DNA from: a virus
Lineage: Duplodnaviria; Caudoviricetes
IMG/VR virus record: IMGVR_UViG_3300036796_000048
Coordinates: 7,335-71,334 of that record
Length of the DNA: 64,000 nt
Direction: 5' to 3' (one strand)
Shown here: in pieces, positions 1 to 64,000 of the stretch
Layout of the letters: every line of letters begins with the position of its first letter
Position numbering within the stretch: position 1 is the stretch's first letter
Made by a program: the position numbers and the translations under genes
Notes under the pieces: generated by a model
Told to the model about the DNA's origin: nothing
Database searches by the model: none
What the model saw: only the letters and a program-made list of their open reading frames with translations

Positions 1-8
1 TTAACGCT

Positions 9-461
9 TTGCCAGTTAACGTCCTGTACACTGCTCTACAGCAGGATGAAGAAGATGAAGAGGGCGAGAAAGTGGTTTTGCCTATGCTCCAAGGTAAAGG
101 CACCCAGTACGCTAAGAAAGTGGCTAGCTGGATGACCAGTTTCGGCAACATGCGTGTTCGCCGACGCACTGAGGAAGATGCTCAAGGTGAGCGTAAAGTG
201 GTTGAGTACCGCCAGATCCAATGGGCTGGTAGCAAGAGTGTTATGGCTAAGGACAGGACGCGTTGTCTTGAGCCTAAGACCGTGAATCTGTCTCTCAAGG
301 AAGTTCGTGAGATTCTTGAGAATGGCCCAAAGCCTACGCCGCAACCAGGCCGAGTTGTGCCTGAGAAGAAGGCAAATACGGTAGTGCGTAGGAAAGCGGC
401 AGAGTCAGAAGATGAAGAAAGTAATGTGGTTAATTTGGCCAGTGTAGGGAGTGACGAATGA
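9..461 (+). CDS. C-terminal part of a probable AAA/Sak4-like ATPase (5'-truncated by window edge)
   Basis: Frame is open to the window edge. It lies directly upstream of (ATGA overlap) an SSB-like gene, the usual ATPase+SSB recombination pair. No Walker A within the window. Confidence 0.4.
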   Translation: MPVNVLYTALQQDEEDEEGEKVVLPMLQGKGTQYAKKVASWMTSFGNMRVRRRTEEDAQGERKVVEYRQIQWAGSKSVMAKDRTRCLEPKTVNLSLKEVREILENGPKPTPQPGRVVPEKKANTVVRRKAAESEDEESNVVNLASVGSDE

Positions 462-1156
462 AGGTAAAGTGGGACGTAGACGGCAAAGGTGTTGCGCCTC
501 AACAGGGAATGGGGTATAGCGGCCCAGATTTGCCGAAGGGTAGTTATGTTGCTAAGATCAAGCGCATGACTATCGGCAAGATCAGTAAGGAAGGTGAAAA
601 CCACAATAAGCCACGCATTTCTGTTTTGTTGGAAGTTGTCGGGCCTGAGGATGCGTCTGAGTATATCGGTCACCCGATTTGGGATGGATTGAATATCATC
701 GAGTCTGGACGCGGTTATGTCAATGCGTTTCTTCACGCGTTGACCGATGGCAGCAAATCGGCTAAGGATGCTGTGGAGAAAGCATTTTGGCCGCCGAACG
801 GCCCGAATGCGAAGCGTGAAGCCAACAAGGACGGAAGCAAATCCGACTTACACGTCAAGAAGATTGGTCGTTATGTTATCGCTTCGCCGAATGGCGAGCA
901 TTTGGTTCAGATTGTAGCCAAGCCGGACAGTTACCAGGGTAAGTTCCGTGCTGTCGTTGATCAGTATATTCCGTATGCTGGTAAGCAAACCAACAAGGTC
1001 GCGGACGATGACGACTTGGATGACGACGATGACGATTTGATCGTTGACGCCGACGAACTTGACGGCCCGAATGGCAGAATGGTCGATGATCTGGAAGATG
1101 ACGACGACCCAGACATGCCCGACGACGATGATGACGACGACGAACCACCATTCTGA
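458..1156 (+). CDS. Single-stranded DNA-binding protein (DUF669-like)
   Basis: N-terminal LPKGSYVAKIK...ISVLLEVV pattern and a very acidic tail ending DDDDEPPF, like the SSB C-terminal tip. Confidence 0.6.
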   Translation: MKVKWDVDGKGVAPQQGMGYSGPDLPKGSYVAKIKRMTIGKISKEGENHNKPRISVLLEVVGPEDASEYIGHPIWDGLNIIESGRGYVNAFLHALTDGSKSAKDAVEKAFWPPNGPNAKREANKDGSKSDLHVKKIGRYVIASPNGEHLVQIVAKPDSYQGKFRAVVDQYIPYAGKQTNKVADDDDLDDDDDDLIVDADELDGPNGRMVDDLEDDDDPDMPDDDDDDDEPPF

Positions 1157-1312
1157 TTAGACCCTGCAGGGACACGCTGGAGCGGCAGCGTCAAGCGCGG
1201 AATGTGATAGGGATGCAACCTATACGCGTGACAAAGCAATATCGGTGTTTACTCGCAGTTAATTCACGGCGACGGTATCTGGCCCGCTACACCCCAAACT
1301 TAGGAGAAATTC

Positions 1313-1504
1313 ATGCTTTACAGAATTAGATGGCGACAAGAGGGTGAAACTATAATTTTTGGTAAGTCCGAAGATGACGTCAAAGACAAGCTCAGCGAGT
1401 CTCTAAAGAGTACTGAGATTCCGCACTTCTTTGATCAGCAGACTGAGTGGGACGACCCAGAATTGCTATCGTGTGAGGTTGTAGATCGGGGGCCAAAGTC
1501 ATGA
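1313..1504 (+). CDS. Hypothetical protein
   Basis: AGGAGA RBS at ~1302; ATGA overlap with next gene. Confidence 0.65.
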   Translation: MLYRIRWRQEGETIIFGKSEDDVKDKLSESLKSTEIPHFFDQQTEWDDPELLSCEVVDRGPKS

Positions 1505-2316
1505 CTAAAAGCGTTGCTATTCTAGGTTGCGGCCCGGCGGGTTTATTGGTAGCGCATGCTGCTGAAATATCTGGTTGGAATTTTCGCATATATAGCAAGA
1601 AGCAGAAGAGCAAGCTATATGGTGCACAATATCTACACCAAGCTATACCACAATTAGACTGTGGGCCACCTACGCTTGTAAGATATGCGTTACGCGGGAC
1701 GCCCGAAGAATACCGGCGCAAAGTGTACGGAGCCGAATGGGACGGTACAGTGAGCCCAGAAGACTTCCTTGAGGAACACTACGTGTGGGACATCCGCTAC
1801 ACATACGATGGCATCTGGGATAGATACCAAGATGAAATTGAGTCTTGGGACTTTATAGGCAAAGAACAATACAATAACTATTATTTAACATACAAGCATG
1901 ATCTTGTAATCAGCACAGTACCGCGTAAGATTTGGGCAGAGCCTGGCGATGTATTTGAAAGTACAAAAGTGTGGGCGCTAGGTGATACTGAAGATGAACG
2001 CGTGCGTATGTTTAGGCCACCAGAGGATATGGTGTTTTGCGATGGCACAGACGAACATACATGGTATCGCGTAAGCAACATATTTGGTTATTGTACTATG
2101 GAGTGGCCATACGATCCTTTACATAAAATTAACAGCAGACTTACGTTGAAGCCGCCAATGCGTGGTACTAGCGTAGTGGAGAAGCCATTGCGACATAATA
2201 GCAAAGCCGCAGCTGACTTTGTACATGTTGGCCGCTATGGTGCTTGGCAAAAAGGCATACTGACAACTGATGCATTCTTTGAGTCAATGAAAGTGTTGGC
2301 GAGCGATCATGTATGA
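1501..2316 (+). CDS. FAD/NAD(P)-dependent oxidoreductase
   Basis: N-terminal Rossmann motif VAILGCGPAGLLVA; C-terminal VGRYGAW FAD-binding motif. Confidence 0.75.
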   Translation: MTKSVAILGCGPAGLLVAHAAEISGWNFRIYSKKQKSKLYGAQYLHQAIPQLDCGPPTLVRYALRGTPEEYRRKVYGAEWDGTVSPEDFLEEHYVWDIRYTYDGIWDRYQDEIESWDFIGKEQYNNYYLTYKHDLVISTVPRKIWAEPGDVFESTKVWALGDTEDERVRMFRPPEDMVFCDGTDEHTWYRVSNIFGYCTMEWPYDPLHKINSRLTLKPPMRGTSVVEKPLRHNSKAAADFVHVGRYGAWQKGILTTDAFFESMKVLASDHV

Positions 2317-2839
2317 TGCTATATTATTATTTGGCCCTGGACATGGCGAGAAGATGCAAACTAGTGGTACAGATTTGTTGATGTACCAAGAGCAGAATAG
2401 TGTTGTTTTTAACCCTGCGCCGACAGATCCACGTGATTTATTAAATGATATGTTCAAAAGCAGACACACTTACCGACTAACGGAAGTGATGAATAACGAT
2501 CTTGGCGAGGAATGCTATGTGTATATGCATGACTCAAACTGTTGCGAAGATATGTACAAAGACAATATGGACAATTTACGTGAAACGCTTGAGCCAACTA
2601 TTGCTGAATTTTACCAAGATAATCCACAAGACTTTTACAAAGCATATGAAGCAGGACGTGCCAGATTCAAGATGCTAGCACAAGAAAATAGGCCCCGACC
2701 AACTGTCGATGAATTTTATGCTGCATATCCAGACTTTTTTAACAAGCTAGCAGAACAAAAAATACATAGCCCAACCATAGCTGAGTTTTACCAAGATAAT
2801 CCACACCTACGCCCGGCGTGGTTAAACTATGAAACATAA
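2309..2839 (+). CDS. Hypothetical protein with three internal PT(I/V)xEFY repeats
   Basis: 171+ codon ORF coupled to both neighbours; repeats PTIAEFYQDNP x2 and PTVDEFYAAYP. Confidence 0.6.
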   Translation: MYDAILLFGPGHGEKMQTSGTDLLMYQEQNSVVFNPAPTDPRDLLNDMFKSRHTYRLTEVMNNDLGEECYVYMHDSNCCEDMYKDNMDNLRETLEPTIAEFYQDNPQDFYKAYEAGRARFKMLAQENRPRPTVDEFYAAYPDFFNKLAEQKIHSPTIAEFYQDNPHLRPAWLNYET

Positions 2840-3458
2840 TGGCAATGGCCCAGTTGTGGCCATAGACATTGATGGCACTTTAGGAGATTACCATGGGCAT
2901 TTCTTGCGATTCGCAGAAGCTTGGTATGGACGGCCAATGCCCAATGCCAAAGACATCAATCCGGGACTTCCGTTGCACAAGTTCATGCGCACTAGCAAAG
3001 CAACCTACCGCGATTGTAAACTTGCTTATCGCCAGGGCGGACAAAAGCGATCCATGCCAGCATACCCAGGAGCTAGTGAACTTTGTAGATCAATTAGAAA
3101 AACTGGCGCAGAGTTGTGGATTTGTACTACGCGCCCATACTTGCGGCTTGACAACATCGACCCAGATACTCGTCATTGGCTCAGACGTAATCGAATTCAG
3201 TATGACGCCGTAATATATGGTGAACATAAATATCGCGATCTTGTAAAGTATGTAGGCAAAGACCGTATTGTATGTATATTTGACGACTTGCCTGAGATGA
3301 TACAACAAGCCGATCATCTTGGGATTATAAGTCTGTTGCGAGACCAACCATATAACAAACATATACGTAAAATGCATTGTTTTCATACATTGGATGATGC
3401 CCAATCGAATATATTATGGCGAATTGAAAGGTGGAGGGAACAAAATGGGATGCGATGA
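2829..3458 (+). CDS. HAD-family phosphatase / 5'(3')-deoxyribonucleotidase-like
   Basis: Motif I VAIDIDGTL, motif II ICTTR, motif IV IFDD. Confidence 0.8.
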   Translation: MKHNGNGPVVAIDIDGTLGDYHGHFLRFAEAWYGRPMPNAKDINPGLPLHKFMRTSKATYRDCKLAYRQGGQKRSMPAYPGASELCRSIRKTGAELWICTTRPYLRLDNIDPDTRHWLRRNRIQYDAVIYGEHKYRDLVKYVGKDRIVCIFDDLPEMIQQADHLGIISLLRDQPYNKHIRKMHCFHTLDDAQSNILWRIERWREQNGMR

Positions 3459-3963
3459 TTATGGCGACACTACTGCCGGCACAGGAGCGCCTTGGTATGC
3501 GCAGTCGCAAACAACCAATATGGGTGGGCCAGAATTAGTTGGGGGACCGCTTAAAGATGAAGAAGACCACAACTTGGCCAAAATGATACGCGCAACAGCA
3601 TTAGCACATACAGAGTTACCTACTTTGTTTGTTATCAATGAGAGGGATAACAAAATTATTTACGAGTTTATAAATATACCGCACGAAGAAGCATACAAAA
3701 TAATTGTACTAGCACTACCTAAAGTGTTGAATCTGTGGCTTGAGAAAACCGCCGACTATGGCGACGACCACGCATTAGATCTGGGGCCCAAAGGCGAGTT
3801 TGTACGCATCTGGAACAAAGTACATAAGCTAAAGCGTGCTTTGTGGGATGGTAGACATATGGCCGGCGAGCAGACAGATGAGATACTATCTGACTTAATT
3901 GGCCATAGCTTACGCATATTGGGTCGCATTTGGGGTAGCCCTAAAGGGACTGAAGGCGTATAA
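3445..3963 (+). CDS. Nucleotide-modification-associated domain 1 (Nmad1/DUF1599)-like helical protein
   Basis: EKTADYG...RIWNKVHKLK...EILSDLIGHS matches the K-x-x-DYG / R-x-x-x-K / DLxG pattern of this family. GGAGGG RBS supports the ATG at 3445. Confidence 0.55.
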   Translation: MGCDDYGDTTAGTGAPWYAQSQTTNMGGPELVGGPLKDEEDHNLAKMIRATALAHTELPTLFVINERDNKIIYEFINIPHEEAYKIIVLALPKVLNLWLEKTADYGDDHALDLGPKGEFVRIWNKVHKLKRALWDGRHMAGEQTDEILSDLIGHSLRILGRIWGSPKGTEGV

Positions 3964-3969
3964 TTAGGT

Positions 3970-4890
3970 ATGCGTTACGTTTCACTTCACCATCATAGCA
4001 CCTTCAGTTATGGAGATGGATTCGGGTTGCCGCGTGAACATGTAGAGTATTGCGCCAATCTAGGTATGAAAGCGATGGCGTTAACTGAACATGGCAATAC
4101 AAGCTCGCACCCGAGTTTGGAGAAGGCTTGTGAAGAATTTAAAATCAAAGGCATATATGGCGTGGAAGGTTATATTGCTGGGCCCAAAGAGCGTCGAAAG
4201 TGCCATCAGACTATTCTGGCTATGGACCACTCAGGTTATGCTAACCTTAATCGAATGGTGTCGCAAAGCTGGCGGGATTTTTACAGATGGCCTACGATAC
4301 ATTTGGAAACGTTGGAGAAGTACAGCGCTGGCCTCATTGTACTTTCCGGATGCGCAGACAGCACTCTCGCGTGTACGCTCTTGGGCGGAAAGTCATTTGG
4401 TGACAAAAGACTTACCTATACCCCTGAACACTACCAAAGTGCCATTAGGCTTGTGGAGTGGTACAAGAAGATATTTGGTGACAGATACTACATTGAAACT
4501 CAAAGGTTTCCTGGACTTGAGCGTACTTGCGCGCTCAACGCGGCATATGAACGAATATCCCACGATACCGGAGTTGCTCTTGCTGCGACGAGCGATTGCC
4601 ATTATGTGTTTGCTAGAGACAATGAAATGCAAAAGATATTGCATGCAGCTCATCGTTCTGCTAGTGTGTCCCAGGTTGAGGCGAGTTGGGAATACGATGT
4701 TACCCTTAATATACCAGAATCTGATACCAGAGTCTGGGATGACTTACGTGCCACTGGATTAACAGAACAAGGCGCAGAAGATGCGTTATTTAATACCAGC
4801 ATCATAGCCGATCGCTGTAATGTGATGTTGCCTAAAGTTGAGCCAATTCGCTACAAGATAGATGAAAGTGACTATGCACCATGGGTGTAG
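3970..4890 (+). CDS. dnaE: DNA polymerase III alpha, N-terminal PHP domain (split gene, part 1)
   Basis: SLHHHSTFSYGDG, LTEHG, GVEGY, LSGC and ATSDCHY PHP metal-ligand motifs are intact. Confidence 0.92.
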   Translation: MRYVSLHHHSTFSYGDGFGLPREHVEYCANLGMKAMALTEHGNTSSHPSLEKACEEFKIKGIYGVEGYIAGPKERRKCHQTILAMDHSGYANLNRMVSQSWRDFYRWPTIHLETLEKYSAGLIVLSGCADSTLACTLLGGKSFGDKRLTYTPEHYQSAIRLVEWYKKIFGDRYYIETQRFPGLERTCALNAAYERISHDTGVALAATSDCHYVFARDNEMQKILHAAHRSASVSQVEASWEYDVTLNIPESDTRVWDDLRATGLTEQGAEDALFNTSIIADRCNVMLPKVEPIRYKIDESDYAPWV

Positions 4891-5051
4891 ACTTCAGAAC
4901 TACCTGTATTTGTCCCGATCCATGGTGTCCGCTACATGCTAAATGTCAATGTGGCAGTGATATGATAATTGATGGACCCGATGAACCTGCGTTCTGTCCA
5001 AGCTGTATGATGGATCGTATGCCAGTCGGTGGTTGCAAAACCAATGTCTGA
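4881..5051 (+). CDS. 56-aa Cys-rich protein between the two dnaE halves
   Basis: Manual translation MGVDFRTTCICPDPWCPLHAKCQCGSDMIIDGPDEPAFCPSCMMDRMPVGGCKTNV. Overlaps both dnaE parts. Below the ORF-track cutoff. Confidence 0.55.
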   Translation: MGVDFRTTCICPDPWCPLHAKCQCGSDMIIDGPDEPAFCPSCMMDRMPVGGCKTNV

Positions 5052-7368
5052 TGACATCGTAACTAGAGTTGCGAAATTAACTGGAGCCTATACGACCGGA
5101 TCAGAGCAGGTCAAACTGGCTCAAGCGAGCCCAGAGGCTATAGAACTACTGCGTAGATGGCTGAACTATGGCTGGGAGTTCCGCGTAAAGCGTACTCGCA
5201 ACACCAACTTGAAGAAAAACCGCCAGGAATATGTGAAGAGGGTTGAAAATGAACTTGGGCTCATTATTGGAAAAGGGTTCGTTGATTATTTTCTCGTCAC
5301 ATCCGATATCGTCAGGTGGGCTAAAGACAACAAGATTCCTGTTGGCCCGGCACGTGGATCTGCTGCCGCTTCCGTCGTGTGCTACCTATTGCGAATCACA
5401 GAGGTTGATCCTGTACAACACCCCAACATGCTATTTGAGCGTTTCATCGACCCAACACGGGAAGAATTGCCCGACATTGATCTCGACTTTGATGATGAAA
5501 GGCGTCACGAAGTATTCCAGTACGCTGCTGAAAAGTATGGGGCCGAGTGTGTCGGTCACATCGGAAACTTTACCAGGTATCGTGGTAAAAATAGCTTGGA
5601 TGATGTGGCGCGAGTTTACCAAATCCCTAAGTGGGAAGTCGAAACTGTCAAAGGTCTAATCATTGAAAGGAGTGGTGGTGACTCACGACTATCAGACTCG
5701 CTCGAAGACACTTTTGCTACCTTTGCTAAAGCACAAGATGTCTTGGACCGTCATCCGAACCTCGCCAACGCTATCCGGTTGGAGGGCAATTACCGTGGAA
5801 TGGGGGTTCATGCGGCAGGACTCGTTATTTCCAACGCTCCGATTAACAATTTTTGTGCAACGTACACACGAGAGGTTGCGGGTCAATCTACGAGTGTTGT
5901 TGCCTATGACAAAAAAGATGCCGCCTACTTAGGATTCTTAAAGCAAGATATTCTGGGTCTTGCTACCATGGGCATGATTGGCCACGCGCTACGCATAATC
6001 GACATGGACTTGGAGGACTTATATCGTGTCCCAATTACAGACGCAGCAACGTTGCGTGCATTTCGACAAAACGATGTTATCGGAATATTCCAATTTGAAG
6101 GACGTGCAACCAGGCTGGTATGTCGTGACGTTGAGCCTGATCACTTCCAACATCTCGCCGACATCAATGCCCTTAGTAGACCTGGACCACTATTCAGCGG
6201 AATGGCTGCTGCGTATGTTGATGTCAAACACGGTCGCAAAAGGATTGAACATTACCACCCGATCGTGGATCAATACGCTTCTTGGACGTATGGGCAGATT
6301 GTTTACCAGGAGCAGGTTCTAAGGATTATCCGCGACCTTGGCGGGTTTCCCATGACCAAGATTCACGCGATTCGCCAGATCATTTCTCAAAAGTTGGGCG
6401 AAGCTCAGTTTGATGAGATGTACAAAGAGTTTGAGGAAAATGCATGTGGTCAACACGGTTGTACACCGGCACAGGCTCGCCGGATTTGGAGGTTCATGGC
6501 TACATCGGCTACATACAGTTTCAACATAGCCCATTGTATCTCTTACAGTTTGCTCGCTTTCTGGCAAATGTGGTTGAAAGTACACCACCCAGCTGCATTT
6601 TACGCAGCCCAACTTCGCAAAACCCCTGATGATGTTAGACGCAATCGACTTCTCAAGGATGCTGGCAGACACGGAATTGAAGTGGTATCACCTGACATCA
6701 TCGAAAGTGACATCACTTGGACTAAATCCGACGACCGTACTGTGTGTGCTGGTTTTCTTCAAATCCCAGGTATCGGGCCGAAAACTGCCAAAGCTATTGT
6801 GGATTACCTGGACAAAACCGTATGGGAGACCAGTCCTGATTGGGATGACCTCATTAATGTGCCGCGAATAGGCGAAGCAACACTAAACAAAATTAAATCG
6901 TTTGCGCTGGATCCAGACCCGTTCAATTTGAATTACATACGCAGTGTAATGACAGACTTGCGAAAAGAATTAAGCCCTGGCAATAAGCATTATCTGCCCA
7001 CGCCAACACATACATCAGATACACTACCAAGAGATGGGCAACATGAAGTCGTATGGTGCGGTATCCCGATGGTTCGTGAATACAAGGATCTGATTGAAGA
7101 TGAGCGAGCCAGAAGCGGTAGAGAAGTCGCAGAAATCCTTGAGAGCACGCGTGATCCTCATTTGCTTAAGTCTTGTGTGCTTAAATGTATTGACGACGGT
7201 GATGACGAGGTATATGTCAGATTCAATCGTTGGTGTTTCCCAGATTTTGCAGACCGTATTGAGTCACTACGTCTTGGTGGGGCTGATGCGATTATCATTA
7301 AAGGAATCAAGAGAGAAGGGTTTGGAGTGAGCATTCAAGTTCGAGATCTGTGGGCAGTTGAATTATGA
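5044..7368 (+). CDS. dnaE: DNA polymerase III alpha, catalytic part (split gene, part 2)
   Basis: GPARGSAAAS, ELPDIDLDF, GVHAAG, KQDILGL, IVYQEQV, YSFNIAH, HhH (IPGIGPKTA) and a C-terminal OB-like segment. Confidence 0.96.
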   Translation: MSDDIVTRVAKLTGAYTTGSEQVKLAQASPEAIELLRRWLNYGWEFRVKRTRNTNLKKNRQEYVKRVENELGLIIGKGFVDYFLVTSDIVRWAKDNKIPVGPARGSAAASVVCYLLRITEVDPVQHPNMLFERFIDPTREELPDIDLDFDDERRHEVFQYAAEKYGAECVGHIGNFTRYRGKNSLDDVARVYQIPKWEVETVKGLIIERSGGDSRLSDSLEDTFATFAKAQDVLDRHPNLANAIRLEGNYRGMGVHAAGLVISNAPINNFCATYTREVAGQSTSVVAYDKKDAAYLGFLKQDILGLATMGMIGHALRIIDMDLEDLYRVPITDAATLRAFRQNDVIGIFQFEGRATRLVCRDVEPDHFQHLADINALSRPGPLFSGMAAAYVDVKHGRKRIEHYHPIVDQYASWTYGQIVYQEQVLRIIRDLGGFPMTKIHAIRQIISQKLGEAQFDEMYKEFEENACGQHGCTPAQARRIWRFMATSATYSFNIAHCISYSLLAFWQMWLKVHHPAAFYAAQLRKTPDDVRRNRLLKDAGRHGIEVVSPDIIESDITWTKSDDRTVCAGFLQIPGIGPKTAKAIVDYLDKTVWETSPDWDDLINVPRIGEATLNKIKSFALDPDPFNLNYIRSVMTDLRKELSPGNKHYLPTPTHTSDTLPRDGQHEVVWCGIPMVREYKDLIEDERARSGREVAEILESTRDPHLLKSCVLKCIDDGDDEVYVRFNRWCFPDFADRIESLRLGGADAIIIKGIKREGFGVSIQVRDLWAVEL

Positions 7369-7631
7369 CTGAAGCCGTCAATAGGGATATAAGTGGTGAA
7401 CGCGCACCATCTCCTGAAGATAGACAAAAAGCGCAAGCATTGATGCAAATGCTAGCACAGGCCGGTGCTGCAAGTAGGCAAGAGTATAAACCCATATTGA
7501 AATTGCTAGATGAAATCGGTTGTAAGTATACCACCAAAGATGGTTGGCTACGCATTAACATCAGAGAGCTGATTGAAGCAGAGTGGCAACACATGGGTAA
7601 ATATCAACTAAAACAACCAGAGGATAAGTAA
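7365..7631 (+). CDS. Hypothetical protein
   Basis: ATGA and TAATG coupling with dnaE and thyX. Confidence 0.6.
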   Translation: MTEAVNRDISGERAPSPEDRQKAQALMQMLAQAGAASRQEYKPILKLLDEIGCKYTTKDGWLRINIRELIEAEWQHMGKYQLKQPEDK

Positions 7632-8500
7632 TGGACGACAAGTACGCATTTAGCAGGACGAAAGACTGTCATGACAATAACATTCTTCTTCGTGATGCTG
7701 CTTTCAATAAACACACCACCAATGACGGCCATCATGTTAGCCCTTACGACCAAGCTCATATCGATGTTGGTTTTGATGATATTACCGTTAAATTGGTCCA
7801 AGGCATCGATGAAGAATCATTCAAGAGAACGCTATCAAAAGCACAACGCGCAACAATTGGAATACCTGCCGACGACGATGGAGACATCGGTGACTGGGAA
7901 GAGATGATGAAGGGTGGCTTACAAACTGCGCTCGAAAGTCAAACTATTATATTTGAAGTCATTGGTTTATCTCGTGCGACGACACATCAACTCGTTAGGT
8001 CCAGACGTGCGGCTTTCCATCAGCAGTCGATGCGAGCAAGTTACATGGGGGATAGGCCCAATTACCGCCTCCCAGAGTCCGTTTTTCGCTCCATTCGGGC
8101 CAGGGAGGCTTTCAGTAAAGCTATAGAAGCTGCTCATGATGCTTACAGAATCGCTTGTGAAGAAGAAGTGAGCTACCAAGATGCCAGATATATCTTACCA
8201 ATTGGTACGGAAACATATATCATGTGCGAATATCCAGTTAGGGAGTTTCTTGCAGTTTATGCCTATAGAGCATGTTCCATGTTCCAATGGGAAATCTGCC
8301 ATATTATACGTGAAATGGGACGAGTGCTCACAGAAGCACACCCTTGGATAAAGCCGTATGTGAAGATCAGCTGTGAGTCTATGAAAAAGTGTACATTTCA
8401 AGGATGGGAAGACGTCGAGCAGGGTTGCGACTTCCCATGGGCGAATTGGGAGGATCGCATTTACAAACCTGAAGCGCATAGAATTAGGACAAACAAATGA
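7631..8500 (+). CDS. thyX: ThyX-family flavin-dependent thymidylate synthase (divergent)
   Basis: SRATTHQLVRSR-X7-SMR (RHR-X7-SXR variant), YQDARYILP and QWEI motifs. Confidence 0.85.
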   Translation: MDDKYAFSRTKDCHDNNILLRDAAFNKHTTNDGHHVSPYDQAHIDVGFDDITVKLVQGIDEESFKRTLSKAQRATIGIPADDDGDIGDWEEMMKGGLQTALESQTIIFEVIGLSRATTHQLVRSRRAAFHQQSMRASYMGDRPNYRLPESVFRSIRAREAFSKAIEAAHDAYRIACEEEVSYQDARYILPIGTETYIMCEYPVREFLAVYAYRACSMFQWEICHIIREMGRVLTEAHPWIKPYVKISCESMKKCTFQGWEDVEQGCDFPWANWEDRIYKPEAHRIRTNK

Positions 8501-8658
8501 CACCTGAGCAACGATTGCTTATGGCAATACTTAAGGATGGTTGTATTCGGTGTGAACAATTTTTTAAATGTGGCGATGATACTACAGAAGTGACTGGTTT
8601 GTTGCTACACACAGCATGCTTAACTGAAGATGACAAATTAGCATTAACATATCAATAA
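8497..8658 (+). CDS. Small hypothetical protein (CxxC)
   Basis: Manual translation MTPEQRLLMAILKDGCIRCEQFF...; ATGA overlap with thyX. Confidence 0.5.
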   Translation: MTPEQRLLMAILKDGCIRCEQFFKCGDDTTEVTGLLLHTACLTEDDKLALTYQ

Positions 8659-8727
8659 AGCCTTGGCCGGCTGTCCTTACCATTAAAATTGACACCAGTG
8701 AGTGCAGTATGGTAGGGAAAGTGGCAC

Positions 8728-9429
8728 GTGACAACTACAGCTATTCGTATGCGTGGCATTACGACAGTTGACATAACTAAGGCAACTAAGCGGAGGCGCA
8801 GATACATTTTAGATGAGGAAATAACTTATGACAACGCAACTGTTATCGCCATCGATCCTGGCGGCACTACAGGATGGGCGCTCATATCAGTCCCACCTGA
8901 ATCATTATGCGAGCCCGACGTGCCCATTCTGTCAAATATTTGGCAGCACCAGCACGGACAGGTGGATTGCGGTAGCCACAGAGGAAATTTGGATACCACA
9001 TTGCACCCAGGAATTAGCACAGACGGAGAGTTTTCAGGCGTTTATGACCTTGTTAAGTTCATTAAGAGCTGGCCGTGTGCGTCCGTGGTTATTGAGGATT
9101 TTCAACTCAGGGTCCACCGAATGGATCGTGAGTTGCTTAGCCCTGTTCGCATCACCGCCGCCATCGGTTATAATCTCTGGGAATCAGGACGAGACTATCA
9201 CGTTCAAACGCCGACAGACGCTAAAAGAGTTTGCACTGACGATAGACTTAAAGAGTGGAAAATGTACGACCCAGTCGGCGGTTTAGTACACGCTAGAGAT
9301 GCCGACCGTCATGCGTTACTCTTCCTGCGTAAAGCTAAGGCAAAGCCTCAGTTTCGTGCTCAGGCGTGGCCGCACCTATTCGGTCCGCGTGGCGCTTATC
9401 GAGTACGGAACGGCCATGCCAAAGTGTGA
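8728..9429 (+). CDS. ruvC: RuvC-like Holliday junction resolvase
   Basis: VIAIDPGGTTGWA, VVIEDF and HARDA RNase H-fold catalytic motifs. Confidence 0.78.
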   Translation: MTTTAIRMRGITTVDITKATKRRRRYILDEEITYDNATVIAIDPGGTTGWALISVPPESLCEPDVPILSNIWQHQHGQVDCGSHRGNLDTTLHPGISTDGEFSGVYDLVKFIKSWPCASVVIEDFQLRVHRMDRELLSPVRITAAIGYNLWESGRDYHVQTPTDAKRVCTDDRLKEWKMYDPVGGLVHARDADRHALLFLRKAKAKPQFRAQAWPHLFGPRGAYRVRNGHAKV

Positions 9430-10012
9430 TCCAGGATGTAGGTGTGGTCGCCATAAGAAAGCTAGCAAGACCGGCAAACAATGTGAAGTTATTGATGCCG
9501 ACGGATTGTGCTATGAACCAATATTCAGAGCAAAGTTATGTGCTTGCTATAAACACTATATGAGATGGAAACGAACAGGCAGCTTTGAACGACAAATAGC
9601 AAAACCTGATAATAGTCCTGAAGCATTATCCGCAAGAGCCAAAAATCGTAAACGTGGCAAACAACTTGAGTATGAACGAATGATGTATGCCATCTGTATG
9701 TGTACGCATTCTTTTGTTGAGCACAGCAAAGGTGATGGCAGGATGAGCAAAGATAAACGCGCTCATTGTCTACATCCTGGTTGTGAATGTACAAAGTATG
9801 ACCAAGCAGCTAGAACAGCAATTGAAGAGGTGACTAACAACCTCAAAGCAGTAGGTTTTACACTATACATCAATGATGTAGCTACATGCGTAAAATGCTT
9901 TCAAGTGATCAAGATAGGGAGTTGGTCAGACCCATGGGCCATTAAACGTGCTTTGAACCACAGCAAAAAGGAATGCCCGTCTCTGCATAAGTTATACAGT
10001 ACTGGCACCTAA
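9416..10012 (+). CDS. Cys/His-rich multi-zinc-binding protein
   Basis: CDPGCRCGRH, LCACYKHYMRWKRTG, CMCTH..H, CLHPGCEC, CVKC motifs. Confidence 0.55.
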   Translation: MPKCDPGCRCGRHKKASKTGKQCEVIDADGLCYEPIFRAKLCACYKHYMRWKRTGSFERQIAKPDNSPEALSARAKNRKRGKQLEYERMMYAICMCTHSFVEHSKGDGRMSKDKRAHCLHPGCECTKYDQAARTAIEEVTNNLKAVGFTLYINDVATCVKCFQVIKIGSWSDPWAIKRALNHSKKECPSLHKLYSTGT

Positions 10013-10053
10013 ATGTAGTAGCCTGAACTAACCCGATGGAGTAGACTTACGCT

Positions 10054-10311
10054 ATGGCCGACGACTGGCGCGATCGCATGGAAGATGCGTTTCAAAGCAG
10101 AGAGCCATTTATTGGCCACCCACTTCTACCAATTCCGCTGCGAGAAAATTCTGCTAAGACTGAACGCATAAGCGTGTATGTTGAGCTAGATTTGCTCAAG
10201 TTTTTTGAACAGTACGCAGCCCGTGGCGGGTTTAGGTCAACGTCCGAAGTGGTACGCAGATTAGCAATTCTTGGTGCTACCAAGGAGGGCTATCAATTCC
10301 ATGAGGAGTGA
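10054..10311 (+). CDS. Ribbon-helix-helix DNA-binding protein
   Basis: RISVYVELDLLKFFEQYAARGGFRSTSEVVRRL fits the CopG/NikR RHH pattern. Confidence 0.65.
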   Translation: MADDWRDRMEDAFQSREPFIGHPLLPIPLRENSAKTERISVYVELDLLKFFEQYAARGGFRSTSEVVRRLAILGATKEGYQFHEE

Positions 10312-10727
10312 CCGCAATGAAGTACAAGAGACTTTTGAATATGCCGATAGTTTCGGTATGGACAGTCCGGACAACGTTTGCGAAGATTGCCCTGGGTGGT
10401 CTCGTGGCTGCTGCGTGTTTGAATATGACCCAAGCGAAAGCCGATCCTGACGACGACCCAACTTATGGTAGTCCTGAACAACGGCATGATGCTCTTTTAA
10501 TGTGCCAAGTTCTTGATGCTAGCCCAACAGAATCAACCGTGCTGAAGTTTATACACGGTATGTACTTGGCTAACTTAACAATACCGCAAGCAGTTGATAC
10601 GCTTAAGCTTGGGGTGACTTATTGCCCAGAGTATGCAACACTAGTAAATGGCGCAATACAAGACGCAACAAAAGCTGGTAACCCGCCAGCGGCCAAACAA
10701 CCAGAGAAAGTAGAAACATATGCCTGA
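10308..10727 (+). CDS. Secreted DUF732-like protein
   Basis: Signal peptide ending AKA-DP; MCQVLD...TYCPEY Cys pair typical of mycobacterial DUF732. Confidence 0.55.
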   Translation: MTAMKYKRLLNMPIVSVWTVRTTFAKIALGGLVAAACLNMTQAKADPDDDPTYGSPEQRHDALLMCQVLDASPTESTVLKFIHGMYLANLTIPQAVDTLKLGVTYCPEYATLVNGAIQDATKAGNPPAAKQPEKVETYA

Positions 10728-11112
10728 GTCACTACCAAACATAGCCGAGACTGTACACCAAGAATACGACGGCAAGTGGTATTGGCGTATATTGCGCGAT
10801 GGCTTGCCGCTTGCAGCTAGTGGAGAATTGTATGATACTGAAGTAGAGTGCTTGAGGCACTTCTTTGCCATCTTCTTTGGCAGCTATGATGAGAGCTATG
10901 TTGATCTGTACCGTCGTTGGCAAACGCTGTCTGTTGGCGAGCCAGTACCAGAAAGCTACATACATATTAAAGAGCAGCCAGCACCAGGACCAAAGAGTGA
11001 AGCTGACGGCCCCAATTACGAGTATGATGCGGACGCAAAAGCAGATGCTTTGTTGAAGGCGCGTGAGGAAAGTTTGCAACGCCATCCTGCTACCGGGCAA
11101 TATGATGACTAA
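10720..11112 (+). CDS. Hypothetical protein, DUF1508/YegP-like N-terminal segment
   Basis: GKWYWRI...LAASGELYDTEVEC resembles the DUF1508 consensus. Confidence 0.4.
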   Translation: MPESLPNIAETVHQEYDGKWYWRILRDGLPLAASGELYDTEVECLRHFFAIFFGSYDESYVDLYRRWQTLSVGEPVPESYIHIKEQPAPGPKSEADGPNYEYDADAKADALLKAREESLQRHPATGQYDD

Positions 11113-11329
11113 AGAACAAGCTAAAGCGCGACACCCAGCAGGAAGAATGAGCACGGACCCGATTGTAATAGCACAGAAGTATCTGTGGAGTATTGGTAGG
11201 TGCGGCAGCCGCCAGCCTAATGGCAGCAAGTTATGTAACCAAACAGCCAACCACCAGGGTCGCAACCACGCACAACAGGTGTTCGGCGGTGTAAATGATG
11301 GTGACACTTTGGTGGAATGGCCATGGTAA
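11102..11329 (+). CDS. Hypothetical protein
   Basis: Coupled ORF with a C-x9-C-x4-H-x3-H motif. Confidence 0.5.
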   Translation: MMTKEQAKARHPAGRMSTDPIVIAQKYLWSIGRCGSRQPNGSKLCNQTANHQGRNHAQQVFGGVNDGDTLVEWPW

Positions 11330-11526
11330 TGAAAAAGTTTTGGGAAGGTTTTTGGGCAGGCATGATGGCTGCTAATATCGGGTGGGCCATTGGAATGTTG
11401 GTGCTGATAAAATGGTAGATATACCAGAACACATCATTGAAATGTTTGATAAGTACCCAAACATTCTTGAGTATGGTGAAAACAATAGTGATGGCACTAG
11501 CTGTTTTTATACCAAGGAAATGATCA

Positions 11527-11772
11527 ATGACAGCAGAACTTGATTGGTCACTTGACGACGATGGCACCCAATTTGCAAATGGTGAACATCTAGGTTTTGA
11601 GATAGATCTGGATAATGAACTAGCCGTATTTGAAGACGACAAATGTGTAGCGATACGCAAAGCTGTCGATATAGACCATGCTGAATACTTAGCTAATGCG
11701 TTTGAGCGAACAGCCGCATTTTACAAACAGCTTGAGAGTGAAGGCAAACCACAACCTAGAAGGGTTTGGTGA
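11527..11772 (+). CDS. Hypothetical acidic protein
   Basis: 81-aa ORF with AAGGA RBS in the co-directional array. Confidence 0.55.
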   Translation: MTAELDWSLDDDGTQFANGEHLGFEIDLDNELAVFEDDKCVAIRKAVDIDHAEYLANAFERTAAFYKQLESEGKPQPRRVW

Positions 11773-11773
11773 C

Positions 11774-11914
11774 ATGGGTCTGTTACCGACAATACCAGAT
11801 ATAACAAAAGAAGTAACAATAGCAATGCAACCGATGATGGATGAGCTAACCAAAATCAGGGCGTTGTTGGAAGAGTTGCTTGAGGTACAAAGAAAACAAC
11901 TGGAGTTGGCATGA
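11774..11914 (+). CDS. Small coiled-coil protein
   Basis: MGLLPTIPD...LTKIRALLEELLEVQRKQLE; coupled to neighbours. Confidence 0.5.
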   Translation: MGLLPTIPDITKEVTIAMQPMMDELTKIRALLEELLEVQRKQLELA

Positions 11915-12258
11915 CCATACCTGGTTGCTCTTGTGGCGGCTACATTATGAGTAATGGCCTGTGCGCTTGTGGCTTGCGACCAGACCAGCGACACGTACAC
12001 AGGACTACAAAAACTGACAGCGGACATGTAGTCTGTATGGATTGCCACCAAGCAATCATTGAGCCAATACTTACTAGCGATGACCCGAGATTGTTGCCTG
12101 ACTTTGCGCCGCTACCATTTGATTTAGTTTTGTTATGGCAAGAAGAGAATGCCCCAATAGCACCATATGTTGAGTATATGTCTGCGCTATACCAGCCAAC
12201 CAGTTTAACACATTGGCAAGATATATTCTTGCAACTAAAGGATGTTGTAAGTGCTTGA
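11911..12258 (+). CDS. Cys-rich hypothetical protein
   Basis: CSCGG...CACG...H...CMDCH; ATGA overlap. Confidence 0.55.
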   Translation: MTIPGCSCGGYIMSNGLCACGLRPDQRHVHRTTKTDSGHVVCMDCHQAIIEPILTSDDPRLLPDFAPLPFDLVLLWQEENAPIAPYVEYMSALYQPTSLTHWQDIFLQLKDVVSA

Positions 12259-12934
12259 TATGTTTGTTGATGGCGCGAGTGTAGCCAGTACATACCCGTT
12301 GTATTGGCTAACAAGTCGCATCGGTATTGCGCTTGTTAAGCGATGGCCGCTTAAGCCTGTGGCCGAAGAATTTAGAGTGCTTGAAGTTGAACCAGACCAA
12401 GATAATTTACAGAAGCTCATTGCCGAAGCTGTAGCTAAGCAACGCATACAAGACCAAGTTGACGAGATTGCGAATGAAAACCGCAAATTGGAGGCAGAGG
12501 TTAAGCGCAAGCGTGATGAGTATGTCCATGAGATGGACAAATTTCGTGGGCGCGGCGGCGACACGTTGGTTGAGGCACCAGACGGCACTACAATCAGAGT
12601 GGATGATTTACAGAGACTTACGCCCGAATATGAAGCATATTTACAGAAGCGGCGGGTGGAGCGTGACAGACGACGAATGGGTTGGTCTGGGACGAAAGCA
12701 GTTGCGATATTTAGCAGGACATTCGCGCAATGGCAACTGGAACATGAAGTAGCAGAGAAGCCATATAGACTACAAAATGTTGTTACCTTAGATGGTGTAC
12801 ACCCAAGCCCTACCAGCATTACACGCCACATAGTTACATCTGGCGATGGTTGGTCTGGCACTAGCATTACAGGTGATGCTATGGGTACTACACGAAGTGA
12901 ATACCTAGCAAGAAAGTATAGGATACCAACATGA
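12251..12934 (+). CDS. Hypothetical coiled-coil protein
   Basis: 227-aa ORF coupled to both neighbours. Confidence 0.65.
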   Translation: MLDMFVDGASVASTYPLYWLTSRIGIALVKRWPLKPVAEEFRVLEVEPDQDNLQKLIAEAVAKQRIQDQVDEIANENRKLEAEVKRKRDEYVHEMDKFRGRGGDTLVEAPDGTTIRVDDLQRLTPEYEAYLQKRRVERDRRRMGWSGTKAVAIFSRTFAQWQLEHEVAEKPYRLQNVVTLDGVHPSPTSITRHIVTSGDGWSGTSITGDAMGTTRSEYLARKYRIPT

Positions 12935-13203
12935 GCAAAGAGCATTACAAAGATTCTGTTGTACATATAGCGTTTCCAGTGCTAGCACACCCACCAAAGA
13001 GCAAGGATGAGCAACCAGTACGTATTCAATATGGACCAGGCAGGAGAAGGCAACGTGTGAATGGTATTCACAGATCGGCCAAGCATGGGCGTAACAGGAG
13101 GCTACAACAAGCGCAGGGATTTGCACTACGCAGAGTCACTTTTGGGTATGCTGACCCAACGAAACTTAGGCGCGTGCGACCCAAAGAAGCAGTGGGAGAT
13201 TGA
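12931..13203 (+). CDS. Basic hypothetical protein
   Basis: ATGA overlap; Arg-rich. Confidence 0.5.
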   Translation: MSKEHYKDSVVHIAFPVLAHPPKSKDEQPVRIQYGPGRRRQRVNGIHRSAKHGRNRRLQQAQGFALRRVTFGYADPTKLRRVRPKEAVGD

Positions 13204-13233
13204 TGAACATTTTGTAAGCAATGTAGTAACCAA

Positions 13234-13902
13234 ATGGGCAAAGGAGCGTTATCTGTGAATGAACACTCTATTGAATTGCCCGGTCTTGAGCTCAAACCAG
13301 GTGATGTGCTGTATTTTTATGCCTGTGGCGATGAAGTCAAGACACGCGTCAACGACGAGCCTATGCGCTACTACCGGCGCAAAGCATCAAGTAGTAAAGT
13401 TTTTGTTGAAGTAGTGGAAGGATCTGTAATGGATGTAGTGGATAAGAATGAACCATTTGACCAGACTGAGTTTGCGATACAACTAAATAGTTATGCACAA
13501 TCTGTACACCGTTGCGCAGTTGATCATGGTTGGTGGGGTGGAGGCCCAGACTTGCCTATGGGCTTGATTGACCGCAACATGGGTGAGATGATAGCACTTA
13601 TGCATTCTGAGCTATCTGAAGCGCTGGAAGAATATCGTGATAACAAACCATACCTGTACTATGTCTGTGATCCACCACTTAACAGCGGATACACTGGTAT
13701 ACAGACTTGGGAAGGACCACCCAATTTATCTGGTACAGACTTACTTGGTAAACCAGAAGGTTTAGCTGCTGAGTTTGCTGATGTAATAATCAGGATCCTG
13801 GATACATGTGCGAAAATGGATATACCTATTACAGAAGCGTTGCTACGCAAGCACGAATACAATTTAACACGCCCATACCGACACGGAGGAAAGTTAGCAT
13901 GA
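13234..13902 (+). CDS. MazG-like nucleotide pyrophosphohydrolase
   Basis: IALMHSELSEALEEYR and AAEFADVIIRILD (ExxE...ExxD) motifs. Start uncertain. Confidence 0.78.
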   Translation: MGKGALSVNEHSIELPGLELKPGDVLYFYACGDEVKTRVNDEPMRYYRRKASSSKVFVEVVEGSVMDVVDKNEPFDQTEFAIQLNSYAQSVHRCAVDHGWWGGGPDLPMGLIDRNMGEMIALMHSELSEALEEYRDNKPYLYYVCDPPLNSGYTGIQTWEGPPNLSGTDLLGKPEGLAAEFADVIIRILDTCAKMDIPITEALLRKHEYNLTRPYRHGGKLA

Positions 13903-14303
13903 GTGGCGAAATCAATGAAGACAATGACTTTGGACAACCAGGCAAACACGAAGAGCAAGAAGATTACAAACTGGTTGTACTACAAGCAGGTGAAGTTGAT
14001 GGCGATAAAGCATTTCGTGCCGTGGCAGCTGCTTGGAATTTGAAGACTGGCACATCACGTGCATTTCAACCGGGTGAAGTAGCAGCTGACTTCGATGATT
14101 ACATCAATGAGGTGCGTACAGATATGCAATCGTTGTGGCAGGGCACCACTATTGAGCTGATGGAGAAGCGTCAATCAGGCGAAACTGCGAGCCAAAACTA
14201 CATGGATGTGATGACTAGCTTGACAGATTTGCCGGTCGAAGTTGTACATAACATGATGGCGAATATGCTACTTGCCAGCGTCGATGAATTAAGTGATAAG
14301 TAA
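13899..14303 (+). CDS. Hypothetical protein
   Basis: GGAGG RBS, ATGA overlap, acidic. Confidence 0.6.
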   Translation: MSGEINEDNDFGQPGKHEEQEDYKLVVLQAGEVDGDKAFRAVAAAWNLKTGTSRAFQPGEVAADFDDYINEVRTDMQSLWQGTTIELMEKRQSGETASQNYMDVMTSLTDLPVEVVHNMMANMLLASVDELSDK

Positions 14304-14411
14304 AACAAACACGCCGTAATAGCCTATAATTAAAGGCTAGACTTAAAATGTAGGTCTGGTAAAATAACAACCTAACACCGACCTTGGCCGGTTGCTGAAT
14401 ATGGGGGCCTT

Positions 14412-17063
14412 ATGCCCAATGCCAACGATGGCACTGACGCATTTAGTTACACATGGAAGTATCGTGAATCTGGTTGGCTCGGCACCATACCAATTCCTGA
14501 TCGTAAAAAGCATCCACCACCTACAGGGTTCACTGGTAGAGCAGCACCATATCCATCAGATAAGCAAATAACAAATTGGTTAACAACTGGACCACATAAC
14601 ATAGCATTGCGCTTGGGCGATGTACCTGGATATGTACCACCAGGTGAACAGCCACGTGGTTGGGAACTAATCGGAATTGATGTAGACAATTACAAAGAGA
14701 AAAATGGTGCTGAACAACTGCGAGAACTGGAACAAAGATTTGGAGATTTGCCAGCGACGCTTTGTAGCAGTAGTCGATGGCAAACTGATAGTGGTTCGTA
14801 CACCGCCATGTACTCTGTGCCCGCAGGTTACAGGTTTATAGGTAAAGCAGCTAAGTGCATAGACATAATACAGAAAGCGCATCGCTACACACTCGTGTGG
14901 CCGAGTGTCAACCCTGATGCCGATTATGAGTTATACCGATGGCGGCTACCTAACGGCTTAATACTACCATCTAGTGAGCACGAACCTGAACGCGGCGGAA
15001 TACCCGTTCTAGATGACGTGAGCGTATTACCGTTCGCGTGGTTCGACTATTTGAATATTGGTATTGAGTCTGATGACCCAATAGCTGATATGACTGCTGA
15101 TGAGTTATTTGAGTGGGCCAGAGATACATTCGTTGATATCAATGATATGTGTACCGGTATGAGCAATCTGCTTGAAAAGAAACTAGCAGAGCTTGATGCT
15201 AGCGCTGAGAGCCACCCATTACTTACCAGTGCGCATTGGGCTATATCACGTAAGGCAGCAGAAGGACATTCTGGCTGGTGGAAAGCGATAAATGTATACA
15301 GCAAGGCGTGGCGCAAACACGCAGGTGAAGAACGTGATGCCATACCACCACCTGCTGAGATACAGCGCAGTCTGATTGGTGCGTTGAGCAAGATACAGCC
15401 AGGTTGGGAAGCTGTTGGCGGGATTCTGGCAAGTGATACATGCGCTAATGGTGATAATGTTGTTGACGTTGATGCGTGGGCACCTGTCATTGATGAAGAT
15501 GGTAGCATAGCTGCGCTTGATTATTCTGGTCTGGGACATATCATTGGACCAATGGATAAGCAGGATACAGAGCCTGGCAAATACGATATGAATGATCGTG
15601 GTAATGGCAGGCATCTGGTTGACATATACACTGACAATATAAAGTATGTAAGCAGCAGAAGCTCTTGGGTGCTGTGGAGTAATGGTCGTTGGTATCGTGA
15701 TAGTAATGATGCTGAGATAAATAAAGCATTTGAGGTTGTGGCACGTAGACAACGCGCTTACTCGTACACGATCGATGATGAGAAACTACAAGCAGTCTGG
15801 AAACGCTGGGCAATTAGAAATGGTAATGCCAGCCAAGTAAAGAATGCATTGACTATGGCACGCTGTGAATATGTAGATGATGATGAACCTGTACGCTTAT
15901 CTGGTAATGAATTTGATAACAACCCAATGCTGCTTGGTTGCGCCAATGGTATATTGAATCTGGCAACGATGGAGCTAGCACCGCCACGCAAGCAGGACTA
16001 TGTAACATACAATACCAATGTGCCATACATACCTTGGGACAGTGATTTGGTACATGAAGGTGACCTGACAGAAAGCTACCAACTCTGGATGAACTACCTT
16101 GAGACGTTTCAACCAGATGAAGAAATGCGGTTGTTTATACAGAAAGTCATGGGACATCTGCTGGTTGGAGCAAACCCAGAGAAGCTGCTGATATTTCTGT
16201 ATGGTGAACATGATACTGGCAAAAGCACGATGCTTGGGGCATTGCGTGGTGCATTGGGCGACTACTATGGAACTGTAGATGTAGGTCTGTTTAATAGAAA
16301 AGAACTGAACCCAGCACTGGTACGTGCTGTACCATTACGTGTTACTGGTATGTCTGAGATTGATAATAACAGTATGGATGCTGCGACAATCAAGCGTCTG
16401 ACTGGTAATGATGAAGTACAAGCAGAAGTGAAATACAGTAATGAGATCTTTGTTGGACGTCCTCAATTTACGACTTTGATAGCGTGTAATACTGAACCAG
16501 AGATACGCAACCCAGACGATGCCACGCGTGAACGTGTATTGATATTGCCATTTGAAACACCCATAGCAAGCAACCAGAATGACTATGGGGCGCAGACTGC
16601 CATTGAGCAGCATAGTGGTATTGCTGTACTTGCTTGGTTGGTTGAAGGCTGGAAAATGTACCAACAAGATGGTTTGCGTCGCAAGTATTGGCCTGAACGT
16701 GTAAAGCAATTATGTGGTGATGTTGTTAGCCATTTCAATGCTACCCAGACGTTTTTACATGAGACATTTGAGAGATATACAGATTGTACAGATGGTGCTC
16801 GTGCGTTTGAGAAAGCACGCAAACGTGCTGCTGCCAAGGGTAGAGCATACCCGAAACTGGTTGAATGGAATCCTGATTGGGTGTTGCCAGCCTTTGAAGT
16901 GTTTGAATTGTATACCAGATGGTGTACTACAAATGGCATACACCACCCATTGACACACCCACAACTGACAAAAGAGATTGGTGTAGGCAGGCCACAAACC
17001 AAGACTATTGATGGGAAATCAGTGCGATGCTATGTGGGATTGCGCAGGAAAGATCTTGATTAG
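14412..17063 (+). CDS. Bifunctional primase-polymerase fused to a D5-like SF3 helicase
   Basis: N-terminal prim-pol (K.HPPPTGF, IGIDVD, HRYTLVWPS), D5_N region (LGCANGILNL) and Walker A YGEHDTGKST. Confidence 0.9.
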   Translation: MPNANDGTDAFSYTWKYRESGWLGTIPIPDRKKHPPPTGFTGRAAPYPSDKQITNWLTTGPHNIALRLGDVPGYVPPGEQPRGWELIGIDVDNYKEKNGAEQLRELEQRFGDLPATLCSSSRWQTDSGSYTAMYSVPAGYRFIGKAAKCIDIIQKAHRYTLVWPSVNPDADYELYRWRLPNGLILPSSEHEPERGGIPVLDDVSVLPFAWFDYLNIGIESDDPIADMTADELFEWARDTFVDINDMCTGMSNLLEKKLAELDASAESHPLLTSAHWAISRKAAEGHSGWWKAINVYSKAWRKHAGEERDAIPPPAEIQRSLIGALSKIQPGWEAVGGILASDTCANGDNVVDVDAWAPVIDEDGSIAALDYSGLGHIIGPMDKQDTEPGKYDMNDRGNGRHLVDIYTDNIKYVSSRSSWVLWSNGRWYRDSNDAEINKAFEVVARRQRAYSYTIDDEKLQAVWKRWAIRNGNASQVKNALTMARCEYVDDDEPVRLSGNEFDNNPMLLGCANGILNLATMELAPPRKQDYVTYNTNVPYIPWDSDLVHEGDLTESYQLWMNYLETFQPDEEMRLFIQKVMGHLLVGANPEKLLIFLYGEHDTGKSTMLGALRGALGDYYGTVDVGLFNRKELNPALVRAVPLRVTGMSEIDNNSMDAATIKRLTGNDEVQAEVKYSNEIFVGRPQFTTLIACNTEPEIRNPDDATRERVLILPFETPIASNQNDYGAQTAIEQHSGIAVLAWLVEGWKMYQQDGLRRKYWPERVKQLCGDVVSHFNATQTFLHETFERYTDCTDGARAFEKARKRAAAKGRAYPKLVEWNPDWVLPAFEVFELYTRWCTTNGIHHPLTHPQLTKEIGVGRPQTKTIDGKSVRCYVGLRRKDLD

Positions 17064-17119
17064 CAAGTATTTGTTGCTATGTTGCAACGTATTTGCTTGG
17101 TGCTTAATTAACTATGGCG

Positions 17120-17362
17120 TAAAGAATTACCACGATTTTGGGCCAATTACCACACTTGGTAAGCCGTCTACCAGGTGAAATGGGCTAAAATTACCAATTA
17201 CCACGTTACCACGTGTACAGCTCCTTATAGTGTGTTAGGTAACGAGACGAGTCTGAGGCGAGGTGGAGGTTACGATGATCGCGTAGCGAATAATGACGTG
17301 GTAATTGGTAATTGGTAATTTTACCTGGTAGGAGGATTATTAGTGGTAATTATTGGTAATAG
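17120..17362. repeat. Symmetric TTACCA(C) iteron array, putative replication origin
   Basis: TTACCA copies on the left and TGGTAA copies on the right. Perfect 18-bp inverted repeat at 17189-17206 and 17296-17313. Directly downstream of the primase-helicase. Confidence 0.65.
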
Positions 17363-17405
17363 AAAAGCTAGGACCAGGCAGTTTGAAAAGTTACCATGCT
17401 CTGGT

Positions 17406-17907
17406 GTGGTAGTTGATGCCAAGTACTAGCACTCATTGCGCTTGCTATCAGCCCACGCACGCGTGGCGTTCGTTCACATCGGTCATTTACGCGCGTAGGC
17501 GCGCCAGACTCGCGTGGCGTAGGGTTGCGCTATGCCTGGTGGATACGCGAACCCATTCCAATACCATCGCGACATTGGTCGATCAAAGTGGGAATCTGAG
17601 TTCGGCTTTGGTGAAGGTATGTTCCCAAATCCGGTCATTGACTTCAGCGCTGGCGGGTCGCTGTCACGCATCCCAATCGCAGATCCAGATACCAATGCTC
17701 AGCTGTTGCGTTTGGTCGCAGGTAAGCGTACAGATACGGCCAACCCAAATCAACCAGATCCATTCTCGCCATATGTATGTGGCAACCCAGACAGGTATGG
17801 CGCTCAACCACCTCTCGTGCGCAATCGGCGTGCGCCCAGGCCAGGCAAGCGTTGTGTGCCCAAACCGAGTCGCATGGAACGGGAGTGGTAGTTGATGCCA
17901 AGTACTA
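17406..17907 (+). repeat. 23-bp direct repeat pair GTGGTAGTTGATGCCAAGTACTA
   Basis: Identical copies at 17406-17428 and 17885-17907. Confidence 0.9.
17532..17891 (+). CDS. Hypothetical protein flanked by the 23-bp direct repeats
   Basis: 119-aa Pro/Gly/Arg-rich ORF; its stop codon lies inside the second repeat. Confidence 0.55.
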   Translation: MPGGYANPFQYHRDIGRSKWESEFGFGEGMFPNPVIDFSAGGSLSRIPIADPDTNAQLLRLVAGKRTDTANPNQPDPFSPYVCGNPDRYGAQPPLVRNRRAPRPGKRCVPKPSRMEREW

Positions 17908-17996
17908 ACATATTCAACTGTATCTTCTGTGGGCGCAAACTGTTTGGACATTGGGTATGTGCTAGTTGTTCTGCTCATGATTGTGGTGGTGAGTGA
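17895..17996 (+). CDS. 33-aa zinc-ribbon micro-protein
   Basis: Manual translation MPSTNIFNCIFCGRKLFGHWVCASCSAHDCGGE; TGATG coupling to next gene. Confidence 0.5.
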   Translation: MPSTNIFNCIFCGRKLFGHWVCASCSAHDCGGE

Positions 17997-18301
17997 TGTC
18001 TTACTTTTGGACAGATAAGCGCATGATACATTATCACCCAGACCATCCGCTAGCAAAAAGTGCTAACCCAAATTTCATGTCGCCAGTAAGTTCATTGCCA
18101 AAGCCAGACATAGCAGGTACACGCGCAATTACAGAAATGGATTTGCGGCCACTTACGGCTACACCAAGTGAACAGCATGATTGTGCGCTCAAAGACATGA
18201 CTGCTACACCAGGCACCATGTATACGTGTGGTATGTGCGGAGCAATGTGGGTGGCCATAGGCACAAGCAAGCGAATCAAGTGGAGGCGCAGATATGGTTA
18301 G
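17996..18301 (+). CDS. Hypothetical protein (H-x-C...CxxC)
   Basis: Coupled ORF; QHDC...YTCGMCGAMW. Confidence 0.55.
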   Translation: MSYFWTDKRMIHYHPDHPLAKSANPNFMSPVSSLPKPDIAGTRAITEMDLRPLTATPSEQHDCALKDMTATPGTMYTCGMCGAMWVAIGTSKRIKWRRRYG

Positions 18302-18518
18302 GTTTGATAAAGCCGTACATGATGGATATTGGTGGTCTGGCCAAGGCGATGTATATGTAGACTCAGATAGTGTCGAGTCTGTACAAGCCATATACAAACG
18401 CACACCAGGCGGCAATGATTCGTTCGCATACACATTGATCACAACTAAGTCTGGTAAAGAACATCATGTTATGGGTGGACCAGAGAAGGTCATTGAAATG
18501 TTGTGGCACAATGGGTGA
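18294..18518 (+). CDS. Hypothetical protein
   Basis: GGAGG RBS; coupled. Confidence 0.55.
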   Translation: MVRFDKAVHDGYWWSGQGDVYVDSDSVESVQAIYKRTPGGNDSFAYTLITTKSGKEHHVMGGPEKVIEMLWHNG

Positions 18519-18741
18519 CAAAAGCATTATCGGACCAAAGCGTGCCAGCCAACATCCAAATGCGGCACGTGTTAGCGCTGCTAATCTGAGTTTGATGGCA
18601 AAGCGTCTTGGGCGTTGCGGTGACATAAACCCGATCACGGGTTTGGTATGTGTTGTACAGCCGCATGACTATCCTGCGCAATCGCATATGGCAGTCCAGA
18701 TCGGTGGACCAAACGACGGGTTTGTATATGGCGAATGGTAA
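18511..18741 (+). CDS. Hypothetical protein (C..C..H..H)
   Basis: RCGDINPITGLVCVVQPHDYPAQSH. Confidence 0.5.
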   Translation: MGDKSIIGPKRASQHPNAARVSAANLSLMAKRLGRCGDINPITGLVCVVQPHDYPAQSHMAVQIGGPNDGFVYGEW

Positions 18742-18819
18742 ATGTACACGCAAGCAGCCATTTGGTTGGTTCTGTCGCAGAGAATACCACGAAGATGGTC
18801 CATGCGCATCGTTGCCTAA

Positions 18820-19017
18820 ATGGTGGAATCTCAAATGGTTAAGGTACAGATTCAAGTGAATCAGAACGCTGCGCCAGTTGAGTGCATAGAGCAAACCGAC
18901 ATTGATATGCTACGTCGCATTGAACGCTTGATCGCAAATTCGATGCCGAACGAGTCAATTCGTGTAGGTGGTCTAGCTGCCAAACTTGGTCGCATACGCA
19001 AAATGGGACCAAAGTGA
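18820..19017 (+). CDS. Hypothetical protein
   Basis: 65-aa ORF in a co-directional array. Confidence 0.45.
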   Translation: MVESQMVKVQIQVNQNAAPVECIEQTDIDMLRRIERLIANSMPNESIRVGGLAAKLGRIRKMGPK

Positions 19018-19168
19018 AAGTGTGGGCATGCGCAAACTGCTCAGGTAAAGATGGTATATTCGTTGCTTTACGCACATTGGAGGGCAAATCTGAAATGGTA
19101 AAGCACCAGGAGGATAAACACCCAATGGCACTTCGGCATGCCACTTATACGACCGATTGGCCAGACTC

Positions 19169-19354
19169 ATGACTATAGCCATTGATCCCAAAGCAGGCAC
19201 CACCGCGGACAAACCGCACGATTGTGGATGTGTTACATTTTGGTCGCTTGGTAATTGTTGGTTCAGATCTGCGTGTACCAGACACAAGTGGTACGTGATG
19301 CAATTTGGTTTGCTAGCGCAGATACCACGAGTGGGTGGTAAGTGTGGATTGTAG
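19169..19354 (+). CDS. Small Cys/His-rich protein
   Basis: HDCGC...CTRH motif. Confidence 0.45.
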   Translation: MTIAIDPKAGTTADKPHDCGCVTFWSLGNCWFRSACTRHKWYVMQFGLLAQIPRVGGKCGL

Positions 19355-19465
19355 AAAATTGCCCAAACGCTTGACAGTACGTAGGTGGTTGGCACGTAAA
19401 GTGCTACAAGACTGGCACAGTCGGCCACCTACACATTCAGGCATCGACTACAAGGGACCACGAAC

Positions 19466-20392
19466 ATGAGTTTGCGCCCGTGGTTCCAAGAAGCGTCTGC
19501 CAAATTGGACGCAGATGAACTTGCGCGTCTGAGCAGACAAGAAGCGTTTGATCGTGGCTTCCTGTCTGTTGAGGATTTGGACGATGAGGAACTGCGCGCA
19601 GGTCGCTGCCGTGATGAAACTGGCAATATACCACGCGTAGCTGGCAAGACCAATACAATTCCGCGTGACCAGTACGACGAAATGGTCGCTGAGCACGAGA
19701 AGCGATTCAACCAGCGGCTGCGCGAACGCCTGGACACGATGATCGATGTCATTTGTAATGTTGCTACAGATGATACTGTTGAGCCACGTGACCGACTGGA
19801 AGCTGCCAAGTACATTTTCGAGCGCGTGGCGGGTAAAACACCAGAGCGTGTACAGGTTAACGTGTCCAAAGCGCCTTGGGAAGACATGCTTGGTGGCATA
19901 GCAAAGATTACGCGTGAGCAAAGTCACGCATTACGGCAAGGAGTGATCGATGCGGAAGTGGTTACGCAGGATATACATGCAGATGACGCCGATGGAATGG
20001 GATCGTTGGATGCCGAAGTGGTGGTGGACGTTCCTGTACCCAACCCCGAAAGCCAGCAACCAAAACAAGTAGTGCCAGATGAGGTGTTTGAGCACAGATA
20101 CGCGCCAGTGCCACCAGTAGAAGACCACAACGCACCCGGAAACAGCGCTAGTACAATGCCGACACAACCACCGCCAGGTTGGCAACCAGGTGATACATGG
20201 CAAGATATTGCCGCAAAGCAGAAGGATTTGGCGCAACGACGCAAAGAGGCGCGTGAACGGATCAAGAATGCCAAGAAACGGCGCATAATCAAGCGTACGA
20301 CTGGCGCAGATGCGTGGCAAGGCCATGAAATTGTGGCAACTGAAGTTGAACAACCAGACGGGACTGTCAATGTCGTGTTCGACGCGACATAA
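19466..20392 (+). CDS. Probable terminase small subunit
   Basis: Helical VEDLDDEEL...RLEAAKYIFERVAGKTPERV core. First large gene of the virion-assembly arm, about 5 kb upstream of terL. Confidence 0.5.
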   Translation: MSLRPWFQEASAKLDADELARLSRQEAFDRGFLSVEDLDDEELRAGRCRDETGNIPRVAGKTNTIPRDQYDEMVAEHEKRFNQRLRERLDTMIDVICNVATDDTVEPRDRLEAAKYIFERVAGKTPERVQVNVSKAPWEDMLGGIAKITREQSHALRQGVIDAEVVTQDIHADDADGMGSLDAEVVVDVPVPNPESQQPKQVVPDEVFEHRYAPVPPVEDHNAPGNSASTMPTQPPPGWQPGDTWQDIAAKQKDLAQRRKEARERIKNAKKRRIIKRTTGADAWQGHEIVATEVEQPDGTVNVVFDAT

Positions 20393-20450
20393 TGGGTACG
20401 ACTTTTAGCACAAGCGCGCAAACCCGATATAGGCTATACTCAAATTGTGG

Positions 20451-20550
20451 GGCACCGGCCAAGGTTACCACTTACGGAGGCTCCCGGCGCGTTTTCCACT
20501 CTGGTTGTTTGGGTCGCTGGGAGCTTCCGTAACCACCTTGGTTTGGTGCT
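20451..20550 (+). ncRNA. Long G-U-containing hairpin in the leader of the 20582 gene (candidate structured RNA)
   Basis: GCACC/GGTGC, GGCCAAGG/CCTTGGTT and TTACGGAGGCTCCC/GGGAGCTTCCGTAA arms. A TATACT -10-like hexamer at 20435-20440 lies just upstream. Confidence 0.55.
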
Positions 20551-20581
20551 GTGAAATTGGCCGAACAAGGAGACAAATATA

Positions 20582-20791
20582 ATGGCTGTTGTTAATCCCA
20601 ACGCCGATCTGAGCTTTCCGAGCACTGCCACCTTCAAGACTGACGCAGAAGCAGTATTGAATGCGTTGGATAAGGTGCTTGGGTTCGTTGACACCTATGG
20701 CGCATACATTCCTGGTGTTAGCACTTACGTGGCAGCGACCATTGAACTTGACAAGTTCGTCAAGGGTGCACTCAAGCTTTTGGAGGCGTAA
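20582..20791 (+). CDS. Hypothetical protein
   Basis: AAGGAG RBS. Confidence 0.65.
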   Translation: MAVVNPNADLSFPSTATFKTDAEAVLNALDKVLGFVDTYGAYIPGVSTYVAATIELDKFVKGALKLLEA

Positions 20792-20794
20792 GCA

Positions 20795-21034
20795 ATGAAT
20801 ACTCGCGCTAAGTTTAGGTGTACTGAAAAACATCAAACGAACTCATACTATTTGGACCAGTGTCAATATGTATTTCAGGCGCAATACGATCCAGATTTGA
20901 TTGCAGAAGATCGCGCATATGCTACCGCGACTCCTGTTGGGCAACTGACAATTACTGTTGATAATCCAAATGTAAAGTTTGAGCTTGGAGAATTTTATTA
21001 CTTGGACTTTACACCAGTTAGTGTGGAGGTGTAA
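20795..21034 (+). CDS. Hypothetical beta-rich phage protein
   Basis: AKFRC...FQAQY...ATATPVGQLTITVDNP; GGAGG RBS. Confidence 0.65.
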   Translation: MNTRAKFRCTEKHQTNSYYLDQCQYVFQAQYDPDLIAEDRAYATATPVGQLTITVDNPNVKFELGEFYYLDFTPVSVEV

Positions 21035-21035
21035 G

Positions 21036-21218
21036 ATGCCCGCATGGCAGACGTTACCGCGGAGGGCTCTTCAGCCAATCCCGCGTGTAGTGGACAACAC
21101 GGACTTGCTTGCGATTCAGCAGTGGGTCATCACGAGCACGAAGGTGCCTGTGCGCCAGAGCGATATGCCTGGTGGACCTGGTACATTCTCGCCATATGGT
21201 AACACCAACTTTAGGTAA
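21036..21218 (+). CDS. Small hypothetical protein
   Basis: GGAGG RBS before ATG 21036. Confidence 0.5.
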   Translation: MPAWQTLPRRALQPIPRVVDNTDLLAIQQWVITSTKVPVRQSDMPGGPGTFSPYGNTNFR

Positions 21219-21221
21219 GCC

Positions 21222-21608
21222 GTGTGGCCTCAACGCAAAACCACAAACGCTACCGCGGTGGTGGGTGGCTATTTGGCAGAGACTCTCTGGCTTATGGCCG
21301 AAGCTTTATTTCAGCAACTCAAAAGTATCAACAACCAGTTAGGTAAAATCATGGCCGCAGTACAGCTCGATGACTCAGAACTCAACACTGTCGTTCAGGA
21401 TGTTGAGAGTTTGGTAACTGCTAGCAACTCGCTCGCAGACGCTGTTAGCACTTTCCTCAACAGCCCCGCTGCTGCGCAGGTGCCGGTGGCCGATTTGGCT
21501 GCCGTTACTACCGCGCTCGCAGATGCTGGTACGGCGCAGGCTAAGGCCGCTAATACGCTGACTACGCTCCAGAACGCAACGCCAGTTACGCCTCCTGCCG
21601 GTAGCTGA
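21222..21608 (+). CDS. Ala-rich coiled-coil protein
   Basis: 128-aa ORF; start uncertain (alternative 21351). Confidence 0.55.
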   Translation: MWPQRKTTNATAVVGGYLAETLWLMAEALFQQLKSINNQLGKIMAAVQLDDSELNTVVQDVESLVTASNSLADAVSTFLNSPAAAQVPVADLAAVTTALADAGTAQAKAANTLTTLQNATPVTPPAGS

Positions 21609-21664
21609 ACATATGAGTGCTACGGCGTAACTGGTCGTGTGCACTTTAACAGAGAGGTGGTATA

Positions 21665-21850
21665 ATGGCCATTCAGTACGCAGCTGAGGGTGCTTATGGC
21701 GTGTACGGGCCATTTGCTACCCGTGGTACAAGCACGACTACCACGACAGATGCCGTAGCATTTACAGATGCATATGGCGGCACAATTCTAACTCTGCTTG
21801 ATCCCACAGCCTCAACGCCCGTCGTTGAGCAGCCGAACGATAACCCATAA
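21665..21850 (+). CDS. Small Thr-rich protein
   Basis: GAGGTGG RBS; TAATG coupling. Confidence 0.6.
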   Translation: MAIQYAAEGAYGVYGPFATRGTSTTTTTDAVAFTDAYGGTILTLLDPTASTPVVEQPNDNP

Positions 21851-22221
21851 TGGCTACGCGCAAGGTCGCCAACGCTGGTATGGCAAAAGCAGCTCACCAC
21901 GTAGGCGCGAGCAAAAAGGGCTTTCGTGGTGCTATTGGTGGCAGCTCACCTGCGGGCGTGGGGCATACTGCTGGCGTTAATTACAAAGCGTTTGGGCATA
22001 AGTTTTCAAGCGCACGAGTAGGCAACGTTGGCGGTGGAATGTCTGGTCGTGCTCGCAAGAAAGTTACGCCGCATGGTATCAAACCAGGCAAGACTGAGTT
22101 TGGTATTGTCGATGGGCACGGCTCTAGCAACAAGAACCAAACTGCCAAGGCCAACTCATTGTTCAAAGTGACTAAGGGTCTAGGTAGAACTGCCAAAGAT
22201 GGCGGTAGCAACGCATGCTAA
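21850..22221 (+). CDS. Basic Gly/Lys-rich low-complexity protein
   Basis: MATRKVANAGMAKAAHHVGASKKG...; TAATG coupling. Confidence 0.6.
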   Translation: MATRKVANAGMAKAAHHVGASKKGFRGAIGGSSPAGVGHTAGVNYKAFGHKFSSARVGNVGGGMSGRARKKVTPHGIKPGKTEFGIVDGHGSSNKNQTAKANSLFKVTKGLGRTAKDGGSNAC

Positions 22222-22236
22222 GCGAAGGCAATATCA

Positions 22237-22548
22237 ATGCCATTCCCGTATGTACTTCCACACCAATTTGAGGCGAACATGAGCGGATCAGGTAGCACCT
22301 TTGCTGCGAGCGACGTTAAGTATGCTCAACAGACGAACACAGCCTTACAATACCCGAATAGCGTTGATGCCTATCCTGGTATGCAGCGTCCAGAGATGCC
22401 GGGTGGCCCAGATGCCAATGCGCCATTGAACCCGCGTTACGTCCAGACGGCTGAGCATTATCCGGTTGATCCCACGAGTTTGGGCATGAAGCAGTATGGC
22501 ACCTTGACTGCGGTTGAAGACAACCCGCAGACGCAGCCAGAGGAATAG
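22237..22548 (+). CDS. Hypothetical protein with MPFPY N-terminus
   Basis: N-terminus resembles that of the major tail gene (39299). Confidence 0.6.
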   Translation: MPFPYVLPHQFEANMSGSGSTFAASDVKYAQQTNTALQYPNSVDAYPGMQRPEMPGGPDANAPLNPRYVQTAEHYPVDPTSLGMKQYGTLTAVEDNPQTQPEE

Positions 22549-22564
22549 GCAGGGGTTATACGCA

Positions 22565-22831
22565 ATGGCACTTATTGGGCGTGTTGTACGTAGTCTTGGT
22601 AGAGCAAAGCCGGATGAAAACAAATCCGGTACTGACTTTGTTGTGCATGAAAGCACAGATATAGGCGCGCACAGATTCGTGCCCAATATGGCCAATAACT
22701 TCGGCGCTAACTTTCCTGAGCATATTGGTAAGATCAGTAAGGTAATTAGTCCGGGCAGCGGTAGTAAAATGGCCAAGGCGCACGTTAAGGCGCAAGGTGT
22801 AAATGCCGCCAAGATGAATGTGACTAAATAA
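22565..22831 (+). CDS. Basic hypothetical protein
   Basis: MALIGRVVRS...; TAATG coupling. Confidence 0.5.
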   Translation: MALIGRVVRSLGRAKPDENKSGTDFVVHESTDIGAHRFVPNMANNFGANFPEHIGKISKVISPGSGSKMAKAHVKAQGVNAAKMNVTK

Positions 22832-22968
22832 TGGCTACATCACGAGAGCACTACGAGCAAATGTTCAAAGAGTGTTTTCCACACGCCAAGCCGATTGCCA
22901 AACGTGGTATGTCTTTGTCCGGCATCAAGCGTACACCTAAGAATGTTGCCTACAAGAAGGGCAAATAA
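22831..22968 (+). CDS. 45-aa basic protein
   Basis: Manual translation MATSREHYEQMFKECFPHAKPIAKRGMSLSGIKRTPKNVAYKKGK; TAATG coupling on both sides. Confidence 0.55.
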   Translation: MATSREHYEQMFKECFPHAKPIAKRGMSLSGIKRTPKNVAYKKGK

Positions 22969-23240
22969 TGGCCAAAGGCAAATTCAAGCGAAAGCTACTA
23001 CGTATTGCGCCTTCGCCAACTAGCACTAGGCGCGGCAAAGCCAAGTTGACTATGGCCCAACGTGCTTCCGGTGTTCGTGCTGGCGCCAGATATCAAGACA
23101 ATGTTATCAAGAACAGACTTGACAAACCCACTATTGGTGGCTCAGGTGGTGGACTTGGGCGTGCGAAGCCAATCAAGAGTACCGTAGAGAACATGGGCGA
23201 TCAAGCGCCGACAGGTCTCAGACGTGGCACTAAACTGTAA
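22968..23240 (+). CDS. Highly basic low-complexity protein
   Basis: MAKGKFKRKLLR...; K/R/G-rich. Confidence 0.6.
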   Translation: MAKGKFKRKLLRIAPSPTSTRRGKAKLTMAQRASGVRAGARYQDNVIKNRLDKPTIGGSGGGLGRAKPIKSTVENMGDQAPTGLRRGTKL

Positions 23241-23252
23241 AGGATAACTATA

Positions 23253-23609
23253 ATGGCAACTTCAAATCGTGGCGCTGCCGGCTTTCCAGCAGGCGCACAA
23301 GGTGACCGTACCAGTTTCGCCCAGAGTGGTGGCAAGAACAGTACGTTCCAGGGTGGTTCTGGGGGTAATGCTTGGCAGTCTCGTGGGGGCGGCAGTAGGG
23401 GTCGTGGTAGCAAGGGATCAAGTGTACTTGGCAACGGTACGGCATACAATATTCGTGGCGCTGGTGGAGATGGCACATTGGTGCCAGGTGCTCATGGCGG
23501 CGCAGGCAAGTTGAATCTGCCGCAGGGCGCAAACCCGTCGGTCGGTAAGGGCCCAAGCATTGTTACGCCACATGAGTTAGCGCCCAAGGGCTTTGGTGGT
23601 GGCTACTAA
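23253..23609 (+). CDS. Gly-rich basic disordered protein
   Basis: GGKNSTFQGGSGGNAWQSRGGGSRGRG; AAGGA RBS. Confidence 0.6.
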   Translation: MATSNRGAAGFPAGAQGDRTSFAQSGGKNSTFQGGSGGNAWQSRGGGSRGRGSKGSSVLGNGTAYNIRGAGGDGTLVPGAHGGAGKLNLPQGANPSVGKGPSIVTPHELAPKGFGGGY

Positions 23610-23968
23610 TGACCAGTCCATATTCGGCCAACTCATATTGGGGTCCTGGCCGCAACTTTACTGCTAGTGCAACTGGTACACCAAGTGGTTGGGGTCGTGG
23701 TGCTACGCCACGCAGCATTCTCAGTCCGTGGGGCAACAATATTGGTCGCACGACACCCAATACGCAGAAGTTTGGGCCTAGCCGTAGGCGTGCGCCGGTA
23801 CCGGACGCGAGTTTGTTCAGCATCGATTATCCGGCCAATGACCCGCTGGCGTGGCCGATTATCGGTGGCAGGCGTGGACCCATTTCTGGCATGACGCAGG
23901 CAAAAGCAGATTGGTGGAATAGCGCAGTTAACCACGCCTACGCGCGCACGTACGCAGGGCTGAGTTAA
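23609..23968 (+). CDS. Pro/Gly/Arg-rich disordered protein
   Basis: TAATG coupling; low complexity. Confidence 0.55.
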   Translation: MTSPYSANSYWGPGRNFTASATGTPSGWGRGATPRSILSPWGNNIGRTTPNTQKFGPSRRRAPVPDASLFSIDYPANDPLAWPIIGGRRGPISGMTQAKADWWNSAVNHAYARTYAGLS

Positions 23969-23971
23969 CTT

Positions 23972-25261
23972 ATGCCGCGCCAATACGTTCGAGATTGGCA
24001 CGGCAGATTCGCCAAGACCGCTAGTAGACGGCCAAAACGGCTGCGTATGCGTCACAGGCGCGTTAAAATGCACGTTCGTGACAAAGCGATACAGATTGGT
24101 CGATCAAAATCGCCGCCAACTTGGGATGTTATCAATAGCACCTATGGCGCACACGCCAAAGAGGCCGGCAGAGAGCTTTGGCTACAGAAAAAGGCTGGCA
24201 AATTCAAGACAGAGGCTGAATATGTCAAGGCCATGTCCACGATTCAACGCAAATATGCCAACAAGTACCCACATTTGAAGGTTGCAAGCAAGAATCAAGT
24301 CGGCAATACCGCGTTACGCCATGAATTTGACGAGACTGGTAAGATTATTAACCTGCCAGATGTCACAGATAAGCCAACACCGCCCAAAGTTGCCACAACA
24401 CCGCCCAAGAAACGTGTACCGGTGGACAAAACACCGGGCGGGATTTCCATAGTCGCCAAGCCGCGTGGCGTAATTGATTGGGACAAGCTAGATAAAGACC
24501 CGCAGGGTCCAGGTAAAATGTGGCAAGCTATATCTGCGAAGTATCCTAATACCAAATTCGCTAGATTGTCTGTTCCTGACCACCATGATGTGCGTGATAT
24601 TTATGAAACGCTTGACGTTTTACTTGCCAAGTACCCAAATGTTAGGCTAGACAACGTTCATACGCGCGATATGCCGCTAGGCACAAGTGCTGTAATTGAA
24701 TTGTACAACAGCGGCAAAGTCGATATGGTTTTGAACGCTGATATGTTGCGCAATCCAGATATAGAGCGTAAAATGAACAGGTATGCAAAGCAATCTGGTT
24801 TCCACGGCGATTATGACCCAGAGAGACCATGGCGATATACTGTTACGCATGAGTTTGGTCACGTGTTAGATAATAGCACCATCAAACCGCACGATAGTGC
24901 ACGTGGACAGAAGATAGACGCCTACCTGGACTTCCATAACTTTGTTGAAGGTCTACACAAGAAGAGTGGCACCCAATATGGATTGGCATCATGGCTTAAA
25001 GGTCAAGTGAATGGCTATGCTAGGCATATGGATAGCGCTGGTCCACTAGTGCCAGCGCGTAGCCCATTTAATTCACCAGAAATGTTGGCCGAAGCATTCG
25101 CCGATGTTCATATTAATGGTGCTAAGGCAAGACCGCTTAACAAACCGATATCAGATTGGCTAGTTGATAGGTATCACACTCACTTCAATAATGGTTACAA
25201 GCCGGCCACTAAGCGAGATTACCCAGTTGTCGTTGATAAGACTCCAAGGAGAGCAGCATGA
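23972..25261 (+). CDS. Zincin-like (HEXXH) metallopeptidase-domain protein, probably virion-associated
   Basis: N-terminal PRQYVRDWHGRF motif; C-terminal VTHEFGH and EMLAEAF. Confidence 0.65.
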   Translation: MPRQYVRDWHGRFAKTASRRPKRLRMRHRRVKMHVRDKAIQIGRSKSPPTWDVINSTYGAHAKEAGRELWLQKKAGKFKTEAEYVKAMSTIQRKYANKYPHLKVASKNQVGNTALRHEFDETGKIINLPDVTDKPTPPKVATTPPKKRVPVDKTPGGISIVAKPRGVIDWDKLDKDPQGPGKMWQAISAKYPNTKFARLSVPDHHDVRDIYETLDVLLAKYPNVRLDNVHTRDMPLGTSAVIELYNSGKVDMVLNADMLRNPDIERKMNRYAKQSGFHGDYDPERPWRYTVTHEFGHVLDNSTIKPHDSARGQKIDAYLDFHNFVEGLHKKSGTQYGLASWLKGQVNGYARHMDSAGPLVPARSPFNSPEMLAEAFADVHINGAKARPLNKPISDWLVDRYHTHFNNGYKPATKRDYPVVVDKTPRRAA

Positions 25262-25461
25262 TACACGACACGCCAACCAAAGAGCAACTACAGAAGAACT
25301 TCGACAGCACTTTGGATGCTGCGATTAATGAAGGCTTGTGCTACAGATCAGACCAAGGATTTGCTCCCGAAGTTGAATCTGCTATCGCTGATGTTGGCGA
25401 AGAACCAACTGAAGAGAACATAAATAAAGCCAAGCAGGTGTTCGATGACAGCATTGCTTGA
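25258..25461 (+). CDS. Small acidic protein
   Basis: ATGA overlap with the metallopeptidase gene; overlaps terL start. Confidence 0.55.
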   Translation: MIHDTPTKEQLQKNFDSTLDAAINEGLCYRSDQGFAPEVESAIADVGEEPTEENINKAKQVFDDSIA

Positions 25462-27079
25462 TCCGTGGCTCATTTATGAGTCACCACAAGTAGACTGGAA
25501 TCCACATCCAGGGCAATGCCAAGTTCTAAACAGTCATGCTCGTCATAAGGTTTGGTGCGCTGGTCGTCGTACTGGAAAGTCTGAGCTTGGCGGGCACGTT
25601 CTGTTACCAGAAGCGATATATGCTAGAGGTGTAGCAGACCAATGGCGAAAGAAAGGCAAGCGTCGTGAGTTCTGGATCGTCGGAGATGAATATGTCACAG
25701 CGGACAAGGAGTTCCGTGTCATCTGGAATCTTGTCAAGCATCTTGGAATCCCCATGGATAGTGGATCTCACCACTCCATTGACGGTCGCTCTCAAGGGGT
25801 GCTCTCATTATGGAACAACGCCTTCATGGTCACAACACAATCTGCGAAGTACCCTGAGAATCTAGTTGGTGAAGCACTCTGTGGAGTGCTGATGGTTGAG
25901 GCAGCGAAGTCGAAGCCATCGACTTGGCAGAAGTTCGTTCGCCCAATGCTCAACGACTATGGCGGCTGGTCAATACATACTAGTACACCTGAAGGCAAGA
26001 ACCATTTCTATGACAAATTCGAGATGGGGCAAGACCCATATCAGCCAGACTGGCAATCTTGGAGGATGCCTGCTTGGCGTAATCCATTCGTGTACACGCC
26101 TAGTGGCCGGCGTGGCTTGCTTGACATTCCTGAAGAGGAAATGACATCCGATGAGGACGTCAAGTTTTTACTTGAGCAGATGGAGGTCCACCATAATTGG
26201 TCGGCTGCTCGAATTGCGTATGACAACGGACTTCAGATTGATTCTGAAATTGTAAGTCTAGCAGATGAGCTTACAATTGAGTTATTCAAGCAAGAAGTCT
26301 TCGCAGACTTCACTGAGTTTGTTGGGCAGGTGTTCAAAGATTATGATGAAGAATACCACGTTGGAACTCTTCATTTCAACCCAGACTGGGAAACATACGC
26401 AGCGGTGGACTATGGCTTTACCAATCCCAACGTTTGGCTTCTCATTCAAGTTGGACCTTGGGGTGAAATCAATGTTTTGGATGAGGTTTACGAACCAGGA
26501 CTTACGGCAGATGCATTTGCTGAGGAAATTAAGCGAAGAGGTCTCAACCCTCCGCAGCTCAGGATGTTCTATCCCGATCCAGCTGACCCGATGTCCAGTC
26601 GAACGCTCCAGGACAAATTGAAGATACAGGCCATGGGGGGTACTGGCGGTGAGTTGAATGTTCGCATCAATTTAATTCGTCAGGCATTGCGTGAAGGCCG
26701 TATTGATCAGAACATGAGCTACATTGATGATAGCAATTCTGAGCACTGGCGACCTAGATTGATGATCAACCGGTGTTGTACCGCTTTGCGCTCAGATATG
26801 ATGGCATATCGTTACCCAGAGCGTAAAGAAGACATGGAGACATCAGTTCCGCGTATGGAACTGCCCATGAAGAAGGACGACCACGGTCCTGAAGCGCTAG
26901 GTAGATTTATGGTTGGTCACTTTGGTGCTAGCAGTCTCATGGGGGCGAATGGTACACGAGTCAGGAAAGCTAACATCGGTCGTCATAAGCGGCGAGGTGA
27001 CCCGAAGCCTTATACCAAGCCAATTTCGGCGATGAAGCCTACACAAACGGGTTTCCCTAATTGGAAAGATTGGCTGTAA
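25445..27079 (+). CDS. terL: Terminase large subunit
   Basis: CAGRRTGKS Walker A, LMVEAA Walker B, STPEG coupling motif, AVDYGFTNP and DDHGPEALG nuclease motifs. Confidence 0.93.
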   Translation: MTALLDPWLIYESPQVDWNPHPGQCQVLNSHARHKVWCAGRRTGKSELGGHVLLPEAIYARGVADQWRKKGKRREFWIVGDEYVTADKEFRVIWNLVKHLGIPMDSGSHHSIDGRSQGVLSLWNNAFMVTTQSAKYPENLVGEALCGVLMVEAAKSKPSTWQKFVRPMLNDYGGWSIHTSTPEGKNHFYDKFEMGQDPYQPDWQSWRMPAWRNPFVYTPSGRRGLLDIPEEEMTSDEDVKFLLEQMEVHHNWSAARIAYDNGLQIDSEIVSLADELTIELFKQEVFADFTEFVGQVFKDYDEEYHVGTLHFNPDWETYAAVDYGFTNPNVWLLIQVGPWGEINVLDEVYEPGLTADAFAEEIKRRGLNPPQLRMFYPDPADPMSSRTLQDKLKIQAMGGTGGELNVRINLIRQALREGRIDQNMSYIDDSNSEHWRPRLMINRCCTALRSDMMAYRYPERKEDMETSVPRMELPMKKDDHGPEALGRFMVGHFGASSLMGANGTRVRKANIGRHKRRGDPKPYTKPISAMKPTQTGFPNWKDWL

Positions 27080-27445
27080 ATGGATTATAATCAGGCTATG
27101 CGCGTACCTGTACCGGGCCATCCAAGGTGGGAAGTTGATGAACGCGGATTTGTGTATCGGGATGGCAGATATATTCATGGTTGTGTAAACAATGGATATG
27201 TAAAAATTTATTTTGATGGTAAAACTGTTATGCGCGGCCATATAGTATGCTTAGCCTTCCATGGACCTAAGCCAGAATGTTTGGAACTTAGGCATAAAGA
27301 TGATGTTAAATTAAATGATGAGCCTGATAATTTAGCTTGGGGCACAAGATTAGAGAATTGTGCTGATCGTAAAATTAATGGTACACATGCAAATTGTAGA
27401 CCACCTATATTATTTGGTGCTGATAATCCTAGGTGGGGCCGATAA
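27080..27445 (+). CDS. NUMOD4/HNH-type homing endonuclease
   Basis: WEVDERGFV...GHIVCLAFHG...LRHKDDVKLNDEPDNLAWGTRLEN. Confidence 0.85.
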   Translation: MDYNQAMRVPVPGHPRWEVDERGFVYRDGRYIHGCVNNGYVKIYFDGKTVMRGHIVCLAFHGPKPECLELRHKDDVKLNDEPDNLAWGTRLENCADRKINGTHANCRPPILFGADNPRWGR

Positions 27446-29103
27446 TGCCTATTGATCCGAGACAGTACGACTCTGCTGTAGACTTCATTTATTCTGAGGC
27501 AGAGTTCTCAAAGACTGTCGGCAATGTGTCTAATCTGGATGACAGATTGCGATTGATGACATATGAACTGTATGAGGACTTCTATCACAACCGTCCTGAG
27601 CATATGCGTGTTGTGTTACGTGGCGAAGATGACGACTCTGTTGAGATTTACGTACCAAGCGTTAAGAAGTGTGTTGAAGCGGTAAACAGGTTCTTGTGCG
27701 TCAACTTTGATTACCAAATTGATCCAGACAGCGGTAATAGTGGCGACCAAACTATTGTTGACAATTACTTGACCACTTTGTTTGCAAAAGAAAAAGTGCT
27801 TAGTAAATTCAACACGATGAAGCGTTATATGCTCATCAAGGGAGATGCTTGCTTTCATGTTATAGGCATTCCGTGGGAGCGTCCTGGCCGGCGTGTGAAG
27901 ATCCAAGAGTTGAAACCAGAGACATATTACCCAATTGAGGATGCTGTAACTGGTCATCCTCTTGGCTGCCATATTGTGGAAGTAATCCGTAACCCCAAGA
28001 ATACTCTACGAACCAAATCTTACACAGGCGACTTTGTAGTACGTCGCCAAACTTATCGGCGTATTGTCGATGAGAATGGCATACCAATCATTGATCCAGA
28101 TAAACCTAAAGTGACAAGTGAAATTACGCTTTGGGAAATTGGTCGTTGGGATGATCGCATCAATTGGGAAGAGCTATCACAGATTGATGTTGTCCAAAAA
28201 GAGTTCCCGTTGCCAAAAGAGATTTCAGAATTACCAGTATACCATTGGAAGAATAACCCGCCACCTGGTTCTACGTGGGGTATGTCTGAATGTGCCGGTG
28301 TTGAGACAATTATTTCTGCTATGAATCAGGCAATGTCTGATGAAGACTTGACGCTCATCACGCAAGGGCTAGGTGTTTACTGGACGGATGCTGCACCTCC
28401 AGTAGATGAGAATGGTAATGAAACTGAATGGGAAATTGGTCCTGGGGCAGTTGTTCAGGTTGGTGCTGGGTCTGCTTTCAATCGTGTGTCTGGTGTCAGC
28501 TCTGTATCTCCTTACGGTGACCATATAGATCGACTCAGCGAAGCTATGCAACAAGCTCTTGGCATTCCCGACATCACTATCGGGGTCGTGGATGTAGCTA
28601 CTGCTGAATCTGGTATCGCTCTACAATTGAAGCTGTCTCCGCTGTTGGCCAAGAACGCAGAAAAAGAGCTAACAATTGCGGAAACTACTGACAACTTTCT
28701 GTCCGACATTGTAAACGGTTTTATGCCGGCGTATGAGGGCATAAATTCTAATGGCGTACAGGCTACGTCCCAGTTTGATGATCCGATGCCTACTAATCAA
28801 AGCAAGCAGCTTGAAGATGTACTGGCTATTTGGACTCAGGTTAATGTTAGTGGACAGATTTTGCCTGTCGAATGGCTATATGAACAGCTTAATGAGATCA
28901 TGGGTTATGATCTGGATGTGAATAGTGATCTACAGAAGGCAATTCAAGAGGGCACCGAGATTGCTAGCGAAGCTATGGCCGGTACAATGGGAGGTGGCGG
29001 GCCGAACGGAAGCCAATTTGGCGATCAGATGGATCAAGAGCTGGGCAACCAGCCAGACCAATTAAATGGCAAGAACTACCAATTCTCTAACATAGGAAAC
29101 TGA
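27445..29103 (+). CDS. Portal protein
   Basis: About 552 aa after terL; IKGDACFHV and WGMSECAGVETII...NQAMSDED patterns. TAATG start at 27445. Confidence 0.88.
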   Translation: MPIDPRQYDSAVDFIYSEAEFSKTVGNVSNLDDRLRLMTYELYEDFYHNRPEHMRVVLRGEDDDSVEIYVPSVKKCVEAVNRFLCVNFDYQIDPDSGNSGDQTIVDNYLTTLFAKEKVLSKFNTMKRYMLIKGDACFHVIGIPWERPGRRVKIQELKPETYYPIEDAVTGHPLGCHIVEVIRNPKNTLRTKSYTGDFVVRRQTYRRIVDENGIPIIDPDKPKVTSEITLWEIGRWDDRINWEELSQIDVVQKEFPLPKEISELPVYHWKNNPPPGSTWGMSECAGVETIISAMNQAMSDEDLTLITQGLGVYWTDAAPPVDENGNETEWEIGPGAVVQVGAGSAFNRVSGVSSVSPYGDHIDRLSEAMQQALGIPDITIGVVDVATAESGIALQLKLSPLLAKNAEKELTIAETTDNFLSDIVNGFMPAYEGINSNGVQATSQFDDPMPTNQSKQLEDVLAIWTQVNVSGQILPVEWLYEQLNEIMGYDLDVNSDLQKAIQEGTEIASEAMAGTMGGGGPNGSQFGDQMDQELGNQPDQLNGKNYQFSNIGN

Positions 29104-29108
29104 CAACT

Positions 29109-29867
29109 ATGCACAAGACTACAACGATCCATATTCCGCACAAGCCAGATTTACCTTATGCGCTTGGTCGTCATTATGAACATGACGAACGCAGCGAAGC
29201 ATTCACTATTAGCGCGCCGCCAGTTTCACCTAAGACAATCTTCTGGTCTGATGCTGCGCCGATTCTGAATCAGGGTAATATCGGTGGTTGTGTAGGTTGG
29301 ACCGGTGCTGATATCTTGAACACGGATATGTTCAAGCCTGTTCGTGACAAAATGAATAAGGGCCAATACTTCACCGACGCAGATGGGTTGAGGTTTTATG
29401 AACTGGCAACTCAAAATGATAGCACTCCTGGTAGCTATCCTCCTGATGACACTGGTAGCTCCGGTTTGGGTCTTGCTAAGGCTCTTAAGAAACTTGGACT
29501 CATTGATAAGTACGAGCATGGATTTGGTTTGAACCACTTCTTTGCCGGCATCATGACTCAGCCGTTGGCCATGGGTACTTTGTGGACGAATGATTTGTTC
29601 ACTCCTGATAGCGAAGGGATCATTCATCTTGGTGCTCTTACCGAAGACAACATCGCCGGTGGCCATGAATGGGGCTGTCGCGGAATTGATATGGAGCGTG
29701 GTTTGGCGCTTGGTCGTAACCACTGGGCAGCTAATTGGGATACTGTTAGTTTGCCTAGTGATAGCATTAAGCAAAGTGGTGAATTCTGGATTCCGCTCGA
29801 AGACGTTGAAACACTTATCAATAACGCGGGTGATATGACTTTGCTTCATGGAGTCGGGATGCCATGA
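29109..29867 (+). CDS. Papain-like (clan CA) cysteine protease
   Basis: LNQGNIGGCVG (oxyanion Q and catalytic C), GGHEW (catalytic H) and RNHW (N-x-W). Confidence 0.75.
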   Translation: MHKTTTIHIPHKPDLPYALGRHYEHDERSEAFTISAPPVSPKTIFWSDAAPILNQGNIGGCVGWTGADILNTDMFKPVRDKMNKGQYFTDADGLRFYELATQNDSTPGSYPPDDTGSSGLGLAKALKKLGLIDKYEHGFGLNHFFAGIMTQPLAMGTLWTNDLFTPDSEGIIHLGALTEDNIAGGHEWGCRGIDMERGLALGRNHWAANWDTVSLPSDSIKQSGEFWIPLEDVETLINNAGDMTLLHGVGMP

Positions 29868-30307
29868 CCACCCCGGCGCATGACCAGAATATAACGCATC
29901 ATTACATGATGCATTATCCTGAACATGAACCACGCACAAATGATCCGCACTACAAAGACTTCAACCATTATCGTCGCACCACGGCTGCTACAGCAAAGTG
30001 TCAATTTGGTCTTGATCGCGATAATGACTTCAGCGAATGTGGCCCGATTAACCCGAACTTGTGGCCGCAAGGGTTGGAGCTGCACCACGGGCATATCGAA
30101 TTTGCTTTACTCAACGGTGTAGACCTGAGTTTGCTTGAAGGCAAGTATCCTGGCATTTCTGACCCAAACCAGTTGGGAGCATGGATTGAATCTGCTGAGA
30201 ACCTAATGTGGCTTTGCGAATTTCACCACAGAGGAACTGGCGGTGTACACTCGGCTACCGCCAGCGACTATGAGAATGAGCATTATGTCCGACACCTCAT
30301 CAGTTAA
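29864..30307 (+). CDS. HNH-like zinc-binding nuclease
   Basis: KC...EC...LELHH...ENLMWLCEFHHRG...GVH. Confidence 0.6.
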   Translation: MTTPAHDQNITHHYMMHYPEHEPRTNDPHYKDFNHYRRTTAATAKCQFGLDRDNDFSECGPINPNLWPQGLELHHGHIEFALLNGVDLSLLEGKYPGISDPNQLGAWIESAENLMWLCEFHHRGTGGVHSATASDYENEHYVRHLIS

Positions 30308-30428
30308 GTTCACCAGAGAAGAAATTGATACTGTTAAGTCTGTTGGTATGATTTTAGCTGGTTTTGGTAAAGGTCAGCTTACAGAGAATTTAATCGGGAT
30401 CATTGAGAAAATGGAGAAAATGATATGA
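30285..30428 (+). CDS. Small hypothetical protein
   Basis: Coupled ORF MSDTSSVKFTREEI... Confidence 0.45.
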   Translation: MSDTSSVKFTREEIDTVKSVGMILAGFGKGQLTENLIGIIEKMEKMI

Positions 30429-30583
30429 TTGTACTAGGTTTGCTTCTAGTTGTGTTGGGATATCTTGTACCAGTTCCGCCGATTGTCATCACAATTGGTT
30501 GGATCCTATTCGTGGTTGGTTTGGTCCTTTTATTCGCCGGTCATTTTCACGGTCCTGTGATGGGTCGTAGGTATTGGTATTGA
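30425..30583 (+). CDS. 52-aa two-TM membrane protein
   Basis: Manual translation MIVLGLLLVVLGYLVPVPPIVITIGWILFVVGLVLLFAGHFHGPVMGRRYWY; ATGA overlap. Confidence 0.6.
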   Translation: MIVLGLLLVVLGYLVPVPPIVITIGWILFVVGLVLLFAGHFHGPVMGRRYWY

Positions 30584-30613
30584 TGGCCGTTCCAATTAGG
30601 TTAGGAGTACAAA

Positions 30614-30778
30614 GTGGTAAAAAGAAAGCCAAAGCTGGGAAGCGGAAAGCGATTCGCAGCAGTAGCAAAAAGTGCCGGGGGCGGCAAAAAGGGAGCTGCC
30701 ATTGCAGCAGCTGTGGGGCGTAAGAAATATGGCGCCAAAAAGTTTGCTGCTCTAGCAAAGAAGGGCAAAAAGAAGTAA
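30614..30778 (+). CDS. 54-aa Lys/Ala/Gly-rich basic protein
   Basis: Manual translation (GTG) MVKRKPKLGSGKRFAAVAKSAGGGKKGAAIAAAVGRKKYGAKKFAALAKKGKKK; AGGAG RBS; TAATG coupling. Confidence 0.65.
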   Translation: MVKRKPKLGSGKRFAAVAKSAGGGKKGAAIAAAVGRKKYGAKKFAALAKKGKKK

Positions 30779-31080
30779 TGGCAGTTTCACGACATCTCAA
30801 GACCAAAGCAAATTGTAAGGGTCGCAAAGCACCACCCGGGACAATTCCGGGACAGCCGGCTGCTGGCCACCACCCGTTTGCCAGTAAAGCGCAGCAACGT
30901 TTATTCTTTGCCAACCCCAAATTGCGTAGGTGGGCATTCGGCAAGGCGCACGCTACTGGCGAGCATTGCGAACTTGGTGCTGTTAGTAAAGCACGTTACC
31001 GCGCATTGCCTGATCGCAAAGGTAGCACATTTCATCGTGTACCGCTACACCCAAGTCAAAAAGGTAGATCACTCGGGTGA
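30778..31080 (+). CDS. Basic hypothetical protein
   Basis: FASKAQQRLFFANPKLRRWA segment; coupled. Confidence 0.6.
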   Translation: MAVSRHLKTKANCKGRKAPPGTIPGQPAAGHHPFASKAQQRLFFANPKLRRWAFGKAHATGEHCELGAVSKARYRALPDRKGSTFHRVPLHPSQKGRSLG

Positions 31081-31427
31081 TTCAGCTCACCGCCATGTTG
31101 CCGATGCTACCACCAAAGGTAGTTAATGATTTGGTCAATTTGGCAGTGGCTGGTATGCCATATGAAGTGTGCGGTTTAATCTATGAGCACGATATTGTAG
31201 TTCAGTATCCAAATATATCATGTGGCAATAAGAAACATAGCTTTGACATGGAAGCCGATATCTGTGATGCTAAAGCTATGTGGCACTCTCATCCGCTTGG
31301 ACCCGATCATCCGTCCAATGATGATTTGCCGTGTATTGAACATCTATTGAGAATGGGCATTAACATTCGTCATGTTATTGTTACACCAAAGTCTGTCCAA
31401 GAGTATACGGCGCGTTTAGTTGACTAG
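31077..31427 (+). CDS. JAB/MPN (JAMM) metallo-isopeptidase
   Basis: YEVCGL ... HSH-PLGPDHP-S-ND-D is a complete E-xn-HSH-x7-S-x2-D motif. Confidence 0.85.
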   Translation: MIQLTAMLPMLPPKVVNDLVNLAVAGMPYEVCGLIYEHDIVVQYPNISCGNKKHSFDMEADICDAKAMWHSHPLGPDHPSNDDLPCIEHLLRMGINIRHVIVTPKSVQEYTARLVD

Positions 31428-32334
31428 CCCATTAGCCGATGATCCACAAGCGCAACGACGTAATTGGTTGCTGCGTTATTTGGGCGTACAGAAAATGTAT
31501 GATAGGCAAGTACGCACTGCTCTAATGAAGGCTGCTAAAGACGCAGACACGGTTTTGAAGAAGCTACCCGACTTCGATGAAGGTGCCGGTATTGGTTCAG
31601 CGACAAAACGATACCAAACCAATTTGGTGCGATATGAATTACGCGACCTCATCCGATCCTTGTACAAGGGATTTATACCAATTTTGGGCCAAGGCCAACA
31701 GGACGCCGCAGAAGCAGCTGCGCGCGCTTCTTTGGCAGAAGATGCGAAAGTGTTAGACGCGCTATTTCCGGCTAGAGATATGAGAGATACGTGGGAGCGG
31801 AACTTTATCGCGTCCGCACGGCATTCTATCGGTGCGTTAGTGAACCGCGTCACCGGGGTATCTCCGACTTACCCGCTAAGTACGCGAGTTTACCGAACTG
31901 GCGCGCTCTCAAGGGGTTTAGTCGATACCACAATTAACAACCATCTGGCTCGTGGATCTAGCGCAGCCGAACTTGCTAAGGCTGTAACCAAATCCATCTC
32001 GCCAAATACGCCGGGCGGTGTTAGTTTTGCTGCGATGCGCCTAGCACGTACAGAAATCAACAATGCGTTCCATGTACAGTCCATGCAAGAGATGGATAAA
32101 CCTTGGGCTCAAGAAGTTAAATGGAACCTTAGTAAAATGCATAAACCTGATCCAGGTGATCCCTGCGAGGAATATGCTAGGATAGGAACATATTCAAAAG
32201 ATGCCATTCCGTTAAAGCCACATCCTCAGTGTATGTGTTATATTACACCTGTGATGCTTGACTTCAATATATTTGCTCAGCAATTACGGGCTGGCTCTTT
32301 TGATGATTTTTACAGTAGGCCCAGCGCCGCATAG
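31420..32334 (+). CDS. MuF-like minor capsid protein
   Basis: RLARTEINNAFH...C..Y...PHPQCMC. Confidence 0.8.
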   Translation: MTSPLADDPQAQRRNWLLRYLGVQKMYDRQVRTALMKAAKDADTVLKKLPDFDEGAGIGSATKRYQTNLVRYELRDLIRSLYKGFIPILGQGQQDAAEAAARASLAEDAKVLDALFPARDMRDTWERNFIASARHSIGALVNRVTGVSPTYPLSTRVYRTGALSRGLVDTTINNHLARGSSAAELAKAVTKSISPNTPGGVSFAAMRLARTEINNAFHVQSMQEMDKPWAQEVKWNLSKMHKPDPGDPCEEYARIGTYSKDAIPLKPHPQCMCYITPVMLDFNIFAQQLRAGSFDDFYSRPSAA

Positions 32335-32372
32335 AATGAGCGGCCGCATTTAAAATCAGGTACGCTACGCCT

Positions 32373-33119
32373 ATGAAACTGAGTCCATTTGAGACCACTC
32401 CATTGTACATCCGACTTTGGGGTGGTGACGGTGATGACGACAAGCAGCAGCAACCGGATCAACCTGAGGTCAAAGTTGAAGTTAAGACTGGTGGCGAGCC
32501 GGATAACGATTCTGGGGATGCCGGCAAACCCGATGGAGATGATGGCAAGTCTGATAGCGATGAGTTTGAGAAGAAGTTTGATCAAGAGCGAAAGGCTAGA
32601 CTCAAATTACAGCGCGAGTTGGACAAAAGAGATCAGGAAGCAGCTAAGGTAAACACCGATACAGAAGCTGAGCTCAACGACTACAAGCAGAAGTATGAAC
32701 AGCTGAAGGCTTATGTTGAAAAAGATGGTATTGACACCGCCATCATGAAAGAGTCCAACAAAAAGGACAAGGATGGGCACCCCAAGTACGAATGGCATGA
32801 TGTTGAAGCTGTTCGCGCTTTCATCAATAAGGACAACATACGTTTAGACCTTGAAGCCGGCACTGTTGATGGTCTTGACCTTGAGCTGAAGCGTATCGCC
32901 AAGGAACGTTCGTATTTGTTGGTGCCTTCCAAACAACCAGACAATAACGATGGCAATCCCGCCGACAAATCTCCTGCTAATGGTGGCCCCGCTTCTGGCG
33001 GTCACCCATTTGGTGCAGGTGGTGGACGTCAGCGTGAAACTGATTCAAAGAAAATTGGTGCGAAATACAAGATTCCAGGCTTTGGTCCTGGGGCAGCATC
33101 AGCAGTCCGGCCGTTGTAG
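32373..33119 (+). CDS. Capsid scaffolding protein
   Basis: Acidic disordered N-terminus, central coiled coil, position upstream of the capsid genes; N-terminal IRLWGGDG. Confidence 0.8.
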   Translation: MKLSPFETTPLYIRLWGGDGDDDKQQQPDQPEVKVEVKTGGEPDNDSGDAGKPDGDDGKSDSDEFEKKFDQERKARLKLQRELDKRDQEAAKVNTDTEAELNDYKQKYEQLKAYVEKDGIDTAIMKESNKKDKDGHPKYEWHDVEAVRAFINKDNIRLDLEAGTVDGLDLELKRIAKERSYLLVPSKQPDNNDGNPADKSPANGGPASGGHPFGAGGGRQRETDSKKIGAKYKIPGFGPGAASAVRPL

Positions 33120-33134
33120 GAAAAGGAGCAACTA

Positions 33135-33563
33135 ATGGCCCGTTATGACAAGTATGACCCGATCAATGGTGGCTTTCGTGCTGCCATTGCCGCTGACTTT
33201 CCTGATGCCAATTTGGGTAAGGTCTATGGTGTGGGTTTGAACAGCACGGGGCAGGTGGTCATTGGGTCCGGTCAGAGCGGGATCATTGGATTGCTTGTCG
33301 TGACGCAAAAGCCGGGTCGAGTTGGTCCACTTAAGGAAGTGCCAGTTATTGATGTGATGCGTACTGGTTGCATCACTGACTTTGGCCCCACTTCTGGCAC
33401 TCCAGGTGTTACTTTTGGCGCTGCTGGCACTGCGTATTATAGCGATGCTTCAGGCAACATCTCCGCAACTTGGGCTAGTGGTTCATTTTACGTCGGCACC
33501 ACTGTCGAGCCTGACAGGCTAGAAGTGAATGTCATCCCAACACTCGCGGCTACTGCCGTTTAA
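33135..33563 (+). CDS. Probable capsid decoration protein
   Basis: 142-aa Gly-rich beta protein between scaffold and MCP (MARYDKYDPINGGFRA). Confidence 0.6.
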   Translation: MARYDKYDPINGGFRAAIAADFPDANLGKVYGVGLNSTGQVVIGSGQSGIIGLLVVTQKPGRVGPLKEVPVIDVMRTGCITDFGPTSGTPGVTFGAAGTAYYSDASGNISATWASGSFYVGTTVEPDRLEVNVIPTLAATAV

Positions 33564-33590
33564 TCGCTCTGATAGCCTGAAAGGATAAAA

Positions 33591-34760
33591 ATGGCAGAGA
33601 AGTTGCTCCGACTTTGGGGTGGTGACGGTAACCGTTCTGGTTACATGACTGAGGGTGATATCCTCACCCATACCATTGATGGTGTCGATTTGAACTTGCT
33701 ATGGCAGGAATTCATCGATGCCAACACCATCTATAATGAGCACAAGCAAGGTATGGTCGGCATGCTCACCTATCCGGTGACTTCCGATATCGAACTTGTA
33801 CCTCAGATTGGTGATTTCGCGTTTGAGATCGCTACTGAGTTTGGTATCCCGCGAGGGCAGAATACCAACATCAGTTACTACCAGCTTGCGTACGCTTACC
33901 AGGACTATGACTTGAAGTTGGGTTACACCTGGAAGTTCTTACGTGATGCTCCTGCTTCTCAGGTTGAAGCTGTCCACACCAAGGCAATTCAGGCTGACCA
34001 GGCTTTGGGGTTCCGTAAGGTAATGGAGGCTCTGTTCGATAACCGTAGCCGTCAGACGATTATCAACAGCTTGACCTACAACGTGTATCCTCTTGCTAAC
34101 GGAGATGGCTGGATTCCTCCTGCTTACAAGGGAGTTAGCTTTGATGGCTCGCACAACCACTATCTTGTAAGTGGTGCGGCGACTATCGACTCTGGCGACT
34201 TTGAAGGTGCCGTTAACCACCTTACCGAACACGGTTATGGGTGGGACACGGGTACGCAGATTGTGTGCTTCGCTAACCGTGCTGAGATCAACCAGATACG
34301 CACGTGGCGATTCGGACAGGCTAACCAGAATACAGTAGTTGCAAACTACGATTTCGTACCTGCTCTTGGTCAGCCTGCTCTGCTTGTTCCCAACGCAGAA
34401 GGTCTGTTGGGTGGCCAGGCTCCTGCTGTCTGGAACGGTCTGCGCGTTACTGGTTCTTACATGGACGTCATCGTCATTGAAGAGCCTCTGATGGTCGCCG
34501 GCACGTTGCTGTTCATGAGCACCGGTGGCGTGAATATGGATGAGAACATCGTTGGTGTGCGTGAGCACGCTTCGCCGGACTGGCGGGGTTTGAAGCTGTT
34601 GCCGGGTAACCAGCAGAGGTACCCTTTGATCGATGGCTATTATGTTCACGGCTTTGGTACTGGCGTTCGTCGTCGTACTGGTGCTGTTGTCCTTCAGATC
34701 AAGGCGACTGGATCGTATGCTGCTCCGACTGCTTACAGCTTGACTGGCGCAACTAGGTAA
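33591..34760 (+). CDS. Major capsid protein
   Basis: 389 aa, strongly biased codon usage, AAGGA RBS, synteny; N-terminal LRLWGGDG. Confidence 0.88.
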   Translation: MAEKLLRLWGGDGNRSGYMTEGDILTHTIDGVDLNLLWQEFIDANTIYNEHKQGMVGMLTYPVTSDIELVPQIGDFAFEIATEFGIPRGQNTNISYYQLAYAYQDYDLKLGYTWKFLRDAPASQVEAVHTKAIQADQALGFRKVMEALFDNRSRQTIINSLTYNVYPLANGDGWIPPAYKGVSFDGSHNHYLVSGAATIDSGDFEGAVNHLTEHGYGWDTGTQIVCFANRAEINQIRTWRFGQANQNTVVANYDFVPALGQPALLVPNAEGLLGGQAPAVWNGLRVTGSYMDVIVIEEPLMVAGTLLFMSTGGVNMDENIVGVREHASPDWRGLKLLPGNQQRYPLIDGYYVHGFGTGVRRRTGAVVLQIKATGSYAAPTAYSLTGATR

Positions 34761-34768
34761 GGTGGAGT

Positions 34769-35182
34769 ATGAGTCGCAAGATTGACTTTGATAAGCCACT
34801 CTCAGATGAAGACAAAGAGTGGTTGCATGGATGGTCGCAAGACTATCTCATTGATGAGAATGCGCGCAAGTTTGACAAGGCGTACCAGAAGTCTACAGGA
34901 CCAGAGATTCCGCGTATTGAAGTGAATGCGCCAGCGGCGCCAAGGGATCCACGGGACTTCCCGAATGATAAAGTTGCAACAGGTCCTGTGTATCCCACAG
35001 ATGTGAATGCTGGTCAAGTTCAGCAATATGCTGATACTTCTAGTAAGCCGGTTGAAGAAGAAGTGGACATCAACGATCTCACGGTTGATGAACTCAAGGA
35101 TGAACTGCGTAAACTCGATGAGCCTGTAAGTGGCACCAAGGATGAGCTTGTAAAGCGTCTCTCCAAAGCTTTGGAGGACTAA
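34769..35182 (+). CDS. Head-associated protein with C-terminal SAP/HeH motif
   Basis: DLTVDELKDELRKLDEPVSGTKDELVKRL is a SAP consensus. Confidence 0.7.
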   Translation: MSRKIDFDKPLSDEDKEWLHGWSQDYLIDENARKFDKAYQKSTGPEIPRIEVNAPAAPRDPRDFPNDKVATGPVYPTDVNAGQVQQYADTSSKPVEEEVDINDLTVDELKDELRKLDEPVSGTKDELVKRLSKALED

Positions 35183-35578
35183 TTGTCCACTCAGGATCAA
35201 ATTGACCAAGTCACGAAAGAATTGCCAACTTGGCGCATCGACTTGATGGGTTGGGATGACACTACTGTCGGGACTATGATTGACCTCAACAGTAATGTTA
35301 GAGGTCAAGATCCTGTTGCGTGGACTATTCGTATTTTTTGGGTTCAACGTGTCGCTATACTTTCGGCGGCAACTGATGTAAGTGAATCGGGCAGTAGCAG
35401 ACCATTTTCACAGTCGTATGAGCATGCCATGGAAATGGTTAAGTATTACGACAGTTATATTGCTACTGGCAACTTCACTACGCTTGGTAAGATTAGAAAG
35501 CGTTACCGTCGTCCTCATGGCGTTTATATGCCTATGGACGATTACGGCTATGGTGGTGCGTATGTACGGACCAGCTAG
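35183..35578 (+). CDS. Head-to-tail adaptor
   Basis: Synteny; DVSESGSSR...SQ pattern; TTG start with GGAGG RBS. Confidence 0.6.
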   Translation: MSTQDQIDQVTKELPTWRIDLMGWDDTTVGTMIDLNSNVRGQDPVAWTIRIFWVQRVAILSAATDVSESGSSRPFSQSYEHAMEMVKYYDSYIATGNFTTLGKIRKRYRRPHGVYMPMDDYGYGGAYVRTS

Positions 35579-35996
35579 TTGGAATGCTACTCGTCTTGCT
35601 GAATTGTCGTGGAGCACCCAATTTTTCATCAATGAAGATGCGGGGCATCAAGTCACCGTTGCCTTGGTGCCTACGCGCAAAGTGGCGATAGCTAAAGCTG
35701 GCGGGGGACACGATTTTGAGCCTGAAGCACCAAAATCACCCCAAACATTCAGATTAGTGCGACAAACAACTTTCGACGGTATTGAACTTAGCCCCAACGA
35801 CGATGGTATGTCGCGTAAGTTTGCGTACATGATTATTGCGCCTGCTACTGCTGATATAGAAATTGGCGATACTTGGGATGAAAATATGACTGATGGTACA
35901 GTTAACCATTATCATGTCGACTCTATTGAACCTGCTAGCGGTTATGAAATTCGCGCTAGCGTAACTGCTTTCGCCAAGGAGCCACAACATGGCTAA
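35562..35996 (+). CDS. Head-to-tail stopper
   Basis: Synteny; ADIEIGDTW...Y.VDSI beta pattern. Confidence 0.6.
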   Translation: MYGPASWNATRLAELSWSTQFFINEDAGHQVTVALVPTRKVAIAKAGGGHDFEPEAPKSPQTFRLVRQTTFDGIELSPNDDGMSRKFAYMIIAPATADIEIGDTWDENMTDGTVNHYHVDSIEPASGYEIRASVTAFAKEPQHG

Positions 35997-36546
35997 CACG
36001 CGAGAGCAATTCAAATGGGACGGCGGTACACTTACTGTTAATACGGAAGTGTTGCCAGCCAAGATTAACGAGTCAATCTCGTTAACTGTTGATTATGCTG
36101 GCGATTACGGCCAAGGCAAACTCAAGATGGAAGCGCCTTGGCATGATAATACCGGAAATGCTCGTACAGGTCTGTTTACGGCTACTGAGCATATTGGCGA
36201 TGACATATCGTCAGAGCACCACCTATTGTTTAGTCACGGTGTTGATTATGGTATTTGGCTTGAAGTCGCAAATCAGGGTAAGTGGCAGATTATTATGCCT
36301 ACGCTGGTTTCAGTTGGGCAAGACTTGATGAAGGGTTTGGATGGGATGCTCAATCATCCTGGCGAACCGATGTCTGGCATATTCGAGCCTGTATCTCAAG
36401 TTAAGCCGTTACCTTACAAACAAAAGGGCACCTCCCAAGGTACGACTGTGCGTGCTGAAAGGCAAGCTCGTCGCACTAAGCGCGTATCAAAGCGTGAAGC
36501 TCGTGGTGCTGTCCGAACCACTCGTAATGGTGGGAGGAACAGATGA
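35989..36546 (+). CDS. Neck protein (HK97 gp10-like)
   Basis: APWHDNTGNARTGL...HGVDYGIWLE. Confidence 0.65.
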   Translation: MANTREQFKWDGGTLTVNTEVLPAKINESISLTVDYAGDYGQGKLKMEAPWHDNTGNARTGLFTATEHIGDDISSEHHLLFSHGVDYGIWLEVANQGKWQIIMPTLVSVGQDLMKGLDGMLNHPGEPMSGIFEPVSQVKPLPYKQKGTSQGTTVRAERQARRTKRVSKREARGAVRTTRNGGRNR

Positions 36547-36992
36547 GTCGCGCTGCCGTATTTGACGCTATTTGCGCTGATCCCACTCTTCAGGGCATGG
36601 GTTATCACGGTGAGACTACGCCTGGCGCCAACGACGGTACAGTGCTGGCGGGTTATGATGGTGAACAGCGACCAAGCCACACAATGTTTATGGTTATCCG
36701 TTGGGAAACTGAATCTGTAATTCTTCAAGGCGATGACAACTTCACACGTACTGAGCACCCGTGTGTATTTTGGGTACATATGTATCGTGAGTTCTCGACA
36801 GATTACAATCGCATTCGTGACACTATTGATGCGATTGACAAAGTGCTAGTGAATATGATAGATGTGGCCGGTGCCGATGGCGAATCTGTGACGATGATCA
36901 TTCCAGGTCAGCGTAGTCGGGATTTGCGTGATGATGGGTACCAAACATTGTGCCGATCAGCACAATACAATGTGATCAGCCGACCAACATAG
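36543..36992 (+). CDS. Tail terminator
   Basis: Synteny and size. Confidence 0.55.
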   Translation: MSRAAVFDAICADPTLQGMGYHGETTPGANDGTVLAGYDGEQRPSHTMFMVIRWETESVILQGDDNFTRTEHPCVFWVHMYREFSTDYNRIRDTIDAIDKVLVNMIDVAGADGESVTMIIPGQRSRDLRDDGYQTLCRSAQYNVISRPT

Positions 36993-37006
36993 GGAAGGGA
37001 ACTATA

Positions 37007-37426
37007 ATGGCAGATCAGAAGACAGAGGCTGGGCAGCAGGAGCCTGTGCGGACGCCAAACCCGCCGCTGACTCCTGACATGCCACAGCCTCCTGGCGTTC
37101 TTGAGCGTAAGCGTCGTGTTCCGCGTGAAAAGCGTAAGGGCCCATTTGTCAAATACGTTGGTGCTGCTTCGCATCGTCGTATTCATGGGCATCACTGGAA
37201 GTCGCTCGCAATTGAAGCGACAAAGTCAGGTGAAAAGGGTCAGGAAAGTGTTGACTCTCATGAGTGGAGTGTCAAGAATGACTTTATGATTGAGTCTAGC
37301 AAATTCACTGATGAGCAGCTTGATTACTTGTTAGTTGATGACACCAGTAAGGCTACTGGTGCTCATAACTTCCTTGAAGTTGATTACAACAAGGATGGCC
37401 AGCTTGTTCAGGTGACAGACGAGTAG
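37007..37426 (+). CDS. Hypothetical protein
   Basis: GGGAAGGG RBS; ATG 37007. Confidence 0.6.
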   Translation: MADQKTEAGQQEPVRTPNPPLTPDMPQPPGVLERKRRVPREKRKGPFVKYVGAASHRRIHGHHWKSLAIEATKSGEKGQESVDSHEWSVKNDFMIESSKFTDEQLDYLLVDDTSKATGAHNFLEVDYNKDGQLVQVTDE

Positions 37427-37657
37427 ATGGCGGCACCTAATGTGGAAGAATTTGATGGTGAATTGCGTTGTGGCGGAACAATGCATGGCGTCATCAAATA
37501 TCATCACGGAGTTAGGTGCTTGGAGACGAAATGTCACCATATTCGTTGCAAAGAAGGTAAACCGGTGAGCGTGCTTCACTACTTCAGCTTGGATACTGGT
37601 GTGTTGGTGGATACCGTCATATTCCAAGATCCGGCATCAAGAATGAGAAAGTTATAA
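37427..37657 (+). CDS. Mu Com-like zinc-ribbon protein
   Basis: ELRC...H...LETKC...RC. Confidence 0.5.
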   Translation: MAAPNVEEFDGELRCGGTMHGVIKYHHGVRCLETKCHHIRCKEGKPVSVLHYFSLDTGVLVDTVIFQDPASRMRKL

Positions 37658-37658
37658 A

Positions 37659-39248
37659 ATGCCTGAACCTACCAATATCCAAACAGGTGATACGTGGACA
37701 GCCGCCGAACAAAATACTCTGGATACAGACGTCAACGCTATTGATGCTATTTTAGCATCCATGACTAAACTGGTGTCGATAGCCGATAACTCGTATGGAA
37801 CAAGTCCCACGTCTTCGCCTTTCAGCACTTCCACCGCGGGCACAAGTGAGATGATGTTCACGGTAGGCGCGGCCGCAACCAGTATTACTGCGCTGTGGAC
37901 TCATTGGTACACCAATAATGCGTCTAACCCCGTCGTAGATACTGACCCGGCAGGGCCGATCAGCTTCAACGCTTCGTTGAAAGTTGTGTCCAGCACCAAC
38001 CCTGGCACCGTTACCGGCCAGCTCTACCGGCTCACGTTCAACGGCCGCACCACCGCAACCCTTGATCCCGGCGGCAGGATCACCGCCGACCCACTAGGGC
38101 TTTCCCTTGCTCCAGGGGACGTGGTCGCTGTACGCACATTCCTCATTTCGGGAACGGCATACACGACGCGGAACACCCAGGGCGCGACTAACGCCGGGTG
38201 GGGCGGATTCACTTCCACGACCGATTTGACAGCGCCGGGCAGCGCGGCCATCTCATCGAGCACCGGCCAATACTACGGGGCCGCAGCGTTACTCGGGAGG
38301 CCGCAAGGCGCCGGTACCGCCAAATCGGTTCTCCTCGTCGGCGATTCGATAGGGTGGGGAAAGGGCGACGATGCTTATTACACAATCCCGGCCCTGGGCG
38401 GAGGCAACCAGGGCTTCTTCATGCGCGCGCTCACAGGACAGGCCGGGACGCTCAGTTTGGCGGTAGGCAGCGACGAGGCTGTCAACTTCCAGTCAACCAA
38501 CGGAAGTTTCCGCCGATTGAGCCTCGCCCCACTGTGTAACTCGGCCATCATACAAGCTGGCACCAACGACGTAGCTCTCGGTGCGACCGCCGCGGCAACT
38601 GAGGCCGTCAACCTGGACATTGCAACCAAACTCCAACGCCTGGGTATTGGCAAGGTATTCGTCACCACGCTTGTGCCGCGCACAACGTCAACAGACGGTT
38701 GGGCAACCACCGCAAACCAGACGCCCATATCGACTGAATCTCAGCGGTTGGCTTATAACGCGTGGGTGAGGGCTAGCTGCCCGATCGACCCGACCACGAA
38801 AGCCCCTGTGGCTGTGGGGACATCGAATGCGTTGCTGGCCGGGCAGTTCGGGCATCCATTCACGGGATTCTTCGACACAGCCGCCCAGGTCGAGTCGTCG
38901 CTGAACTCCGGTCTGTGGCTTCCAGCCAACCGTATCGTTACAGGCTCGATCACAACCGGAACTGGCGCTCTCACGTCATCGACTGCGAACTTCCTGACAG
39001 CTAACCAGGAGGCTGGCGGTGACAAAGGCAGAGCCTTTTCACTGGTTGGCGCTGGTGCCGCTGGTGCAATCCTGATTGCACAACTGGCGGTTATCAGTAG
39101 CTCTACGGCGGCCACGATAGATACGACTGCCGGTACCACGGTGACCAACGCGGTGCTCGCCATTGGAATTGCGACTAAAGATGGAATACATCCAAGCCCG
39201 CACAGCCACTATCTGATGTCCCAGGCCATTAACCCGGCGGTGCTGTAG
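37659..39248 (+). CDS. SGNH/GDSL hydrolase-domain protein (probable virion-associated esterase)
   Basis: Block I VGDSIG, block III AGTND, block V DGIHP; visibly higher GC than its flanks. Confidence 0.8.
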   Translation: MPEPTNIQTGDTWTAAEQNTLDTDVNAIDAILASMTKLVSIADNSYGTSPTSSPFSTSTAGTSEMMFTVGAAATSITALWTHWYTNNASNPVVDTDPAGPISFNASLKVVSSTNPGTVTGQLYRLTFNGRTTATLDPGGRITADPLGLSLAPGDVVAVRTFLISGTAYTTRNTQGATNAGWGGFTSTTDLTAPGSAAISSSTGQYYGAAALLGRPQGAGTAKSVLLVGDSIGWGKGDDAYYTIPALGGGNQGFFMRALTGQAGTLSLAVGSDEAVNFQSTNGSFRRLSLAPLCNSAIIQAGTNDVALGATAAATEAVNLDIATKLQRLGIGKVFVTTLVPRTTSTDGWATTANQTPISTESQRLAYNAWVRASCPIDPTTKAPVAVGTSNALLAGQFGHPFTGFFDTAAQVESSLNSGLWLPANRIVTGSITTGTGALTSSTANFLTANQEAGGDKGRAFSLVGAGAAGAILIAQLAVISSSTAATIDTTAGTTVTNAVLAIGIATKDGIHPSPHSHYLMSQAINPAVL

Positions 39249-39298
39249 TATGAATCGAAAGGTATTACCATGCATGATACAATTAAGGATGTGATGGA

Positions 39299-40210
39299 AT
39301 GCCATTCCCGTACACATTCCCGCGCGTATTCGGACAAGAAGGGATCAGCCAAATGACCGCCACTAGTTTGCCCAATGCTCTGCCTTATGGCTTAAAGCAA
39401 CTTATGCTTACGCCATACCAGGATGCGCAGGGATCTATCTTGAGCACTGTCAGTTATCCGATGCCTGTCGCTATGACTATGGCATTCAGTGAAACTGAGC
39501 AGTTTGACGAGTTGCGCGGTGATGATGTGCTTGTCGCAGTTCACGGTCGTGGACCTCAGGTTGACTGGTCGCTTGAAGCCGGTGGTATGCCTATGATGTG
39601 CTGGTCTATCATCACCGGTGGTATGGTAATTGAGGAAGGTGTTGCGCCTAACCGTCGCATTCGACTTCTCAAGTCCGCTGACCATTTGCGTCCGTACTTC
39701 CGCATTGATGGTCGTGTCATCTCCGACTCTGGTGGCAATGTGGTTGCTCGCATTTACCGCGCCAAGGCCAATGGTCGTATCCAGGCAGATCACCGTGGAG
39801 GTGCGTTCCAAACGTCAAGCATTGATGGTATTGGCATGCCTTTACAGGCTGACTCTGGTCGTTGGTTGTATGAAATTATTCAGAATGAGTCTGACTTCCC
39901 TCTTACGACTACGCCGGAAGCAAACCCGTTGCCTGTTCCTGTTGGGCTGATTGCCAGCAACGTTACGGCTACTGGTTTGACGCTGACTTGGGATGACATT
40001 ACTCTGTCAGATGGTAGTCACCCGACATATGTTGTTGAGAAGAGTCTCGATAATGGTATTACATGGGTCAATCAGACCGGTACATTTACCGGACCAAGCT
40101 TGGCTGTTACCGGCCTTACTACGGCTACGCAGTACCAGTTCCGTGTCGCTGCTGTTGTTAGCTCTGTCACGGGCGACTACTCTGCTCCAGTGAGCGTCCT
40201 AACGTCATAG
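39299..40210 (+). CDS. Major tail protein with C-terminal fibronectin type III domain
   Basis: LPYGLKQ...ELRGDD...GGMP core; Fn3 consensus (LTLTW...YVVE...TGL...QYQFRVAA). Alternative start 39353. Confidence 0.85.
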   Translation: MPFPYTFPRVFGQEGISQMTATSLPNALPYGLKQLMLTPYQDAQGSILSTVSYPMPVAMTMAFSETEQFDELRGDDVLVAVHGRGPQVDWSLEAGGMPMMCWSIITGGMVIEEGVAPNRRIRLLKSADHLRPYFRIDGRVISDSGGNVVARIYRAKANGRIQADHRGGAFQTSSIDGIGMPLQADSGRWLYEIIQNESDFPLTTTPEANPLPVPVGLIASNVTATGLTLTWDDITLSDGSHPTYVVEKSLDNGITWVNQTGTFTGPSLAVTGLTTATQYQFRVAAVVSSVTGDYSAPVSVLTS

Positions 40211-40247
40211 CAGTTCCAAAAATAAAAATGAGTCCAAGGAGACCAAA

Positions 40248-40922
40248 ATGACAAACCCAGGTATTGGATTGGGTGCAGCCCAACCCGCCAACCCGCATCC
40301 TCAAGAGCAAGCTGCTCCTATTGACATTAGTCATCCAGAGCAAGCATTTCAAGACCCAAAGCCACAAACACCAATTTTCCCGCCGCCTACTGATCCTGTT
40401 GCTCAGGCAAATCCATATGCTCCCACGGGATGGCGTCGGAAACAGCGTAACGAATTTGATCTAGAGTTGCCTTCAGGTCAAATGTGTCGCGTCATGAGGT
40501 TGGAGCGTGACGATTTGATTCGCCTTCAACTTCTAGAGTACATGAACACTTTCACTCCTATGCTGATGGATGCATCTATGGATGATGCTACTCGACAAAA
40601 TGAGATTCGTGATACCATCCAAGATAACCCAGAAGCTTTAGGCAAAATGCTAACAGCCGTTGACAAAGTAGTGCTTGCAGCTACAATTAGACCGCGCATC
40701 ACTGAAGATCGTAAGAAGATCAACTACGGCACCGAACAAGATTGGGCTGATCCCAATTTTACCGCTACGGTGCATTTAGATGACATTGATACATTCGAGA
40801 GGATGTACATTTTCGGCGCGGCCTTTGGGCGGTCAATGGACGACTTGAAAAGTATTTTCCAACAAACGCCGGGCCTGGGAAGCATGGCGGATGTCGCAAG
40901 CATACAACAAGACGCCGAGTGA
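40248..40922 (+). CDS. Tail assembly chaperone (gpG-like)
   Basis: Between major tail and tape measure; LELPSGQMCRV motif. Confidence 0.75.
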   Translation: MTNPGIGLGAAQPANPHPQEQAAPIDISHPEQAFQDPKPQTPIFPPPTDPVAQANPYAPTGWRRKQRNEFDLELPSGQMCRVMRLERDDLIRLQLLEYMNTFTPMLMDASMDDATRQNEIRDTIQDNPEALGKMLTAVDKVVLAATIRPRITEDRKKINYGTEQDWADPNFTATVHLDDIDTFERMYIFGAAFGRSMDDLKSIFQQTPGLGSMADVASIQQDAE

Positions 40923-41214
40923 TCTGTATGATATCCAAGGGGCAGCAGGATTTTTCTTTGACCACGGGATATTTGTATTTGGCAATTGGGTAGAAGGTGA
41001 GTTGCGTGAAGCTGAATCGCGTGCTCAAAACCCAATGTTTGCGCGATCAAATCGCATGCGTGCGTTTGCTAAGTGCATGGGCGATGATATGTCTAAATCT
41101 ACGGCAGGATTTGCGAACCCGTTTAGCACAGGGGCTGTCAAGCCCAGGGCAAATGCAACTAAGCCATGGGCCGATGAAGTTGGCGAAGAAGAAATTCTGA
41201 ATGAAGGATTTTGA
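40849..41214 (+). CDS. Tail assembly chaperone gpT-like segment (probably reached by frameshift)
   Basis: Frame is open from 40849; AWEAWRMSQAYNKTPSDLY motif; overlaps the G gene in the +1 frame. Confidence 0.6.
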   Translation, partial: KVFSNKRRAWEAWRMSQAYNKTPSDLYDIQGAAGFFFDHGIFVFGNWVEGELREAESRAQNPMFARSNRMRAFAKCMGDDMSKSTAGFANPFSTGAVKPRANATKPWADEVGEEEILNEGF

Positions 41215-44200
41215 TGCCTGACTATAATCTAGGTCGCGCCCACGGCGAGATTATCATCACGGCTGACACTGCGGGGGCCGAACAGGCACAAGCTTCAATG
41301 GCGGCTACTTCGGCTGAGGCTAATGTCCTCAGCGTAGCTATGGGCAAAAGTAAAGATGCAGCATCCCAAAATGACTTAAAGTTTCAGCAGTTAAGTAAAA
41401 CGTATCAACAGCATAAAACTGTTGTTGATAACTTGTCTAGACAGTATCAAGATGCCCAAAATGAGTGGCGCAAGGTAAATGATACTTTAGAGCAATCAAA
41501 GCAAAAACTCGCGAACATGCATGTCGAGATGGACAAGATGACGCGAGGCTCTCCACAATGGGTGGATGCGGCTAAAAAGTGGAATGCTGAGCTTGAGAAC
41601 AAAAATAAGCTTCTTGAGGTTGGTGAGCCACTTTTCAAGCGAGCACAAGATGCACATGAAGCGTTAGCTGCCGCCCAAAGCAAGCTTGATAGTGTATCTA
41701 TGCGCTTGAGTGCTAGATTTCAACAACTTCACAAAGATACTCGTGATGCTGAATCTGGTATGGAAAAGTTTCGTGAGGCTCTTGAGAAAACTAATGAAAC
41801 TGCTGAAAAACTAGCAGAAACAATTACCAAGACTTTAACCGCTGCCCTACAAAATATTGGTAAAGTCGGTAATATTGGTATGGCAGGCGGCATACTCGGT
41901 TTGCTAGGTGGTGCTGGTCTTAATGGACTAGTCAGCGGTCTATCTGGTGTAGTTGAAGCTATTTCGCAATTTAGCGGTATTGTGCTTTTGCTACCATCAG
42001 TAGCTGCCGGCGCAGCAACAGCTCTCGGCACGCTAGCGGTGAGCTTCCAAGGCGTTGGCGCCGCAATGAAAGCTGTTGAGAATCCTCAACAATTTGCTAT
42101 TGCTTTGCGTAGATTAGCTCCAGCAGCTGCTGAAGTTGTTAAAATGTTGGCTTCATTTCATGAGGCTTTCAGAGGTGCTATGCAACAAGTTCAGCAATCT
42201 TTCTTTCAACCTTTGGTTGATCAGATTCAACCGTTGATTACTACTTGGCTTCCTCAATTAATGCACGCCGGCCAAGCTGTTGCAGGCATATTCGGACAAG
42301 CTGGTCGGATTATGTCGCAGTGGTTACAGAATCCACAAACGATTCAAATGTTTGGTCAATTTATCAATAATTTGACTAATGCTATGCGTGCTATGTTGCC
42401 GGCAATTCAACCTATCGCTAGTGCTTTTGCTACTTTAACAACGGCCGGTTCTCAGACGTTTGGCAGACTCGCCCAAGCAGTTAATACCGTAGCTAATGAA
42501 TTCAACAATTGGGTGCAAAAGGCTTCTGCCTCTGGAAAGATTGTTGAGTGGATAAATGCTGCTCTTACGGCATTTACTCAGCTTGGTCATATAATTGTAA
42601 ATGTTACTACTGGTCTTGTTAATATAGCTTCAATCGGCAGCAATTTCGGCGGCGGGTTCTTAGGTCACATTCAAGCAATTACAAAAGAGTTTAGCAATTG
42701 GACCCAATCTGCTTCAGGCGTTCAAAAGTTATCAAAGTTCTTTGGCGAGTTACATGAAGCTAGTGAAGCACTACATCCTGTATTGAAAGTTGTTGCTAGT
42801 GCTGTAGGCACGCTTGTTACGCATATGCTTGAGCTTGGCGTACAAATGGCGCCTGGCTTATTGAGCTTTATGAAATCACTTGGAGAATCGCTTAACATTC
42901 TTGGTGAAGCATTTATTAGGTCTGCGCCATCTTTCAACAAGTTCCTTGAAGCGTTTGGTGAATTACTACACACGGTTGTTGGACAACTTGGTCCGCAATT
43001 ACCTAATATCTTTAATAGCTTGACTACTGCTTTGACGAGTTTGCTACCTGAGGTTACAGCTATTACAGGTGAAGTTGCTAAATTCCTAGGTGCACTGACG
43101 CCGGACGATATCAAGAATATTGGTGTTTTAGCAGCAGGTCTATGGAGTATGCATGGGGCGTTCAATGCACTATTGGGCATAGCTCACGTAGCTGAAGTGA
43201 TCAAGGGCATTACGGCTGCTATGGGCGCGTTAGATGCAGTTATGGATGCTAACCCAATCACTTTGGTGATTGTTGCTTTTGCTGCTTTGGTAGGTTCTAT
43301 AGTCATAATTGCTACACATTGGAAAGAATTTACCCATCTTGTTGGTGAAGCATGGGACGCCCTTAAGAGTTTGGGATCGTGGATAGCAACTCAGTTTAGC
43401 AACATCATAAATAGTTTAGCTGGTTTGTTCACTCGTATTGGTAATACCATATCAAATTGGAAAACTATAATTTCCAATACAATTGGTGGTATTGGCGATG
43501 CTATACGAGATAAATTCTCCAATTTGGCTGGCGAAGCCGTTGATTGGGGTAAAAATATCATTACCAATTTCATTCATGGCATAGAGCAGATGCTTGGGCC
43601 AGTAGGTAAAGTCGCTGAAAGCGTTGTTAGTATAATCCGTGACCATATGCCTAGTTCACCCGCCAGGACTGGGCCATTTTCAGGCAGTAATGCACCGGCC
43701 AATTTGGGATCTAATCTAGCTGAGCAATACGCTCAAGGTATCGAAAGTGGTACAGATAGGGTTGGTAGTGCTGGCGGTACAGTAGCGGCTGCTGCTTATG
43801 AACCACTAAATCGTACTGCACTAGGGGCTAGTTGGGCTGGTCAACAACAAGGTGCTGGATTCTCTGGTAGCGGTGGCATTTCTGGCGTTAGCGCATTTGC
43901 GCGTCATCCACTAGGCGCTGGCAGCGGTGGTGGTGGAACTGGTGGCGCTTCTGGTGGGGGTGGGATACAGGGCGGCGGCATATCTGCAGGTGCCGGTGGT
44001 AGTGGATTTGATGCTGCTATTGCTAATGTTACCTCTGATATGTCTGCTTGGGAGAAGATATTCCAAGATGGTTGGAATCTATTTAAACAAGTAGGTGGCA
44101 TATTCACTAGTATGGTGAACTTGTCAGCGACAGTTAATCCTGGTGGTAACGCCGCGACTGTAGCCCAGAACCCAATTGTTAAAGGCTTGTCTAACCTATT

Positions 44201-46745
44201 TGGCGGACCAGTTGGCACCCCGCAAGGGCCAGGTACGCCAGCAGTTCAGCAACAAGATGTCCCTGGTGTACCTAGCGCCACAACACCAGGTCAGATTCCC
44301 GGAATTGGTGGCACACCTCAGCAAGGCGCTCCAGGCGTTCCGCCTCCTGTTGGTGGATTGCCATTTAGTGGCGCTTCCGGTGCATCTGGTGCCGATGCGC
44401 TAATAGCTCCATCAGGCTCGCCAGTTGGTACTTCTGGCCCGCTTAATTTGCCGACCGGTATAAAGCAAAATGCACAAGGACAGTGGCAACAAGTTGCTAG
44501 TCCGCAACAAATTCAAGCCGGTATTGTTAAAGCCGGTAAAGCACGTGGCATGAGCGATGATCAGATTGCTGGCGCGCTAGCAATTGCTGGTGGTGAAAGC
44601 AATTATGGTCAAAATATTTATGGCGGCGACCAAGGCATCGGTGGTGCGTGGGGCACTTTCCAGCAAGGTAATGCTTATGGCGCTGTAAGTGATAGACAAG
44701 ACCCGAATAAAGCCATCAATCAATTCATGGATTTGTATCACACTCAATTACAAGCTCAACCAGGTCTTACGCCTATGCAAGTGGCCGCTGGCGTGCAACA
44801 ACATGGTGGCCCTGGTTCTCCTGGATCATGGCAAGGTACGGCAGGCGATCAAACTTATTTGAGCCAAGTTAGCGCACATTTGGGTGAAGTGCCAGTAACA
44901 GGGGGAGCTCCAGCAGCCAGTGGTGCGCCTGGTGGAGGTATTTCAGGTGGTGGTTTGTCTGCTGCAGATGCAGCAGCTCTTGGGTTAGATGCTGGTGGTG
45001 CTGGTATATCCGCTGGATCTGGCGGACTCACCGGCTTGGAAGAGCCAGCTGTACAGGGTCGAGCACCAGCAGGTGTCCAAGGACGTGCAGGTGTAGCAGG
45101 TCCCTGGGGCATACCTGCTGGACAAGTATCAGGCATTACACCAATTACAGACCCGAATTTGGTTGGTGTTGGCAAAGCTTTTGGGGGCTTCCTACCTAGC
45201 ACCTACCCCGGTCACCAAGTTCAAGGCGGGTTGAATCAAGGCATAGACTGGGGCGCTTTCCCTGGTTGGAGCAATAGACCTGGCCAAGCATATAACACGC
45301 CAGTTGGCGGCCAGATAGGCACCGAAGCTGGCGGGTCACGTCAGTTAACTCGTGAAGAGGCTGATCGTTCCACTGCTTTTGCTAAGTGGATAGGTACCCA
45401 GCCTGGTGTCCAACAAGTAATCAATATGAATCCGTATACGGGTGAAAAAGTTGGTTACTATAATGGTCAGCCTGTTGGTCCTGATATGCCTGGAACTACA
45501 GATCCTGGTTATTATCGTGATGATTGGACGGGTCACTCTCAGCACGTTCACACTCGGTTAACTCAAGACCTTACGCCGCCTACTGGTGTTGAAACACAAC
45601 CAGCACCATTCGCAGGTACTCTGGGAGATAACACTCCAAATGGGCCCGTTGATGTTAACGTAGCCCAACAAGGTGGTACTAATGTGCCGCCTGTCTCTAC
45701 ACAAACAGTTGCTCCTACCGCTGGTGGTAAGCCTTTAGCGTTAGCAACAAGCCCAGGCGATTGGATGCGTGCGCCTACGCCTGATTTGGCCGGTAAACCA
45801 GTACCAATGGATGTTCGTCGTGCCAATGGCGTACCAGATGACATACCTCAGATTTATTACTCTTCACAGGGGCAACCATTAACACCTACGCCATTAGTAA
45901 CTGGTTCTGCTGCGCCCACACTACAAGCTGGCGCCCCAATACCTGGTATGACGCGTGCTGGTCCTAATGTTCCAGATAACGCTACAGCAGAACCTACGGC
46001 TAGCGATACTAATCAACAATTTGGTGCTGGTACTGCTCAAGGTGCTTCAATTGGGCAGGGTTTAAGTCAGGCCGGAGCAGTTGTTGAAGATGCTTTCCAG
46101 ATATACAGTGATGTCATTCAAGATATTAAGTCCGGTGCTGATATTGTTGATACTATGGTGCGTGGCATACCAGATACAAAGACTTTGGTTAGCTTCATCA
46201 ATGACTTCAAATCATTCATCCAGACTGGCGCTGACATATTAAAGACTGGCGCAGATGCTACGGGCGCAGCTGCCGGTATTGCCGCTGGCGCAGGAGACTT
46301 CGGTGGACAAGCTAGCGGCATTTTGTCAGCCATCTCTGGCGGGCTAAGCATTGGCTCTGCTGCCTTGGAAGCTGTTAATCAAGGCATAGCAATTGCTGAA
46401 GAAGTATGGAATGAAGTAAGCAAATATGCTGGTGAGTTTTTCGGTTTGAACTTGGGTGGATCTAAAGGAGCGCTTGGCGGCAACGTACAGATGTTGTTAA
46501 ATCGCCAAACTGGACAGATTCTTGCGTATAGCCAGGATAACCCTTTGAATAAGAGCGTTACACAATTACCAGTTTCCGCCCAACTTGGTTATGGTGGACC
46601 GTTCTCAGGTGGTCCGCAATCTGCTCAGATGAACCAATTGAATATTTATGCAGGTCCTGGGCAGAGCACTTCGGAAATGATGAGTGATGCTATGTGGGTT
46701 GTTAATACGCAACCAAGTGCTATTTCGGTAGCGGGTAAGTTATGA
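41214..46745 (+). CDS. Tape measure protein with lysozyme-like and peptidase-like domains
   Basis: About 1843 aa with Ala/Gly helical repeats. AIAGGESN...GTFQQ lysozyme-like segment; GID...HSQHVH metallopeptidase-like segment. Confidence 0.92.
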   Translation: MPDYNLGRAHGEIIITADTAGAEQAQASMAATSAEANVLSVAMGKSKDAASQNDLKFQQLSKTYQQHKTVVDNLSRQYQDAQNEWRKVNDTLEQSKQKLANMHVEMDKMTRGSPQWVDAAKKWNAELENKNKLLEVGEPLFKRAQDAHEALAAAQSKLDSVSMRLSARFQQLHKDTRDAESGMEKFREALEKTNETAEKLAETITKTLTAALQNIGKVGNIGMAGGILGLLGGAGLNGLVSGLSGVVEAISQFSGIVLLLPSVAAGAATALGTLAVSFQGVGAAMKAVENPQQFAIALRRLAPAAAEVVKMLASFHEAFRGAMQQVQQSFFQPLVDQIQPLITTWLPQLMHAGQAVAGIFGQAGRIMSQWLQNPQTIQMFGQFINNLTNAMRAMLPAIQPIASAFATLTTAGSQTFGRLAQAVNTVANEFNNWVQKASASGKIVEWINAALTAFTQLGHIIVNVTTGLVNIASIGSNFGGGFLGHIQAITKEFSNWTQSASGVQKLSKFFGELHEASEALHPVLKVVASAVGTLVTHMLELGVQMAPGLLSFMKSLGESLNILGEAFIRSAPSFNKFLEAFGELLHTVVGQLGPQLPNIFNSLTTALTSLLPEVTAITGEVAKFLGALTPDDIKNIGVLAAGLWSMHGAFNALLGIAHVAEVIKGITAAMGALDAVMDANPITLVIVAFAALVGSIVIIATHWKEFTHLVGEAWDALKSLGSWIATQFSNIINSLAGLFTRIGNTISNWKTIISNTIGGIGDAIRDKFSNLAGEAVDWGKNIITNFIHGIEQMLGPVGKVAESVVSIIRDHMPSSPARTGPFSGSNAPANLGSNLAEQYAQGIESGTDRVGSAGGTVAAAAYEPLNRTALGASWAGQQQGAGFSGSGGISGVSAFARHPLGAGSGGGGTGGASGGGGIQGGGISAGAGGSGFDAAIANVTSDMSAWEKIFQDGWNLFKQVGGIFTSMVNLSATVNPGGNAATVAQNPIVKGLSNLFGGPVGTPQGPGTPAVQQQDVPGVPSATTPGQIPGIGGTPQQGAPGVPPPVGGLPFSGASGASGADALIAPSGSPVGTSGPLNLPTGIKQNAQGQWQQVASPQQIQAGIVKAGKARGMSDDQIAGALAIAGGESNYGQNIYGGDQGIGGAWGTFQQGNAYGAVSDRQDPNKAINQFMDLYHTQLQAQPGLTPMQVAAGVQQHGGPGSPGSWQGTAGDQTYLSQVSAHLGEVPVTGGAPAASGAPGGGISGGGLSAADAAALGLDAGGAGISAGSGGLTGLEEPAVQGRAPAGVQGRAGVAGPWGIPAGQVSGITPITDPNLVGVGKAFGGFLPSTYPGHQVQGGLNQGIDWGAFPGWSNRPGQAYNTPVGGQIGTEAGGSRQLTREEADRSTAFAKWIGTQPGVQQVINMNPYTGEKVGYYNGQPVGPDMPGTTDPGYYRDDWTGHSQHVHTRLTQDLTPPTGVETQPAPFAGTLGDNTPNGPVDVNVAQQGGTNVPPVSTQTVAPTAGGKPLALATSPGDWMRAPTPDLAGKPVPMDVRRANGVPDDIPQIYYSSQGQPLTPTPLVTGSAAPTLQAGAPIPGMTRAGPNVPDNATAEPTASDTNQQFGAGTAQGASIGQGLSQAGAVVEDAFQIYSDVIQDIKSGADIVDTMVRGIPDTKTLVSFINDFKSFIQTGADILKTGADATGAAAGIAAGAGDFGGQASGILSAISGGLSIGSAALEAVNQGIAIAEEVWNEVSKYAGEFFGLNLGGSKGALGGNVQMLLNRQTGQILAYSQDNPLNKSVTQLPVSAQLGYGGPFSGGPQSAQMNQLNIYAGPGQSTSEMMSDAMWVVNTQPSAISVAGKL

Positions 46746-47635
46746 CAAGTCCATACAACCTCAAGCCATACCAATATCAACTTGGTAATGTTGTATTTGG
46801 TCGTGATACAGACATACCAATTAGTAAGGTTGAGATTCAGACTTACAACATCAATAAGCAAGACTTTCAGATCATCAGGACAGATGAAACTCGGTTCGGT
46901 ATTGATACTTTAGTGCCCGGTACAATTACATTTACTATGGCTGTTGTAGAGAACTTCATATTGGAACAGTTTGCCGTATTTGAACCTGAAGACTTATTCC
47001 CAATCCGTGGTACATTGTTATCTGAATTAGCAGCTACATGGAAAGCAAATGGCGTTCGTGCCATTTGGGGATCAACAGTTCCACTGTTCTTCGCGGATCG
47101 AAATGGTCGTGTCGTAATGATATACGGGCGTCCTGGCAAGTTTCAATATGCACCTAAAGTCAGCGATAGGGATCAGTGGATCGACGTGTCCGCTGAGTTC
47201 AGGCGCGGCGATACTTATGCGCATTCTGCGCTTGAGCTATACGTGGGCGACGCTACCGACATCACGAAGGGATTAGCGCCTGGGGCCGCTGCGGTTAACG
47301 CTGCGAGACTCGACGGTGACGCTGATAGCTGGGTCAGATTCCTACTTCAGGGCCCCTGTATAAATCCCATCATCAATTACGGCGGCAACGTGTTACAGCT
47401 GAATGTAAATATAGCTGAAGGTGTAGAGCTTGAAGTCAATACCTATCCTTGGACGCGCCGGATTGTAGATACCAACGGATACAATTGGCGAACGTCATTG
47501 GCCGGCGACACTATGTATCTAGACCAAATCAACTTCCCTGCTGGTACGGATATGGATATTAGTTGGACATGTACTGGATCTGGCCCGACCAGTGCTTTGT
47601 ATTTCTTATGGCGAGAGGCATATAACATCATATGA
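46742..47635 (+). CDS. Distal tail (Dit-like) protein
   Basis: First gene after TMP, 297 aa. Confidence 0.7.
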   Translation: MTSPYNLKPYQYQLGNVVFGRDTDIPISKVEIQTYNINKQDFQIIRTDETRFGIDTLVPGTITFTMAVVENFILEQFAVFEPEDLFPIRGTLLSELAATWKANGVRAIWGSTVPLFFADRNGRVVMIYGRPGKFQYAPKVSDRDQWIDVSAEFRRGDTYAHSALELYVGDATDITKGLAPGAAAVNAARLDGDADSWVRFLLQGPCINPIINYGGNVLQLNVNIAEGVELEVNTYPWTRRIVDTNGYNWRTSLAGDTMYLDQINFPAGTDMDISWTCTGSGPTSALYFLWREAYNII

Positions 47636-49659
47636 CCGCTCCTGTCTTCGACGCAATTGGTGCTAGCATAACAGATGCTGGTAATTGGGTACATACAGGC
47701 ACCGATACTGTTACGGCGGGATCAACCGCACTTTTATGGGTAATATATGCCAACCAAACTGGTGCTAGAGACATAACGGCTAGATTTGCCAATGAACCGA
47801 TGATATTGGTTGGTGAACCAGTAGTTTTCGCAGCCGAGTGGTCATTTTACTATATGGCAGTAGCATTCAAATTGCCAGATGCCCCTGGTGGTCCGCAAAA
47901 CTATATTATTACAACCACTGGTGAAACTGGCTCTTATGTAAAGGCCAATGTATCATCTTATGATGGTGTTGTGGATGTAAGTGAACTTATTGTTGATTAT
48001 GGCTCTGGCGTGCTGATGGAATTGGGCAATGTACCATCAGCTAAAAACCATTTGGTAGCGCAATGTTTCGGATGGATCGGCGGCGGGGTTCATAATGCAG
48101 ATTACAATGGTACATTGCGTTGGTCTAATGTTGGTGCCACTGCTTGGCCACAAGCCGGTATGTTGCTTGGTGACAAAGCAGGTGAGCCATGGGTAACATT
48201 TTCAACTACCAAAGGTGATGTAGATGCTTGGGTCGGTATGGCTATCGACCTTGGCGCGCCTGTATTGCCACCGTTACCACCAAGCCCATCCGGTCCTGCT
48301 TCTCTTGTTCCGGTCAGCGGCGATGAAGACAGATTCAGATTCATTGTTGAAGAGGCTAGAACTGGCAACATATTATCGGTTGATCTTGAGGTACAGAATC
48401 CGAAAGTGATGCGTGTACTTAGCGGTTCATGCCATATTGAATTTGATGTTGACTATCGTGCTTACGAATCGCAAGGTTTGTATTTCAAACCATGGGGGCA
48501 TTGGATACACGCCGAAAAGAAGGTTCTTGGCGAACGTGTAATTTGGGCTAGTGCATTAGTGCAACCTAGTGATATTGATAAGGCTACCGGCGTAATGCAT
48601 TTAGTAGCAGAAGGATTTGCTAGCTATCCTAAACAAATGCCGTTGTTGGAAAACTGGAATTATCTAGCCATTGATCCGTTTGAATTTGTAGGCAAGATAT
48701 GGGACCATTTACAAAGTTACGATAATGGTAACTTAGGCGTAACTGTTAGTCCACGAGATAGCGGTCTTGAGATTTTGCCTGGCTATAGCTTTGATGGTTC
48801 TTCCACTAATTTTAATTTCTTTGCTGAGTTTATTCGTGCAGCTGATAGAAATGATTGCGGTGATCTCATTGATGCTTTAGCTCGTGACATACCGTTTGAT
48901 TATATTGAACAAAGTACTTGGAATCCAAGCAGAACAGCCATCAGTAAGCAAATTACACTAGGCTATCCGATCGTTGGTGCACAACAAAATGGTTTAGCTT
49001 TCATATTGAATGAGAATGTATTAGAGTCATCACCGCATACAGAAACTCAGATTGATTGGGTAAGTGATGTATTGGTTGATGGGTGGTGGCCAGGCCAGGA
49101 AGTTAGCTCGGAATTGAGCAATGCCGATCCAAAACGGTATCGTCGCGTCATAAATGAGAATGACGCTATGATCAATAGTAACGAACGTGCTGCTGCTTGG
49201 GCTAATCGTAAACTTACTCGTCGTCAGACTCCTGCTTTTTGGGATTCCATTATTGTTGATATGGGGCACCCCAATGCGCCATTTGGTACGTATGATGTTG
49301 GGGATCGCATATTTGTTACCGGTTATATGCCTTGGGTCGGAGATGTTCACCAGCTTCATAAAATTATTGCTATCGCCGTTGATGAAGAGCATGAAGCTTG
49401 TGAAATTACGATGTATGCTGAAGGCGCTTACACTTATGAGCCTATTGGCTATAGCGGTGATGAAGTCTTATCAATTACCATGGCAGTAACAGACCCTGGT
49501 GAAATTGCTGTTGAAACCAATATTATATTGGGTGCCCATTATTTAACAACACCATCCATTTTAGTTGAGCCAACGGGCTCAGTTACAATACAAAATTTTG
49601 TCAGGGCTGGTACAGTAAATGTATTATGCCCGCCAATTACAGGAGGGTTAAGCCCATGA
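47632..49659 (+). CDS. Minor tail / baseplate hub protein
   Basis: N-terminal beta domain, Pro linker, then RFIVEEARTG...VIWAS Tal-like hub region. Confidence 0.75.
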   Translation: MTAPVFDAIGASITDAGNWVHTGTDTVTAGSTALLWVIYANQTGARDITARFANEPMILVGEPVVFAAEWSFYYMAVAFKLPDAPGGPQNYIITTTGETGSYVKANVSSYDGVVDVSELIVDYGSGVLMELGNVPSAKNHLVAQCFGWIGGGVHNADYNGTLRWSNVGATAWPQAGMLLGDKAGEPWVTFSTTKGDVDAWVGMAIDLGAPVLPPLPPSPSGPASLVPVSGDEDRFRFIVEEARTGNILSVDLEVQNPKVMRVLSGSCHIEFDVDYRAYESQGLYFKPWGHWIHAEKKVLGERVIWASALVQPSDIDKATGVMHLVAEGFASYPKQMPLLENWNYLAIDPFEFVGKIWDHLQSYDNGNLGVTVSPRDSGLEILPGYSFDGSSTNFNFFAEFIRAADRNDCGDLIDALARDIPFDYIEQSTWNPSRTAISKQITLGYPIVGAQQNGLAFILNENVLESSPHTETQIDWVSDVLVDGWWPGQEVSSELSNADPKRYRRVINENDAMINSNERAAAWANRKLTRRQTPAFWDSIIVDMGHPNAPFGTYDVGDRIFVTGYMPWVGDVHQLHKIIAIAVDEEHEACEITMYAEGAYTYEPIGYSGDEVLSITMAVTDPGEIAVETNIILGAHYLTTPSILVEPTGSVTIQNFVRAGTVNVLCPPITGGLSP

Positions 49660-50096
49660 GTCTGACGCCTATTATTTATGGTCCATTTCTTACATCGTTA
49701 GCTACTGCCGGCGTCAACTTCAATGTTGACTCGTTCAAGGCTATGCTTGTTGGCAGTGGCTATACGCCTAATCAAAACACTCACCAATACAAGTCATCTG
49801 TTAATTTTGAGGTTAGCGGCTCCGGTTATGTGGCAGGCGGCATGGGAATCAGTGGTGTATTGTTGACTTATGATTCTGTGAATAAAAGGTTACAGGTTGG
49901 CGCTAGCCCATTAGTGTGGGCCAATGTCACTATAGCTGCTATTCGTTATTGTGTTGTGTATGATGATACGCCAATTGCGGATGCAGCTAAGCCTTTAATT
50001 TGTTATATTGACTTTGGCACCGACCAGGCGCCAAGCGATCAATCATTTTATGTTACTTGGCCTACAACTGGTATGTTGAATTTGGTGCTGCCATAA
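49656..50096 (+). CDS. Minor tail protein
   Basis: FKAMLV...YTPNQ...GSGYVAGG...LICYIDFG, a common phage tail family; GGAGGG RBS. Confidence 0.7.
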   Translation: MSLTPIIYGPFLTSLATAGVNFNVDSFKAMLVGSGYTPNQNTHQYKSSVNFEVSGSGYVAGGMGISGVLLTYDSVNKRLQVGASPLVWANVTIAAIRYCVVYDDTPIADAAKPLICYIDFGTDQAPSDQSFYVTWPTTGMLNLVLP

Positions 50097-52796
50097 ATGG
50101 TTGATGTACAGGGTGGATATCAATCTCAGGATACACGCGCTCTTGAGTCGGTCGCCAACACAAGATATCCAACACAAGATCCAAATTTTACTCAAACAAT
50201 TGGTGATCTTAAGCAAAATGTTAAGTATATTGCCAGTTATATGCAAACAATGCAAAAAGGCATTGACAAAGCTAATGAGGATACTTTTCAGCAAATTGGT
50301 GATTTAATCACGGGCATGTCGATACTTTTCGGCGGCGGTGATGTACAGCAGATTGACTTTGGTGATTTAAAGTATTATCTGCCGGCCATTGGAGCTATGT
50401 TTGGTTGGGATAGTACAACTCCATTTCCGATAAATCTAGTAAATGCTGCTGAGACGTTTTTCTTTGGTTATGTAGTTCCGACAGATGCTTGGGCAGCAGA
50501 AACTACTAAAGTATTCGATGACAATCTATTGGCCATTGGGTTTACGCCGACATTCATTGCTCAATTAAATGAATTTATTGCAGCGGCTAATGGACCTAGC
50601 GCAGTTATACAAGGCGACATCAATGAATTCTTTACCAGTGTTCAAACTATGCTTAACATTTTCGGCATCGGGCCAAATGCTTGGGATGCAGCAGAAACAC
50701 AATTACAGCAACTTTGGACTACAGTAGCTAAATTCTTTGGTAATGTTAATTCTGATGGCGTAACAAATATTCAAGATTGGGTATCTAATTTTCTTGGTGA
50801 TTTCCTAGACACAATAACTAAAGTCAATGACTGGCTTACACAAATGCTGGAAGCATTTTCATCAGATGGTACTGTACAAGCCTTTTTGAATTTTGGTAGT
50901 TTATTTTCCAATTTAGACTTTACAACTTCTCCATTTGATGCAAGCGTAGCTTGGAATACTCTTGTATCAGATGTAATTGTGGGTACTGAAAGTTTTCAAA
51001 ATCAAATCAATGTCAATCTTGATAATGCTTTTGCATCTCTCATGGTTGCTATGGGCATACCACCTATGCCTGGTTATGCCACAAGCCAGTTTGGCGGCAT
51101 TGTAGCATATTTCAAAAGTTACATAAGTAACGTATTCAATCAGAGTCAAATACCAGATATCAACATAAGTATGTCACAAGATATGCAGAAAATTGTTGAT
51201 GCCATATTCCAATCTCAAAATGGCGGTACATCTTTTGGTAATGCTATAGATACAATCTTAACTTCATTACAAGATATAAATCAACAGAACATTAATGGAT
51301 TAACAAATCTTTGGAATAGTTGGTTCGGCACCCATACACCAACTGGTGCAGAAGCAATACTTCCTGCTGCTGTGCCCAATATCACAGCAGGTACGGGTAA
51401 TGGTCAATCTGCTGATTTATTAACCCATTTAAATGCTGTATCGGCCGCTGCTGGAACCCCCGGCTCTACAGCAGTATCGGCAGCAACAGCAGGTATGCAA
51501 CTTATTACGGATACTTTAAATGCGTTATCAGCCCAAGTGCAGCAAAATACAACACAAACTACTGGCGCAACTAACTCTGGTCAATCATTCAATATTAACT
51601 TTAATCAATATACAACTTGGGCCGACGTACCAGTCAACACGACTTATGGTAACATCCCCGGTGCCGGTTCTCATGGGTCTGGCCATTTTATTATTAGTAA
51701 TGGCCAAGCTACATGGAGTGCGGTTGATGATGGTGACGTATCAGCCATTTCAATCTTTAATGGCGCAGGTGGACAAGCGTTTACTGACACCGATTATCAG
51801 AAGCTTTATGCAAGTCTAGCCGGTTTCCCAAATGGTGCTGGATCCAAGAACTTTGCGACTATGCGTGCTAATGCAATCACTAACCCAAGTGATTATGTAT
51901 ACGGCGTTATTGATCTGAATGGTAGCAGTTATACGTTGGAGTATGAACTTGGTTGCTATATTGGTGGCGTGCAACACATTTGGGAATCTGGCACAGTCAG
52001 CACCTTGAACTTGAACTTCACCATGGAAGCTGGCGTTGGTAATAATCCCGCTAGATACCAGGGATATTCAGGCGCCACACAGGTATTTGACTTTACCAAT
52101 GATGGTAGCCACGGCGAAGCAATTTTTACAATTGATTCGTCTCATCGTTATTGGGGATTCAGGTCTGACACCTATAGCAATGGCCAGATTACACCTGCGC
52201 CAGCGGCTTATGTTGGATGCGCTGACAATACCCCGCCAACAGTACCTGGTTCGGGCATTCGTTTATATCGTACAGATACCGCTGCCGCAACACAAGGTAC
52301 TAGTATGGGCCCAAACCTCATCAGCGGTGATGGTACGCCATTCTTTGATACGGTATCTGAAAATAGCACTGATATATCTCAATTCACTACTGCAGTAGGA
52401 ACTATCGGTGCTGGCGAGCCAGCAATACAAGTGGCCAATGCTGGTCGCTATCTCGTAAGCATCAGGTCTATTGTATCAGCTGTTACGTGTAGTAGTGGTG
52501 CCGTATCAATTTGCCCAATAGTTTTAAGATACAATAGTGCCGGTTCTCTACAAGAAACAAGATACTTACCTAGTTCTGGTATATTTTCAAATGGTTTTGG
52601 CGGCCAATACAATACAGGATTCTTTGGCGCGTCTGAGGTTATTGCATGCCAAGCTGGTGACATAATGGTTGCAGGATATTATTTAAATGCTGGGCCAGCA
52701 GGAACAGGTGCTTTATCAGCTTTATCATTTACTGGAGAAGGTAATGGCCAACAAACGTATTTTGAAGTGGCACTAGCAAACTGGTCATTCAATTAA
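50097..52796 (+). CDS. Large minor tail / receptor-binding protein
   Basis: 899 aa, helical N-terminal half and beta-rich C-terminal half; synteny. Confidence 0.75.
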   Translation: MVDVQGGYQSQDTRALESVANTRYPTQDPNFTQTIGDLKQNVKYIASYMQTMQKGIDKANEDTFQQIGDLITGMSILFGGGDVQQIDFGDLKYYLPAIGAMFGWDSTTPFPINLVNAAETFFFGYVVPTDAWAAETTKVFDDNLLAIGFTPTFIAQLNEFIAAANGPSAVIQGDINEFFTSVQTMLNIFGIGPNAWDAAETQLQQLWTTVAKFFGNVNSDGVTNIQDWVSNFLGDFLDTITKVNDWLTQMLEAFSSDGTVQAFLNFGSLFSNLDFTTSPFDASVAWNTLVSDVIVGTESFQNQINVNLDNAFASLMVAMGIPPMPGYATSQFGGIVAYFKSYISNVFNQSQIPDINISMSQDMQKIVDAIFQSQNGGTSFGNAIDTILTSLQDINQQNINGLTNLWNSWFGTHTPTGAEAILPAAVPNITAGTGNGQSADLLTHLNAVSAAAGTPGSTAVSAATAGMQLITDTLNALSAQVQQNTTQTTGATNSGQSFNINFNQYTTWADVPVNTTYGNIPGAGSHGSGHFIISNGQATWSAVDDGDVSAISIFNGAGGQAFTDTDYQKLYASLAGFPNGAGSKNFATMRANAITNPSDYVYGVIDLNGSSYTLEYELGCYIGGVQHIWESGTVSTLNLNFTMEAGVGNNPARYQGYSGATQVFDFTNDGSHGEAIFTIDSSHRYWGFRSDTYSNGQITPAPAAYVGCADNTPPTVPGSGIRLYRTDTAAATQGTSMGPNLISGDGTPFFDTVSENSTDISQFTTAVGTIGAGEPAIQVANAGRYLVSIRSIVSAVTCSSGAVSICPIVLRYNSAGSLQETRYLPSSGIFSNGFGGQYNTGFFGASEVIACQAGDIMVAGYYLNAGPAGTGALSALSFTGEGNGQQTYFEVALANWSFN

Positions 52797-52809
52797 GATG
52801 GTGAAATAA

Positions 52810-53544
52810 ATGTCTACTGTTTTGCTGTTACCAGGATTTGGTGGCGCAGCATCGATGATGCCATTCTTTTGTGATGGCGTAATCACCGCTGGCAAAACGC
52901 AAGTTCCTGTGGTATATAATAATTTTGATCTAGACTACTCTGCTGTTGTGGCTGGCGCAGCGCAATTGGACACAGCTATTCATGATTTTATTGGCAGCGG
53001 GCATGTTACTATTTTTGGGCATAGCGATGGCGCTCGCGTTGCTAATTATTGGCTAGCGCAATATGGTCCTACAAGTACTGTGCCAGCCGCTAATATTGAT
53101 TTTGTATTGCTAGGGGATTCCGTAAACCGCTACGGCGGTGTTCTGTATGATGCGGCGGCTAATAATACTTGTCCCTTGAGTACGCCATATACTGTACTAG
53201 ATTTCATTAGGCAATATGATGGTTGGGCAGATTTTCCACAAGATGTTACAAATCAAAATGCTATAAATAATGCTATGATGGGTGCTAATAATATCCACGC
53301 AGACTATTTTGGAGTTACACCTTCAGATGCATATGTATATAGTAAAGTTGATGGTAATGTTACGCATAAATGGGTGATGACATATCCGGTTGCATTAGCA
53401 ATACCACCATTCTTGGCTAGTTCTTACATGTCAGATTTGTCTTGGTTAAACTCATCATTTGAAGACCAAGATAAATATTGGAGACCAATCATCGAACCAG
53501 CGTATTCCAGGCCGGTAACAATTCCGACACCCCCATATGCGTGA
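52810..53544 (+). CDS. PE-PPE-type / cutinase-like serine hydrolase
   Basis: GHSDG nucleophile elbow, RQYDGWADFP and IHADY motifs of the PE-PPE domain. Confidence 0.75.
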   Translation: MSTVLLLPGFGGAASMMPFFCDGVITAGKTQVPVVYNNFDLDYSAVVAGAAQLDTAIHDFIGSGHVTIFGHSDGARVANYWLAQYGPTSTVPAANIDFVLLGDSVNRYGGVLYDAAANNTCPLSTPYTVLDFIRQYDGWADFPQDVTNQNAINNAMMGANNIHADYFGVTPSDAYVYSKVDGNVTHKWVMTYPVALAIPPFLASSYMSDLSWLNSSFEDQDKYWRPIIEPAYSRPVTIPTPPYA

Positions 53545-53578
53545 GCGAGCATTTTCTATTTAGGATAGGATTAGACCT

Positions 53579-55006
53579 ATGGTAGATTTGAACAGAAGTG
53601 ATGTCGAATTTGCAAAGCGTGTATTCCTCGACCGTCTAACTGTTGACTCCCAGCCATTGTTACAGCCTGCTAATATTGACCAAGGACCAGGCGATGCGTA
53701 TGATTATGGCAACGTATTTGATCCATTTGACTTTGGTGTAGGTGGTGATTGCTCAGGCGTGGATGGCAACGTTATTACAGCCGCTATGTTTGGGCCATCT
53801 GGAATGACTTGGGGTAGATTGTTTTCCACCGAAACATTCCCCGCCAACTTACAAGGTTTTCAGCAGGTAGATCAAGCAACGTGTTTGTCTAGTAATTCTC
53901 CAATCAAGGTATTCATCATGCATGGTGGTGGAGGCCCAAATAGCCATATGATGTGTATCATTGATGGCTGGCAGATGGAGTCCAATGGCGACTATGGAAC
54001 TTGTACTGCCGGAGCAGGTGGTACTTCACCAACAGACCCGATGTGGGATGATTGGTGGATTTACAATGGAGGTATCAATGAAGATATCACATATCGTCAA
54101 CCTATGTCGTACCCACGGGGCCTTGATTACGCTGGTGGGATCATTCCTGGCGCTGTACTCAACGGTGCTGGTTTTAGCTTTGTCTGCCGTTACTTAACTG
54201 ATGGCGGCCCAAACTTACCGGGTAAGCAATTACAGCAAGGTGAGTTTCAAGACTTACAAGCCAACGGTATTGGCGTTGTATTTAATTACGAGACTAGCGC
54301 CAATTTCATGTTAACTGATCAGGGTTCAGCCGATGCCGCGCAAGCTGTAAGTTATATCGAGTCTGTTGGTGGACCAAGCAACCCATTTGTATATTTTAGC
54401 GCTGACTGGGATGCCGCTGAAGGTGACCAAAATGCTATCAATAACTTCCTTACCAGTGCAGGATCTGTTCTCGGCGGTCCAAGTGGTGTTGGTATTTATG
54501 GCGACTATTACGTATGCAAACGTGCGCTAGATGCTGGCGTAGCTAGTAGAGCGTGGCAAACTGAAGCGTGGTCAGGTAGCCAAGATGGTGTACATATTGA
54601 CAGCAGAGTCAGCATCGTACAACGGAATGCGCTAGGGTACACGACACTCGGTGGCGTAGAGTGCGACCTAAATGAGGCGCATACACCTGATATCGGCGCT
54701 TACCTAGCGGCAGCCATACCGGGTACGCCCGTGCCGACACCGAATGGACCTATCGTACCGCCGTCGCCTATCGTTCCATACCCTCAGCCCGATGTGTTGT
54801 TACAGCTAATAGCTGAACAGCTTATGGGCCCCTGGGATTCAAACAATGGCATGTTTATCGGATGGCCTCAAAATGGCAAGGATGATAAAGGGAACAACTT
54901 GTTCCTCAACGACCTATGCGTTGAGATACTAAATGAATTGGTAACTGGACAAGCAAAGACAATCAAACCAAGGAGAAGTAATGGCAGCCGATCAAGACGC
55001 CGTTAA
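53579..55006 (+). CDS. lysA: Lysin A (N-terminal Cys peptidase-like + DUF1906/GH25-like + wall-binding C-terminus)
   Basis: GDCSG...H catalytic pair; RGLDYAGG...VCRYL...YFSADWD...WQTEAWS; C-terminal EQL.GP...GWPQ.G. Confidence 0.85.
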   Translation: MVDLNRSDVEFAKRVFLDRLTVDSQPLLQPANIDQGPGDAYDYGNVFDPFDFGVGGDCSGVDGNVITAAMFGPSGMTWGRLFSTETFPANLQGFQQVDQATCLSSNSPIKVFIMHGGGGPNSHMMCIIDGWQMESNGDYGTCTAGAGGTSPTDPMWDDWWIYNGGINEDITYRQPMSYPRGLDYAGGIIPGAVLNGAGFSFVCRYLTDGGPNLPGKQLQQGEFQDLQANGIGVVFNYETSANFMLTDQGSADAAQAVSYIESVGGPSNPFVYFSADWDAAEGDQNAINNFLTSAGSVLGGPSGVGIYGDYYVCKRALDAGVASRAWQTEAWSGSQDGVHIDSRVSIVQRNALGYTTLGGVECDLNEAHTPDIGAYLAAAIPGTPVPTPNGPIVPPSPIVPYPQPDVLLQLIAEQLMGPWDSNNGMFIGWPQNGKDDKGNNLFLNDLCVEILNELVTGQAKTIKPRRSNGSRSRRR

Positions 55007-55388
55007 TATCGAGCAAGGAACAGACCCGAATAGCCCGACTGGATTTGTACAGGGCTGGTTCTCGCGTATTCGTGCGCGTAAGGTGCTTGGTGATAATGTC
55101 AACAAGGCGCCATATACGCGACAATGGCCGGGCGGCCAGACTGTTGCTTCTCCAATGTCGCAGGACAAAGTGACTGCTATTGCCGACGCAGTTGGCTGGC
55201 GCAAGGTCACAGTCAACAATCCTGCTGTGCCTGCTGTAGTTGATGTCGGTGATATGATCGCTATTGCTTGGGAATACTTCTTGCTTGAGTCTGATCCGGC
55301 TAAATTAGCCCAAGCAGTAAAGAATGCCGGTTTGTTCTTACAATGGCCAGCTGGCTACCAGGGCAAGTCGAATTTGGATAGCCCATGA
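54981..55388 (+). CDS. Hypothetical protein in the lysis cassette
   Basis: AGGAG RBS; coupled to lysA and lysB. Confidence 0.6.
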   Translation: MAADQDAVNIEQGTDPNSPTGFVQGWFSRIRARKVLGDNVNKAPYTRQWPGGQTVASPMSQDKVTAIADAVGWRKVTVNNPAVPAVVDVGDMIAIAWEYFLLESDPAKLAQAVKNAGLFLQWPAGYQGKSNLDSP

Positions 55389-56335
55389 CATCTAGCCTAT
55401 TTGTTGATGTTGTTGCTGACAAATCAGGCTATGTTCGTCGTCCAGCTGGTGTTGTCATAGCCATTGAGGGCACAAGCTATCCTGGGTTTGATCCTGTAAA
55501 TGGCAATAACCCGCCGTCGATGATCCTCAATGATGGTACTGGTTTCTGGTCAGGTTTCGCTAGCGGCATGGTAGGCGGTGTTTGTAATCTTCAGGATGGC
55601 TTGGTAGATAGCTATTTGCTACCATACAAAGCACCTACAGTGCCTATGTGGCCTGGCGTACAAGAAGCACGCGAGAAGACAGTCGCTTTCCTTTTGTGGT
55701 ATGCTCCAGCATACAAAGAGAAGTGGGGTGACTACCCGGCTATATGGGGCGATGGTTATAGCCAAGGCAGTATGGCTTGGGACCAAGTTTGGACACTAGA
55801 CATATTGCCGGCCGATGGCAGGCTACATTTCTTGCTACCGTATGTATGGCGTATATATCAGCAAGGGCATGTATTCAGGTCGCCTGGTATTGCTTGGGGC
55901 AATGCATTAATTGGTCAACCTCAGAGTATCAAAGTGGATGGCGTCGAGTCTGGTGGTATTGGTACTAGCATGGACTTGACACCGGAACAGACAAATTATC
56001 CTGCTCCTGATGGCAAGCCAGTAATTACTTCTTGCGCTTTGTCTGGTGATATATATACATGTTGCCCAACAGGGACTAATCCTTGGACAGCTCCTGCACC
56101 TGAAGCAACGGCAGGTGTTACGTTTGAGAAGATCATTATGCAACCTACATTAGCAGATATCTTATCTGTTATAAAGGTATTGGGCAACCCTTGGGCAAGT
56201 ATTCTTGAAATGTTTAATGCTATGAAGTTTTTTGCTGCTGGCCCAAATGCTCCGCACTACCAGTATTATCCACATATGGTTGGTTGTATAAACGATTGCT
56301 ACCAATCAGCTTTGTCGCTACCACATTTTCCGTAA
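55385..56335 (+). CDS. lysB: Lysin B (mycolylarabinogalactan esterase)
   Basis: GYSQG nucleophile motif, GDIY acid and C-terminal H; position after lysA. Confidence 0.8.
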   Translation: MTSSLFVDVVADKSGYVRRPAGVVIAIEGTSYPGFDPVNGNNPPSMILNDGTGFWSGFASGMVGGVCNLQDGLVDSYLLPYKAPTVPMWPGVQEAREKTVAFLLWYAPAYKEKWGDYPAIWGDGYSQGSMAWDQVWTLDILPADGRLHFLLPYVWRIYQQGHVFRSPGIAWGNALIGQPQSIKVDGVESGGIGTSMDLTPEQTNYPAPDGKPVITSCALSGDIYTCCPTGTNPWTAPAPEATAGVTFEKIIMQPTLADILSVIKVLGNPWASILEMFNAMKFFAAGPNAPHYQYYPHMVGCINDCYQSALSLPHFP

Positions 56336-56346
56336 AGGCCTGAAAT

Positions 56347-56871
56347 ATGCCACCACCTTGGAAAGCACCGCGGCACCTATCGTGGGCCAGCGACACTATG
56401 GTATTCGGGTCTATATTCCTTGTCACTTTGATCATTACAGTAATAGTCAGCTTTTTCTCTGGTCCTGCTGGACCGCCTGCTTATTTGGTTGGGGCTCTGG
56501 GCGCGGCGGGTTCTGCGTTGTTTGGCGCCGCGAGCAGTGATAGAACTAAGCGTGAAATTGAAGTTAGTGCTACAGCAAGTCGCGCTGAATCTAAAGCTAA
56601 CGATGCATTAGATCGTTCTACTACATCGTTCGATGTTGCGTTGCACCAAGTGTTAGAAGTCCAGGAGCGTGAGCTAGCGACTAACAGGGCTTCGCTTCGG
56701 GCAATGCTCGACGCCGTGGAAGTCAAAGAGCTGAACGGGATTCCCGTACTACAGGAAACACATGATCTTATCGGACAGCAACGTTTGCAGATAACAAAAC
56801 TGGTCGAGGACATCGCCAAACGACGCAAACAAATTGAAGGAAATTATTCCGATAAGGATGGTGTAGAGTGA
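56347..56871 (+). CDS. Membrane protein (holin-like; 2 TM + coiled coil)
   Basis: Two hydrophobic helices followed by a coiled coil, in the lysis cassette. Confidence 0.55.
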   Translation: MPPPWKAPRHLSWASDTMVFGSIFLVTLIITVIVSFFSGPAGPPAYLVGALGAAGSALFGAASSDRTKREIEVSATASRAESKANDALDRSTTSFDVALHQVLEVQERELATNRASLRAMLDAVEVKELNGIPVLQETHDLIGQQRLQITKLVEDIAKRRKQIEGNYSDKDGVE

Positions 56872-57437
56872 TGCTATACATCCTGGAAATGATTTATTCT
56901 TTCCCATTCATGTGGGGTGCTGCTACAGGTGCTGTGTTGTGGAAGATATATTGCTATGCCAAGGCTCGTGTACAACACCATGCTGTTGCTCGCATGTCAC
57001 GTGTTTGGATATCAGGTTTGTGTGCAGTTGGTGCACTAGGATATGTGCTACTAGCAACAGCAAGAACGGAACAGCGTACTGTTGAATTAAACACAGCAGT
57101 AACGCGATGCTGGAGTGAGACATATCAACAGACTAAAGCTCAAATTGATATTAATGCTCAAAATGATGGTATTAGTCGTCAGCAGCAAGCATTGCAAAGG
57201 CAATATGATGAGGCCACATCGGATTGGTTGAAAGATTTAGTGGCACCTCCAGGCTTGAGCGATCAACCGACAAATAGCCCAGCCAGACAGGATTACGGTC
57301 TGCGGCGCACTGCTGCTTATCAAGATCAACTTAACGAACTTGGTAAGCAATTTGATGCCTTGGTTGCACAGCGTAAAGCACTAGACGAACAGCGCGCCCA
57401 ACATCCATTACCGGAGGAACGATGCGGAAGAAGCTAA
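56868..57437 (+). CDS. Membrane protein with C-terminal coiled coil
   Basis: Two hydrophobic segments; C-terminal PLPEERC. Confidence 0.6.
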   Translation: MMLYILEMIYSFPFMWGAATGAVLWKIYCYAKARVQHHAVARMSRVWISGLCAVGALGYVLLATARTEQRTVELNTAVTRCWSETYQQTKAQIDINAQNDGISRQQQALQRQYDEATSDWLKDLVAPPGLSDQPTNSPARQDYGLRRTAAYQDQLNELGKQFDALVAQRKALDEQRAQHPLPEERCGRS

Positions 57438-58126
57438 CAGTCCTGGCCATAGCCATATTATGGGCTGTAGCTGCAACCATTTTCGCTCCAACAACACCAC
57501 ATGCCAACGCTGATGTATTCAATTATCCATGTACTTACCCATTTGTGGGGTCAGGCGCTGATGTTAATGTGCTTGCTGATGTTGGCGGTCAATACTGCGA
57601 TGGTCCAACAGAAGTCAACTGGTCGCACTACCACTGTCAAACTATCAACGCAAATGTTAATATCGGCGCACTCGGCTTTGTCTCGGCGGGTGGCTTAAAT
57701 CTTGGTGGTTTCGGGGGCAATGGAATTGGCGGCAAAATCTTCGATTGCCACTACGTATGTCCTGATGGATTTATAGCACCATTTCCTAACCCGCCAGCCA
57801 AGTGGATTCAGCATATGGTGCTGAACCCCAAGGATAATGATTGTGACCAGCATATGGGTGTTCGTGGCCCAAGCAGTACGCCGATGGTAAATGAGTTACC
57901 CGGTAATATGCTGCCTGGTGAAGGTGCACCCCCTGGGGTGCCTGTACCAGTTGAGCCAGGTAGTTTACCGCCTGGTATGAATAATCCACCTGCTTTGCCT
58001 GGGCCGTCTGCTCCAGAAACGCCTAAAGAACCAGCATCTCCGACGCCTGGTGGTCAAGTACCAGGTGGAGAAAATAGCGACATACAATCGCCACTTACTC
58101 CTGGTGGTCCTATACCATTGCCTTAG
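57422..58126 (+). CDS. Secreted Cys-containing, Pro-rich protein (CDGP-like domain)
   Basis: Signal peptide ending ANA-D, YCDGPTE motif, Pro-rich tail. Confidence 0.6.
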   Translation: MRKKLTVLAIAILWAVAATIFAPTTPHANADVFNYPCTYPFVGSGADVNVLADVGGQYCDGPTEVNWSHYHCQTINANVNIGALGFVSAGGLNLGGFGGNGIGGKIFDCHYVCPDGFIAPFPNPPAKWIQHMVLNPKDNDCDQHMGVRGPSSTPMVNELPGNMLPGEGAPPGVPVPVEPGSLPPGMNNPPALPGPSAPETPKEPASPTPGGQVPGGENSDIQSPLTPGGPIPLP

Positions 58127-58350
58127 CGCAAGCCACGTAGTTTTTCCGGTCTGAAGCCGTGCCAGACGTCTTGCCCATGTACCACCATAGGCAGTTGATA
58201 ATTGCCGCTAGCCTCTACAAGCTTGCGGGCCTCTCTGTCCGTGGTAACATCTTTGGTTTCATACGGGATCTGGTGCTCGTCAAGCAGTTTCTTCGTGTAG
58301 GTGCACTGGACACATTCGGGCTTGGTGTAAACAACGACGGTATCGGACAT
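58123..58350 (-). CDS. nrdH: NrdH-like glutaredoxin
   Basis: VVVYTKPECVQCTYTK...LPMVV...WHGFRPEKL. Confidence 0.92.
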   Translation of the reverse strand: MSDTVVVYTKPECVQCTYTKKLLDEHQIPYETKDVTTDREARKLVEASGNYQLPMVVHGQDVWHGFRPEKLRGLR

Positions 58351-59166
58351 TGCAAACTTTCCCACTTTCAACAGATAGTTAGATGTACTAAATTTAAGAA
58401 TCCTCTAAGAGTTTTGGCTACATATGACCTGGTCCTAGCCTCAAGCGTACCCCATACGACCGGCTAGAATCGCCGCCTGGCTGCGAACGGGTGCTGGCCG
58501 GTACTCTCTACCCAGCGACCAGGGGTTTTAAGGTGGTGTTTCGCCAAGCCGAACGGGTCGAACCAGGCTGCGAATATGCTTGTGAATAAGTCAGCAATGT
58601 TCGCCGACCACGACCAGGCCTTTTGACCAGCGCGGATAAGGCCTGGTTGGGGTAATATCGGTATTGGATCGTCCCTGGTCGGGGACGAATCCGGCGACCG
58701 CGCTACGCGTGGTGCGTGAAACTAGCTTGGTGCGCTGTCTAGATTGCTTGGCGCCGTGTCTAAGTCGCGTATCTGCGCTATGCCGAGGGATATGGTACCG
58801 CCGTGAGGTGGAGCCGGATTGCTCGCGAGGTGGGCAAAGTCGTCGGAGTCCCTAAATAGTGGTGTTGTAGCGGATGTGGCGTTTTGCCCCTCCGACCGTG
58901 TTACACGTCTGTTACAGCAATCCCGTTTCCGTAATCTCGCCACTCGGTCTGCCGCCTATTAGGCCATCGCAGCGAACTGGACTTGTCCTGAGGAACGCAC
59001 TAGTGAGGTGAGCAATACCGCTAGATGTGTGTAGGTTGTAGTCAGCGGAAACATAATGGTTGTTGTTGGGCGCGTTTGAAAACGCGGCGGGTTCTGGGCC
59101 TAAACTCCCAGCGCCCTGCGGGTTAGTTAAATGCTAAGCCCAACCCAACAACCAAGAGGGAAGAAA

Positions 59167-59856
59167 ATGACGATGGTAACATCAAAACCAGCTCCAGCCG
59201 GTACGCTGCGATACCTACACGACTTGATCGTGAAAAAGGATCCAGCGAAGATGGCGGAAATGGTTGAAACCATGCCAGAGCCGTGGCAGGCTTTATGGCG
59301 TCGCATACTCAATGGGTTCGCTTACTGCGACAAAAAAGAGTATGGCCCTGAGGCACTTAACGACTTTCTGCTTTCAGACGAGTCACCTGTGTTGGAACAC
59401 TCCGACGCAAGCACTTTCATAGAACAATTGAGAAAGTTACCTTGGCATGACAGCCGTAATGTAAGCAATTACACTCCTGTAACTGAGGAGGGTATGTACC
59501 GCCGCGTTCGTGAGTGTGACGCTACCATTTATAAGGTACAGCGTGCTGTACACGGAAGTTGTAACCTGTACGCCAAGAAATTGGTTGTTACGGGGAGTGC
59601 CGAATATGGCAATGTGAAGGTGACGTTCGTTTATGCGCCTGGTGCCCTGAAGGGCATTTCAGCGGAAGACAAACTTAGCTATGCAGACGCCAAGGCGTTC
59701 GGCGCGTTGTATGGTACATGCTGCCGCTGCGGCAGAACGCTTACTCACGAGCTGTCGATTGCGCTTGGGATCGGCCCAGTTTGCGGTCGCCGTGAATTTG
59801 GCGGCGACTTCGAACAACTGATCGAGAAGGCAAAATTGGAGGTGGCGTCGAAATGA
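59167..59856 (+). CDS. Hypothetical protein with C-terminal DUF6011-like zinc ribbon
   Basis: CCRCGRTLT...SIALGIGPVC. Confidence 0.7.
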   Translation: MTMVTSKPAPAGTLRYLHDLIVKKDPAKMAEMVETMPEPWQALWRRILNGFAYCDKKEYGPEALNDFLLSDESPVLEHSDASTFIEQLRKLPWHDSRNVSNYTPVTEEGMYRRVRECDATIYKVQRAVHGSCNLYAKKLVVTGSAEYGNVKVTFVYAPGALKGISAEDKLSYADAKAFGALYGTCCRCGRTLTHELSIALGIGPVCGRREFGGDFEQLIEKAKLEVASK

Positions 59857-60089
59857 GTGAGCTATCACTAGGCATTCGTTATGCTAACTTCATTGCTAAG
59901 CATGAGGTAAGTAAGTACTGCTTCTTCTGTGAGTCCCGTCTCGACATGGACGGTAGCGGGATGTATAAAGAGGAAGTGGGTGAGTGGTGGTCAAAAACGC
60001 TACAAAATAGCGTTCTGGGCCACCCAGATTGCTTACCAGATTGTGAAGCTGCCTTAACCGGTAACGATCCAGAATGGAGCATGGCCTAA
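59853..60089 (+). CDS. Small zinc-binding protein
   Basis: CFFC...HPDC; ATGA overlap. Confidence 0.6.
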   Translation: MSELSLGIRYANFIAKHEVSKYCFFCESRLDMDGSGMYKEEVGEWWSKTLQNSVLGHPDCLPDCEAALTGNDPEWSMA

Positions 60090-60183
60090 ACTAAAACGCA
60101 CGGCGGATATTGGGGCTACGGTCCCAATATCCTGCGAGCAGTTTAGTTTGCTGTTCAACCCAACAACCAGAGGGAGAATAAAA

Positions 60184-61347
60184 GTGACATCAAGCGAAAA
60201 CATCATGAGTAAAATCATGAAATTGCTTGAGCGAGCTGAACATGAAGGTACGCCGCCAGAAGAGGCAGAATCATGTAGAGCTAAAGCGGATACTTTGATG
60301 GCGCAACACCAGATTGATCGTATGGATCTGAAGCCTGAAGAAAAATCTCGCATTAAGACTGACATTTGGGAAATCAACGTCGGTACCAATGATGAGTTCC
60401 GTTCTACTCTATTGGCCTTACTCGAAACTGTGCTGCGGTATTGTGGTATTCGCATCAATCCTAAGTGGCAATTTGGGAAAGATGCTAACGGAGCCACTGA
60501 TCTTGACCGCCGTCTCTACACGATCGTGGGCTTCCCTGAGGATATAGCTTATGCGGAACGTATTTGGTTCCGAGTCTTCAAAGAGTTTATCGGCAATTTG
60601 AGGCCTCATTGGGAGCTGAAAGACTCTATTGAGGCTAACGCCTACAACCTTTGTAGCGCTGGAATCGAATGGCAACAGATGGTCTTAATGGCCAATGATG
60701 CTGGTGATGAACGCATACCTGTATCCGAGATGGAACCGAGTCCTGATTGGCGCGGCATACGCAAGCCAGTTAAAGGTAACCGACCGCTAATCAAAGGCAT
60801 CAAGATGCTGCGCGACGGATACAAGGCTGAATGCGAACGTCGCGGTGAGTCTTATGACTACACTCGTGGTCGCAAGACGCGTGAGGCTTATCGTACCAGT
60901 TTCGCTCGCAGCTTCAACTCAACTATTAGCCAGCGTTTGCAGGAAATGCGACGCAAAGCTAAAGAGACTGTAAGCGATCAGGACAAGTTCTCTTTGGCCG
61001 TGATTGATACCAAGGAGAAGGTGGATGCAGAGTTTTACCGACTGTTTCCCGAATATGATCCTGAAGTACGCAGGCGTATGCAACAGGCCGCTACGGATGA
61101 GCAAATCGCAGCGTTCCTGGCAATGTCGCCTGAGGAACAAGCTTACGTAATTCGTGAAGTGGAGCGTGATGAGGCACGTTGGCGTAGGGCTAGCAATCGC
61201 AATCGTGTGAGTTATGGTCGAGTGCGTGAGAACCCTTACGACAACGTGGAATCAACGGCGTGGGCGCGTGGTCGTTCTGCGGCTGCTAAAGTCAACCTAC
61301 GCGACGACGGTGAAGTCAAAGACCAAAGTCGCAAGGGTCTGCGATGA
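60184..61347 (+). CDS. DUF2786-domain protein
   Basis: KIMKLLERAE...TPPEEAE...KA..LM..HQID; GTG start after the box and RBS. Confidence 0.75.
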   Translation: MTSSENIMSKIMKLLERAEHEGTPPEEAESCRAKADTLMAQHQIDRMDLKPEEKSRIKTDIWEINVGTNDEFRSTLLALLETVLRYCGIRINPKWQFGKDANGATDLDRRLYTIVGFPEDIAYAERIWFRVFKEFIGNLRPHWELKDSIEANAYNLCSAGIEWQQMVLMANDAGDERIPVSEMEPSPDWRGIRKPVKGNRPLIKGIKMLRDGYKAECERRGESYDYTRGRKTREAYRTSFARSFNSTISQRLQEMRRKAKETVSDQDKFSLAVIDTKEKVDAEFYRLFPEYDPEVRRRMQQAATDEQIAAFLAMSPEEQAYVIREVERDEARWRRASNRNRVSYGRVRENPYDNVESTAWARGRSAAAKVNLRDDGEVKDQSRKGLR

Positions 61348-61543
61348 CGGCATATAGCGTGCCAACGTGGTGGGTAGCCGGTATGGTTGCTGCGGTTAGG
61401 GCATTTTTAAGCCTAATGCTGTCATACTGGCTACTGTGGAACAATTTCCGAGTTCGTATAGCACGGCGGGTGCTCTGTTGGAGGCAGAGCATCCTGCGAG
61501 TTATGCGAAAATGGCATAACCAACCCAACAACCAGGGAGAAAA

Positions 61544-61828
61544 ATGAGAGTGTTGATGAACCACCAGGGTAACCTGGGATATGGTCCAGACCAAATCAAC
61601 AACCCCATTACGCTTAATGATTTGCTAGAACAAATTGAAGAGGCAATTGCGGAATGGGGTGGTGATGCAGAAGTGGTTGCTTATCAAACAAACAACGGTC
61701 ACGGCGCCAATTACGGTTCGATGTATCGTCACGAGTTGTTCGAAGCAGTTGATGGTGCATGTGAAGAATGCACAGGATCTGTCACCTGTGAATGTGATGA
61801 ATGTGTTGAACTCGATGGGAGAGGCTGA
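61544..61828 (+). CDS. Hypothetical protein
   Basis: Box + GGGAG RBS; C-terminal CEEC...CECDEC. Confidence 0.7.
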   Translation: MRVLMNHQGNLGYGPDQINNPITLNDLLEQIEEAIAEWGGDAEVVAYQTNNGHGANYGSMYRHELFEAVDGACEECTGSVTCECDECVELDGRG

Positions 61829-62073
61829 TGGCTACGATTCAGTCCAAAGACTATGGCGAGACTGAGGACAGGCTTACCAAAGACCCGATAGTCATTGCGA
61901 TGGCTGAAGATTTGAAAGGCTTGCCCTTTCATAGTCATGGTTGGTTACACGAAGATGATTCGCCAACCTTCAGCTTCATGCAACTCGTCAATGGCGAGTA
62001 TCGCAAACGTGGTGGACAAGATGGCGGCCATATCGGCGCTATCGCAGTCGCGATTTTGAGGCTGGTGAAGTAG
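61828..62073 (+). CDS. Hypothetical protein
   Basis: TGATG coupling. Confidence 0.6.
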   Translation: MATIQSKDYGETEDRLTKDPIVIAMAEDLKGLPFHSHGWLHEDDSPTFSFMQLVNGEYRKRGGQDGGHIGAIAVAILRLVK

Positions 62074-62348
62074 TGGATGAAATAATCCTTGCTGCGCTCA
62101 TGATGGTCTATATGAAATGGATCATCCTCGCAGGGCTATTTGCCATAAGCGTCCGGTGTTTCGTCCGGTACGCGAAGTGGCAAATCGCTAGGAACGATCT
62201 GAGGGCGGCTGAATGTGAGGCTACGGCCGCACGGGCCGACGAACAGAACGCTTACTACTCAGAAGGTGACCCGATAGGTACGTATGGCGAATATGATGCA
62301 TATACGATGCCTCTCGATGAACCGCGAGAGTGGTACGACTACAAATGA
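62073..62348 (+). CDS. Membrane-anchored hypothetical protein
   Basis: N-terminal hydrophobic helix, then a short coiled coil. Confidence 0.6.
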   Translation: MDEIILAALMMVYMKWIILAGLFAISVRCFVRYAKWQIARNDLRAAECEATAARADEQNAYYSEGDPIGTYGEYDAYTMPLDEPREWYDYK

Positions 62349-62445
62349 AAGGGTGGCCGGTAAATGGCAGCACGGCGGGTTCAAGCCCCGCCACCGGCGC
62401 TATGCGGTAATTGCCGCAGAACCCAACAACCAACAGGGAGTTAAA

Positions 62446-62703
62446 ATGCGAGCAATCGCAGCAATCATCGGGTTATACATCACGATGGTATGCGGTAGCA
62501 TCGTGATTGATGCTGCTACACCATATGCACACGCGCTAGGTCCATGTACCGATGCAAGGTCATCGGCGTGGAACGCTTATGACTGCGCGCGGTCGCCGAG
62601 TAATGACCTTACTTGCGACCCGATACTGAACCACGGTAACTGGCAGCAGTGTAACCAGAACCAATATCAGCGCCAGCAAGGCATTCAAGCACGCCTACCA
62701 TGA
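62446..62703 (+). CDS. Small secreted Cys-containing protein
   Basis: Signal peptide ending AHA; four Cys; box + RBS. Confidence 0.6.
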   Translation: MRAIAAIIGLYITMVCGSIVIDAATPYAHALGPCTDARSSAWNAYDCARSPSNDLTCDPILNHGNWQQCNQNQYQRQQGIQARLP

Positions 62704-62861
62704 ACCAGGTCTATCTGGAGTTGCCTAAAGGGTATATAGTGCCAGTCACGCAAACTGGCCGTACTTCAGGTAACTGTCTATTAGTCATAATGCCCATGGG
62801 TATTGAACAATGGGTACATATTGACCACATTCTGTTCTATGATGAGGTCGAAATGGTCTAG
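62700..62861 (+). CDS. Small hypothetical protein
   Basis: Manual translation MNQVYLELPKGYIVPVTQTG...; ATGA overlap. Confidence 0.5.
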   Translation: MNQVYLELPKGYIVPVTQTGRTSGNCLLVIMPMGIEQWVHIDHILFYDEVEMV

Positions 62862-62993
62862 CCTTAACCAGCCCGGTGGAGTAGAATAGGAGACATGCGG
62901 CGGGTGCTCAGATTCAGCGAATCTGAGCATCCTGCGGATGTTAGCCTATGAGGCGAATATCCAAACCAACAACCAGAGGGAGAACAAAACAAG

Positions 62994-63377
62994 ATGGCGA
63001 GGAATGTAAAGGATCCATCGTATAAGCGCATCCACAGATTACTTCCAGTAATGCGTGGTAAAGCTGCTTTTTACGATTGTGTCGACTGCGGACAACAAGC
63101 TCATGATTGGTCACACAAACATGGATCGGATAGAGACAATCTATTAAATTATGATCCGCGTTGCTGTAGCTGTCACATCAAATACGATTACACGTATGAG
63201 CGTCGTGTTCAGGTTGCTTTGATACAAAGCTCAAAACTGAATGAGGCTGATGTGAAAGCAATCATATTATTGTTAGCCCAAGGCTATAAACAAGCCGTAA
63301 TTGCGCGCATGTTTAGAGTTAGTAGGCCATTAATTTCTGACATTTACAGCTACAAGAAGTGGGGACACGTAGCATGA
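62994..63377 (+). CDS. HNH endonuclease-like protein with C-terminal HTH
   Basis: H...RGKA..YDCVDCG..A.DWSH...CCSCHIKYD plus LNEADVKAI...IARMFRVSRPLIS. Confidence 0.75.
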   Translation: MARNVKDPSYKRIHRLLPVMRGKAAFYDCVDCGQQAHDWSHKHGSDRDNLLNYDPRCCSCHIKYDYTYERRVQVALIQSSKLNEADVKAIILLLAQGYKQAVIARMFRVSRPLISDIYSYKKWGHVA

Positions 63378-64000
63378 GCAAGAATGTTGTCAATCCAAGC
63401 GGTTACCATTCATCTGGCCGTACTTTGCAAGAGAAAGCTACCAATTTCGGTTTGTATGTCAAGCAATTTGGTTGGAAGGGCAACTTTACAACCGATGCTG
63501 ATGGCAACGTCGATCTGGTAGCTACTCGCGGCGAAAATGAGCAAATTACTATAACCTGGTATGCAGGTGGCGGTGGTTTGGTCACTTACATCTTGGCCGG
63601 TGACAGCATTAAGTGTAACAACGTAAGTGCTGCGGCTAAAATTGCTAAAGAAAAGCCAGATCCGAGTAGGTTCCGACGCGCAGTTCGTAAGCGTAAGGTC
63701 GATGAAGATTACACTCCTGAAATGCTGGAAGACCTTCAAGGTACACTTCCGTTTGATCACGACTCAACTGATGATGAGATTAGAGCCGCGTTACTTGGTA
63801 AAACAATTACGTGGATCAATCGTTTTTCTGGTCAAGTTGAAACCGCTGACGTCAGCCCAAAGCCGAACCACTTTAGTGTGTGTCGGAATGGCAATGATTA
63901 TATCAATTTCGTGTATCCGATACCTGCGCGTGTTATGTCACGTTGGGGCAAGGAACACATGGAGTCTGATACATACGGTTTCAGACTCCATGTGTTCCTT
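63374..64000 (+). CDS. Hypothetical protein (3'-truncated by window edge)
   Basis: Manual translation MSKNVVNPSGYHSS... is open to the end of the window; ATGA overlap. Confidence 0.6.
   Translation, partial: MSKNVVNPSGYHSSGRTLQEKATNFGLYVKQFGWKGNFTTDADGNVDLVATRGENEQITITWYAGGGGLVTYILAGDSIKCNNVSAAAKIAKEKPDPSRFRRAVRKRKVDEDYTPEMLEDLQGTLPFDHDSTDDEIRAALLGKTITWINRFSGQVETADVSPKPNHFSVCRNGNDYINFVYPIPARVMSRWGKEHMESDTYGFRLHVFL

Follow-up and report, generated by a model that had tools for sequence, protein, structure and literature searches.

Glycine-ending leaders shared by the scaffold and major capsid protein of a Patience-like phage, and a JAMM metalloprotease as their proposed peptidase

Introduction

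How does a tailed phage mature its head if it encodes no recognizable prohead protease? This question is raised by the head module of a phage of actinobacterial type, found in the 64,000-nt stretch of IMG/VR record IMGVR_UViG_3300036796_000048 analyzed here (the window). Proteolytic maturation of the head is textbook knowledge, but the enzymes known to carry it out are, to our knowledge, limited to a few families of serine protease and the case of the host protease Prp. An earlier note on this DNA held that the head module has no HK97-type or ClpP-like prohead protease, and the absence extends further than that: a search of the entire 71-kb genome gives no S78, ClpP or S49 protease domain at E <= 1, and scans of the head ORFs against Pfam and PHROG show none of the classical prohead protease families either. 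The same note proposed that the scaffold and the major capsid protein (MCP) carry a common N-terminal motif, RLWGG↓DG (the arrow marks a proposed scissile bond), after which a protease of deubiquitinase fold would remove a short leader. Here we ask whether such leaders are processed and, if so, by which enzyme.

Results

The scaffold and MCP carry the same N-terminal motif

The motif is present in both ORFs, as the earlier note had said, close to the start of the scaffold (residues 14-20; MKLSPFETTPLYIRLWGGDGDDD) and of the MCP (residues 7-13; MAEKLLRLWGGDGNRSGY). Both copies are moreover encoded by one and the same 23-nt string, TCCGACTTTGGGGTGGTGACGGT, which has two matches in the window where none is expected (100 shuffles, even with 3 mismatches allowed); a third copy was not found in the window, and a motif scan of all its long ORFs found no other N-terminal copy of the motif. 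The predicted leaders comprise 18 residues in the scaffold and 11 in the MCP (Table 1) and reach up to about 40 residues in relatives.

Two further Gly-Gly sequences were considered and rejected as additional sites. The decoration protein encoded between the scaffold and the MCP, a homolog of the Patience and Adjutor minor capsid proteins, does contain the INGG↓F string that the earlier note had listed as a weaker site, but its GG lies within a conserved Y/N-x-GG-F/Y-R-A element that belongs to the fold and is not a cleavage site; Onyinye has PINSTF where this phage has PINGGF. The Patience and Adjutor minor capsid proteins have been reported with their N-terminal methionine in the cryo-EM paper (PMC11965321). 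Because the methionine is kept in these homologs and Onyinye has NSTF, we do not regard the decoration protein as a substrate. Likewise, the LAWPIIGG↓RRG sequence of a small upstream ORF lacks its GG in the homologs from L019 and Onyinye, both of which are JAMM-bearing genomes.

Table 1. Features discussed in the text, with positions in the window
Feature	Position	Strand	Size	Match or remark
ORF with LAWPIIGG↓RRG	23609..23968			rejected as third substrate
HEFGH zincin	23972..25261			rejected as conserved protease
Papain-family (C1-like) cysteine protease	29109..29867	+	252 aa	phrog_16701 'peptidase' 4.8e-31
JAMM/MPN+ zinc metalloprotease, stand-alone, proposed leader peptidase	31077..31427	+	116 aa	Prok-JAB
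MuF-like minor head protein	31420..32334	+	304 aa	phrog_17987, phrog_25879, phrog_1657
Scaffolding protein	32373..33119	+	248 aa	Pfam Phage_scaffold 2.4e-11
Predicted scaffold leader	32373..32426		residues 1-18	predicted mature N-terminus D19
23-nt exact repeat, copy 1	32410..32432	+	23 nt	encodes (I)RLWGGDG
Minor capsid / decoration protein	33135..33563	+	142 aa	phrog_5042 4e-50
MCP	33591..34760	+	389 aa	phrog_3990 3.6e-146; PDB 8SAJ 1e-142, 8GIU 6.6e-116
Predicted MCP leader	33591..33623		residues 1-11	predicted mature N-terminus D12
23-nt exact repeat, copy 2	33607..33629	+	23 nt	encodes (L)RLWGGDG

The two leaders covary across relatives

The earlier note conceded that its proposal would fall if the motif were not conserved in homologs. 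A leader motif common to scaffold and MCP is found in 13/13 named lineages of the Patience-like capsid family and likewise in most of about 50 non-redundant metagenomic lineages. The two copies match within a genome and differ between lineages (permutation p <= 5e-5). Patience has VLPIFGG↓T in the scaffold and VFPIFGG↓T in the MCP, and the corresponding pairs are LRLRFGDG↓EG and LLVRGG↓EG in Onyinye, PIPPFGG↓E and TRLPFGG↓E in Send513, GLTLSG↓HD and VGLSG↓HD in Prager, and SIFG↓AE and PIYG↓AE in Wojtek, while Madi has KFFAFGG↓DGG in both proteins. Across 53 non-redundant lineages, the best 7-mer score of the MCP N-terminus averaged 24.0 against its own scaffold and 17.2 against other scaffolds, and the observed total score was reached in 0 of 20,000 permutations.

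Close relatives of this phage retain [LF]R[IF]WGG[DEAS]G in both genes, and yet the proportion of motif codons that are the same in scaffold and MCP is near random (2/7, 2/7, 3/6, 3/7, 3/5 and 2/7). Over all relatives 77 of 156 motif codons are identical where 61.5 are expected; agreement in the closest clade does not exceed expectation. Retention of the peptide at near-random synonymous sites indicates that selection acts on the peptide. Many lineages have only xG↓ at the proposed bond; the common denominator is a P1 Gly preceded by hydrophobic residues. The cut after Gly-Gly that the earlier note envisaged can thus be generalized for the last glycine, not for the one before it.

An intact JAMM enzyme travels with the leaders

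The ORF that begins at 31077 encodes a protein that matches Pfam PF14464 Prok-JAB (5.3e-8, 33.2 bits against a cut-off of 25) and is the sole JAB in the genome; its end overlaps the MuF start by 8 nt. The zinc-binding motif (Glu, then H-x-H-x7-S-x2-D) is present, and the catalytic residues E30, H70, H72 (as H70-S-H72), S80 and D83 are present, the five being invariant among 24 homologs, in agreement with the earlier description of an intact JAMM enzyme at this position. An AF2 model (pLDDT 96.3) has the MPN fold, with P. furiosus JAMM1 (with and without SAMP2), Rpn11, AMSH-LP, CSN5 and Cap3 as the top Foldseek matches (probability 1.00 and TM about 0.6 for PfJAMM1, Rpn11, AMSH-LP and CSN5). 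What these structural neighbors have in common is cleavage behind a Gly-Gly tail at a C-terminus. A PDB sequence search with the JAMM protein returned nothing useful, its similarity to solved JAMMs being below detection.

A JAMM gene with an intact E...HxH...S..D motif is present in all 13 named lineages and in almost every IMG/VR locus that extends far enough upstream. In GenBank the JAMM homologs already carry labels such as 'protease', 'metalloprotease', 'capsid maturation protease' and 'M67 family metallopeptidase'. The order portal ... JAMM-MuF-scaffold-minor-MCP is kept in most lineages. The MuF gene is dispensable for the leader system, as Madi/L090, L031, L035 and L052 lack it and retain JAMM and leaders. 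In a clade nested within the RIWGG clade (L037 and L040-L044; support 0.99-1.0, MCP about 80% identical) the JAMM and both leaders are missing together: the gene order is terminase-portal-phrog_1375-scaffold-minor-MCP, the MCP begins MTSPVYHSGTL and the scaffold begins at its acidic region. The sister lineages L031 and L035, from which MuF is gone, still have the JAMM and both leaders. The leader-less contigs are just 20-45% complete, and the joint loss represents a single evolutionary event.

It remains possible, if rather unlikely, that the leaders are cleaved after Gly by some other protease, be it one of the host, in this subclade the papain-family protease encoded at 29109, or the HEFGH zincin encoded at 23972, and that the JAMM has a different role in head assembly. 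The papain-family ORF lies directly after the portal gene and, as the earlier note recognized, its fold is real: although Pfam gave no match and a PDB sequence search nothing useful, its AF2 model (pLDDT 78) retrieves xylellain, Lpg2622, papain and cathepsins with Foldseek (E down to 5e-9), and the Gln-Cys-His-Asn set is complete, with Q55, C61, H186, N204 and W206 invariant in 7 homologs. This catalytically intact protease is a rival candidate, but its distribution is patchy. The gene was found only in L019, L023/24, L035, L045, L048/49 and L052 and is absent from Onyinye, from all distant leader-bearing lineages and from L028-L034, which is the sister of the papain-bearing L023 and has the same leader. 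We therefore disfavor it as the conserved partner of the leaders; where the earlier note asked whether RLxGG-type leaders co-occur with each of the two proteases, only the JAMM accompanies them. The HEFGH zincin is rejected as a conserved protease as well, having no Pfam match and no counterpart in Patience, Prager or Madi; it matches only the C-terminal cargo part of the Send513 MuF, and repeats in Onyinye. A host protease fits less well than a phage-encoded enzyme with the very different leader motifs among phages of one host, M. smegmatis.

Two further observations keep the possibility of another protease alive. The JAMM gene is elsewhere in the genome, far from the head genes, in 3 of the 13 named lineages (Haunter, Wollypog and Huwbert), and L093 has leader-like motifs (RWPILG↓AS and LPMQGG↓AL) on an 84%-complete contig on which Pfam, a custom profile and a motif scan detected no JAMM. 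The scan pattern recovers the Haunter gene and finds nothing convincing in L093 or L078; the single in-frame match in L093 falls in a spurious frame opposite a DNA polymerase gene, and the L078 contig begins inside the scaffold gene and is uninformative on this point. Set against these are the joint loss of JAMM and leaders and the fact that no protease gene but the JAMM travels with the leaders.

We therefore consider it probable, with catalysis inferred in the absence of an enzyme-substrate experiment, that the JAMM removes the scaffold and MCP leaders during head maturation. Under this proposal each of the two proteins would be synthesized with a short leader at its N-terminus that ends in hydrophobic residues and then Gly-Gly (RLWGG here). 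The JAMM, encoded two genes upstream, would recognize this sequence, which resembles a ubiquitin tail (LRLRGG), and cleave behind its last Gly while the procapsid assembles or afterwards, leaving an MCP that starts at D12 and a scaffold that starts at D19. With a single enzyme having to read both substrates, the leaders of one genome would be expected to evolve in concert while drifting between lineages.

Published N-termini of the Patience homologs lie directly after the motif

Evidence on whether the leaders are removed comes from two published studies of relatives. Peptides of the Patience scaffold, gp21, start at residue 35 in mass spectrometry, with Gly at -1, a start that the authors attribute neither to trypsin nor to translation initiation (Pope et al. 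2014, PMC4324244). The protein is nearly absent from virions and among the listed N-terminally acetylated proteins; its processing was left unexplained, and cleavage of the MCP was proposed at 82/83 (PMC4324244), which is contradicted by a later cryo-EM model. In that cryo-EM work the Patience MCP is traced from T20, an ordered residue that the authors describe as the end of the chain; the model of the Adjutor MCP begins at N28 (Podgorski et al. 2025, PMC11965321). By residue count, the Patience sites are G34↓T35 in the scaffold and G19↓T20 in the MCP. Both fall in the shared PIFGG↓T, so the published N-termini follow the motif directly, as we predict for RLWGG in this phage. The Adjutor model starts two residues beyond the shared LSG, and the exact bond is therefore not fixed.

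Could the shared motif instead be an assembly or targeting signal that is never cleaved, for example a docking peptide for portal, scaffold or MuF, with the missing N-termini attributable to disorder or sample handling? Residues that appear trimmed in cryo-EM can be merely disordered, and the offset in Adjutor would be compatible with this. The Patience data nevertheless make it very improbable: the peptides from T35 of gp21 are non-tryptic in a protein listed as N-terminally acetylated, T20 of the MCP is ordered at what is described as the end of the chain, and two independent methods agree on the same bond in the same motif.

For this phage, which has no proteomic data, removal of short N-terminal leaders after Gly from both scaffold and MCP is thus inferred from the N-termini of the Patience homologs. 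The earlier suggestion that a protease of deubiquitinase fold removes them is largely supported, resting on the covarying leaders, the Patience N-termini and the loss of the JAMM together with its leaders, while the papain-family enzyme as conserved partner and the universality of Gly-Gly do not hold. The JAMM as the enzyme and the exact scissile bond in this phage are inferred, as is the purpose of the leaders, which may lie in the timing of assembly or in targeting the enzyme into the procapsid.

The 23-nt repeat is specific to this genome

The two motif copies of this phage make the same synonymous choice at 6 of 6 degenerate codons (P = 6e-4 on window codon usage), an identity that the relatives do not share. 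That the repeat is a regulatory or recombination site at the DNA or RNA level and the peptide similarity its by-product, as the exact identity over 23 nt might suggest, can be set aside almost entirely, given that relatives keep the peptide in both genes with scrambled codons, that the window holds no third copy, and that recent gene conversion between co-evolving leaders accounts for the identity. Such a conversion has probably homogenized the two leader copies in this genome.

Discussion

Taken across the family, these results lead us to a broader reading that we judge somewhat better supported than not: stand-alone JAMM/MPN+ enzymes would form an unrecognized class of capsid-maturation proteases in a large group of actinobacterial phages, reading a ubiquitin-tail-like leader on scaffold and MCP, with enzyme and leaders co-evolving (sometimes through leader gene conversion) and being lost as a unit. 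As part of that reading, the class would span the Patience, Adjutor/PBI1, Send513, Barnyard/Oaker, Onyinye, Lambo and Terapin types and many uncultured relatives. We found no paper that ties JAMM, MPN or JAB enzymes to prohead or capsid maturation, and none that joins the shared motif, the two Patience N-termini and the JAMM gene. If correct, the proposal would bring a new class of enzyme into phage assembly. It would account for two published observations that lack an explanation, the start of gp21 at residue 35 and the absence of residues 1-19 from the Patience MCP, and it would correct annotations such as 'tail protein' as well as the MCP cleavage placed at 82/83. It would also provide a simple natural system for the co-evolution of a protease with two substrates and possibly a compact tag-removal enzyme of tunable specificity. 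Many relatives can be cultivated on M. smegmatis, Gordonia or Microbacterium, which makes the idea directly testable.

The enzyme shares its fold and its E...HxH...S..D motif with JAMM/MPN+ enzymes such as P. furiosus JAMM1 (with SAMP2, 5LDA), Rpn11, AMSH-LP, CSN5 and the CBASS protein Cap3, and the proposed sites (LWGG here, LVRGG or LRLRFG in Onyinye) resemble the ubiquitin tail LRLRGG. It differs in that its substrate would be a short N-terminal leader joined by an ordinary peptide bond, without a beta-grasp domain. The substrates of classical JAMM enzymes are isopeptide bonds or the tails of folded ubiquitin-like domains, which counts against the assignment; the tail in this family would be a leader of 11-35 residues. 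No Ubl family appeared in a Pfam scan of the head ORFs, and the leaders, which span 11-18 residues in this phage and no more than about 40 in relatives, are too short to hold a beta-grasp domain. The enzyme would also work in head assembly, not in tail assembly, sulfur transfer or conjugate removal; the lambda tail protein gpK carries a JAB domain.

Cleavage after Gly-Gly is familiar from eukaryotic viruses, in which the adenovirus protease (consensus (M/I/L)XGG↓X) and ASFV pS273R (GG↓X) mature the virion, and LWGG↓D and IFGG↓T fit the adenovirus consensus. A JAMM-based system would be the parallel in a prokaryotic virus. The likeness is convergent, since the adenovirus and ASFV enzymes are clan CE cysteine proteases with a deubiquitinase-type fold and the capsid proteins are unrelated. 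The classical prohead proteases (HK97 gp4 S78, T4 gp21, lambda gpC S49, ClpP-like) are also encoded in the head module upstream of scaffold and MCP, the two proteins proposed as substrates here as well, but have no homology to the JAMM, which is proposed to remove only short leaders and not a delta domain or a whole scaffold.

In function there is a likeness to Staphylococcus phage 80alpha, whose scaffold (gp46) and capsid (gp47) leaders are reportedly removed by the host protease Prp. There too, short N-terminal leaders (13-14 aa) with a common motif on scaffold and MCP are processed by one protease in the absence of a classical prohead protease. Prp, a cysteine protease of the host, normally cleaves ribosomal protein L27, and the 80alpha motif ends in Phe-Ala, whereas the candidate here is a phage-encoded zinc JAMM that would cut after Gly, in a motif that changes from phage to phage and not with the host. 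In gene content, the nearest known counterparts are the head modules of the mycobacteriophages Patience and Adjutor (8GIU, 8SAJ; Patience gp19 'protease', gp21, gp23), whose MCP, minor capsid, scaffold, MuF and JAMM genes belong to the same families and keep the same order. Compared with Patience, this phage has the RLWGG motif, shorter leaders, an additional papain-family gene and the exact DNA repeat.

Scaffold and capsid protein leaders

The scaffold of this phage begins MKLSPFETTPLYIRLWGG-DGDDD and its major capsid protein (MCP) begins MAEKLLRLWGG-DGNRSGY, with the shared part encoded by an identical 23 nt at 32410-32432 and 33607-33629, respectively. The window contains two copies of this string, against a chance expectation of none even when three mismatches are allowed. 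With both ORFs and the exact repeat present, the RLWGG-DG that an earlier note had read at both N-termini is confirmed. When translations from the annotated starts of named phages of the same capsid family are compared, every named lineage shows one motif at the N-termini of both scaffold and MCP, and the motif itself differs between lineages. The common pattern is a hydrophobic or proline-rich run leading to a glycine at the last position, often Gly-Gly. The next residue is acidic or small, and scaffolds continue with an acidic low-complexity tract. Of the Gly-Gly in the earlier proposal of a cut, only the final glycine is general and the pair is frequent, as the LSG, IFG and IYG lineages illustrate; conservation of the motif in homologues takes the form of a lineage-specific motif common to the two proteins.

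N-terminal leaders in named phages (hyphen, predicted cut)
Phage	Scaffold	MCP
Onyinye	KLRLRFGDG-EG	KLLVRGG-EG
Wojtek	SLSIFG-AEGED	APIYG-AERR
Prager (Adjutor/PBI1 type)	GLTLSG-HDDD	VVGLSG-HDNQ
Patience	VLPIFGG-TSPE	VFPIFGG-TAPV
Send513	PIPPFGG-ETDD	TRLPFGG-EDTA
Madi	KFFAFGG-DGG	KFFAFGG-DGG
Oaker	AWPIFGG-EDN	VFPIFGG-TQP
Barnyard	AWPIFGG-SSP	AWGSLGG-GTAP

We added 80 IMG/VR loci, annotated with family profiles, reduced the set to 53 non-redundant lineages, and scored the best ungapped 7-mer match of each MCP N-terminus against each scaffold N-terminus. The mean score was 24.0 for the scaffold of the same genome versus 17.2 for other scaffolds, and in 20,000 random re-pairings the total always stayed below the observed one (p <= 5e-5), so the two leaders evolve in concert. 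Selection on them acts at the protein level and not at the DNA level: in the window's close clade (MCPs 77-87% identical) [LF]-R-[IF]-W-G-G-[DEAS]-G is kept in both genes and synonymous positions are approximately random (identical codons 2/7, 2/7, 3/6, 3/7, 3/5 and 2/7), and across all lineages the same codon is used at 77 of 156 identical residues versus 61.5 expected. The window is the outlier, using the same codon at 6 of 6 positions (P = 6e-4 given the codon usage of the window itself). Because codons are scrambled in relatives, the 23-nt identity is specific to this genome, and we do not take it for a conserved nucleic-acid element; the repeat looks like a recent gene conversion between the 5' ends of the scaffold and MCP genes, whose leaders are kept alike anyway, and gene conversion could be one mechanism for their concerted evolution.

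Published N-termini in relatives

Two studies with other aims have published N-termini that map to one and the same PIFGG-T bond. For Patience gp21, the homologue of the window's scaffold, Pope et al. 2014 described peptides starting at residue 35, preceded by a Gly, an N-terminus that, according to the authors, neither trypsin nor translation initiation explains; gp21, represented by only three spectra from Patience particles, is also among the N-terminally acetylated proteins listed (PMC4324244). That position corresponds, by our own residue count, to the Thr of PIFGG-T. Podgorski et al. 2025 modelled the Patience MCP from Thr20, called the chain terminus, with the first 19 residues absent (PMC11965321), and G19-T20 is likewise PIFGG-T; the cryo-EM model contradicts a 2014 proposal of cleavage at 82/83 in this MCP (gp23). 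The Adjutor MCP was modelled from Asn28 (PMC11965321), two residues past the shared LSG at residue 25, which is compatible with the predicted cut, less exactly. The minor capsid proteins of Patience and Adjutor keep their N-terminal methionine according to Podgorski et al. 2025 (PMC11965321), so the INGG-F of the decoration protein, put forward earlier as a weaker site, is not processed; the region is a conserved element whose GG is missing in Onyinye. There are no proteomic data for the window's phage, for which we consider leader removal after the glycine highly probable.

A JAMM protein as candidate leader peptidase

The MCP matches PDB 8SAJ (Adjutor, 1e-142) and 8GIU (Patience, 7e-116) and belongs to the 'Patience-like' HK97-fold family, for which tblastn found 161 phage records with Mycobacterium, Gordonia, Microbacterium, Arthrobacter, Nocardia and other hosts, the closest being Mycobacterium phage Onyinye (78.6% identity). 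The order JAMM (the Prok-JAB zinc metalloprotease-type protein), usually MuF, then scaffold, minor capsid protein and MCP is the same in 12 annotated loci. The JAMM catalytic set (E30, H70, H72, S80, D83) is complete and invariant in 24 homologues, and the fold is predicted with pLDDT 96, so that the enzyme is intact, as the note had it. Structurally it resembles P. furiosus JAMM1 (alone and with SAMP2), Rpn11, AMSH-LP/STAMBPL1, CSN5, AF2198 and CBASS Cap3, all of which are known to cleave behind a C-terminal Gly-Gly tail. The genome has no other JAB gene, and no S78, ClpP or S49 protease was found in it, in keeping with the reported absence of a recognisable HK97-type or ClpP-like protease. 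GenBank entries already call the homologues proteases, the depositors' names being 'protease' (Patience gp19), 'metalloprotease', 'capsid maturation protease' (Prager) and 'M67 family metallopeptidase' (Nocardia P3.1), with 'tail protein' in PHROG-based RefSeq annotation; a literature search found no paper that connects the motif common to both proteins with the N-termini and with JAMM.

JAMM genes with the catalytic motif accompany the leaders in 13/13 named lineages, elsewhere in the genome in Haunter, Wollypog and Huwbert. One caveat is the lineage L093 (L093:5453-7436), which has leader-like motifs although its contig, 84% complete, yielded no JAMM. The slot usually taken by JAMM, immediately upstream of MuF, holds there a 96-aa Cys/His-rich (zinc-ribbon-like) ORF.

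The strongest evidence for JAMM as the enzyme is a natural experiment, albeit a single event seen in incomplete contigs. In one clade (L036-L044, L062; e.g. L041:6443-9128), with MCPs ~80% identical to the window's, the genes are terminase, portal, phrog_1375, scaffold, minor capsid and MCP, and just 85 nt occupy the JAMM and MuF position. The MCP begins at MTSPVYHSGTL with no leader before it, a stop codon lying eight codons upstream; the scaffold likewise opens in its polar, acidic region; and no JAB was found on these incomplete contigs. A tree of the MCPs puts the clade inside the RIWGG clade, as sister to L031 and L035 (support 0.996). The absence of JAMM, MuF and the leaders of both scaffold and MCP (L037, L040-L044) shows, as far as sequences can tell, that capsid assembly is possible when the entire leader system is missing. 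MuF is also lacking in L031, L035 and the basal L052, which keep JAMM and both leaders, so MuF loss is separable from the joint loss of JAMM and both leaders. A leaderless MCP (MAGQRSGYL) also occurs at L050:1074-2255, sister to the leader-bearing L048; here the leader was likely lost independently, for a second time, on a contig not long enough to reveal the JAMM slot.

The papain-fold Cys protease encoded directly after the portal, the note's other candidate, holds up as a fold: AF2 and Foldseek place it, without a Pfam family, in the papain family with xylellain, Lpg2622, papain and cathepsins, and Q55, C61, H186, N204 and W206 are invariant. As a conserved leader peptidase it is ruled out by its patchy distribution, being confined to L019, L023/24, L035, L045, L048/49 and L052 and missing from Onyinye, from every distant leader-bearing lineage and from L028-L034, sisters of L023 with the same leader; a role within the window's subclade is not excluded. 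The HEFGH zincin is likewise not conserved; the 856-aa MuF protein of Send513 matches its C-terminal half with its cargo end, so it is probably a polymorphic effector domain of the MuF-linked kind in stand-alone form.

Leader removal with JAMM as the enzyme thus remains an inference, nothing showing the enzyme acting on its substrate, and we regard this combined statement as rather likely. It would bring a new enzyme class and a new recognition logic to proteolytic head maturation. The functionally closest precedent is Staphylococcus phage 80alpha, in which the host cysteine protease Prp takes off a leader common to scaffold and MCP, whereas the candidate here is phage-encoded, predicted to be zinc-dependent, and of deubiquitinase fold. 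The site itself resembles the ubiquitin tail and the adenovirus consensus (M/I/L)XGG-X.

Organization of the head-gene module

The viral record (71,334 bp) is rated 100% complete; the 64-kb window has a G+C of ~47%, and the head genes occupy 25.4-35.2 kb.

Head genes and neighbouring features
Feature	Position	Remark
HEFGH zincin-motif protein, 429 aa	23972-25261	just upstream of terminase
Terminase	25445-27079	
HNH-like ORF	27080-27445	between terminase and portal
Portal	27433-29103	
'Peptidase' (papain fold), 252 aa	29109-29867	directly after portal
HNH ORF	29864-30307	after 'peptidase'
Several small basic/membrane ORFs		between HNH ORF and Prok-JAB gene
phrog_1375 protein, 100 aa	30778-31080	immediately upstream of JAMM
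Prok-JAB protein (JAMM), 116 aa	31077-31427	
MuF	31420-32334	
Scaffold	32373-33119	
Minor capsid protein, 142 aa	33135-33563	
MCP	33591-34760	
SAP-domain protein	34769-35182	follows MCP

Two HNH-type ORFs break up the module; the one after the 'peptidase' has no homologue in any related locus and is therefore probably a mobile endonuclease insertion. The phrog_1375 gene is kept upstream of JAMM and, in the JAMM-less clade, upstream of the scaffold. The protein that follows the MCP has an N-terminus (MSRxIDxxxPLSDED...) conserved across the whole family, and in the window also a C-terminal SAP DNA-binding domain (4.5e-12). Only the N-terminal half of its homologue, Patience gp24, is reportedly represented in virions, which suggests a second processing event.

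Follow-up and report, generated by a model that had tools for sequence, protein, structure and literature searches.

The window, by which we mean the whole 64-kb stretch of DNA analyzed here, represents most of the 71,334-bp genome of an Onyinye-like soil actinophage. Its early region contains five units, each consisting of a hairpin and a downstream leader, and a single anti-leader at its head:

59058..59069, + strand: anti-leader GGTTGTTGTTGG, complementary to the CCAACAAC leader
59081..59124, + strand: unit 1 core hairpin, type B (R1 54.7 bits, E 6e-9)
59145..59169, + strand: unit 1 leader CCAACAACC, Shine-Dalgarno, and ATG (59167) of the DUF6011 gene
60087..60150, + strand: unit 2 extended hairpin (R1 52.7 bits; fold z -5.4)
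60160..60186, + strand: unit 2 leader, Shine-Dalgarno, and GTG (60184) of the DUF2786 gene
61453..61509, + strand: unit 3 extended hairpin (R1 50.1 bits; fold z -4.3)
61525..61546, + strand: unit 3 leader, Shine-Dalgarno, and ATG (61544)
62370..62392, + strand: unit 4 degenerate hairpin (fold z -0.9; no R1 match)
62423..62448, + strand: unit 4 leader, Shine-Dalgarno, and ATG (62446)
62886..62950, + strand: unit 5 extended hairpin (R1 50.3 bits; fold z -4.0)
62966..62996, + strand: unit 5 leader, Shine-Dalgarno, and ATG (62994) of the HNH/HTH-like gene

Four of these hairpins, with their inner stems, had been described in the initial annotation, and a recheck of the sequence agrees with it; the fifth, degenerate unit at 62370-62392 had been missed. 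A covariance model, R1, built from the type-B copies of four phages, recognized exactly the same four sites (59081-59124, 60097-60140, 61460-61502, and 62894-62940; E 6e-9 to 6e-8) in both strands of the 64-kb window and of the whole 71,334-bp genome. All four matches are on the + strand and were classed as intergenic. R1 did not match any of 0.63 Mb of unrelated viral contigs, and model matches were likewise absent from 1.33 Mb of unrelated viral DNA.

The unit 1 core is built of a G.G mismatch, CG/CG, a 2x2 loop, GGG/CCC, and a CUGGG/CCCAG stem, and its ortholog lies at 1471-1514 of L006, a relative 89% identical to the window phage. Unit 2 (core 60097-60140) has an A.A mismatch, a UACG tetraloop, and the outer stem CUAAACUAAA/UUUAGUUUAG, within which the upstream stop codon is located; in its L006 ortholog, an A-U pair is replaced by G.U. 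An A.A mismatch is also present in the unit 3 core (61460-61502). This hairpin lies inside the 3' part of an open reading frame (61344-61547), and its nearest copy, L006 2664-2706, shows two compensatory pair changes. Unit 4 retains the exact 5' box GCACGGCGGGT at 62370-62380 but has lost the apical stem and the 3' box, so that only a 6-bp GGCGGG/CCCGCC hairpin is left. The unit 5 core (62894-62940) combines a G.G mismatch with a 14-bp apical stem.

Organization and distribution of the module

The hairpin constitutes one half of a composite of about 100 nt, the other half being a conserved CA-rich leader. The module runs from a stop codon through the irregular hairpin and an unstructured CCCAACAACC leader to a Shine-Dalgarno sequence and a start codon. 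In most units, the model match begins 2-12 nt past the upstream stop codon, and in the window phage 20-26 nt separate the hairpin from the exact CCAACAACC leader. The leader has the form (A)ACCCAACAACC, followed by a purine-rich Shine-Dalgarno sequence. From -30 to +3, the unit leaders have an unpaired probability of 0.61 vs 0.44 in the window phage (p = 0.001) and of 0.64 vs 0.44 in Mycobacterium phage Onyinye (p = 3e-5). All copies are located between early genes of the + strand, and the placement in front of early-region genes noted initially can be specified further, as each unit introduces a block of immediate-early genes that are coupled in translation. In six lineages, the exact 12-mer of the anti-leader has a single occurrence per genome, directly 5' of the first unit. 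Folding predicts that it pairs with the unit 1 leader and so encloses the first hairpin.

Ten related lineages of phages also carry the hairpin element, which comes in two subtypes, A and B, distinguished by the base motif. This group of soil phages includes the cultured phage Onyinye, whose 5 model matches all lie within its early region, at 40.0-45.3 kb. Both base motifs occur within single genomes (L009, L084, L007, and L232). The DUF2786 gene is preceded by type B in the window phage and L006 and by type A in L007, L009, and Onyinye, and the DUF2786 proteins of element-carrying phages are 38-65% identical between phages. Megablast of the early region against 50,697 phage records gave no match, and the sole blastn match was a 124-bp coding stretch in the Onyinye group. 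IMG/VR scans with the DUF2786 protein and the exact leader as queries gave no match either. Loose composite DNA patterns returned about 200 IMG/VR loci with L084 as the only genuine one, and none of 158 others that were scanned matched either covariance model. The hairpin element was not found in the Cluster D phages PBI1 and Hawkeye, which carry a different, promoter-like repeated motif. A scan of genome contigs for the motif yielded one phage contig only, binned with a Saccharibacteria MAG. Two sequencing runs are listed with the window phage, both of soil DNA and neither of RNA.

Covariation and geometry of the hairpin core

The copies had been proposed to form a structured RNA family on the basis of covariation within one genome. 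This covariation was confirmed and is seen independently in the 10 related lineages; covariance models were built and used for searches, as suggested at the time. Among 38 model-aligned copies (16 + 22), 97-99% of cells are paired, and double compensatory changes occur in 11/15 and 14/17 pairs, a level reached by no shuffle. MAFFT alignments gave 96.4% and 99.5% of cells paired, changes on both sides in 11/15 and 12/17 pairs, and covariation scores of 0.66 and 0.81 vs 0.22 and 0.21 in shuffles (0/500 as high); this signal collapses once the partners are slid.

The aligned pairs comprise 96 G.U/U.G cells vs 4 A.C/C.A cells, and type A contains G.U and U.G pairs that are nearly invariant. Of the 20 tetraloops, 11 are UNCG and 4 GNRA loops. 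Fold z-scores at the units, the degenerate unit 4 apart, range from -4.0 to -5.4 on the + strand vs -1.7 to -3.9 on the - strand. Because of this excess of G.U over A.C, the wobbles, the UNCG/GNRA tetraloops, and the stronger + strand folds, the element can be taken to fold as sense-strand RNA, and it is almost certainly a selected structure. Covariation, wobble asymmetry, and tetraloop usage in these alignments indicate that the upstream element acts as an RNA and not as a promoter or operator.

Rfam release 15 (4,227 models), searched as a check of novelty, gave no relevant match at E <= 1 for window positions 56000-64000, L001, L009, and L084. The sole match, mir-3170 at 63949-64000, is an assembly fold-back. 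The hairpins are members of an uncatalogued family of folded RNA signals.

The initial annotation drew a (CG)GC bulge at a conserved position. This drawing fits the covariation less well than a purine.purine mismatch does, and the irregularity is better read as a 1x1 purine.purine mismatch followed by C-G and G-C pairs and a 2x2 internal loop (GC opposite UG). We prefer this drawing because three outer positions covary with three positions after CCUGCGR (C-G 9 / U-A 7, etc.), a covariation outside the core that would fail under the GCA/UGC pairing drawn originally. The mismatch is G.G or A.A but never mixed (12/4 in type B; G.G in 22/22 in type A); for the 2x2 loop, both GC/UG and GU/CA occur. 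The extended hairpins total 21-36 bp; type B has a 1x1 and a 2x2 loop, both conserved, and type A a 1x1 loop. Hairpin loops of 3 to 14 nt lack a common sequence, 14-40 variable bases (about 60 in one copy) lie between the conserved boxes, and core stabilities range from -20 to -39 kcal/mol. Apical stems vary freely provided that pairing holds, and their sequences differ completely between copies. The hairpin base, on the other hand, is constant in sequence including its non-canonical pairs, also between phages whose DUF2786 proteins are 38-65% identical, and therefore is the likely recognition site.

Possible functions of the module

The view that the hairpins are not simple terminators is upheld: U-tails are lacking, the sequences following the hairpins are not U-runs, and no unit showed an intrinsic terminator (a G+C-rich hairpin with a U-tract). 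A promoter was rejected as well, as none of the units has a sigma-70-type -35/-10 pair. We further rejected a duplex-DNA operator, given the variable box spacing and asymmetric arms, an N4-type hairpin promoter, given C.A mismatches on the template strand and widely varying stem and loop sizes, and an integron attC site, given the sense-strand G.U asymmetry and RNA tetraloops. That the module is intergenic, keeps a single orientation, heads genes, and sits at mosaic junctions would suit a DNA-level signal of some kind, be it an ESAS-like promoter/operator, a stoperator-like repressor site, an N4 hairpin promoter, or an attC-like single-strand recombination site, and the Cluster K ESAS have been reread as promoters in Adephagia (PMC11373665). 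Such a signal nevertheless appears highly improbable. Apart from the missing -35/-10 pair, the number of variable bases between the boxes is incompatible with a duplex-DNA site, invariant transitions between the arms yield G.U on the sense strand only and C.A on the template strand, RNA-specific tetraloops are enriched, and the Onyinye annotation contains no integrase.

We favor, with somewhat less than even confidence, an mRNA processing or stabilizing signal coupled to an open ribosome-landing leader, similar to the RNase III sites of T7 early mRNA. The hairpins are sense-strand structures in the immediate-early polycistronic mRNA, and an endonuclease that acts on double strands, probably RNase III of the host or an enzyme like it, would cut in or beside the conserved irregular core. 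Cleavage would yield segments of the early message, each with a very stable, exonuclease-blocking hairpin as its cap, and the open CA-rich leader might serve as a ribosome landing pad, so that gene blocks could be translated independently. By pairing, the anti-leader and the first leader would place the beginning of the early region, and with it presumably the transcript 5' end, inside a helix. We infer that the 21-36-bp helix would satisfy RNase III, whose ideal substrate has approximately 22 bp, and single-strand cuts leaving stabilizing 3' hairpins are known to be directed by internal loops (PMC3867540). Among the functions suggested initially, an RNase III-type or regulator site appears to fit the helix length and conserved irregular core better than nut/boxB. 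We know of no fixed sequence required by bacterial RNase III. A specific binding protein fits the strong sequence constraint on the core at least as well as RNase III, and a single generic nuclease does not explain two base motifs in single genomes. The hairpin seems dispensable for some genes, since unit 3 lies inside an open reading frame and unit 4 has mostly lost its hairpin yet kept its leader.

The main rival to a processing signal, in our view possible but not likely, is an operator at which a sequence-specific RNA-binding protein of the phage or host contacts the purine.purine core, resulting in translation control or nut/boxB- or put-like antitermination. Widened-groove motifs such as purine.purine mismatches are typical sites for arginine-rich peptides, and the conserved hairpin base, the isosteric G.G/A.A covariation, the near-invariant wobbles, and a roughly fixed hairpin-leader distance of 11-31 nt are all in line with such a site; the two subtypes could correspond to two factors. 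However, Pfam and PHROGs searches of ten early proteins recognized only DUF6011, DUF2786, and the HNH/HTH protein, i.e., no RNA-binding domain, and a tblastn presence/absence comparison (window genome, Onyinye, and G001 vs PBI1) gave a noisy list without an RNA-binding or nuclease candidate. Processive antitermination would not need 5-9 copies per operon, a boxA-like partner is missing, the loops, which are read by N-type proteins, are unconserved, and either subtype precedes downstream gene families interchangeably, as exemplified by the DUF2786 gene. The core stabilities would also suit a passive exonuclease barrier without cleavage. A passive element spread and kept alike by recombination among its copies, insulating the ribosome-binding region against sequence upstream and blocking 3'-5' or 5'-3' exonucleases and trailing ribosomes without any specific factor, would agree with the UNCG/GNRA caps and adjoining open leaders. 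Homology with L006 breaks exactly at units: cassettes have been gained or have changed place, and a hairpin resembling that of unit 3 precedes a different gene, which matches PeSL-mediated shuffling (PMC2839356, PMC4122927). We regard this explanation as quite unlikely, because it leaves unexplained why the mismatches and wobbles of the base are invariant next to sequence-unrelated apical stems and why the base persists across phages at 38-65% protein identity; gene conversion would homogenize the entire hairpin.

It is tempting to speculate, unlikely as this may be, that the module constitutes a punctuation system of actinophage immediate-early mRNA, in which the homopurine-mismatch core, with its two dialects (A and B), is read by a dedicated factor, either a phage protein from an unknown family or a host enzyme whose sequence preference has gone unrecognized. 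The anti-leader GGUUGUUGUUGG, single, at the head of the region and conserved in six lineages, might then serve as an early-translation switch for all CCAACAACC leaders, acting on them in cis and perhaps also in trans.

To our knowledge, start-associated repeats have been reported in several actinophage clusters over 15 years without a mechanism. The element described here has a sharply defined recognition core. With five clear copies in Onyinye, which is cultured and genetically tractable in Mycobacterium smegmatis mc2 155, cutting, stabilization, and translation of the early message become directly testable. As exchange points of early gene cassettes, the modules bear on the acquisition of host-takeover genes, and they could serve as compact insulating expression cassettes in mycobacterial genetics.

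Comparison with known systems

Like the lambda nut (boxA/boxB) and HK022 put RNAs, the element is a cis-acting RNA hairpin of early phage transcripts. However, nut and put sites are present in one or two copies just past promoters and are small hairpins recognized by their loop or by specific bulges, whereas here 5-9 copies have variable loops and no boxA, the downstream leader being the only conserved single-stranded element.

The SAS of Cluster K phages resemble the leader in being a conserved asymmetric motif joined to the ribosome-binding site of certain non-structural genes, and SAS/ESAS and our module share large upstream gaps, one orientation, and an inverted-repeat element just upstream. 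In contrast, the 13-bp SAS consensus GGGATAGGAGCCC, located 3-7 bp before the start codon (PMC3203893), is unrelated to the leader CCAACAACC of the window phage. The ESAS are imperfect 17-bp inverted repeats of conserved sequence with SigA-like -35/-10 hexamers (PMC3203893, PMC11373665), reinterpreted in Adephagia as a SigA promoter together with an inverted repeat (PMC11373665), whereas the stems described here covary, differ completely in sequence, and lack a promoter-like pair.

T4-type PeSL cassettes likewise combine a stem-loop and an expression signal beside small early genes of unknown function (PMC2839356, PMC4122927) and mark the points at which cassettes have been gained, lost, or shuffled among close relatives. 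Correspondingly, alignment blocks between the window phage and L006 begin or end at units, and L006 has two extra cassettes, one moved gene, and the unit-3-like hairpin placed elsewhere. PeSL, however, consist of a sigma-70 early promoter and a terminator-like stem-loop; our units have neither such a promoter nor a U-tail, and what they conserve is the core of an RNA helix and a leader for translation.

RNase III sites analogous to those of T7 are known from early mRNA of Bacillus phage SP82. Unlike the T7 and SP82 sites, to which it has no sequence similarity, the element belongs to phages of an actinobacterial host clade, has a core more strictly defined in sequence (homopurine mismatch and fixed wobbles) with two subtypes, and is coupled to an invariant CA-rich leader. 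Its likeness to the T7 early signals (R0.3-R1.3) lies in repeated intercistronic hairpins of the earliest polycistronic message, located before a gene's ribosome-binding site and without U-tails, each forming a long, irregular helix that makes about two turns and has a conserved internal loop and a variable distal stem; the units share both the intercistronic early position and an irregular helix of at least about 20 bp with an internal loop.

The early region and its units

The window covers bases 7335-71334 of one viral contig of 71,334 bp, which stems from a soil metagenome and is rated 100% complete; nearly all genes lie on the + strand. Judged by the large terminase and the DUF2786 protein, the nearest phages are the Mycobacterium phages Onyinye, Aikoy, and Leopard (67% and 47% amino-acid identity), followed by the Cluster D phages, and no close DNA relative was found in the phage collection. 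In Onyinye, virion and lysis genes are followed by one reverse glutaredoxin gene, a gene-free gap of ~0.5 kb, small genes of unknown function, and the replication genes. Compared with Onyinye, the contig shows a circular permutation. Window 59-64 kb is the counterpart of Onyinye's first small genes after the gap and thus represents the immediate-early region. This region and its 5' flank contain the following features, numbered by unit from 5' to 3'.

58123-58371, - strand: glutaredoxin-like gene
58372-59056: gene-free stretch of 685 nt between this gene and unit 1
59058-59069: anti-leader GGTTGTTGTTGG, complement of the leader, directly 5' of the first hairpin
59081-59124, + strand: hairpin of unit 1
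60097-60140, + strand: hairpin of unit 2
61460-61502, + strand: hairpin of unit 3
62370-62380, + strand: intact 5' box GCACGGCGGGT of the degenerate unit 4, its hairpin reduced to 6 bp
62423, + strand: fifth leader, behind the degenerate unit
62894-62940, + strand: hairpin of unit 5

The four full hairpins had been described in the initial annotation, and both their positions and their stems were confirmed in the sequence. Their RNA folds on the + strand have z-scores of -4.0 to -5.4, against weaker values of -1.7 to -3.9 on the - strand. At a distance of 20-26 nt 3' of each hairpin follow an exact CCAACAACC, a purine-rich Shine-Dalgarno sequence, and a start codon, and all five occurrences of this 9-mer on the + strand of the window are in such a leader setting. 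Where a gene has no unit, it overlaps the stop codon of its predecessor; each unit therefore stands at the start of a block of one to three translationally coupled genes. A 67-codon open reading frame (61344-61547), encoding one hydrophobic helix, begins where the DUF2786 gene stops, runs through the hairpin and leader of unit 3, and terminates at the ATGA of the gene that follows; its equivalents in Onyinye and the related loci L007 and L009 have 34-42 codons and stop just before the hairpin.

No sigma-70-type promoter pair was found at any unit. Likewise, no U-tailed terminator was located at any of them, in agreement with the earlier view that these hairpins are not simple terminators. The early promoter or promoters presumably lie in the gene-free stretch, which has a fold z-score of only -2.1 and contains a short block (58611-58672) with 81% identity to the related locus L006. 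An Rfam comparison, named in the initial annotation as a check on novelty, gave no match to the element; the sole match of the region, mir-3170, was ruled out as an artefact of the fold-back at the contig end. This end forms a perfect 20-bp hairpin, an assembly fold-back in which the last 15 bases (63986-64000) are the reverse complement of the adjoining upstream sequence. Window 63859-63985 (~126 bp) is a copy of the contig's first bases, after which the start of the contig continues differently, and thus the contig is circularly closed or terminally redundant.

Hairpin subtypes and their distribution

The search for the DUF2786 protein yielded 94 metagenome relatives. The composite module of hairpin, CA-rich leader, Shine-Dalgarno sequence, and start codon is also present in Onyinye and at loci fetched around several of these relatives.

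Loci carrying the composite module, with DUF2786 identity to this phage
L006: 89%
L007 and L008: 65%
L222: 64%
L009: 55%
L230: 48%
L232: 38%
L084: IMG/VR contig

The hairpins have one of two base motifs, type B (R-CG-GC-GG ... CC-UG-CG-R), to which the copies in the window belong, and type A (U-G-C-NN-R-GUG ... YAU-Y-NN-G-G-G), carried by Onyinye and others; both coexist in L007, L009, L084, L222, and L232. L222 (CAZPLH010000003.1), a contig of 31 kb assigned to a 'Candidatus Saccharibacteria' MAG, shows the phage early region with five element copies; most likely, it is a misbinned phage contig or stems from a phage of the actinobacterial partner of the epibiont.

The composite module is absent from the Cluster D phages examined. 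Their early genes are preceded by a different repeat, consisting of (TAGCGCGA)ATCGGGYCG, 6-7 nt, GTAACGTTC, and a TANNNT-type hexamer, which looks like a promoter. It is located as follows.

PBI1: 5300-5375, 8040-8112, and 8351-8409
Hawkeye: 5610-5700 and 8066-8133
L007, upstream of the early region: similar copy at about 3600-3640

Pairing, covariation, and strand

The proposal that the copies form a covarying RNA family was carried into covariance models of the type-B (R1) and type-A (R2) hairpin. In MAFFT alignments of 11 copies of each type, with structures written by hand, 96.4% of cells in type B and 99.5% in type A are in standard pairs, and 11 of 15 and 12 of 17 pairs, respectively, have changes on both sides. 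The covariation score is 0.66 for type B (0.22 in column shuffles) and 0.81 for type A (0.21), values equalled by none of 500 shuffles in either case, and sliding the partners by 1-3 columns reduces pairing to 27-56%. Since apical stems of different copies have no common sequence, each copy is in effect an independent sample. The two models recovered non-seed copies in L084, L222, L010, L230, and L232, and the figures were the same in enlarged alignments (16 and 22 copies). Compensation is also seen between orthologous copies: A-U to G.U between unit 2 and its L006 ortholog, two adjacent, compensated pair differences between unit 3 and the closest L006 copy, and C-G to U-A between L007 5913 and L222 5918. 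In the whole genome, R1 matched the four full hairpins and no other site, and R2 matched five sites in Onyinye (40.0-45.3 kb), all on the + strand; neither matched in 1.33 Mb of unrelated viral contigs preselected by a loose sequence pattern.

Covariation also links the three outermost positions of the model to the final three (e.g., C-G in 9 and U-A in 7 copies) and supports a type-B base composed, from outside to inside, of a short outer helix, a 1x1 purine.purine mismatch, C-G and G-C pairs, a 2x2 loop, GG/CC, and the variable stem. In the 2x2 loop, GC is opposite UG in 14 copies and GU opposite CA in 2. The type-B mismatch is G.G in 12 copies and A.A in 4 but never G.A or A.G, a swap that looks like covariation of a non-canonical pair; in type A it is G.G in 22 of 22. 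Variable outer stems beyond the model lengthen the helix to 21-36 bp in total. Across loci, the match usually starts 2-12 nt past the upstream stop codon, which in unit 2 is taken into the outer stem. Many type-A 5' flanks read (GC)AAC-GARA-GUU(GC) (L001 4040-4060, L009 925-940, L007 5895-5915, and the L084 contig at about 35320) and possibly adopt two exclusive conformations, a small GNRA-capped hairpin of their own or an outer stem AACG/CGUU. The type-A copy at L010 1280-1361 combines a 14-nt loop with an additional internal branch of ~40 nt inserted in its apical part, while its conserved base is intact; the apex thus tolerates large insertions.

Among the paired cells, G.U or U.G combinations number 96 and A.C or C.A combinations only 4, so that the complementary strand would hold 96 mismatches, and three wobbles are near-invariant in the 22 type-A copies (U.G in 21, G.U in 19, and G.U in 20). 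Tetraloops make up 20 of 38 terminal loops, and 15 of these 20 are UNCG (11) or GNRA (4), against a chance expectation of ~5%. Together, the G.U asymmetry, invariant wobbles, and tetraloop usage point to RNA of the sense strand, and the element is almost certainly a structured sense-strand RNA under selection. DNA-level readings are very unlikely: a duplex-DNA site for a symmetric protein is disfavoured by the fixed asymmetry of the wobbled arms and by their variable spacing (14-40 bases, ~60 in one copy).

Leaders, mosaic joints, and candidate functions

The leader and Shine-Dalgarno sequence are predicted to be unusually open. In Onyinye, the mean unpaired probability from -30 to +3 is 0.64 in the 7 unit-headed genes versus 0.44 in the other 97 (Mann-Whitney p = 3e-5), and with heuristic gene starts it is 0.61 versus 0.44 in this genome (p = 0.001). 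The first Onyinye unit is an exception. In the predicted minimum-free-energy fold, the anti-leader forms a helix with the unit 1 leader, the hairpin being enclosed between them; the exact 12-mer of the anti-leader occurs once per genome, in the same place, in this phage, Onyinye, the L084 contig, L006, L007, and L232.

Units are also start and end points of homology blocks in comparison with L006 (~85% nucleotide identity in shared genes). In L006, two additional genes, with one unit apiece, lie between unit 1 and the DUF6011 gene; the gene of 94 codons that is behind unit 3 in the window is found elsewhere in L006 without a unit, and the L006 hairpin most like unit 3 precedes the DUF6011 gene. 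These homology breaks and cassette moves imply that units are recombination joints as well, as has likewise been described for the PeSL cassettes of T4-type phages (PMC2839356; PMC4122927). A barrier or insulator that acts only passively and is spread by recombination would account for the stability and the mosaic joints but leaves the invariant core unexplained, and we consider it improbable. A specific RNA-binding protein reading the hairpin would fit the strict constraint on sequence, the isosteric mismatch, and the coexistence of two subtypes as well as the processing signal discussed next; domain searches of the early proteins and a presence/absence comparison identified no candidate. This reading, the main rival, appears rather unlikely.

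We tentatively rank first a processing or stabilizing signal that would be coupled to an open ribosome-landing leader, because core, helix length, position, and lack of a U-tail agree with those of the RNase III signals in T7 early mRNA. Shared features are an irregular conserved helix core, which here lies ~14-18 bp below the loop, an overall helix length of two turns or more, and an intercistronic location in the earliest message. Internal loops in RNase III signals lead to single-strand cuts that leave stabilizing 3' hairpins (PMC3867540). We found no published description of the motif in Onyinye; since this cultured mycobacteriophage carries the element, its function is directly testable there.

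The nearest published actinophage concept is the SAS/ESAS of Cluster K and Cluster EF, in which a conserved motif is likewise fused to the ribosome-binding site with an inverted repeat upstream (PMC3203893, PMC7302621). However, the arms of ESAS have a conserved sequence and are now interpreted as SigA promoters that include an operator-like repeat (PMC11373665), neither of which applies to the element described here. The latter is a genuine RNA motif family, so far uncatalogued and divided into two subtypes, and forms part of a composite early-gene expression module of predicted function, akin to phage intercistronic processing or start-associated signals.
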